This document shows, one piece after another, positions 1 through 34,100 of a stretch of 34,100 bases of DNA; the first letter of the stretch is position 1; every line of letters begins with the position of its first letter. This DNA comes from Dehalococcoidales bacterium (GTDB taxonomy: Bacteria; Chloroflexota; Dehalococcoidia; Dehalococcoidales; RBG-16-60-22). The notes beneath the pieces are model-generated. The model was not told the origin of the DNA. It searched no databases and worked only from the letters and a program-made list of their open reading frames with translations. Where the stretch lies: NCBI GenBank assembly GCA_046760155.1, contig JBHIDQ010000003.1, positions 1 through 34,100 on the forward strand, given 5' to 3'. The translations under genes were made by a program, and so were the position numbers.

Positions 1-1580
1 ACCCACTTCTTGGGTAGTCGGGAAAGAAAGTTAAAGGATTTAGTTGCCCCTGATTTTAGTTGGGCGGTGGTTTTGGGCATCGGATTGGTCAGCTTTTTCC
101 GACTCAAAAATATCGCCGTGGCCAGGACTGAATAGTAAATCCATATCAGAGTGGGGTCAATTGTACCTACCTCAATAAAGGCTAGTGGGGAGGCACCCAG
201 ACCGTTAACCACTAATAACAGGTATGACAGGAAGAGCCAGGCCAGCCAGCCGACAACCTGAGCGGCGGGTAGAAAAATAAGCCCAAAACCTCCGGTGAGC
301 ACGCCGGTAATGATAAGGCCGGGCAGTGCCGGCAGGGCAAGGAAGGTGGCCGGCAGGCCGACAAAAGAAATAATGCCGAAGTAATAAGCAACCACTGGCC
401 AGACGGCGATGATTGCCGCTAGGGTGACACTGAGGCTATCGCTGGCAATATTAGCTGCTGATACCAGTACTCCATCTTCACCAAGGGTAGTCCTGACTGC
501 CTTTCTACCCAGTGTTTGGAAGGCGGGAGAAAGAAAAACCAGACCAGCCATGGCCAGGAAACTCAACTGGAAGGCAGCATCCCCCAGAATATACGGACTG
601 ATGCCCACCATTACCGCGGCAGCGAAAGTCAGTGCTGTGATGGCACTGCGCTGTCTACCCAAAAGCTCGGCGGTCAGGAACAGGCTTGCCATGATGGCAC
701 CCCGCACCACTGGTGGGTGCATGCCAGTGAGCAAAGCGTAAAGCCAGATTATGCCTAGCGCCAGCCAGATGTAGCAGTAGTGTCGGCGGCCAAAGAGCCA
801 GATGCCGATGCTGAGCAACATGCCCGCAATGATACTGAGGTGGAGACCGGATATTGCCAGGAGGTGAGCGGTGCCGGTGTAGACGAAGTCGGTTTTGATG
901 GCTAGTGGAATGTTGCCCCGAATACCCAAAATGATACCCTGTGCCAGTGATGCCTGTGGCTCAGGCAGTGCCATCGACAGAGTTTGGGCGAAATGGTTTC
1001 TTAGTGAGTAGACCCATTCCAAAGGCTTAAAGCCCCTTCCTCTTGCCTCGATGTCTATTTTCGGGTAAAGCATAGTAGTATAGATTCCCTGGTGCGCGAG
1101 GTAACCTTGATAGTCGAAGTCATTGAACTGGGCAGGTGTCTCCAGCTTCCCGGTTACCCGGAGCACATCGCCATACTGATAAGTAGGGTATCTGGGCACA
1201 AAGAGCAGAGCGGTGCCTTTAACCGGCTGCCACTCTCCATCCAGTTTTATTTCGCTGGCTTGCAGGTGGAGATGAGTGCTTTTGTCTCTAATCTCGGGGT
1301 CCCTGGAGATAAATCCTTTGATTTCGCTAATGCCGCTATCGTTGTAGAACCGCAGGTCACTTTCAGTAACCGTATGCTGACTTGAGTAGGCGTAGGTAGT
1401 GGCGGCGAAGAAGGCAATGAGGCTGAGACTACTTAAGATTATTATCTTCTTATGTTGACGGATGAAGAAAAGCAGGGGGAGGGGGATAAGACCAGTGAGG
1501 ACAAAGGCTAGGGGCAAGCTGAACTTTGCTCCCAGAAAGATACCCGCCACCCAGGCACCACTGAGACAAACAAGTGCCAC
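1..1580 (-). CDS. comEC: ComEC/Rec2 DNA uptake channel (C-terminus runs off the window)
   Basis: Not in the ORF track. My minus-strand translation from GTG at 1580 gives MALVCLSGAWVAGIFLG..., an OB-like region with FDYQGYL, then the competence-domain motif GTAHLLAISGLH and many TM segments. It lies directly downstream of comEA. Confidence 0.92.
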   Translation of the reverse strand, partial: MALVCLSGAWVAGIFLGAKFSLPLAFVLTGLIPLPLLFFIRQHKKIIILSSLSLIAFFAATTYAYSSQHTVTESDLRFYNDSGISEIKGFISRDPEIRDKSTHLHLQASEIKLDGEWQPVKGTALLFVPRYPTYQYGDVLRVTGKLETPAQFNDFDYQGYLAHQGIYTTMLYPKIDIEARGRGFKPLEWVYSLRNHFAQTLSMALPEPQASLAQGIILGIRGNIPLAIKTDFVYTGTAHLLAISGLHLSIIAGMLLSIGIWLFGRRHYCYIWLALGIIWLYALLTGMHPPVVRGAIMASLFLTAELLGRQRSAITALTFAAAVMVGISPYILGDAAFQLSFLAMAGLVFLSPAFQTLGRKAVRTTLGEDGVLVSAANIASDSLSVTLAAIIAVWPVVAYYFGIISFVGLPATFLALPALPGLIITGVLTGGFGLIFLPAAQVVGWLAWLFLSYLLLVVNGLGASPLAFIEVGTIDPTLIWIYYSVLATAIFLSRKKLTNPMPKTTAQLKSGATKSFNFLSRLPKKW

Positions 1581-1661
1581 GAGCTTCCATCCTGATGAAA
1601 GGTTTACATAACTCTAAAAACAAATCAAAGCTAACTAGCTACGAATTGTTTCCCCAAAGTT

Positions 1662-2165
1662 TTAGTCAGCTACTGTAATCAGGTGTTCAATTCTCTCGTA
1701 GGTAGCCGTGCCGATGCCTTCTACCTTGATCAGCTCATCGATGTTGCGAAATCGCCCGTTTTGCTGGCGATAGTCAATAATGGCTTGAGCCCTGACTTCA
1801 CCAATGCCGGGTAGTGCTTGCAATAGCCAGGCTTCCGCCCGATTCAGGTTGACTTTTTGTGGTGGCTCTACTTTAGCCACCTCGGGAATGTAGAGCTTAA
1901 GGTGGTTGAAATCAGCCTCGGTGGTAGTCCCACCTGCCGCCTGAATAATATCGTCTACGGTGTCCCCCGATTTTAATGAATAGAAGCCGGGGTTAGTGAC
2001 GGCACCACCAATGTAGATTTTGCCCTGTAGTTCTTGGCTAGGGGATAGCGAAATTTCTATCGGTTGACTTGGTCGGTATTTTGACCAAATTATCAGGCTA
2101 CCAACGGCAATGATAACTATCAGGATAATAATAAGCAGTGCCCAGAACTTATTAGACTTAGTCAT
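1662..2165 (-). CDS. comEA: ComEA DNA-binding competence protein (TM anchor, SLBB, helix-hairpin-helix)
   Basis: N-terminal TM helix; GAVTNPGFY SLBB motif; VNLNRA...LPGIGEVRAQAIIDYR...VEGIG HhH motifs; SD GGAGG. Confidence 0.95.
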   Translation of the reverse strand: MTKSNKFWALLIIILIVIIAVGSLIIWSKYRPSQPIEISLSPSQELQGKIYIGGAVTNPGFYSLKSGDTVDDIIQAAGGTTTEADFNHLKLYIPEVAKVEPPQKVNLNRAEAWLLQALPGIGEVRAQAIIDYRQQNGRFRNIDELIKVEGIGTATYERIEHLITVAD

Positions 2166-2221
2166 GGAAGCCTCCTACCGTTAGCTCTATTTAGCATAAA
2201 ATGGGCAGAGCATTATGGATT

Positions 2222-2884
2222 TTAGGTGCTGGTCAGGGCGGCTCGCAGTTCTGCTTCTAATTCAGGAGTGGTCAGAGCGATGACTTGGTCTCCTTCGCGG
2301 AGGACAGTACTGGGAGTAGGGATGCGAGGCTTGCGGTCTCTAGGAATGACCAGCGCCAGTTTGCTCCCTTCTGGTAATGGAATTTCCTTAACTAATTTGC
2401 CGATGATAGCTGAGTTAGGTGGAATTCTGACTTCGACAATTTCCAGACCCTTATCGCTAAGGGTTAATAAGTGCGTCAATGGGTGCGTGGGCACTTCTTT
2501 TTCGATGGCTTCAAGGATGATATCAGTGGTGCTTACGGTAACATCTACCCCTAGTTTCTTGAAGATAGCCTCGTTTTGCGGATTTCTGATGCGGGCGATA
2601 GTGCGGGGCACATTGAATTTATACTTGGCTACCTGGCAGGCAACTAAATTATCTTCATCGTCTCCGGTTACGGCCACCAGCATATCAGCTCGACCGGTGC
2701 CGACATCAGCCAAGGTGACTGCCTCACAGCCATCACCACGGACGCAGACACTACCCATTTCTTCATTGATGATCTCGCAAAAGGTGGCGTTTTTTTCGAT
2801 GATAAGCACTTCATGCCCCTCATCTAGGAGAGCTCTGGCGAGATAGTAACCAACCCTACCACCACCGACAATGATGATGTACAT
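2222..2884 (-). CDS. trkA: TrkA/KtrA-family regulatory subunit (RCK_N + RCK_C)
   Basis: IIVGGGRVG Rossmann motif; VAVTGDDEDNLVAC; C-terminal TrkA_C domain (LREGDQVI). Confidence 0.9.
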   Translation of the reverse strand: MYIIIVGGGRVGYYLARALLDEGHEVLIIEKNATFCEIINEEMGSVCVRGDGCEAVTLADVGTGRADMLVAVTGDDEDNLVACQVAKYKFNVPRTIARIRNPQNEAIFKKLGVDVTVSTTDIILEAIEKEVPTHPLTHLLTLSDKGLEIVEVRIPPNSAIIGKLVKEIPLPEGSKLALVIPRDRKPRIPTPSTVLREGDQVIALTTPELEAELRAALTST

Positions 2885-2891
2885 TATTTCC

Positions 2892-3290
2892 TCAGCTCTC
2901 TATCTTTTCCTTCACCAGTTGGGCAAAGATGGTGGTTGGACTAAAAGCTTCGATACCCAGAGTATCGTATAACTCCTGGCGCAAAGGGTCATAGATGCGG
3001 CAGATTACTCTGGGCACATTGAAGATGTGTTTGGCAATCTGAGCAGCCATAACATTGCGATTATCCCCCTGGGTTAGGGCGACAAAGACATCGGCTTCTT
3101 CAATACCGGCCCTTTTCAATGCTGCTTCGTCAATACCGTTGCCAAGTAGTGCTGTGCCCCCGAAGGTGGAGGACAATCTGCGGAAACTATAAGCGTCAAC
3201 GTCTAGAACGGTAATATCGTGTCCGTCAGCATCCAGCAGTCCGGCGAGTTGAGCGCCGACTCGTCCACAGCCCATAATTATTACTTTCAT
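2892..3290 (-). CDS. trkA: TrkA-family protein, RCK_N domain only
   Basis: MKVIIMGCGRVG Rossmann motif; ALTQGDNRN. ATG at 3290 is preferred over the track start at 3302. Confidence 0.88.
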   Translation of the reverse strand: MKVIIMGCGRVGAQLAGLLDADGHDITVLDVDAYSFRRLSSTFGGTALLGNGIDEAALKRAGIEEADVFVALTQGDNRNVMAAQIAKHIFNVPRVICRIYDPLRQELYDTLGIEAFSPTTIFAQLVKEKIES

Positions 3291-3311
3291 AAGTAATCCC
3301 AATTATAGTGC

Positions 3312-3728
3312 TTATTCTTGATACAGAATCACCGGACAGGGGGAATTTTTCAGCACATAAGGCACGACATTACCCAGGCTAAATTGCCCGAAGCGTCGCT
3401 TGTACTTGATACCCATCAAGATTAAGTCAACTTTTCTTTCTACTGCCTCATCGATAATCGCTGGGCCTGCCTCACGGGCTTGAAGCACATCAGTCTCTAC
3501 CTCATAGTCTTGTTCTTCGGCAACCATTTCTATGTGGTCTAGTATGCCTTCGGCTTTTTCAATTTCAGGCTTAATTTCGGCATCCAGAGGCAGGGCACGC
3601 TTTATGGTGATGACATAAAACGCCCAAATTTTACCCTTATCTCTCTTGGCCAGCCTACAGGCTAGCTTCATTGCTTCTTCGTCAGCTTCAGTACCAACCA
3701 CGGGCACAAGGATTTTACGAATCTCCAT
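3312..3728 (-). CDS. Universal stress protein (USP)
   Basis: ILVPV at the N-terminus; DLILMG...SLGNVVPYVLKNSPCPV C-terminal USP signature. Confidence 0.9.
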   Translation of the reverse strand: MEIRKILVPVVGTEADEEAMKLACRLAKRDKGKIWAFYVITIKRALPLDAEIKPEIEKAEGILDHIEMVAEEQDYEVETDVLQAREAGPAIIDEAVERKVDLILMGIKYKRRFGQFSLGNVVPYVLKNSPCPVILYQE

Positions 3729-3753
3729 CGCTTTCTACGGTTTTTATTTGGGT

Positions 3754-3782
3754 ATTATAATCCTCTTGGCCAAAATCTACAA
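3754..3782 (-). promoter_or_regulatory. Possible internal sigma70 promoter for usp-trkA-trkA
   Basis: Minus strand TTGTAG-17 nt-TATAAT in the 77-bp gap between the permease and USP genes. Confidence 0.45.
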
Positions 3783-3805
3783 TATACCTGATGGTAATTT
3801 TTTAA

Positions 3806-5257
3806 TTATTTTTCTTGGTTTCTTGGGGTATAGGTTAGTGGGAAGCCTTCTCTACGTCGATAAAGATAATAAATGATCAGGCCGACAACCATCCAGGCAA
3901 GACCGACCCACCGGCTATAGGGCTGGGTAATCAATATGATAAGCCAGATTACGGCTAATGCGGTGATACCTAAGATGGCACTTATTGGCAGTTCACGTCC
4001 CTTGACTTTTATATTCCAGCGGAGTTTGAAAGGGCGGGGTAGTTCTGGTTTTCTGATTCTCAGGCTAAGGATGGAGGCATGGGCAAACATAAAGGCGAGT
4101 AAAGAACCAACAGCGTATAAGGCTCCCATGTTCTTGAAGACATTAGCCTCAAAAAAGCCGGGAATTAAGATGAGAATGGCAACTATGCTGAATAAAATTA
4201 TTGAGATGTATGGGGTCTTAAATCGGGGATGTATTCGACTAAGCGCCGGTGGTAATAGCTTGTGGCTTCCCAGTGAGAAGGCGAGTCTGGAGATGCCAAT
4301 AAGCCCGGCATTAGTGGCTATCAGCAGAATAGTACCCGCTAGTATAGCGATTAGAGGTTTGAGAACATTGCTTATTAGCTCTACGGGTAATTTGGCGGCA
4401 ATACCGGCTACAGGGTCCCTAGACCACTCGGAAGCAAGCTCTTGAGGCGACATGGCGGATAAGGATACCAGTGAAATGCCAGCGAAGATAACCAGAACGG
4501 CAACTATCATCATCACCAGTGCTCTAGGTACTCTTATTTCAGGTCGTCTCGTTTCTTCCGCCATTTGAGACATAGTTTCAATCCCGGTATAGGCAATGGC
4601 GGCTAAGGCAATGCCAATGATCAGATTTTCTGGTGCTGGCCAGTTATCGAGAATGCGGTGAATTAGAACCGGTGGATTGAACAGCAGGATAAAGCCAATA
4701 ACTACCAGCGAAACTTGAGTGGTTATATCCAGTACCGCGGCGCTTATATTAATAAAGGAAGTCTCCTTAATGCCGATGACATTTATTATCATGAGGAAGA
4801 TCACAATTGCCATCGAGGCAATGGTGCCAATGGTAGGAGAGTCTTTGAACGGCTCCCAAAAATAGCCCAAATAGGGTGGAATGGTGAAAGCCGAGATTGA
4901 GATAGTAACAATGTAGCTTAGCATCAGTGCCCAACCAGCGACGAAACCAGCCAGGTCATTGAAGCCATGGCGGGCAAAACTGGCTGACCCACCGGCCTCG
5001 GGCAGCGTGGCCGTACCTTCCGCATAGGTAAGGGCGGTGAAAATAAAGAGGACACCAGCAAAGCCTAGTGCGACGGGAGTCGCTCCCATAGCCACTAGGG
5101 CAACAATTCCCAGAGCATAGTAGATGGAGGAGCCAACATTCCCATATCCAGCGCTAAATACGGCGGGAATTCCCAGTACTCGCCTTAAGCGGAATTGTTT
5201 GATTCTTCGGGGACGAAAGACTCTATCACCGGGTTTAGGTCGCCAACTATTCTGCAT
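3806..5257 (-). CDS. APC-superfamily permease (amino acid or possibly K+ transporter)
   Basis: About 12 TM helices; GYGNVGSSIYY in TM1; PEAGGS; YTGIETMSQMAEE in TM6; HPRFKTP; RPF motifs typical of APC transporters. Confidence 0.9.
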   Translation of the reverse strand: MQNSWRPKPGDRVFRPRRIKQFRLRRVLGIPAVFSAGYGNVGSSIYYALGIVALVAMGATPVALGFAGVLFIFTALTYAEGTATLPEAGGSASFARHGFNDLAGFVAGWALMLSYIVTISISAFTIPPYLGYFWEPFKDSPTIGTIASMAIVIFLMIINVIGIKETSFINISAAVLDITTQVSLVVIGFILLFNPPVLIHRILDNWPAPENLIIGIALAAIAYTGIETMSQMAEETRRPEIRVPRALVMMIVAVLVIFAGISLVSLSAMSPQELASEWSRDPVAGIAAKLPVELISNVLKPLIAILAGTILLIATNAGLIGISRLAFSLGSHKLLPPALSRIHPRFKTPYISIILFSIVAILILIPGFFEANVFKNMGALYAVGSLLAFMFAHASILSLRIRKPELPRPFKLRWNIKVKGRELPISAILGITALAVIWLIILITQPYSRWVGLAWMVVGLIIYYLYRRREGFPLTYTPRNQEK

Positions 5258-5297
5258 GTTATTTATTTGTTTTAACTTTTATTGATTGCAATGAGCT

Positions 5298-5326
5298 ATT
5301 TTATTCCCCTTTTTGCTGACTGTCAA
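5298..5326 (-). promoter_or_regulatory. sigma70 promoter of the APC-USP-TrkA operon
   Basis: Minus strand TTGACA (5326-5321), 17 nt, TAAAAT (5303-5298). Confidence 0.7.
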
Positions 5327-5350
5327 CCATTACTATTGGTACCACTGGTA

Positions 5351-5379
5351 TTGACAAATGGCACTTTTTCGGCTATAAT
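5351..5379 (+). promoter_or_regulatory. Perfect-consensus sigma70 promoter of the HTH gene
   Basis: TTGACA (5351-5356), 17 nt, TATAAT (5374-5379). Confidence 0.8.
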
Positions 5380-5412
5380 ATAAGCCAAATGTCATAGGAA
5401 ATAAGTCAGTCT

Positions 5413-5712
5413 ATGATTATAAAGACCAGAGTTTTTGAGTTGTGTAACGGGAACTTCCGGAACTTATCTGAACTAGCCCACGCTATGGGTTTATCAGTAA
5501 GTCAGGTTTACCGTGTACGCGAAGGGAAGCGTAGCATCAATCAAAAATTCATCATTGGAGCGAAGAAGGCCTTTCCCAGTTACAGGCTTGATGACCTTTT
5601 TTACCTAGATGAAGAAGGGATGTTAATTGGCGGTAAAATAGAGCCAGCTGTCACGGAACGCTATCGTCACATCGTTCGGCAATATAGTAACTCAAATTTG
5701 CCTGGGAAATGA
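5413..5712 (+). CDS. Small XRE/Cro-like helix-turn-helix protein
   Basis: LSELAHAMGLSVSQVYRVREGKR is an HTH pattern; LDDLF tail; has its own consensus promoter. Confidence 0.8.
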   Translation: MIIKTRVFELCNGNFRNLSELAHAMGLSVSQVYRVREGKRSINQKFIIGAKKAFPSYRLDDLFYLDEEGMLIGGKIEPAVTERYRHIVRQYSNSNLPGK

Positions 5713-5767
5713 AGAGGGTTGATTGGGGTGGGGAAGGTGTCAAACGATCGAAAAATTCAAATCGTTT

Positions 5768-6256
5768 TCATAACTGAGTTTCTTCTGGTTCAATCTTGTG
5801 TAGCTGATCTATACTTTCGAGGTGGTCAAGGTAAAGAATCCCATTGAGGTGGTCTATCTCGTGTTCTAGAGCTTGCGCCAGAAGTCCGTCAGCTTTAATT
5901 CGGATTTCCTTTCCATTTGGTTCACGTCCTTTGACGGTAACTGATTCGGCACGCTTAACTTGTCCCAAATAGCCGGGAACACTGAGGCAGCCTTCATCTA
6001 TTAAGCGTTCGCCTTTCCGACGCACTATCTCTGGATTGATGATAGCAATGTCTTCTTCTTCAGGCAAACTAATAACAATGATCCGTAAGGGAATTCCTAT
6101 CTGTGGTGCGGCTAATCCCACCCGCCCCTGCTCGGCATGCAGCGTCTCAATCATATCGCGTATTAGCTTCTTAATTGAGCGATCAACATTCCTGACCCGT
6201 TTTGCTTTCTGCTTCAGTACGGGGTCAGGAAGAGTACGAATCGGGAAGACTGCCAT
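5768..6256 (-). CDS. def: Peptide deformylase
   Basis: GLAAPQ, EGCLS and HEIDHLNG motifs. Confidence 0.97.
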   Translation of the reverse strand: MAVFPIRTLPDPVLKQKAKRVRNVDRSIKKLIRDMIETLHAEQGRVGLAAPQIGIPLRIIVISLPEEEDIAIINPEIVRRKGERLIDEGCLSVPGYLGQVKRAESVTVKGREPNGKEIRIKADGLLAQALEHEIDHLNGILYLDHLESIDQLHKIEPEETQL

Positions 6257-6303
6257 ACATCTCCTTGAAATAATCGTTTAGACTGCAATTCATTTAAAGT
6301 TTA

Positions 6304-8739
6304 CTAAAGCAGGTTTACTGGGTCAATGTCTATCGTCCAGCCTTGAGGAAGAGAGATTGGGGAGAGAAAAGCAGGGAGCTCAGTGCCACGGAGGATGAGC
6401 TGCCAGCGAAACCTACCCCGCAGCCGGTGAATAAATGCTGGCGCTGGACCGATTAGACTAAGGTCAGCTATTCCCTTGGCATCTCTGTTGGCAATAAGCT
6501 GGTTTCTTACTCTTTCTGCCTCTCGCTGGCAGAGCGCATCGTTGGTATGGTTATAGGTAAGTAACGCTAGTTGAGTGAAAGGAGGATTTTGTAGCTGGTG
6601 TCGATAGTTAATTTCTTTAGCATAGAAAGAGGCATAATCATGTTTTGCCGCTGCTTGGATGGCGTAATGTTCTGGAGAAAATGTCTGGATGATAACCTGT
6701 CCACCTAAAGGACCACGCCCCGCTCTTCCCGCCACTTGGCTTAAGAGTTGGAAAGTTCTCTCTCCGGCACGGAAGTCGGGCAGGTGTAAACTGGTATCAG
6801 CGCTAACCACCCCCACTAGGGTAACCTGAGGTAAATCCAATCCCTTGGCCACCATTTGTGTGCCAATGAGAATATCAGCCTGGTGGGCACGGAATTTACT
6901 CAGTATTGACTCATGTGATTCCTTACGTTTCGTCATATCACTATCCCAGCGCAGCATCCGAGCTTGGGGGAAAGAATAGTTAGCTTCTTGTTCTAGTTTC
7001 TGGGTGCCAACACCTAAAGATTTTATCTGGTGGCTGGAACACCGAGGGCAGCTCTGAGGTAGCAGGGTTTTATAGTTACACTGATGGCAGACTAAAACAT
7101 CCTCGGCAAAATGGTGGCTGAGGGTAACCTCGCAGCGTCGGCAGCGGAGCACGAAACCGCAACTACGGCATTGGATAAAGGTAGTCCCGCCTCTTCGATT
7201 AAGGAATAAAATCACCTGCTCACCACTCGCTACCGCTTTGGCAGTAGCTTGCGCTAAGGAGCGGCTGAAAATACTCCGGTTCCCCGCCTTGAGTTCTTCC
7301 CTTAGATCAACCACCTCAACCTGAGGCAGGGGTGATTTTTCCGTGGGGACAACTCGTTCTGGAAGTTGAAGCAAGTGATAGTTTCCATTTTGGGTATGGT
7401 AGAAGGTTTCGACATCAGGGGTAGCACTGCCTAGGATAACTACCGCCCCGGTTAACTCGGCCAACTTTACGGCCACATTACGAGCGTGGTAGTGGGGTGA
7501 TTTGTCCTGCTGTTTATAGGTCCATTCGTGTTCCTCATCAATAACGATGAGCCCTATTTTCGGTTGGGGAGCAAAAATGGCACTCCGGGGGCCAATGACA
7601 ACATCAAATTCCTCATCTTTTATTCGTTGCCATTCATCGAATTGCTCTCCTGTCGAGAGCTGGCTGTGCAGGACAGCTACCCTATAGGGAAATCGTGCTG
7701 CAAATCGCTCTATCGTTTGTGGGGTGAGGGCAATTTCGGGTACTAAGGCGATACCTCGCTTGCCCGACTTTACTGTCTCGGCTAGTGCTTGTAGGTATAT
7801 CTCTGTCTTGCCGCTGCCAGTGATCCCGTGAAGTAAAAAAACCTTTGGTTGTGTCCTTGTTTCATGTATTGCGTCTCGGATAAACTTGAAGGCTGCTTCC
7901 TGGGCTGTCGTCAGTTTTAGTGGCGAAGATGGAGTAATATGTTGATAGGAAATCGGCTCACGCTTTATTTCAATCTGTTGAAATGCGACTAAGCCTTTGC
8001 GGGCTAGAGTATCAGCCACTGCTTTTTCACAGTCTGTCTTCTGTCTGGCTTCGGCCCAGGGTACTGGTTTGGACTGTTGTGCTAAGAAGTCAAGCAGATT
8101 CGCCTGCTTAGCTGCTCTTTTCTCCTGTAGCTCGATTGCCATCTCTTGGGCTTGGCTGGTGGTAACATTAAGACGCAGGTAAGGTACTCTTTTGGGACTG
8201 ATCTTAACTGGCTCCAATTCATAATTTCTAATGGCAAGTCCACGCACTACCAATTGGGAAACGATAGTCTGGGCTTTCTTTTTACCTAATCTCTTCTCTA
8301 GCTCCTTCAGGCTGGTTTTACCCTGTTTTTGGACTAACTCAAAGACCTGCCTCTGTGCTGGGGAAAGAGAAGACAGAGCTTGGGTATCGTGGTTTGGGGT
8401 CGTCGAGATAAAAGTAAGCGCTTTCCGCTCAAATCCTGGCGGTAGCATCAAGGCCACGGCATCAAAAAGGGGGGAGAGATAGTAATCGCTTATCCAGCGA
8501 GCTAGCATAACCTGGACTGGGGATAATAGTGGACGGGACTCGATGACATCAATTATTTCTCTGGTTTCCTCTACCGTGGGGTAGGGACTTAGTTCTAAGA
8601 CGATACCCTGGAGTATTTTTTCACCAAAGGGAACCCATACCGCTTGCCCGACATCCACACTTAAACCAGAGGGTATGGCATAACTAAAGGTTCGGCGCTG
8701 GGCTACCGGCGAATTAACACTGACCTCAGCATATCTCAT
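6304..8739 (-). CDS. priA: Primosomal protein N' (replication restart helicase)
   Basis: GITGSGKTE, DEEHE, SATP, LNRRG, four CxxC pairs, GTQMVAKGLD and QVAGRAGR. Confidence 0.98.
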   Translation of the reverse strand: MRYAEVSVNSPVAQRRTFSYAIPSGLSVDVGQAVWVPFGEKILQGIVLELSPYPTVEETREIIDVIESRPLLSPVQVMLARWISDYYLSPLFDAVALMLPPGFERKALTFISTTPNHDTQALSSLSPAQRQVFELVQKQGKTSLKELEKRLGKKKAQTIVSQLVVRGLAIRNYELEPVKISPKRVPYLRLNVTTSQAQEMAIELQEKRAAKQANLLDFLAQQSKPVPWAEARQKTDCEKAVADTLARKGLVAFQQIEIKREPISYQHITPSSPLKLTTAQEAAFKFIRDAIHETRTQPKVFLLHGITGSGKTEIYLQALAETVKSGKRGIALVPEIALTPQTIERFAARFPYRVAVLHSQLSTGEQFDEWQRIKDEEFDVVIGPRSAIFAPQPKIGLIVIDEEHEWTYKQQDKSPHYHARNVAVKLAELTGAVVILGSATPDVETFYHTQNGNYHLLQLPERVVPTEKSPLPQVEVVDLREELKAGNRSIFSRSLAQATAKAVASGEQVILFLNRRGGTTFIQCRSCGFVLRCRRCEVTLSHHFAEDVLVCHQCNYKTLLPQSCPRCSSHQIKSLGVGTQKLEQEANYSFPQARMLRWDSDMTKRKESHESILSKFRAHQADILIGTQMVAKGLDLPQVTLVGVVSADTSLHLPDFRAGERTFQLLSQVAGRAGRGPLGGQVIIQTFSPEHYAIQAAAKHDYASFYAKEINYRHQLQNPPFTQLALLTYNHTNDALCQREAERVRNQLIANRDAKGIADLSLIGPAPAFIHRLRGRFRWQLILRGTELPAFLSPISLPQGWTIDIDPVNLL

Positions 8740-8826
8740 CTACGTGCTCCAGCCACTTCTCGGTTCCAACTTTGCCCAGCGTTATGGTAAGTGGTGTTTT
8801 AGTAACGTGGTGGCACCAGTAGGTAA

Positions 8827-9375
8827 TTATTCTGGCTTATTTTCTGGTTCTTCTTGAATTGGTTCATCTTCAACTTGTGTTGCTTCCGGCTCTTCTTGAA
8901 TTAACTCTTCTTGAGCTTGTTCGGCTTCTGGCCCTTGAACTAGCTCCTCTTGAGTTGATACTGGTTCCAGCTCAGCTTGGACAGGTTCCGGCTCGACCTC
9001 TACTGGTCGAGCTTTTGCCAATTCCTTTTCTCTGTCTACCCGTCTTTCTTTAATGCGGGCTGCCTTACCACTGCGTCCACGCAGGTAATAGAGCTTGGCC
9101 CGGCGTACTTTCCCGTGCCGTATTACTTCCACTTTTTCGATACGTGGTGAATATAAGGGGAAGGTGCGCTCAACACCAACACCATAAGCAATGCGTCTTA
9201 CCGTAAAACTGGCACCAGTTCCGCCACGTTGTAGCTTAATGACCACTCCCTGAAATGGCTGGAGGCGTTCCTTGCCACCTTCAACAACCTTAGTCCTGAC
9301 CCTTACCGTGTCACCGGGGGCGATATCAGGAATCTTGGGATTTGTTTTGACTTTGATTAATGATGCCACATTCAT
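8827..9375 (-). CDS. rplS: 50S ribosomal protein L19 with an acidic C-terminal extension
   Basis: [22 protein letters not shown] and [12 protein letters not shown]; follows trmD with an ATGA overlap. Confidence 0.97.
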
Positions 9376-10160
9376 TCTCTAGACTCCTTGTCCAAACTAA
9401 GCTGAGATTCTTTCGGAGATAATTTTAAACGTTTTACCAATCGCTTTTCTTCCAAGCAGAGATCGGTTTTGTCTAACAGTTCCGGGCGGCGTTCTAGGGT
9501 GCGCCGGATAATCTGCTCACGGCGCCACTTGGCAACTTGAGCGTGGTTTCCAGAGAGTAAAACCTCAGGTACCGACCAACCCCGGAATACTGCCGGGCGG
9601 GTGTAATGGGGGTATTCCAATAGGCCATTGGCATGAGACTCATTTAGTGGCGATTCTTCTGCCCCAAGGACTCCAGGTAATAACCTGATTACGGCATCGA
9701 TGACCACCATGGCAGGAAGCTCACCGCCGGTAAGGACATAATCACCAATGCTAATCTCATCAGTAACCAGGTGCTCACAGACTCGCTCATCAACTCCTTC
9801 ATAGTGACCACAAATCAGGATTAGGTGACTATGGCTTGATAACTCTCGCGCAATTTGCTGGGAAAAGAGACGCCCCTGTGGCGTGAGTAGAACTACTGGT
9901 AATGTATCAATCTTTTCTTTGGCGCTAATGTCTGATTTAATTGCCTCCACAGCCTCAAAGATAGGCTCGGGCTTAAGTACCATGCCAGGACCACCACCAT
10001 AAGGGTAGTCATCAACGGTGTGATGTTTATCATGAGTGTGGTCCCGGATATTATACAGGTTAATACTGACCAGCTTATGGTCAATCGCCCGTTTGAAAAT
10101 GCCGAAGCTAAACGGGACTTCAAACATCTGGGGAAATAACGTCAAAACATCAATTCGCAT
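9372..10160 (-). CDS. trmD: tRNA (guanine37-N1)-methyltransferase
   Basis: [43 protein letters not shown] and VLLSGNH. Confidence 0.98.
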
Positions 10161-10665
10161 TGCTTAATCCCCGCCTCTGGCAAGAATGCTCGGTTACCAC
10201 TCCTTTAATAATTTCAACGGCATGGGGAATGGCCGGTAGTATAACCTCAAGGCACTCACTAACTGCCTTAGGGCTACCGGGCAGGTTGATGATTAAGCAC
10301 TTTCCCCTGACCCCGGCCGTAGCTCGGCTCAGCATAGCCATTGGTGTTTGGTTCAGAGATTTGGCCCTCATTGCTTCGGCAAAGCCGGGGACCACCTTAT
10401 CCACGATGGCGATAGTTGCTTCCGGGGTAACATCACGCTGACTCAATCCGGTGCCGCCGTTGGTGATAATAACGTCCGTAGTACTTTCGTCAGCCCACTC
10501 AGCAAGTTTCTGGCTAATAATATCCATTTCATCAGGAACAATCTCGTACTTAATGACCTGACTCTCCAAAAGCGAAAGTTTACCTCTGATTATCTTACCG
10601 CTCTCATCAAAGCGCTGACCTTGCGCTCCCTTATCACTGATGGTGAGTATGCCGATATTGAGCAT
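10150..10665 (-). CDS. mog: MogA/MoaB molybdopterin adenylyltransferase
   Basis: [26 protein letters not shown] and INLPGSPKA. Confidence 0.92.
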
Positions 10666-10692
10666 TCTGTTGCCTTTCTTGAAACAAATTTT

Positions 10693-10721
10693 ATTTTACC
10701 ACATCTGAGCTGTATCGCCAA
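10693..10721 (-). promoter_or_regulatory. Probable promoter of mog-trmD-rplS
   Basis: Minus strand TTGGCG-17 nt-TAAAAT with an extended -10 TG. Confidence 0.55.
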
Positions 10722-10766
10722 ATCGGGTGATTTTTGAAAAAATTTAGCAAAATTTCGATAAAAGAC

Positions 10767-10795
10767 TTGACAAATGGGGATAATCGTGTTATAAA
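10767..10795 (+). promoter_or_regulatory. sigma70 promoter of the mraZ (dcw) operon
   Basis: TTGACA (10767-10772), 17 nt, TATAAA (10790-10795). Confidence 0.75.
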
Positions 10796-10832
10796 ATGGC
10801 GAAAAGTGGTAAATTGTGGGGAAAAAGGGGGA
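10794..10832 (+). promoter_or_regulatory. MraZ binding repeats (autoregulatory boxes)
   Basis: TGG at 10797, 10807 and 10817 and GGG at 10827, an exact 10-nt period between the promoter and the mraZ start. This matches the known TGGGN/GTGG MraZ box architecture. Confidence 0.8.
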
Positions 10833-10850
10833 ATTAACTGAGGTAGGAAA

Positions 10851-11279
10851 ATGTTTTTCGGCGAATTTAACTATAAGATTGACGAAAAAGGTAGACTACC
10901 GCTGCCACCCCGGTTCCGAAAGGAACTGAAAGATGGCGTGGTATTATCGCCGGGGGTGGAGAGGTGCATTAACGTCTACCCATTAGCTGAGTGGAAGAAG
11001 CTGGCGGGCACCCTTACTGGCGGTCCACTGACGCCCAAGGAGAAACTGAGAAGGCTAAATCGGGCGATTTTTGCTACTGCCTTTAGTGTCAATATGGATG
11101 GTCAGGGTAGGGTGGCACTACCGGTACCATTGCGAGAGTATGCTGAGATTGTTGAGGACGCAGTTATCGCTGGAGCTAATACCTATCTTGAAATCTGGAA
11201 CCAGGTTCTCTGGGAAGAGGAGAAGGCGATTAGTCAGGAACAGGCCTGGCAAATTATCGAAAGCTTAGAGAGGCACTGA
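10851..11279 (+). CDS. mraZ: Division/cell wall cluster transcriptional regulator MraZ
   Basis: MFFGEF, IDEKGRL and MDGQGRV (two DxxGR repeats), LEIW. Confidence 0.97.
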
Positions 11280-12334
11280 TGAGTCGAAGCATGCCAACCT
11301 CGAACCATATCCCGGTTCTGCTCGAAGAGACGATGCAGGCACTGGCGGTTCAACCTGGGGGGCGCTATATTGATTGCACCCTAGGGGGAGGTGGACATGC
11401 CCTCGCCATTTTAGAGCGTAGTTCTCCTGGCGGTCAATTATTAGGTATTGATGCCGACCCAGAAGCAATAAAAGCCGCTAGGACAAGACTCGAAGCCTAC
11501 CAAAATTCAACCCTTTTCGTGAATGAAAACTTTGTTAATTTACAGGCGATCTGTATTAAGTATGATTTCTTTCCAGTACACGGCATCTTGTTTGACCTGG
11601 GTCTCTCCTCTCTGCAGCTCAATGGGAATGGACGTGGTTTTAGTTTTCAGCATGAGGCCCCTTTAGATATGCGACTTAATCCCAGCCAGGATATTGCCGC
11701 CGCCGATATCGTGAATAACTCATCTGAGGCTGAACTAGCTTACCTGATCAGAACCTATGGTGAAGAAAGTTATAGCCGCCGCATCGCGCGGCACATTGTG
11801 CGTGAACGTCCCATAAAATCCACGCTTCATTTGGCTCGGACAATAGAACAGGCGGTCAGCCGGAGAAGGGGTAAAATCCATCCCGCGACCAAAACCTTTC
11901 AGGCATTAAGGATTGCGGTGAATCGGGAACTGGAGAATCTTGAAGCGGCGCTGAAACAGGCGATTGATCTCCTTGGTTTTGAAGGTAGGCTGGTAGTGAT
12001 TAGTTACCATTCTCTTGAAGACCGCATCGTGAAACGGTTCCTGCAGCAAGAAGCTAAGGACTGCATTTGTCCCCCAGGTACCCCGGTTTGTATTTGTGGA
12101 CATAAGGCTCGCTTAAGGTTAATCAATAAGCGGGTGATTACTCCTTCCGAGTGGGAGATTGAACTTAATCCACGTAGCCGTAGTGCTCGATTGAGGGCAG
12201 CAGAGCGCGTTATGACTGAGGATGATTGTGATGCTACTGCTGAGGTGTCCGGTTTTTTCGCTGAGATTGAGGCCAGGGCTTGGAGAAGGCCGGCTTTGTT
12301 GAAAAAGCTCGAGATGGTGTTTCTAGCCTCCTAG
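11279..12334 (+). CDS. rsmH: 16S rRNA m4C1402 methyltransferase RsmH with a ~40-aa C-terminal extension
   Basis: [49 protein letters not shown] and [10 protein letters not shown]. Confidence 0.97.
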
Positions 12335-12775
12335 ATTGGATGGGAATTAAACCAAGAACTTAAAAAGGCAGAATTTTAGGAAGGGGACTGAATGAAAGAA
12401 AGAGATATGATGGCGGGTGAGATTAGAACTACCAAGCCGTACATGACTCTTGCTGACTTAAAATTGAAAGTGGCGGAGCATATTATTGCTCAAGCCGATT
12501 GTTATCAGCCTGATGAGGTGCAGAGTATTTTAGCCGAAACTAAGATTGGTGTCTGGAGAAGGGCAGATTTGTGGGAGAAACTCAGAATCGTCTTTTCCAT
12601 GTCCTAGACTAGTTCGGTAATTTTAGGATTTAAAAGAGGAGGTTCTGAAAATGTAAAAAGTAAACCGAACTTAAGAGGGTAGGATTTTCTTGAAGAGGAG
12701 GATTAAATGAAAAATCGGACAATAGCTTCGATTGATGTTGGTACCACCAAGGTTTGTACCACTATCGCTGATATG
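12185..12775 (+). repeat. Diverged tandem duplication of the rsmH 3' end, spacer and ftsA 5' end (copy 1 ~12185-12460, copy 2 ~12461-12775)
   Basis: Gapless protein alignments on both sides. The spacers share TAAACC(AA)GAACTTAA..GG.AG.ATTTT, both upstream ORFs contain TGGAGAAGG and end TCCTAGA, and both downstream ORFs begin AATGAAA. Confidence 0.8.
12392..12607 (+). CDS. 71-aa chimeric microprotein (FtsA N-terminal peptide + RsmH tail) at the ftsL position
   Basis: Purine-rich SD (GGAAGGGG) before the ATG; intact frame; homologous to both neighbouring genes; no TM helix. Confidence 0.65.
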   Translation: MKERDMMAGEIRTTKPYMTLADLKLKVAEHIIAQADCYQPDEVQSILAETKIGVWRRADLWEKLRIVFSMS

Positions 12776-13921
12776 AATGATGGGGGTGCTTTGCGAGTTG
12801 TTGGTGTTGGCATTGCCCCGTCGGTTGGGTTACACAAAGGCTTGGTGGTCAATATTAATGAAGCCAGAGAGTCAATTCGTGAGTCAGTAAGAAAGGCGGA
12901 ACAGTCGAGCAACTACCGGATAGAGTCAGCTTATGTCGGTGTTACCGGGAGGCATGTCGCTTCGTTAAATAACCGAGGAGTAGTAGCGATTACGCGGAAT
13001 GACCGTGTGGTGCGCTCTGATGATTTAAAGCGTGTCCTTACTGCTGCCCAGAGTGTCAAAATTCCCAGCGACCGAAAGCTACTCCATGTTATTCCTCGGG
13101 CTTATGCTGTTGATGGTCAAGCCAAAGTCAAAAACCCGGTGGGAATGCACGGCTTCCGGCTTGATGTAGAGACACATGTCATCACCGCGGCGGTAACTTC
13201 AATCCAGAATCTGGTCAAGTGTATTCGTAGCATTGGCATTGATATTGAAGACCTCGTCCTCGAACCTTTAGCCAGCAGTGAAGCAATATTAACCACAGAT
13301 GAGAAGGAAGTTGGTGTTATCTTGGCTGATATCGGTGGTGGGACGACCGATATTGCTGTTTTCAAAGACGGCAGTATCTGGCATACCTCCATTCTACCGG
13401 TAGCTGGTTATCAACTTACCAGAGATGTTTCCATTGGACTGGGATTGCCATTTGATGTCGCTGAGGAAATGAAGAAGCGATATGGTAGCGTAATGCCAGT
13501 TTATGAGACCAGGACAGAAAACAATACCGCGATATCTCAAGATGGACACGGTGTCTCCTATCAGGACCTGTGTGACATTATCCGGGCTCGAATCGAAGAA
13601 ATCATGAAACTTATCCTGCTCGAACTGCCCAGCTCAGAATATGAAACACTGGTTCCGGCTGGTTTAGTGCTTACCGGCGGCAGCTCTAATCTAGCGGGCA
13701 TCGCGACGCTGGGGCGTGAGATACTGCAACTCCCGGTTAGGGTAGGTACCCCCACCAATATGGAAGGTATTGCTGATACCCTTTGCGACCCGGCCTATGC
13801 GACCAGTGTCGGCTTGCTGCTATGGGGAGCCAAACATGAAGGTAGCCAGAACTGGCAACCCTGGAAACTTGGCACCGCAGTAAGGCGTTTAGCTTTCCGG
13901 ATTAGGAATCTGTTCCGCTAA
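12707..13921 (+). CDS. ftsA: Cell division protein FtsA
   Basis: IDVGTTK, DIGGGTTD and VLTGGSS actin-like motifs; amphipathic C-terminal helix (VRRLAFRIRNLFR); SD GAGGAGG. Confidence 0.97.
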   Translation: MKNRTIASIDVGTTKVCTTIADMNDGGALRVVGVGIAPSVGLHKGLVVNINEARESIRESVRKAEQSSNYRIESAYVGVTGRHVASLNNRGVVAITRNDRVVRSDDLKRVLTAAQSVKIPSDRKLLHVIPRAYAVDGQAKVKNPVGMHGFRLDVETHVITAAVTSIQNLVKCIRSIGIDIEDLVLEPLASSEAILTTDEKEVGVILADIGGGTTDIAVFKDGSIWHTSILPVAGYQLTRDVSIGLGLPFDVAEEMKKRYGSVMPVYETRTENNTAISQDGHGVSYQDLCDIIRARIEEIMKLILLELPSSEYETLVPAGLVLTGGSSNLAGIATLGREILQLPVRVGTPTNMEGIADTLCDPAYATSVGLLLWGAKHEGSQNWQPWKLGTAVRRLAFRIRNLFR

Positions 13922-13963
13922 GAGTGCAAGAACATTCCCTAGTAGTATATAAAGGAGGAGGAG

Positions 13964-15106
13964 ATGGCAAAAACAAGTTTTGTGGCTAATCCAGCCAAAA
14001 TTAAGGTCATTGGCCTTGGTGGTGGTGGCAGCAACGCGATAACCCGCATGGTCAGGGAGGAAATTCAGGGTGTGGAATTCATCGCCATGAATACTGATGC
14101 CCAAGCTCTGGCCATTACCGAAGCCCCGACCCGTATCCAACTCGGTGAGAAACTAACTAAAGGATTGGGTGTTGGTGGTGACCATACTCTAGGTCAGCGG
14201 GCCGCTGAGGAAAGCAGTGATGAGCTTAGGGAACTCGTTTCCGGGGCTGATATGGTGTTTATCACCAGTGGTATGGGTGGTGGTACCGGCACTGGAGCGG
14301 CGCCAGTAATTGCCGAAATAGCCAAGCAGAGCGGTGCCCTCACCATTGCCGTGGTCACCAAACCATTCAGCTTTGAGGGAGTCCACCGCACTCAGGTAGC
14401 CAATGAGGGTGTTACCCGCCTGTTGGGTAAAGTTGATACCCTTATCATCATTCCCAACGATCGATTACTAGGTCTCTGTGACCAGAAGACAGGCGTGGAT
14501 AGTGCCTTTAAGCTGGCCGATGATGTGCTGCGACACGGCGTTCAGGCAATTGCGGAAGTTATCACCACCCCTGGGATGATTAACCTTGACTTTGCCGATG
14601 TGAAAGCAATTATGAAGGATGCCGGTCCGGCTTGGATGTCTATTGGTACCGGGACAGGCCAGAATCGAGCCGTAGAGGCTGCCAAGCAAGCTCTGGCGAG
14701 CCCACTCTTGGATGTTTCCATTAATGGGTCAAAGGCAGTGCTCTTCAATGTGGTTGGCGGTAGTAGCCTCACCCTGTTTGAGGTTAATGAAGCCGCCGAT
14801 GTCATCAGACAAGCGGTAGACCCTGAGGCAAACATCATTTTTGGAGTGGCTCATGACCCTAGTATGGATAATGATGTCAGGATCACACTAATTGCCACTG
14901 GCTTCATTGCCAAGCTAGGACTGACCGGAGCGAGCCAGGAAGATGAACTGACGCAACTCCTCCGGGGCATCAAGAGTGAGGATGAGCTAGATGTTCCTTC
15001 ATTCCTACGTCGACCGCTCTTCAGTCATCGGCGCCAGGCGATAACTCCGGCGAGGAAACCGGTTCAACCGCCCTTGATGACTCCAGCTGCGGACTCCAGC
15101 AGTTAA
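13964..15106 (+). CDS. ftsZ: Cell division protein FtsZ
   Basis: [16 protein letters not shown] tubulin signature, INLDFADV and the conserved C-terminal peptide LDVPSFLR. Confidence 0.99.
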
Positions 15107-15111
15107 GATGG

Positions 15112-15158
15112 CCACCGGAAGGTATTGGTCCCTTCCGGCAAGTGGTTTACTAGCTAGA
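15112..15158 (+). terminator. Hairpin after ftsZ (terminator or processing stem)
   Basis: CCGGAAGG-8 nt-CCTTCCGG, extendable by CCAC/GTGG; only a short T run follows. Confidence 0.45.
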
Positions 15159-15192
15159 GCATCCAGAAGCGGAGAAGGAAACTGGTGAGGCT

Positions 15193-15420
15193 TTGGATGG
15201 TGGGATAATTGGCAAGGCTGCTTGGGGGCATACTAGTTTGGCATCTAATGTAGCGATAAACGGGCAAAACGGAAAGAACAGGTACAGAAACGGCAACGGG
15301 ATAAAGTTTGCCTATTGTCCACACTGTAGCAAGAAGGGACTTTACAAGGTCCCCCGTAGGTATGAGCATTGCCGGTGCTGTGGTTTGCATCGGATACTTT
15401 TACCCGGGCAGGACTTTTAG
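15193..15420 (+). CDS. Small putative zinc-ribbon protein
   Basis: TTG start after GGTGAGG; CPHC...CRCC(G) pairs; basic C-terminal half; fills the ftsZ-rsmD gap. Confidence 0.6.
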   Translation: MDGGIIGKAAWGHTSLASNVAINGQNGKNRYRNGNGIKFAYCPHCSKKGLYKVPRRYEHCRCCGLHRILLPGQDF

Positions 15421-15486
15421 CTCCTTAGGCTTCCGGAGATAAGCTCTTTGGTCACCACGATTGCGGAGAGCCGCCTCAGCTTTTCA

Positions 15487-15515
15487 TTGACAATTCTATT
15501 TCCAGTAGTTATCCT
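15487..15515 (+). promoter_or_regulatory. Promoter of rsmD-coaD-fdx
   Basis: TTGACA-17 nt-TATCCT. Confidence 0.55.
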
Positions 15516-15579
15516 AATATTGTTAGGTTTATTTTGCCTGGTAGTAGATTTTTAACTGGTAATTGTTTTTTATTTAAGA

Positions 15580-16134
15580 ATGCGAGTTATTGCAGGTAGT
15601 GCGAAAGGGCACCGACTTAAAGTAGCAAAGGGTACCATTACTCGACCGGCAACGGATTTAGTCCGAGGCGCGATTTTTTCTATTTTAGAAAACATTACTG
15701 AAGATTGGAGGCAGGTGCTCGATTTATTTTCCGGTAGTGGCGCTTTAGGTATTGAGGCTTTAAGTCGGGGTGCCGGTTGGGTTGACTTTGTTGAACGTGA
15801 ACCAAGATGTTGTGCTATAATTAAACAGAATCTGGAAAAGACGGGGTTTGTCGCCCAAGCTCATGTTTATGGCTGTAGCGTCACAAAAGCCCTTTCCTTT
15901 CTGGATAAGGAGTATAATATTATATTGATGGACCCGCCCTATTCTAATTCGTCTATCGGAAATCTGGTAGCGCAACTAGCCACCTCGAAACTGGTCGGGG
16001 CAAACTCGATATTGGTGGTGACGCATTCCCCTCATCTGCCTCTAGATGCGACTTACTCTCCTTTGAAGCTCATTAAAGAACATCGTCACGGTGATAGTTG
16101 CATTGCCGTCTACAGGAGGGGGGAGCAACTTTGA
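15580..16134 (+). CDS. rsmD: 16S rRNA m2G966 methyltransferase
   Basis: MRVIAG, TRPAT, LDLFSGSGALGIEALSRGA and DPPY. Confidence 0.96.
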   Translation: MRVIAGSAKGHRLKVAKGTITRPATDLVRGAIFSILENITEDWRQVLDLFSGSGALGIEALSRGAGWVDFVEREPRCCAIIKQNLEKTGFVAQAHVYGCSVTKALSFLDKEYNIILMDPPYSNSSIGNLVAQLATSKLVGANSILVVTHSPHLPLDATYSPLKLIKEHRHGDSCIAVYRRGEQL

Positions 16135-16616
16135 CTATTGCCGTCTACCCGGGCACCTTCGATCCGATAACCAATGGTCATCTTGATATTGTTAACAGAG
16201 CCGCTAGGCTTTTTGACAAGATAATCATCGGGGTCTATGAGAAATCGGATAAGCATCTCGTCTTTACTACTGAGGAAAGAGTGGATTTGGTCAGGCGAAC
16301 GGTAGCCAATTTAGCTAATGTTGAGGTAAAAGCTTTCGGTGGGCTGACCGTTGATTTTGCCAAGCAAGAGAAGGCACAAGTTATGATCCGCGGGCTGAGA
16401 ATGAATGCCGATTTCGAAAAGGAATTTGAAATGGCAATGATGAATCGGAAGTTAGCTCCGGATCTAGACTTGCTTTGCCTGATGGCAAAGCAAGAGTATC
16501 AGTTTCTTAGCTCCAGCTTACTTAAGGAAGTTGCCCGTCTAAATGGTAATATTAGTGACCTTGTTCCAGAGCATGTGGCTGAAGCTTTAAGAAAGAAGGT
16601 TCATGACAAAATGTAG
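16131..16616 (+). CDS. coaD: Phosphopantetheine adenylyltransferase
   Basis: YPGTFDPITNGHLD, IRGLR, DFEKE and LSSS. The TTG start at 16131 overlaps the rsmD stop. Confidence 0.96.
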   Translation: MTIAVYPGTFDPITNGHLDIVNRAARLFDKIIIGVYEKSDKHLVFTTEERVDLVRRTVANLANVEVKAFGGLTVDFAKQEKAQVMIRGLRMNADFEKEFEMAMMNRKLAPDLDLLCLMAKQEYQFLSSSLLKEVARLNGNISDLVPEHVAEALRKKVHDKM

Positions 16617-16682
16617 TCTTTTTAGAGCACGCGGTGCTTTTATTAAAAGCTAATTCTTTATGGAAAAGTAGGAGGTAAATTT

Positions 16683-16949
16683 ATGGCGTACAAGATTACA
16701 GAGGAGTGCATTAGCTGTGGAGCTTGTGAACCGGAGTGTCCCAACCAAGCCATCAGCGAAGGGGAAACAATCTATGTAATTGACCCCAAGAAATGCACCG
16801 AATGCGTTGGTTCTTATGAATCTTCCCGCTGTGCTGAAGTTTGTCCGGTTGATTGCTGTGTACCTGACCCAGAGCATAAAGAAAGCCGGGAGCAGTTGCT
16901 AGAGAAGTGGAAGGGACTACATCCAGGGGAAACCCCGACGGTTACCTAA
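16683..16949 (+). CDS. 2[4Fe-4S] ferredoxin, YfhL type
   Basis: [12 protein letters not shown] and CTECVG-x6-CAEVCP; SD GGAGGT. Confidence 0.93.
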
Positions 16950-17057
16950 AGGTAGCTTAATATAAAAGTTAATCGTAACTTAATAATTCTGTTGAATATG
17001 TGGGGGCGATAATGGGATTTGGGCAAAATATGACCGCCCCCATACCCCCTTTTCTCA

Positions 17058-17543
17058 TTACTGGAAGAAAGAGCGTAAAGCGTCGAATTCTTCCGGCAAC
17101 AGTGCCAAAACCATAGGGAAGCGGTCTAATAATAGCATCGCTAGGCCTGATTCCGTGATCACTCGTGTGCCTAGGAACTTAGCCCAGATGGCGAGCAGGA
17201 CCCCACAGAATATGGCTCCCAACACCAAGCCAAAGACGGCACCACCAAGGCGATTAATCCAACCCAGCATAACTATTGAAGCCAGCCACTTCAGCACTGA
17301 GGCCAGTATTCCGGCAACTAACATTACCCCGATTAGAATAAAGGCAAAGGCAGCAATTTTGGCCAGATTTTCCTGTGGAATGAAGGTAAGCTGCTCAGAT
17401 AGGGCAGCATAAAAGCGACCAGCCAGGATGACGCCAATGATTACCCCGGCGAGAGACAGAACTGCCTTGATAATCCCAATCCTCAGGCCAATCAGGGTGG
17501 CAATAGCCATAGGCACGATAATAATGATATCAAGCCAGTTCAT
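17058..17543 (-). CDS. cvpA: CvpA (colicin V production) family membrane protein
   Basis: MNWLDIII start; LGWINRLGGAVFG motif; 4 TM helices. Confidence 0.88.
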   Translation of the reverse strand: MNWLDIIIIVPMAIATLIGLRIGIIKAVLSLAGVIIGVILAGRFYAALSEQLTFIPQENLAKIAAFAFILIGVMLVAGILASVLKWLASIVMLGWINRLGGAVFGLVLGAIFCGVLLAIWAKFLGTRVITESGLAMLLLDRFPMVLALLPEEFDALRSFFQ

Positions 17544-17615
17544 GTTCGGTTAGCTCAACTCCTCAGATTTTTATTTTGGGGGTATTTTCATATTGCTGAT
17601 TTTACCATATTTCCC

Positions 17616-18869
17616 TTATTCATAGTGTAAAGCGTCAATCGGGTTTAGTCTGGCAGCGCGCAGTGCTGGATATATTCCAGAGACAACACCAATAAAGGCC
17701 GAAACCATGAAAGCTAAAATTATAATGTCTGGAGACACTGTTGCCGCCAGTTTAAAACCACCGAGGTCGAGTTGAGATATCCCCCAGGATACAAGCCAGC
17801 CACCGGTTATGCCGATGCCACCCCCGACAAAGCTCAATGCCGCTGCCTCGAGTAAAAATTGCAGCAGGATATCCCGCCGTTTGGCACCGACTGCTTTGCG
17901 AATACCAATTTCCCGGGTGCGCTCGGTTACTGAGACCAGCATGATGTTCATAATGCCAATGCTGCCCACCAGCAGTGAGATGCCGGCAATGGCTCCCAGA
18001 AAGAACGATAATACTATAGTTATCTGTCCGACGATTTCCAGTACCTGCTCCGGGCTGATGACAGCGAAGTCATTCTTATCATCATCTTCCAGCTTGTGAC
18101 GTCTCCTCAAGATATCTTCAACTTCCTCGGTGACTTCGTCCATTAGTTCAGTACTGGTTACCGCGAGACTGATTGAAGCCACCGCGTCTTGGCCAGTTGC
18201 GGTTTGCTGAGGGAACAGCCTGGTCTGGTATGTGGTTACCGGTACGGTAATAATCTCATCAAAACTGAACCCAAAAAAGGCGGTGCCTTTAGCTTCAAAC
18301 ACGCCGATGACGGTAAAGCGCTGTTTTTTCATCTTGACTTGTTTACCAACCGGGTCTTCAGAGCCGAATAGTTCGGTAGCTATTTTGCTGCCCAAGACCA
18401 CCACATTAGCTCGCTGGGCTACATGCTGGTCGGTAAAAAAATGACCAGCCGCCATGGAAAATTTCATCACTTCTAAGTATTCAGGGGTAGTGCCATGGAG
18501 TACTCCTCCCTTGCTTTCACCGTCAGCGGTTACGGTGATAAAGTTTTCATTCACAGGCACAATTAAGTCTACAAAGCGGACTTTCTCTAAGGCCCGGACA
18601 TCATCCATGGTGAGAGTAGGCAGGGCATAACCTGGAGTGATGGCGAAGAATTCCTGCTCTGCTTCAGGGTTTTGCGGCACTACCTGGAGCACATTGGTGC
18701 CCAGTTCCTCATAGGCGGAGGTAATGGTGGCTTCGGCACCTCTCCCCACAGATACAAGGGTAATTACGGAGCCCACCCCGATGATGATACCAAGCATGGT
18801 GAGCGAGGAGCGTAGTTTATTGGCGAATAGTGACCTTATGGCAATGATGAAAGAATCAATAAATTTCAC
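17616..18869 (-). CDS. MacB/FtsX-type ABC transporter permease
   Basis: [44 protein letters not shown] and [14 protein letters not shown]. Confidence 0.95.
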
Positions 18870-18901
18870 GCCTCATCTCCAACAAGCAAAATCCTCGTAT
18901 A

Positions 18902-19612
18902 TTATTCAATATTTTTTCGCTTACTAATTGTCCTGTTGTTGCTGGTCACTTTTTCATCACTAACAATCTTTCCATCCAGAAGGCGAATGATGCGCCCGGT
19001 TTTAGCGGCAATATCATACTCATGGGTGACCAAGACTACAGTGATGCCTTCCCGGTTAAGCTGCAAGAAAATAGAAATAATCTCGTCAGTAGAGGCACTA
19101 TCCAGGTTGCCCGTAGGCTCATCGGCCAGGATGATCGCGGGGTTGGTCACCAATGCCCGGGCGATCGCTACCCGCTGTTGCTCACCTCCCGATAGCTCAG
19201 TTGGTCTATGGTTGGCCCGTGCCCCCAAGCCCACCCGCTCTAGCGCTTCTATAGCCCGCTTGTGCTTCCGACCGCCACCGCTATAGATAAGTGGCAGCTC
19301 AACATTAGACAGGGCATTAGTACGGGGTAAGAGATTAAAAGTCTGGAAGACAAAGCCAATCTTCTTATTTCTCAGTTCGGCTAACTTATTATCATTAAGT
19401 CGGCTGACGTCAACCCCATCAAGGGTATATCTACCTAAAGTAGGTTTATCCAGAAAGCCAATGATGTTCATCAGGGTAGACTTGCCTGAGCCGGAGGCAC
19501 CAATGATTGCCAGCATCTCCCCCTCATTAATGGAAAGCGTTATCCCCCTGAGAGCGGGAACCTCTACCTTACCCATTCGGTAAATCTTGGTGATATTCTC
19601 TAGCTCAATCAT
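18902..19612 (-). CDS. MacB/LolD-type ABC transporter ATP-binding protein
   Basis: [32 protein letters not shown] and VTH. ATG at 19612 follows GGAG. Confidence 0.96.
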
Positions 19613-19673
19613 GCCAGTCTCCAATAGTTAGTGCCTTTAAGTTTATTGCTTAAAAGAATCCAAACTCAGATGA

Positions 19674-21086
19674 CTATCGTTTTACACGAGTCTCGATCAC
19701 TACTTCTCCCTCACGAAGCCCACTTATAATCTCGGTGTTAAAGCCATCACTAATCCCGATCTCTACCGGTCTTTCTTCCATTTCCTCACCGACCATGACC
19801 TTAACTATTGTCTTGCCTTCCTCATCCTCTTCAATGGCTCGGTCCGGTACCAGCAGGACGTTGCTCCGTTTGGCGAGTACAATATCCGCCTCGGCACTCA
19901 TACCAACCTTTATGCCAGGACCCTCGGGAACATCGAAGATTATTTTGACTCTATAGACCACCACGCCACCGACTTCGATCGGCATCGGGAAAATGGTGGT
20001 AACATTGCCGATAAGCTCGACATCAGGGAGTGCGTCCAGTTCAATAATGGCTTCCTGCCCCAAACTTACCTCTGGTATGTCTATCTCATCCACTTCCACA
20101 ATCAGTTCCATACTGCTGGGGTCAATCAGATGGATAATCGGTTTGGCAGTGAAAGACGGCGAAGGAATAATGTCTCCCTCTTCAGCAGTGACCTCAGTTA
20201 CTACGCCGTCAATGGTGGCAGTGATAATGGCCTCATCTAGTTCCTTCTGGGTCTGGGCTAAAGATACTCGGGCTAAGACTACAGACTGTTTAGCCTGCTC
20301 CACAGATTCTTTCGCTGCCTCTATCTGCAGTTCCTTTATGGCAATGTCTTCGGTTAGTTTATCTAGATTTTTCTGGGCTTGCGCCTCTGCCATCTCTGCC
20401 GCCTCTAGCTGCAGTCTGGCGATGGCTACTTCTTCGGTATCATAGGCATATACTTTGGCATCCAATATCGCCTCAGCTGCCTCTAGTCTTGCTTGAGCAT
20501 AAGCCACTGTTGCCGCTGATAGACCCTCATCCAAAACATACTGCAAAAAGGCCTCCGCGTTATCTACATCTTTCTGTGCTGTTTCAATATCCGGCCAGGT
20601 ATAGATGTCTTGGGTTTCATCCAGATGGTGTTTGGCGTTCCTCACGTCTATCTGGGCGTTAAATAAAGTCAGTTCCAGCGCATCTTTGGTGTCTCGAATG
20701 TTTTTCAGTTCGTATTCGGCGGTTTGCTGGCTTAATTTTGCCTGGGTCAGGGCTAGTTGTGCTTGAGTCAGGGCTACTTCGGCTTGGGTTTTGGCTAGTT
20801 CCAAGGCATCGGTATCAAGTTCGGCTAACACCTCGCCTTTACTAACCTCATCACCTTCCTCGACGTATATCTTCTCTATCCGGCCACCGCTGCCAAAGCT
20901 TAACCTCGCCTCACGAGAGGCTTCGATGTTACCGCTGCCACTGACGCTAACCATTAAATCACCCCTTACCACTTCAACCAATTGTTCGGTAGTTTCCCCT
21001 TCGTCACCAAGCGGATTACAGGCAGTAAGGCTAACTAAAATCAAGCTTGATAGTAATAATGGAACGATAATTTGCCGTCTTCTCAT
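19674..21086 (-). CDS. Membrane fusion/adaptor subunit (MacA/YknX-like lipoprotein with a long coiled coil)
   Basis: Lipobox LTAC; split lipoyl halves (VEEGDEVSKGEVLA / ATIDGVV); long Ala/Gln/Glu-rich hairpin; VDEIDI; GMSA; GLREGE. Confidence 0.92.
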   Translation of the reverse strand: MRRRQIIVPLLLSSLILVSLTACNPLGDEGETTEQLVEVVRGDLMVSVSGSGNIEASREARLSFGSGGRIEKIYVEEGDEVSKGEVLAELDTDALELAKTQAEVALTQAQLALTQAKLSQQTAEYELKNIRDTKDALELTLFNAQIDVRNAKHHLDETQDIYTWPDIETAQKDVDNAEAFLQYVLDEGLSAATVAYAQARLEAAEAILDAKVYAYDTEEVAIARLQLEAAEMAEAQAQKNLDKLTEDIAIKELQIEAAKESVEQAKQSVVLARVSLAQTQKELDEAIITATIDGVVTEVTAEEGDIIPSPSFTAKPIIHLIDPSSMELIVEVDEIDIPEVSLGQEAIIELDALPDVELIGNVTTIFPMPIEVGGVVVYRVKIIFDVPEGPGIKVGMSAEADIVLAKRSNVLLVPDRAIEEDEEGKTIVKVMVGEEMEERPVEIGISDGFNTEIISGLREGEVVIETRVKR

Positions 21087-21129
21087 TTTAAGTCTCCCAA
21101 AAAGAATATTCGGCTCATTTCCGGTGATT

Positions 21130-21621
21130 TCATTTTATTGGTAACTTACTTCTCTTGTGCTCTTCCTCCCAGCGTTCCAGGAGAGCAGGGAATTCCCGTT
21201 CCAGAAAGGTGTACACATCACGCATCTCCTCTAACCACTTCCGGGTCAGGGGTGTTTTGTCTGCCAGTAGTTCCAGTCCGCGTTCGGCGAGCTGCCGGAC
21301 CATCCGAATCTCGTCTTCAAGACCGCGTCTTATCATGTGCTGCCAGGCATCGGGCCGAAGGCGGAAGTAGTCATGCCGTACCCCCGGTAGGCTGAGTCGC
21401 TCGATAAGACCGATTTGAATGAGGAGACGGGTCATGGTGCTGATGGAGCCTTTGCTGGCCATGAGGGCTTCGACCAGTTGGTCGGTCGATTGGTGTGGTG
21501 GGTTGGAGATGAGAAGCCAGCCAAGAATACGTCCCGCCATCCGGGGCAAACCAGTCTGCTCAAAGACAATGCCGACTTCTTCCACAAAGCGCTGCTCTTC
21601 AGCTTGTTCGCTGTTTTCCAT
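21130..21621 (-). CDS. GbsR/MarR-family transcriptional regulator
   Basis: FVEEVG..FEQTGLPRMAGRILGWLL, ASKGSISTMTRLL and PGVRHDYF. Confidence 0.88.
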   Translation of the reverse strand: MENSEQAEEQRFVEEVGIVFEQTGLPRMAGRILGWLLISNPPHQSTDQLVEALMASKGSISTMTRLLIQIGLIERLSLPGVRHDYFRLRPDAWQHMIRRGLEDEIRMVRQLAERGLELLADKTPLTRKWLEEMRDVYTFLEREFPALLERWEEEHKRSKLPIK

Positions 21622-21658
21622 CCGCGCGTCCTCCGGAATTAGTTTATTTTGTGCTTAT

Positions 21659-21687
21659 ATTATAATAGATATTGTATATTTTGTCAA
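21659..21687 (-). promoter_or_regulatory. Perfect-consensus sigma70 promoter of the regulator-exporter operon
   Basis: Minus strand TTGACA (21687-21682), 17 nt, TATAAT (21664-21659). Confidence 0.8.
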
Positions 21688-21748
21688 TACTGAAAGTAGT
21701 GAATTTTATGAATTTTTTTTAAAAAATTATTGGGGTAATTCGGACAAA

Positions 21749-21991
21749 TTAAGGTAATAAGTTGGCGATAAGCTGGAGCAGGATGATGGCGATCATTGGT
21801 GTGAAGTCAAACATACCAGTTCGGGGAATGATGCGGCGCAGGGGTGCTAGAATCGGCTCGGTGATTTTGTCCAGAACAAGAGTTAGTGTATTTGGTTCGG
21901 TCACAAACCAGGACAGGATAACTCGAATAAAAATAGCGAAAGTGAATACTTCGCACAGGATCTTAATAAAATTGAAGAGGACTTCCACCAC
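21749..21991 (-). CDS. yggT: YggT/YlmG family membrane protein
   Basis: RVILSWF, ITEPILAPLRRIIP and FDFTP. Confidence 0.92.
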   Translation of the reverse strand: MVEVLFNFIKILCEVFTFAIFIRVILSWFVTEPNTLTLVLDKITEPILAPLRRIIPRTGMFDFTPMIAIILLQLIANLLP

Positions 21992-21994
21992 TAC

Positions 21995-22804
21995 TTACCT
22001 GCCCAGTTCTTTAGCTCGCTTGTAGGCAGCCGTAATTGCTTGCTGAACTAGGTCGCTGAAGCCGCCTTTTTCAAACTGGAGCAGTGCTGCGGCAGTAGTA
22101 CCGCCAGGTGAGGTAACCATTCTGCGTAGTTCAGCCGGTGATTTGTCTGATTTCTGAAGTAGATGACCGGAGCCGAGCATGGTCTGGAGCACTAGTTCCT
22201 CAGCCACATTGGGGGAAAGGCCAATCTTCAGCGCAGCATCAACTAGAGACTCGACAAAAAGGAAGAAATAAGCTGGCCCGCTGCCGCTTATCGCCGTAGC
22301 CATATCAAGATACTTTTCATCGTCAACATAGATTTCTTTGCCCATTGTGCTAAGGATAGAGCTTGCCCATTTCTTTTGCGACTCGGTTACCTCAGCTGTA
22401 GCCGTCCAGACGCTGATGCCCTCCCCAATCTGGGCGGGTGTATTGGGCATTACCCGAACAATAGACCGGTGATTAAGCCCTTGACATAAAGTGTCAATCC
22501 TGGCTCCGGCGATGATAGACAAGACAAGTTGGCTTGGCTTAAGCTGACCACCGAGATTAGGCATTACCTCAGCTAAATTCTGTGGTTTAATCGCCAGAAC
22601 GATGATATCACCCTTATCCGCCGCTTCGCGATTATCTTCCGTCACCGCGACATCGTATTTTTGTTTCAGACGCTGGCGGCGTTCTTCCTTAATATCACTA
22701 ACCCAAACCGTCGAAGGCATGCTCAGCCCTTTACCCAGAACTGCGGATAGCATCGCTTCACCCATCGCCCCGCCACCGATAAAGACTATCTTTATGGTAT
22801 CCAT
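21995..22804 (-). CDS. proC: Pyrroline-5-carboxylate reductase
   Basis: FIGGGAMG, LAIKPQ, RVMPNTP, SGSGPAY and VTSPGGTT. ATG at 22804 avoids overlap with leuS. Confidence 0.97.
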   Translation of the reverse strand: MDTIKIVFIGGGAMGEAMLSAVLGKGLSMPSTVWVSDIKEERRQRLKQKYDVAVTEDNREAADKGDIIVLAIKPQNLAEVMPNLGGQLKPSQLVLSIIAGARIDTLCQGLNHRSIVRVMPNTPAQIGEGISVWTATAEVTESQKKWASSILSTMGKEIYVDDEKYLDMATAISGSGPAYFFLFVESLVDAALKIGLSPNVAEELVLQTMLGSGHLLQKSDKSPAELRRMVTSPGGTTAAALLQFEKGGFSDLVQQAITAAYKRAKELGR

Positions 22805-22814
22805 TCTGGTGCCT

Positions 22815-25277
22815 TCACTGCACGACAAAATTGACCAACTTACCGGGGACATATATTCTTTTTAGAATTTTTTTACCTTCAAGGTAAGCATTGGCTCGTT
22901 TGGCTTTTTCGAGGAGTAATTGGGGAAGTTCCGCCTCGGTAATGGAGGCTGGGGCAGTGATCCGGTCACGCAGCTTACCGTTCACTTGAATCACTAGGGT
23001 AATCTCTTCGTCCTTGGCGAGCTCTTCATCCCATTGTGGCCAGCTTTGATTATGAATGCTGTACTCACGCCCGGTCTTCTGCCATAACTCTTCGGCCAGA
23101 TGGGGGGCGGTAGGCGCGAGGAGTCTGAGTAAGATACTTATCGATTCTTCCCAAGCTGAAGCTGTAACTGCTCCTGTTTTCTTCAGTTTGGCCAGATAGT
23201 TAGTGAGTTCCATAAGTGCAGCTATCATCGTATTAAAGTGAAGTTTTTCGAGGTCTTTGGTCACTCTCTTTATTGTCTGGTGAGTAAACCGGGTTAGCTC
23301 CCGCTCTGCTTTCTGTCTGACATCAGGACTGCTCTTTTCATTCTGGTGATATCCTTCCAGCACCAGACGCCATACCCGATCAAGCCAGCGACTTACCCCG
23401 CTGAGGCCACTATCATCCCACTCACCACCCTGTTCCCAAGGTGCCAAGAACATGAGGTAAGCACGAATGGCATCTGCTCCCACCTCAGCGACGTACTCGT
23501 CAGGAGTGATTACATTGCCTCTGGATTTACTCATCTTCTGCTTCTCAACAATAATAATCCCCTGGTTAAACATGCGTTTATATGGCTCATCAAAGTCGAT
23601 CAGACCCATGTCCCGGATTGCCTTAGTAAAGAAGCGGGAGTAGAGGAGGTGCATAACAGCGTGCTCAGCCCCGCCAGTATAAAGATCTACGGGCATCCAG
23701 TATTTCACCTTATCAGCATCAAATGGGGCGGTATCACAGTTGGGGCTAGTATAGCGAAGAAAATACCAATTAGAGCACATAAAGGTGTCCATAGTGTCAG
23801 TTTCCCGCTTGCCTGGGCCACCGCAGCGGGGACAGGTGGTATTGACAAACTGTTCATGGTATTTGAGTGGGGATTCACCAGTAGGTCTGAACTCGGCGTC
23901 TTCCGGTAGCAAGACGGGTAGGTCTTCTTCCGGGACAGGAACAATGCCACACTTCTGGCAGTAAATCATGGGGATTGGTGCTCCCCAGTAGCGCTGACGG
24001 GAGATAAGCCAATCGCGAAGTCGATAGGTTATGGTTCGCTTACCCCAGCCTTTCTCCTCGAGAAAATCAGAGATGGCTTCTATGCCCTGCTCGTTGGGAA
24101 CTCCGTTAAACTGCGCCGAGTTCACGATGACGCCTGGTTCAATATAGGCTTCTTCCAGTTCTTCGCCCTGCCATCCGGGAGGCGCTATTACCACCCGTAT
24201 TGGCAGGTCATACTTCTTGGCAAAAATGAAATCGCGCTCATCATGAGCCGGTACCCCCATTACCGCACCGGTACCATAGCTCAACAGCACATAGTCAGCA
24301 ATCCAGATGGGCACCTTTTCCCTATTTAGCCGGTTGATGCAATAAGCCCCGATAAATACACCATCCTTTTCTTTCTCCGTTGAGAGTCGTTCTATTTCAC
24401 TCAGACGTCTTGATTTAGCAATGTAATCTTCAACTTCGGCTCTCTTATCTGGCGAGGTCAGTACTTCCACCAGCGGGTGCTCTGGGGCTAGAACCATAAA
24501 GGTAACGCCAAAGGTGGTATCAGGACGGGTGGTAAATACCCTTATCTCTTTTGCTTCTGTGTTGGGGTGGTCAAGGGCAAAGGAAATTTCGGTACCCTGG
24601 CTCTTACCTATCCAGTTCCGCTGCATCGTTTTTATCCGCTCAGACCAGACGGTGTCTTTATATTCTAGAAGCTCATCGGCATATTTGGTGATGCGGAAGA
24701 ACCACTGCTCCAGGTCTCGCCGGGTTACCGCAGCCCCACAGCGCTCGCAGAAGCCTCCACTGACTACTTGTTCGTTGGCCAGCACCGTCTGACAGCGGGG
24801 GCACCAATTAACTGGAGCCTTGGCTCGATAAGCCAAATCGGCCTCATACAGCTTCAAGAAGAACCACTCTGTCCACTTGTAATACTCAGGCAAGCAGCTA
24901 ACTACCTCTCGACTCCAATCATAAATGGCACCTATGCTCCTGAGTTGGCGACGCATGTTGTCTACGTTTTGCATCGTCCATTTAAAGGGGTGAATGCCCC
25001 GCGAGATAGCAGCATTCTCCGCCGGCAGACCAAAGGCATCAAATCCCATCGGATGAAGCACATTATAACCCTGCATTCGCTTGAATCGGGCATGAACGTC
25101 AGATGGCGCCATGGCATACCAGTGCCCAATATGGAGGTCACCCGAGGTATAGGGGAACATGGTCAGGTCATACCACTTGGGTCGAGGATCATCTTCGCTA
25201 ACTTGGTACAACCTGTCATCTTCCCACTTCTGTTGCCATTTCTTCTCTATTTCCTGAGGATTATACTTAGCTATCAT
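22815..25277 (-). CDS. leuS: Leucine--tRNA ligase
   Basis: MFPYTSGDLHIGH, FTTRPDT, GTGAVMGVPAHD, DWLISRQRYWG and KMSKS. Confidence 0.99.
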   Translation of the reverse strand: MIAKYNPQEIEKKWQQKWEDDRLYQVSEDDPRPKWYDLTMFPYTSGDLHIGHWYAMAPSDVHARFKRMQGYNVLHPMGFDAFGLPAENAAISRGIHPFKWTMQNVDNMRRQLRSIGAIYDWSREVVSCLPEYYKWTEWFFLKLYEADLAYRAKAPVNWCPRCQTVLANEQVVSGGFCERCGAAVTRRDLEQWFFRITKYADELLEYKDTVWSERIKTMQRNWIGKSQGTEISFALDHPNTEAKEIRVFTTRPDTTFGVTFMVLAPEHPLVEVLTSPDKRAEVEDYIAKSRRLSEIERLSTEKEKDGVFIGAYCINRLNREKVPIWIADYVLLSYGTGAVMGVPAHDERDFIFAKKYDLPIRVVIAPPGWQGEELEEAYIEPGVIVNSAQFNGVPNEQGIEAISDFLEEKGWGKRTITYRLRDWLISRQRYWGAPIPMIYCQKCGIVPVPEEDLPVLLPEDAEFRPTGESPLKYHEQFVNTTCPRCGGPGKRETDTMDTFMCSNWYFLRYTSPNCDTAPFDADKVKYWMPVDLYTGGAEHAVMHLLYSRFFTKAIRDMGLIDFDEPYKRMFNQGIIIVEKQKMSKSRGNVITPDEYVAEVGADAIRAYLMFLAPWEQGGEWDDSGLSGVSRWLDRVWRLVLEGYHQNEKSSPDVRQKAERELTRFTHQTIKRVTKDLEKLHFNTMIAALMELTNYLAKLKKTGAVTASAWEESISILLRLLAPTAPHLAEELWQKTGREYSIHNQSWPQWDEELAKDEEITLVIQVNGKLRDRITAPASITEAELPQLLLEKAKRANAYLEGKKILKRIYVPGKLVNFVVQ

Positions 25278-25340
25278 TTATCCTCCGTCTGAAGGAAAGC
25301 TTTCTGCCTACTTGATTGAGACGGCTGGTGACTTATCTCA

Positions 25341-25412
25341 CTAACTCCTTCCCTTGATAAGTGGATAAGCGAATGGTGAGTGTAGGCAGAGAGGGCTTTG
25401 CCCCTCTCTGCA
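25341..25412. repeat. Degenerate copy of the GAGGGGC-TTC-GCCCCTC palindromic repeat in the leuS leader
   Basis: Hairpin GCAGAGAGGGC-TTT-GCCCCTCTCTGC preceded by CTCCTTCCCTT; resembles 32602-32791. Confidence 0.55.
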
Positions 25413-25445
25413 ATCTCTTCTTGCTTCCAAATGATTCACACGATT

Positions 25446-25475
25446 AGTCTAACTTAATTGGCGCAGGCTCGTCAA
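25446..25475 (-). promoter_or_regulatory. Probable leuS promoter
   Basis: Minus strand TTGACG-18 nt-TAGACT, implying a leader of about 160 nt. Confidence 0.5.
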
Positions 25476-25598
25476 TAAGCGGAGGGTTAACTGCGCCGAA
25501 TATGCCTCAAGCCAAGTCTAACCGTGACACCACTGCGGTCAACAGTTACCCAGCTTGATTATTTCGGTATGTGGAGCACCAACTTAATGCCATTAATC

Positions 25599-25644
25599 AA
25601 AAAGAGAAGCTGGATATTCTTTCTCAACAAATATCCAGCCTCTT
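25599..25644 (-). terminator. Intrinsic terminator of the 46-aa gene
   Basis: Stem GCTGGATATT (25609-25618) / AATATCCAGC (25630-25639), followed on the minus strand by TTCTCTTTTT. Confidence 0.7.
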
Positions 25645-25673
25645 CAATAATTCGATTATTTATAATATTAGTT

Positions 25674-25814
25674 TTAGCCCTTCCCGATTCGGAACATCTT
25701 GGTGCCACATACAGGGCATGTCCCTTGTGTCGCCGGCTTCTTGTTCTTCATCGTGATGGACCTTGGATCTTTCATTTCCCTTTTGGCACGGCACTTCACA
25801 CAATAGGCTTGCAT
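25674..25814 (-). CDS. 46-aa basic double-CxxC microprotein (DUF5679-like)
   Basis: Not in the ORF track. Translates as MQAYCVKCRAKREMKDPRSITMKNKKPATQGTCPVCGTKMFRIGKG; SD GGAGGT; own promoter and terminator. Confidence 0.9.
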   Translation of the reverse strand: MQAYCVKCRAKREMKDPRSITMKNKKPATQGTCPVCGTKMFRIGKG

Positions 25815-25852
25815 TGTTTACCTCCTTTTTCTTTTTGGTAGGATTAGCCAGA

Positions 25853-25881
25853 AGCATAAACTATTTTTCCTTTAATGTCAA
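25853..25881 (-). promoter_or_regulatory. Promoter of the 46-aa gene
   Basis: Minus strand TTGACA-17 nt-TATGCT. Confidence 0.7.
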
Positions 25882-26134
25882 TAGTAACAAGAGCCAATAC
25901 GCGTAAAATTTAAGCGCCAATAATCATCCTGACTGAGATTATGCCATTAATCCAGCTTATTTCTTGCCTGCCCTCCGTCCTTTAGTTTTAGACTTGTCCA
26001 GAGCTATTTTATACCGTTTTATGGCTCTACCTGACTTAAACCGATTCAGATTGACAAAGCCTTTGGTTCTATTCATTTTTTCTTGCCTCAGAGACAAATA
26101 TAGTATTCTTTTACCTTGTAGTCAAATTTAAACA

Positions 26135-26164
26135 TTGCTCATAATCAGTAATATCAACTATAAT
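26135..26164 (+). promoter_or_regulatory. Probable promoter of the methyltransferase-MFS operon
   Basis: TTGCTC-18 nt-TATAAT. Confidence 0.5.
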
Positions 26165-26184
26165 TAGTCAATTCAGGTGCCAAA

Positions 26185-26832
26185 ATGACGATATTAAAAA
26201 TCGTACTGATAGTCTTAGGGGTTATTTTTTTATCTCTTGCTTTGCTTCGTGTCATCAGGAAGCTTCATCGTTCCCCAGCGCCAACCTTTATCGGACGGTT
26301 TTTGGATAGTGACTTCAGGCGTTGGTTCCAGTCGCCAGATAAAGTGATTGAGCGCAGTGGTATCAAACCGGGAATGACGGTAATGGAACTTGGCTGTGGC
26401 AGTGGCGCTTTTACCACTTTCATTGCTAGGGTAGTAGGGGAGCAGGGTAAGGTCTACGCTGTTGACGTCCAACCAGAGATGCTGCGGCAACTGGAGCGCA
26501 AATTATCTAGGTCAGAGAGTCAAGATATAACCAATATTGAGCTGAAGCAGGCTGGTGCTTATGACCTGCCGTTTGCCGATGAGTCTTTTGACCTCGTCTG
26601 TATGGTAAATGTACTTCCAGAGATACCGGATAGAGGCAGAGCATTACGGGAAATAAAAAGGGTGTTAACACCGGGCGGGATTTTAGCCGTAACCGAATTT
26701 TTGCCCGACCCAGATTATCCGTTGCGTTCGACTACCATCAAGCTATGCCAGCAGGAAGGGTTTATTCTCAATGATAATCTGGGTAATTTGTGGAATTACA
26801 CGATAAGGTTGAAGAAACCGCCCTCAGGGTAG
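26185..26832 (+). CDS. Class I SAM-dependent methyltransferase with an N-terminal membrane anchor
   Basis: MELGCGSG motif I, VYAVDVQ, LPFADESFD and RVLTPGG; hydrophobic N-terminus. Confidence 0.9.
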   Translation: MTILKIVLIVLGVIFLSLALLRVIRKLHRSPAPTFIGRFLDSDFRRWFQSPDKVIERSGIKPGMTVMELGCGSGAFTTFIARVVGEQGKVYAVDVQPEMLRQLERKLSRSESQDITNIELKQAGAYDLPFADESFDLVCMVNVLPEIPDRGRALREIKRVLTPGGILAVTEFLPDPDYPLRSTTIKLCQQEGFILNDNLGNLWNYTIRLKKPPSG

Positions 26833-26892
26833 TAGCCAAGGAAATTCATGACGAATTTAAATAGTTTTACCTAGTTGACTGGCGAGGAGAGG

Positions 26893-28152
26893 ATGTATTT
26901 ATTGCGATTATCTTTTGGGCTTAAGGATAGACTATTTTACGGTTGGGTGGTGGTAGCTGTTTTTCTGGTTATAGGCATAACTTTTTACGGGATACACTTT
27001 TCTTTTGGCGTCTTCTTTAAGTCGATTGAGAGCGAGTTCAGCCTAACTCGAGCGACGACTTCCGCGATCTTATCAGCTAATATGGTACTCGCTGGTATTT
27101 ACTCTTTTTTTGCCGGCTGGGCTTTGGACCGGTACGGACCGAGAATCGTTGTCCTTTTGATGGGTATATTTACTGGTTTGAGTTTGGTACTAACCAGTCA
27201 GACTAATGCCCTATGGCAGTTATTCATCACTTATAGCCTATTATTAGCTATGGGAACCGGTCCTATATATGTCGTGCCGATGTCAGCCGTCTCGAGATGG
27301 TTTGCTAAAAAAAGGGGTATGGCTTTAGGCTTATCTAGTTTAGGAATCGGATTGGGAGTGATAGTGATGGCACCTTTTGCTACCTACTTGATTACTAACT
27401 TTGATTGGCATACCGCGTATTTAATAATTGGACTGATTGCCTGGTTAGTGGTGCTTCCTCTATCAATGCTCCTGAAAAAGGACCCACGTGACGTTGGTGC
27501 ACTACCTGACGGAGTAATAAAACCTTACGCCGATGATGTAAGGAGCGAGGAAAGCAGTATTCAGCCGATGGACTATTCACTGTCAGAGCTATTCAGAACC
27601 AGAAATTTCTGGCTATTTGTATGTATCTGGTTCATTTTTGCTGCCTGCGTGTTTCTAATCTTCACCCATCTGGTGCCCCATATTACGGATATAGGCTTTT
27701 CTGCGGGGCAGGCGGCGGTAGTGCTCAGTCTGATCGGCGTGGCTTCCATCCCCGGTAGACTGCTAATGGGTATTGCTTCAGATAGGCTGGGCAGAAAATT
27801 GGCGCCCATTATCTGTACCCTTCTTCAATCGGGGGCCATGGTGTGGTTGATCTGGGTTCAGGACTTATGGGGTCTCTATTTATTTGCCCTGGTTTTCGGC
27901 TTTGTCTACAGTGGTTTTGGCAGTAGTGGGGCCGCCCTGATTAGCGATACTTTTGGCTTAAGTAAAATTGGAGTCATCTTTGGTTTGCTGGAGATTAGTT
28001 TCGGTATTGGTGCGGCGATTGGTCCAGCCATAGGGGGGATCATTTTTGATATCAGGCAAAGTTATTCTATCGCTTTCTTAATTGGGGCAGTAGCTATGTT
28101 GGTGGTGACTTTGCTTGTCACTCTGGTCCGGCGAGAAACGGAGGTAACTTAG
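26893..28152 (+). CDS. MFS transporter (OFA/monocarboxylate-like)
   Basis: FYGWVVV, motif A GWALDRYGPR and GIASDRLGRK, RWFAKKRG; 12 TM. ATG at 26893 follows GAGGAG. Confidence 0.93.
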   Translation: MYLLRLSFGLKDRLFYGWVVVAVFLVIGITFYGIHFSFGVFFKSIESEFSLTRATTSAILSANMVLAGIYSFFAGWALDRYGPRIVVLLMGIFTGLSLVLTSQTNALWQLFITYSLLLAMGTGPIYVVPMSAVSRWFAKKRGMALGLSSLGIGLGVIVMAPFATYLITNFDWHTAYLIIGLIAWLVVLPLSMLLKKDPRDVGALPDGVIKPYADDVRSEESSIQPMDYSLSELFRTRNFWLFVCIWFIFAACVFLIFTHLVPHITDIGFSAGQAAVVLSLIGVASIPGRLLMGIASDRLGRKLAPIICTLLQSGAMVWLIWVQDLWGLYLFALVFGFVYSGFGSSGAALISDTFGLSKIGVIFGLLEISFGIGAAIGPAIGGIIFDIRQSYSIAFLIGAVAMLVVTLLVTLVRRETEVT

Positions 28153-28221
28153 CTGGCGGCCAGAGCATTTAAATATCTTAACAATTAAACCTGAGCTTTT
28201 AGCCAGCAGGAAGGAAAATCA

Positions 28222-29478
28222 TTGCTGCCAATTTTGAAGCTAAAAGAGAAACTATTTTATGGGTGGGTAGTGGTAGCTAATCTATTGGTTATGGGCACGG
28301 CGATTTGGGGGATACGCTTTTCTTTTGGTGTCTTCTTTAAGTCTTTAGAGAGTGAATTCAACCTAACTCGAGCAGCTACCTCGGCAATTTTCTCTACGCA
28401 GATGGTGCTTGGTGGTATCTTTACCATCTTGGGTGGCTGGGTGGCAGACCGATACGGACCGAGAGTACTTTTTCTCTTTTTGGGTGTAATTACTGGCCTT
28501 GGGCTTTTACTGACGAGCCAAACTAACGCCCTCTGGCAGTTATTTTTTACCTATAGCCTCTTCTTAGCTATGGGAACCAGTCCCATCTATGCAGGGGTGA
28601 TGTCAACCGCCTCAAGATGGTTTGACCGAAAACGGGGTTTAGCTATGGGCATCGCCAGTTCAGGGGCCGGATTAGGACCGTTGATTGTCGCTCCTTTTGC
28701 TACTTATCTCATTACCCAATTTGGTTGGCGTATGGCCTTTTTAATCTACGCGATGATCGCTTGGTTGGTAGTGATTCCCTTGTCCCGGCTATTGAAAAGG
28801 GAGCCATCTGAAGTTGGAGCCCTGCCGGATGGGAAGGAATATTCAGAGAGGTATCTAAGTGATACCGAAAAGGAAGGAGAGAAGATTCAGCCGATTGGTT
28901 TATCCCTGAGGGAAGCATTCCGGACCAGAAGTTTCTGGATGGTTATCTTTCTCTTCTTATTTTTTGCTTCCAGCTTACTTCTGATTTTAACCCACCTGAT
29001 ACCACATATCACCGATATCGGTTATTCGCCGGTGGAGGCGGCGACAGTGATCAGTTTGGTGGGAGGTTCGGCACTGGTGGGCAGAGTATTTTTGGGCATT
29101 GCCTCGGATAGGGTCGGGAGGAAAGCTGCCCTGGTTATCTGTACCTCACTTTGCGCCATAGCCATGCTATGGCTGCTCTGGGCGAAGGACTTGTGGATGT
29201 TCTATCTTTTTGCCATCGTTTTCGGGGCTGCTTGGGGGGGAATGGGGCCAACCTCGGCGGCACTGATTGGCCATACTTTTGGGCTAGGTAAGATTGGTGC
29301 CATTTTGGGAGCACTTGACGCTGGTTATAACGTGGGGGCAGCCATCGGTCCAATCATTGGCGGGTTCATTTTTGACATTAGCCACGGTTATTTTGTGGCG
29401 TTCTTGTACGGAGCTTTGGCCATGTTGCTCGCTACAGTGTTTGTCCTTCTAATTAGGAGGGAAAAGGAGAAATTTTGA
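28222..29478 (+). CDS. MFS transporter, tandem paralog of the upstream gene
   Basis: FYGWVVV, GWVADRYGPR and GIASDRVGRK; colinear with 26893..28152. Confidence 0.93.
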   Translation: MLPILKLKEKLFYGWVVVANLLVMGTAIWGIRFSFGVFFKSLESEFNLTRAATSAIFSTQMVLGGIFTILGGWVADRYGPRVLFLFLGVITGLGLLLTSQTNALWQLFFTYSLFLAMGTSPIYAGVMSTASRWFDRKRGLAMGIASSGAGLGPLIVAPFATYLITQFGWRMAFLIYAMIAWLVVIPLSRLLKREPSEVGALPDGKEYSERYLSDTEKEGEKIQPIGLSLREAFRTRSFWMVIFLFLFFASSLLLILTHLIPHITDIGYSPVEAATVISLVGGSALVGRVFLGIASDRVGRKAALVICTSLCAIAMLWLLWAKDLWMFYLFAIVFGAAWGGMGPTSAALIGHTFGLGKIGAILGALDAGYNVGAAIGPIIGGFIFDISHGYFVAFLYGALAMLLATVFVLLIRREKEKF

Positions 29479-29516
29479 GAGGATAGAGTGGGTAACTGAC
29501 AAATGATACCCTGCGA

Positions 29517-30977
29517 TTAAAAAGTGAACATGCTGGCGGCAAACTCAGCTAGTTTCATTACGTAGCCAGGAATGATACCGAGCAGTAACACACCAAGGCA
29601 GGATAGTGACAGCGCTAATCGTAGGGCTCCTGATGAAGGTACTTTCTCCTTGGAGGCTGCCTGGCCGAGCCACATTATCTTCACTACCCGGAGATAGTAG
29701 TAGGCTGATATGACGCTGTTGATTACGGCAATAACCACCAGCCACAGCAGGTTATGCTGCACAGCGGCACTAAAGATATAAAACTTGGCCATAAAGCCAG
29801 CCGCCGGCGGCATGCCAATAAGTGAAACTAGACACAGGGTTAGAGCTAAAGCCAATAAAGGTGCCCGTTTCCCCATGCCGGTATAGTCCTCAATGAGGTC
29901 GCTATTGAGCTTATTGGAGATGGCGATAATGGCGATAAAAGCCCCCATGTTAGTCAAGGCATAACTGGTGAGGAAGAAAAGAATGGTGCTTTGCCCCAGT
30001 AAACCAGTAGCTGACGAAAATCCCATGGTAGCTAATCCCACCATCAGGTAACCAGCTTGAGCGATGCTGGAGTAACCGAGCATCCGTTTGATATTGGTCT
30101 GGGGGATGGCGACGATATTGCCCAAGGTCATGCCAATCGCAGCCAGCACGGCAAAGATAAGTCCCCAATTCAGGCTTAGCCATTCAGGAAGTCCGAAGGC
30201 GGAGAAGAAAACGCGAAGGATGATGGCAAAGCCAGCTGCCTTGCTAGCTACGGAAAGGTAGGCAGTTATCGGCGTTGGCGCTCCCTCATAAACATCAGGC
30301 ACCCACATCTGGAAGGGAACGGCGGCAATCTTGAAACCGAAGCCAGCGATCAATAAAACGATACCCAGGATAAGCGCTGGGCTGGCCAGAAGGGTATCGG
30401 GTGACATCGCTTGAATCGCCTGCGCGATCTCACCGAGTTGGGTTTTACCGGTAAAGCCAAAAATTAGTGCCATACCATAGAGCAGGACAGCTGAGGCGGC
30501 TGCGCCCAGTAAGAGGTACTTCAGTGAGGCTTCGGTTGATTTAGTATCCTTCAGGAAGCCAACTAGAGCGTAGAGGGAAATACTGGTCAGTTCCAAGGCA
30601 ATATAAATAGCGATTAAATCGGCGGTAGCTGCCATCAGCATCATGCCCAGGGTGGAGAGTAATACTAAGGCATAATACTCACCCTGAAAGCGGGCGAACT
30701 TAACTACGTAGTCTATTGAGGACAGAATAACCAGGAAGGCAATTCCCAGGAAGAGCAGCTTAAAGAAGAGGGCAAAGTTATCTACCGCCAGCATGTTGTT
30801 GAAGATGGCCGGAAAGTTGCCTCCCCACATCGCCACGGTGACTCCACCAGCGACTACCAGTCCCGAAATGCTGACCTGCGCCAGCAGCCTCTTCTGCTCG
30901 ATGAGTAGGTCAAGCAGAATGACGATGACGGCAACGGCAGCCAAAGTCATCTCCGGTATAAACAGTGCCAGATTCAA
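29517..30977 (-). CDS. nuoN: Complex I-like membrane subunit N
   Basis: EASLKY, FKIAAVPFQMWVPDVYEGAPTP, KRMLGYSSIAQAGY and SAYYYL. Confidence 0.96.
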   Translation of the reverse strand: MNLALFIPEMTLAAVAVIVILLDLLIEQKRLLAQVSISGLVVAGGVTVAMWGGNFPAIFNNMLAVDNFALFFKLLFLGIAFLVILSSIDYVVKFARFQGEYYALVLLSTLGMMLMAATADLIAIYIALELTSISLYALVGFLKDTKSTEASLKYLLLGAAASAVLLYGMALIFGFTGKTQLGEIAQAIQAMSPDTLLASPALILGIVLLIAGFGFKIAAVPFQMWVPDVYEGAPTPITAYLSVASKAAGFAIILRVFFSAFGLPEWLSLNWGLIFAVLAAIGMTLGNIVAIPQTNIKRMLGYSSIAQAGYLMVGLATMGFSSATGLLGQSTILFFLTSYALTNMGAFIAIIAISNKLNSDLIEDYTGMGKRAPLLALALTLCLVSLIGMPPAAGFMAKFYIFSAAVQHNLLWLVVIAVINSVISAYYYLRVVKIMWLGQAASKEKVPSSGALRLALSLSCLGVLLLGIIPGYVMKLAEFAASMFTF

Positions 30978-31069
30978 ATCTACTCCTTTTTCTGAGGAAA
31001 CAATTCCTAGCTAACTAGCTTGGATTTGTTTTTAGAGTTATGTTAACAAGTCTTTAAAATACGTACTCC

Positions 31070-32563
31070 TTAGCCACCTAATAGACCCGCTACGGGCGAG
31101 ATGCCGAGCTTAAGCACATCGGTTAAAATTGCCGGGTAGATGCCGACCAGCATAATCACGGCGACAAAAGCAAACATGTAAACCCGCTCCAGAATATCGG
31201 CGTCAGCGGTGCCATTATATTTTTCTAATACCGGTCCGTAGAATGCCCGCTGGAGCATCCACAGAATATAGCCGGCAGTGATGACAACCCCGAGCACGCC
31301 CAGAATAGTGTAAACCTGAATTCCGGGAACGATAGTCGAGGAGAAGCTGCCCACAAAAACGAGGAACTCAGCGGCGAAGCCGCTGGTGGTGGGCAGCCCC
31401 AGTGATGCCAGGCCAGCTATTGAGAAGACAATGGCGATAATCGGTACCTGACGTGCCAGTCCACCGAGATTACGCAGGTCACGTTCATGGGCATTGTGCA
31501 TCACCAGCCCGACCATGGCAAAGAGCAGCCCGGTAACCACACCGTGGCTGAACATCTGTAAACTGGCACCCACCAGGCTTACCTTACCAAGGGCAAAGAT
31601 GCCCAAAAGCACATAGCCCATATGACTGATGCTGCTGTATGCAATTAGCCGCTTGAAATCATTCTGTCTCATCGTCACCGCTGCCCCATAGAGCACGCCG
31701 ATTACTGCCAGTATTACCAGGAGGAGGGCATAACTTTGTGCTACCTGAGGGAAGAAGCTAACACAGAGACGAATCATTCCGTAGCCGCCCATCTTGATCA
31801 GTACTCCGGCCAGGATGACGCTGACGGCCGTCGGTGCGTCAGTATGCGCATCGGGCAGCCAGGTATGAAACGGGATAACCGGTAGCTTGATGGCAAAGCC
31901 GATTAAAAGCAGGAAGAAGATGGCAGCGGCAGGCATAATTGATTGCACCATGCCCAGTCCGCCCTGGGCGATTTCCACCATATTTAAGGTGTCTGTAGTG
32001 AAGTACAGGCTGAGGATACCTGCCAGCATAAAAGCGCTACCGAATAAGGTATAGACAACATACTTTATGGCTGAGTATTCCTTCCGGCCCGATCCCCAGA
32101 TATTGATTAAGAAATACATGGGAATGACTTCGATTTCCCACATAATGAAGAAGAGCAGGAGGTCAAGGGAGAGGAACACCCCCAGAATGCTTGTTTCCAG
32201 AAGCAGGAGCCAGGCAAAATACTCTCTGGGTCTGAGGTCAATTTTCCATGAGATGAGAACGGACAGAAAACCGAGGAAGGCAGTCAGTAAGGTCAGGGTC
32301 AAACTCAGCCCATCCACCCCCAGGTGATAGTGAGCGTTAAGGGCGGCAATCCAGAGTGCCTTTTCCTCAAACTGAATCAGACCGGCGGCGGCTGGCGAGC
32401 GGTCAAATTGGGCAAAGAGAACGATTGACAGAATCAGAGGAATAAGGGTGAAGATGGCAGCGGTCCACTTAATCTGTCTGGGGCTATGGCCCACCACAAA
32501 AGCGACGAGGGCGGCGCCCACCGCCGGCAGGAAGAGTATGATGGTCAGATAGCTAAAGTCCAA
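31070..32563 (-). CDS. nuoM: Complex I-like membrane subunit M
   Basis: LGVDGLS, HTWLPDAHTDAPT, KMGGYG, KRLIAYSSISHMG and GLPTTSGFAAEF. Confidence 0.96.
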   Translation of the reverse strand: MDFSYLTIILFLPAVGAALVAFVVGHSPRQIKWTAAIFTLIPLILSIVLFAQFDRSPAAAGLIQFEEKALWIAALNAHYHLGVDGLSLTLTLLTAFLGFLSVLISWKIDLRPREYFAWLLLLETSILGVFLSLDLLLFFIMWEIEVIPMYFLINIWGSGRKEYSAIKYVVYTLFGSAFMLAGILSLYFTTDTLNMVEIAQGGLGMVQSIMPAAAIFFLLLIGFAIKLPVIPFHTWLPDAHTDAPTAVSVILAGVLIKMGGYGMIRLCVSFFPQVAQSYALLLVILAVIGVLYGAAVTMRQNDFKRLIAYSSISHMGYVLLGIFALGKVSLVGASLQMFSHGVVTGLLFAMVGLVMHNAHERDLRNLGGLARQVPIIAIVFSIAGLASLGLPTTSGFAAEFLVFVGSFSSTIVPGIQVYTILGVLGVVITAGYILWMLQRAFYGPVLEKYNGTADADILERVYMFAFVAVIMLVGIYPAILTDVLKLGISPVAGLLGG

Positions 32564-32638
32564 CTCCGCTGACTCCTACTTTTAAGTTTTTATTTGGTAG
32601 TCCTATCCCCTTTTGTCCTCCCCTTCTTCTGTCTGGTG

Positions 32639-32716
32639 TGTCATTGCGAGTCGAAGGCGAAGCAATCCCATCTTTATCTTTTGGTTTGCTTCGTCGCTCT
32701 GCTCCTCGCAATGACA
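32639..32716. repeat. REP-like palindromic element TGTCATTGCGAG...CTCGCAATGACA
   Basis: 12-bp perfect terminal inverted repeat, inner pair CGAAGCAA/TTGCTTCG, and an extra partial end CGCAATGAC at 32734-32742. Confidence 0.8.
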
Positions 32717-32770
32717 TACCTTCTATCACTCCCCGCAATGACTTTTATGCCCAAGGGGGAAGGGTTATGT

Positions 32771-32894
32771 AAGAGGGGCTTCGCCCCTCTTGGACGCCCT
32801 TGATTATTGCTCCAGAGGAGAGGCTTCGTTTCTCTTTGACTCTCCTTTAATATTTGTTCCTTCAAAGGGCTACGCTCCTTTTGACTCTCCTTTA
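32771..32894. repeat. Three degenerate ~45-bp tandem hairpin units
   Basis: AAGAGGGGCTTCGCCCCTCTT, GAGAGGCTTCGTTTCTC and AAAGGGCTACGCTCCTTT; exact 15-mer TTTGACTCTCCTTTA at 32835 and 32880. Confidence 0.7.
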
Positions 32895-34100
32895 GCCAAA
32901 GAATAAGACGACAAAAATAATCGCCAGTATGCCGATGCCAATGAACAGGGCATATAGCTGGAGCTGACCGGTCTGGGCGTGCCGGAGGGCTCTACCCCCG
33001 GCAATGGCTCCATTGGCTACGCCATTGACGATTCCGTCCACGGCCTTATTATCAAATAGCTCCAGACCAGCAAAAAATCCCTTGAGCAGGGTTATTCTCA
33101 CGATGACATTTTCGTAAAGCTCATCGAACCAGTATTTGCGGTAGAACAAAGTATAAAGTGGTTTGAAAAGACTACCGACCCGCTCCGGTGAAATCAACCG
33201 TTTGCTATACATGGCGTAGGCGAGCAGAATCCCCAGACCAGCCAGTATCAAGGATAGCCAGGGCAGGGCCTGGGTAAATGGGTGGAAAAGGCCTTCAATA
33301 AAGCTATGGGTATCACCGTGCCCCATGAAGGCATCAAAGTGTCCGGTGACATTCCACAGACCGGAGAACACGGACAGAATAGCCAGAACTACCATGGGTA
33401 TTACCATTACCCTAGGTGATTCGTGAGGATGGCTACCGTGAGCTCCGTGGGCCTCTTCGCTGCCACCGCGATATTCACCGCCGAAGGTCATAAATACGGC
33501 GCGGAACATGTAAAAGGCGGTCATAAATACCGTTATCATGGCCAGATAAAACAGAATGGGTTGGCTGGCAAAGGAGCTGACCACGATCTCATCCTTGCTC
33601 CAGAAGCCGGAAAGGGGCCAGATGCCAGCGATACTCAACGAAGCAATAACAAAAGTAGCGTAGGTCCAGGGCATATACTTTTTCAGTCCACCCATCTGGC
33701 GCATATCAAAGGTTCCGGTGGCGTGATTGACGCTGCCAGCACCGAGGAATAGCAGCGCTTTAAAGAAGGCGTGGTTAAACAGATGGAAGATGCCAATGGC
33801 CACCCCGCCAACTCCCAAGCCTAACATCATATAGCCCAGCTGGCTGATGGTGGAATAAGCCAGGACGCGCTTGATATCATTCATCACCAGACCCATTGAG
33901 GCGGCGAAAATGGCCGTAATTCCACCGATAATGGCTACCGTGGTTAATGCTTCTGTTGAGTATTCAAAGAGCGGGAACATGCGGGCGACCAGGAAGACGC
34001 CGGCAGCAACCATGGTGGCGGCATGGATTAAGGCACTGACCGGAGTTGGGCCTTCCATAGCGTCAGGCAGCCAGACGTGGAGCGGGAACTGGGCTGACTT
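32892..34100 (-). CDS. nuoL: Complex I-like membrane subunit L (N-terminus outside the window)
   Basis: KSAQFPLHVWLPDAMEGPTPVSALIHAATMV, KRVLAYSTISQLG, HAFFKALLFL and GFWSKD. Confidence 0.96.
   Translation of the reverse strand, partial: KSAQFPLHVWLPDAMEGPTPVSALIHAATMVAAGVFLVARMFPLFEYSTEALTTVAIIGGITAIFAASMGLVMNDIKRVLAYSTISQLGYMMLGLGVGGVAIGIFHLFNHAFFKALLFLGAGSVNHATGTFDMRQMGGLKKYMPWTYATFVIASLSIAGIWPLSGFWSKDEIVVSSFASQPILFYLAMITVFMTAFYMFRAVFMTFGGEYRGGSEEAHGAHGSHPHESPRVMVIPMVVLAILSVFSGLWNVTGHFDAFMGHGDTHSFIEGLFHPFTQALPWLSLILAGLGILLAYAMYSKRLISPERVGSLFKPLYTLFYRKYWFDELYENVIVRITLLKGFFAGLELFDNKAVDGIVNGVANGAIAGGRALRHAQTGQLQLYALFIGIGILAIIFVVLFFG

Follow-up and report, generated by a model that had tools for sequence, protein, structure and literature searches.

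The reduced division operon in the window analysed here (the whole stretch of 34,100 nucleotides from a Dehalococcoidales bacterium) carries a short open reading frame (ORF) between rsmH and ftsA, which raises the question of where this ORF comes from, whether it is a gene and what its product could do. The usual neighbour 3' of rsmH is an ftsL or DivIC gene, and the Dehalococcoidia relatives concerned are abundant, uncultured and poorly known as to their division machinery. In window coordinates, the locus is composed of the following parts:

10851..11279, plus strand: mraZ, at the head of the reduced division operon (Pfam MraZ, E 6.6e-30)
11279..12334, plus strand: rsmH, 351 aa, source of the 3' part of the chimeric gene (Methyltransf_5, TIGR00006)
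12185..12460, plus strand: duplication unit A, with rsmH codons 303-351 and the stop, a 57-nt spacer and ORF codons 1-23
12209..12331, plus strand: RsmH C-terminal extension (residues 311-351) past the methyltransferase domain, outside the Pfam and TIGR models
12335-12391, plus strand: spacer of unit A, 57 nt
12378..12387, plus strand: Shine-Dalgarno-like purine-rich stretch 4 nt 5' of the ORF ATG, a copied ftsA ribosome-binding region
12392..12607, plus strand: chimeric gene of 71 codons with an ATG start, codons 1-23 from ftsA, codons 24-71 and the stop from rsmH
12461..12775, plus strand: duplication unit B, with ORF codons 24-71 and the stop, a 99-nt spacer and ftsA codons 1-23
12608-12706, plus strand: spacer of unit B, 99 nt, a length within the range of relatives without the duplication (82-104 nt)
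12707..13921, plus strand: ftsA, 404 aa, source of the 5' part of the chimeric gene (Pfam FtsA, E 2.2e-38; SHS2_FTSA, E 5.4e-27)
13964..15106, plus strand: ftsZ, last gene of the reduced division operon (Pfam Tubulin, E 1.6e-50; FtsZ_C, E 1.9e-31)

The mraZ stop and the rsmH start overlap by one base. The rsmH product, the 16S rRNA C1402 N4-methyltransferase, matches Pfam Methyltransf_5 over residues 8-310 (E 7e-112) and the TIGR00006 equivalog (E 7e-104), and both proteins flanking the ORF, RsmH and FtsA, are complete as judged from full-length Pfam and TIGR matches. No terminator-like site was found between the rsmH stop and ftsA, and Rfam gave no match on the locus DNA. An earlier sequence-only reading had placed the ORF at the ftsL position. 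This position is only nominal, since the ftsL-to-ftsQ block was not found in the genome and rsmH directly adjoins ftsA in relatives that lack the ORF. FtsL, DivIC, FtsW/RodA and PBP transpeptidase gave no match genome-wide in this assembly, which is 87.7% complete.

The origin of the ORF can be read from its composition. Residues 1-23 align without gaps with FtsA 1-23 (9/23 identical, BLASTP E 0.005) and residues 24-71, also without gaps, with RsmH 304-351 (18/48 identical, E 2e-9). Both values agree with the hand counts of the sequence-only reading, its 18/49 for the RsmH tail being the BLASTP 18/48 plus the non-matching residue 23. Compared with shuffled sequences, the C part scored 86 with RsmH (shuffles 25.4 +/- 4.2) and the N part 43 with FtsA (shuffles 21.7 +/- 3.4), neither score being reached by any of 2000 shuffles, while the end-anchored identity of ORF residues 2-23 with FtsA was equalled by one shuffle in 20000. 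The two spacers, which had been called homologous with a length difference of 42 nt (57 nt vs 99 nt), gave a local score of 18 against 8.4 +/- 1.5 for shuffles, reached by 1/5000, and the whole units 12185-12460 and 12461-12775 gave a score of 38 against 10.4 +/- 1.4, reached by 0/1000. Both units are colinear in a MAFFT alignment in the order tail, stop, spacer, ribosome-binding region, ATG and head, and a tandem duplication across a gene boundary yields exactly such a tail-spacer-head repeat. The in-frame junction, expected near 12460, lies between ORF codons 23 and 24 (12460/12461), and the frame that begins with the ATG at 12392 stays open across it up to the stop codon (12605-12607). The purine-rich stretch at 12378-12387 has its aligned counterpart in the ribosome-binding region of ftsA (12695-12701), and a similar G-rich stretch was seen by eye, without a formal count, before most of 28 orthologues. 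The repeat search recovered short seeds alone, at offsets of 273-315 nt, and Tandem Repeats Finder reported no repeat at the locus because the copies are too diverged. Decay of the FtsA phosphate loop, also pointed out beforehand, is readable in the translations (EIRTTK in the ORF, DVGTTK in FtsA). The RsmH match of the ORF comprises the final 7 residues of Methyltransf_5 together with the extension. In a sample of 401 genomes from across the phylum, this extension was found in an RsmH-length frame in 3 genomes only, all of this order. These results confirm the likeness of the ORF to the FtsA head and the RsmH tail and support its birth as a chimera at the junction of a tandem duplication, as the sequence-only reading had proposed.

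Among relatives, the rsmH-ORF-ftsA layout with an intact frame was found in 35 of 363 genomes of the order, distributed over four families, and all 35 extracted ORFs sit between rsmH and ftsA (no count includes loci L010 and L015). Within the family, a short-frame match without internal stop was obtained in 27 of 110 genomes. The ORF is exactly 71 aa long in 22 of the 35 (range 62-74). The distance from rsmH to ftsA is 287-387 nt in 28 ORF-bearing loci compared to 82-104 nt in 10 of 11 loci without the ORF (210 nt in the other one), and some relatives display an intermediate state in which both spacers still have their original length. Pairwise identities between orthologues range from 28 to 89% and, therefore, they do not represent a single sequence multiplied by assembly or binning. 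In 12 of the 35 loci, three of them from other families (L049, L050 and L051), the N part matches the FtsA head of its own genome (p <= 0.01); in 18 of the 35, its likeness to FtsA is indistinguishable from chance. In a tree of RsmH and FtsA from 35 loci, presence of the ORF is explained by only 3 changes; G056 and G019, both without the ORF, are nested among carriers, suggesting probable losses and, therefore, that the ORF can be lost.

Database searches at E <= 0.001 recovered 216 clusters, the best 120 of which are mostly of 71 aa, and the named ones among these 120 are nearly all 'hypothetical protein' from Dehalococcoidia or Chloroflexota metagenome-assembled genomes. An HMM search over 1.84 billion representative proteins returned 39 representatives (50% identity level), all of 35-137 aa; only the short family was recovered, without other domain context, and consequently there is no domain context from which to borrow a function. 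In the scan of the 363 genomes of the order, two further matches, in genomes G180 and G278, lie in frames of 169 and 182 aa and cover positions 23-70 only.

Selection on the new gene, suspected in the sequence-only reading, was estimated from eight separate pairs pooled, giving a dN/dS of 0.37 (binomial p 6.8e-10) by an approximate Nei-Gojobori count in which 6 of the 8 pairs come from one genus. The same pooled pairs gave 0.35 for the N part and 0.38 for the C part. Off-frame values were 0.77, 0.89, 0.82 and 0.99, and one antisense frame appeared constrained too (0.52, p 4e-5), as expected where third codon positions coincide; no minus-strand ORF of at least 40 aa exists at the ORF position. 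Constraint on the ORF is three to four times looser than on the parent sequences (rsmH 0.11; RsmH tail, last 48 codons, 0.11; ftsA 0.09-0.10). Over the orthologues as a whole, pN was lower than pS in 377 of 378 pairs, with synonymous sites near saturation (mean pS 0.69). This pattern of substitutions shows purifying selection on the ORF as a putative protein, and ORF 12392-12607 is very probably a real gene of rsmH/ftsA duplication origin.

To what this protein corresponds was approached through its predicted fold and conserved positions. AF2 modelled the product as three helices with a mean pLDDT of 65.6 and with residues 1-14 below 50, so that a small three-helix protein is predicted with moderate confidence. 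The ESM Atlas model was poor (pLDDT 0.47), and the RsmH extension was modelled by AF2 as helices with pLDDT mostly below 50. The ORF had no match in Pfam at E <= 1 and none in NCBIfam; its best hit among PDB sequences was an acyl carrier protein at E 0.44, taken as chance, and Foldseek of the model against PDB gave no match at E <= 0.001. The ESM Atlas returned no feature match and only weak structural neighbours, small helix-turn-helix-like pieces with a TM of about 0.5; a helix-turn-helix reading was dropped after a hand check against the classical spacing showed no fit. Co-folding of the ORF product with RsmH (score 0.01, mark 0.32) carries no weight for or against binding.

Several identities were rejected. 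The product is not an actin-like ATPase of the FtsA type, having just 23 FtsA-like residues, the loop EIRTTK and no Pfam FtsA match, nor an RsmH methyltransferase, as the SAM-dependent domain is absent and only RsmH 304-351 is aligned. FtsL and DivIC were likewise discarded, there being no PF04999 or PF04977 match and no single membrane-spanning helix. The highest mean hydrophobicity of a 14-residue window in the ORF is 0.27 on the Eisenberg scale, with no membrane segment detected in the product, which therefore is not an FtsL analogue. A membrane anchor of the MinD or FtsA type, which was expected for the C-terminal helices of both the RsmH tail and the ORF, was abandoned because the hydrophobic moment gives no support: it is 0.07-0.29 in the last helix of the ORF and 0.09-0.47 in RsmH-tail windows 323-338 (0.09-0.23 in the last five), compared with 0.60-0.78 at the FtsA C-terminus (windows 386-391, over residues 386-404), where the helix is strongly amphipathic.

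The conserved positions differ between the ORF product and its RsmH parent. I46, E49 and K51 are invariant in all 35 ORFs, and V43, T50 and G53 are identical in at least 94% of them, whereas the RsmH-tail invariants W335 and P338 are not kept (W in 43% of the 35) and the ORF's own conserved positions are variable in RsmH. The conserved pattern has thus passed from W-x-x-P-A-L in RsmH to V-x-x-I-x-x-E-T-K-V-G in the ORF product, L, K and F positions of the last helix remaining common to both. This shift makes it probable that the product has taken on a new function. Moreover, since the conserved surface has moved, the product would be a neo-functionalised small protein that binds a partner rather than a spare copy of the RsmH tail.

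Other explanations were weighed against this one. The product may be a divisome factor specific to this lineage, as suggested in the sequence-only reading, and would then bind or modulate FtsA or FtsZ in wall-less cells. The ORF lies directly 5' of ftsA-ftsZ with no terminator-like site past the rsmH stop and bears copied ftsA translation signals. In addition, the usual late division genes were not found in the organism and, therefore, extra partners of FtsA and FtsZ are conceivable. On the other hand, this support is one of gene neighbourhood, no result favours FtsA over other partners, and relatives without the ORF have the same operon. The FtsA-derived segment is, at depth, the least conserved part of the product (pN/pS 0.71 vs 0.39 in the C part) and is predicted to be disordered, and the product has neither a membrane segment nor a strongly amphipathic helix. 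A divisome role of this kind is consequently held to be unlikely.

Rather less probable is an action like that of plant microProteins, in which a free copy of the RsmH extension would bind RsmH, or the partner of the extension (e.g. the 30S subunit), and tune C1402 methylation. The C part is indeed a paralogue of the RsmH extension, which is strongly constrained (dN/dS 0.11), and the shared L, K and F positions are kept in the last helix. However, with W335 and P338 not kept and the positions conserved in the ORF variable in RsmH, the different conserved positions suggest a changed surface, which speaks against competition for the same site.

It is very unlikely that the ORF is retained for its translation as a leader (upstream ORF) controlling ftsA-ftsZ expression, with a peptide functionless in itself. 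Its location in the ftsA 5' region and the very constant spacer to ftsA (77-109 nt, median 97, n=35) would be in keeping with such a role, but a leader would not preserve particular residues such as I46, E49 and K51, and nonsynonymous change is suppressed in the ORF frame only. Furthermore, with about 97 nt between the ORF stop and the start of ftsA, there is no stop-start coupling.

Still more improbable is the reverse history, with a free small gene first and the RsmH tail acquired by fusion, or a duplication recurring independently across lineages. The alignment alone does not prove the direction, and the identity between own tail and own ORF is raised in some genomes (0.50-0.54, compared with averages of 0.27-0.41). 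Nevertheless, the RsmH extension, judged from its matches in RsmH-length frames, is spread over many more families of the order than the ORF, and a fusion leaves the likeness of the methyltransferase-domain end, the spacer and the FtsA head unexplained. As for recurrence, a single branch (SH-aLRT 96.8) separates all 28 ORF tails in the tree from 39 RsmH tails, which fits one origin and argues against repeated events. Finally, a neutral duplication relic still open by chance is scarcely credible despite the dN/dS above that of the parent genes and the two probable losses, given that all 35 copies are intact over four families at a mean pS of 0.69, with a dN/dS of 0.37 (p 6.8e-10) and a length fixed at 71 aa in 22 of the 35.

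Taken together, the best explanation as a whole, and a likely one, is a single ancient duplication that left a retained gene encoding a neo-functionalised small binding protein. The event would have occurred once, in an ancestor common to several families of wall-less Dehalococcoidia relatives, when a stretch of about 300 nt bounded by rsmH codon 303 and ftsA codon 23 was duplicated in tandem. At its junction, the copied ftsA ribosome-binding site, start and 23 codons would have been fused in frame to the last 48 rsmH codons and their stop, both parent genes being left whole. The ORF presumably shares a transcript with mraZ-rsmH-ftsA-ftsZ and would be translated by way of the ftsA-type ribosome-binding site that it inherited, giving a soluble product of about 8 kDa. 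Its first 15 residues or so, poorly constrained, are probably disordered, and helices are predicted at 20-36, 42-50 and 57-69, which would derive from the last strand of the RsmH methyltransferase domain and the order-specific extension. The conserved surface would now be formed by V43, I46 and E49-T50-K51-V52-G53, that is helix 2 and the following turn. With regard to the partner, FtsA or FtsZ appears doubtful and RsmH or the 30S subunit more doubtful again, the remaining weight falling on another or unknown one. A tentative possibility is a free three-helix regulator in a minimal division operon, built from the RsmH extension and translated from the signals of ftsA, which would bind FtsA/FtsZ or RsmH/30S and link division to ribosome maturation; if true, it would be a bacterial counterpart of eukaryotic microProteins whose birth event is fully reconstructable.

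Step-by-step tracing of wholly new bacterial genes is rare. Here every piece has an adjacent donor (ribosome-binding site, start codon, first 23 codons, last 48 codons and stop) and the state before the event is visible in relatives. The ORF also adds an uncharacterised, unnamed protein family, with a conserved motif of its own, to the minimal division operon of wall-less Dehalococcoidia relatives. Reduced mraZ-mraW-ftsA-ftsZ clusters are described for wall-less Dehalococcoidales and SAR202 (PMC10608941) and for Mycoplasma genitalium (PMC8475190), and the present setting is the same, namely four adjacent genes left after the loss of cell-wall genes. The portion of PMC10608941 at hand gives the four genes as adjacent in the Dehalococcoidales it examined and mentions no extra gene between mraW/rsmH and ftsA; that of PMC8475190 likewise makes no mention of one. 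No description of the ORF or of the RsmH extension was found in the literature search, supplementary tables being outside its scope.

Each known system shares some traits with this ORF and differs in others. MicroProteins of plants and animals, as outlined in the available parts of PMC9638782 and PMC4807768, are small single-module relatives of larger proteins, and the ORF product is similarly small and homologous to one module of a larger protein. Nonetheless, they are defined by binding or sequestering their larger relatives, and the changed conserved surface of the ORF product speaks against that. MntS is another small protein of bacteria that arose from a fragment of a larger gene and became independent, but it derives from an N-terminal signal peptide, has fewer than 50 aa and has a demonstrated partner, MntP, while the ORF is a chimera of two parents. 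Chimeric genes born by tandem duplication in Drosophila resemble the ORF in having new chimeric frames at duplication junctions; the cases in the part of PMC4069613 consulted are eukaryotic, mostly young and segregating, in contrast to a prokaryotic operon gene kept across families. An identical topology is found in Staphylococcus aureus, where, according to the sections of PMC3486894 available, short-junction tandem duplications create the chimeras nusG'-'sigH and rplK'-'sigH. There, as here, a duplication crosses a gene boundary, the parents stay intact and the chimera is in frame, with the downstream gene giving the ribosome-binding site, start and first codons and the upstream gene the rest (PMC3486894). 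The S. aureus chimeras, however, re-express almost full-length SigH, compared with a 48-codon tail only of the upstream gene in the ORF, and those events, as reported there, were selected in the laboratory and occurred rarely (10^-5 or less); they were unstable and soon disappeared (PMC3486894). The bacterial cases of such a mechanism found in the literature are thus unstable laboratory events, whereas the ORF described here is fixed and old, kept across four families with constraints of its own.

On the forward strand of the window, a frame of 71 codons lies within a reduced division operon whose members are as follows.

10851-11279, +, mraZ of the reduced division operon
11279-12334, +, rsmH, 351 aa, of which the Pfam and TIGR RsmH models stop at residue 310
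12392-12607, +, the 71-codon ORF, between rsmH and ftsA
12707-13921, +, ftsA of the division operon
13964-15106, +, ftsZ of the division operon

No terminator-like site was found between the rsmH stop and ftsA, and the ORF had no family match in Pfam or NCBIfam. FtsL, DivIC, FtsW/RodA and a PBP transpeptidase were searched for in the genome (87.7% complete) and none was found, in agreement with a statement in PMC10608941 that Dehalococcoidales retain only mraZ, mraW, ftsA and ftsZ, adjacent as in Mollicutes. Consequently, the ftsL position ascribed to the ORF by the sequence-only reading holds only nominally, as the place after rsmH, and an analogy of the ORF with FtsL was rejected, no membrane segment having been found in it either. 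Downstream of ftsZ lie homologues of rsmD and coaD instead of other division genes, and the FtsZ translation runs about 30 residues beyond the conserved C-terminal peptide. On the other strand, ribosomal protein L19 (8827-9375, -; 181 aa) continues at its C-terminus for about 70 residues past the Pfam domain, which covers residues 9-110 only.

The ORF is an FtsA/RsmH chimera with duplicated spacers, as had been noticed from the sequence. In BLASTP, its residues 24-71 (tail) align without gaps to RsmH 304-351 (18/48 identical, E 2e-9) and its residues 1-23 (head), also ungapped, to FtsA 1-23 (9/23, E 0.005). All of these likenesses were significant against shuffled controls: the protein score was reached by none of 2000 shuffles for the RsmH part and none of 2000 for the FtsA part, the end-anchored identity of the head to FtsA by 1 of 20000, the similarity between the homologous spacers (57 and 99 nt, hence the reported 42-nt difference) by 1 of 5000, and the score of unit 12185-12460 against unit 12461-12775 by none of 1000. 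The DNA alignment of the two units is colinear through tail, stop, spacer, ribosome-binding stretch, ATG and head, with a G-rich ribosome-binding copy 4 nt 5' of the ORF ATG, and the duplication junction at 12460/12461 is confirmed. Repeat finders requiring high identity detected little at the locus.

A six-frame search of 41 related genomes placed the ORF directly 3' of rsmH in eight others, at 52-62% identity, and profile searches recovered a short open frame without internal stop in 27 of the family's 110 genomes and in 35 of the order's 363, in four families. All 35 ORFs (28, and seven fetched later) were extracted; every one lies between rsmH and ftsA, and their length is 62-74 aa, exactly 71 aa in 22. 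At one locus (L044, genome G101) the ORF, cut down to 63 aa, begins 3 nt past the rsmH stop and in frame with rsmH; the change of one stop codon would join it to RsmH. The rsmH-ftsA distance is 287-387 nt in ORF-bearing loci, compared with a spacer of 82-104 nt in 10 of 11 loci without the ORF and 210 nt in the other, which is the signature of one inserted repeat unit. In three loci of two other families (L050, L051 and L054), the spacer before the ORF is as long as the one after it (91-102 nt), and these loci retain the original equal-length repeat units; in the window's family the spacer before the ORF measures about 57 nt. Therefore, the units began equal and the window's family later lost about 40 nt. 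Misassembly is excluded by the recurrence of this arrangement across 35 independent assemblies and by the low DNA identity of the copies, about 55-60%.

Given where the RsmH models end, the parent enzyme carries a 41-residue C-terminal extension (window 12209-12331). In the AF2 model, RsmH 303-310 forms the last strand of the methyltransferase fold and three short helices are predicted for the extension, most of it at pLDDT < 50. Within the order, RsmH-length frames with the extension were detected in many more families than the ORF; it was seen in a phylum-wide sample of 401 genomes in such a frame in only three, all of this order, with two marginal matches in other frames. The extension is thus older and wider than the ORF, and the direction is therefore from parent tail to new gene, by one duplication. 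Many RsmH tails (loci L001-L048) have a hydrophobic residue and then two small ones at their very end, which resembles ssrA-type C-terminal degradation tags. No description of the extension was found in the literature searched (supplements not covered).

When 28 ORF tails and 39 RsmH tails were placed in one tree, a branch with SH-aLRT 96.8 set every ORF tail apart from the RsmH tails; this tree, the colinear units and the spacer lengths in relatives support the proposed tandem duplication of rsmH end, spacer and ftsA start. On an RsmH-body and FtsA tree of 35 loci (duplicated parts omitted, four truncated-gene loci dropped, the seven later-fetched loci not in), ORF presence is explained by three changes, two of which are probably losses in G056 (L047) and G019 (L009), genomes nested among carriers with single-copy spacers of 98 and 104 nt. 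The L009 RsmH tail has a similarity of 0.39 to ORF tails, almost as high as that to other RsmH tails (0.44); loss through recombination between the repeat units, with a hybrid tail left behind, would fit this. Of the 35 loci, 12 have an ORF head that resembles the FtsA head of their own genome at p <= 0.01 and 17 at p <= 0.05, and the likeness is no longer recognisable in 18; the clearest matches include loci of other families, one of which still shares an unbroken run of nine residues with its own FtsA at the phosphate loop. At L049 (G285), ORF and ftsA share 83% DNA identity (83/100) from 40 nt upstream to 69 nt inside the gene, compared with 60-73% between the start regions at eight other loci with full-length alignment, suggesting that gene conversion from ftsA took place later in this lineage. 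Likewise, in some genomes the identity of RsmH tail to own ORF is above average (0.50-0.54).

The frame is under real but relaxed purifying selection at the protein level; the sequence-only reading had suggested selection on a new gene. Of 378 orthologue pairs, 377 had pN < pS, and eight pairs on separate tree paths (six from one genus) gave a pooled dN/dS of 0.37 (p 6.8e-10) and not near 1 (FtsA-derived part 0.35, RsmH-derived part 0.38). When all pairs are taken, constraint is weaker on the head (pN/pS 0.71) than on the tail (0.39). Other frames of the same alignment gave 0.77, 0.89, 0.82 and 0.99, and one antisense frame, whose third codon positions coincide with those of the sense frame and which holds no ORF, 0.52. 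The parents are more tightly constrained, at 0.09 (rest of ftsA), 0.10 (ftsA head) and 0.11 (rsmH body); the order's RsmH extension, with its invariant W-x-x-P, is constrained as tightly as the enzyme body (0.11).

The conserved positions have also shifted. All 39 RsmH tails have W335 and P338, and nearly all have A339 and L341, whereas their counterparts vary in the 35 ORFs, where the W remains in 43%. Every ORF has I46, E49 and K51, while V43, T50, V52 and G53 are each retained in 86-97%. At six of these seven positions RsmH is variable, its commonest residue reaching 31-59% of tails, the E49 position being partly common to the tails (69%). In the last helix, an L, a K and an F position are common to both. 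On these alignments, the changed constraint points to a new function and not a redundant copy. The sequence-only reading's account of origin and selection is supported.

AF2 (28 sequences) predicts residues 1-14 of the ORF product as disordered (pLDDT < 50), followed by three helices at 20-36, 42-50 and 57-69 (mean pLDDT 65.6), the last not strongly amphipathic, unlike the FtsA C-terminus. The ORF would be co-transcribed with the division operon and translated via inherited ftsA-type signals, and its product may be a small soluble binding protein acting through the helix 2 / turn patch. FtsA or FtsZ is a rather unlikely partner, RsmH or the 30S subunit a still more doubtful one, and something else is the probable one.

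In large protein collections the family comprises 216 clusters at E <= 0.001; among the best 120, most are 71 aa and those named are nearly all 'hypothetical protein' from Dehalococcoidia or Chloroflexota MAGs. Its 39 representatives at 50% identity among 1.84 billion proteins are all 35-137 aa, so that no other domain contexts appear. Longer members are P0150 (137 aa) and P0132 (112 aa); the latter has two separate segments that match the profile and may be a further internal duplication or fusion. No description of this ORF was found in the literature searched (supplements not covered).

Taken together, the ORF represents an unnamed small-protein family within the minimal division operon of wall-less Dehalococcoidia relatives and a case of gene birth at a duplication junction. 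MntS, described as derived from the SitA signal peptide, is a parallel, being a small protein from a gene fragment. The closest known mechanism is that described in PMC3486894 for S. aureus, where short-junction tandem duplications yield chimeric nusG'-'sigH genes driven by the ribosome-binding site and start codon of the downstream gene; those events are reported there as rare and unstable, whereas the present ORF is natural and long-kept.
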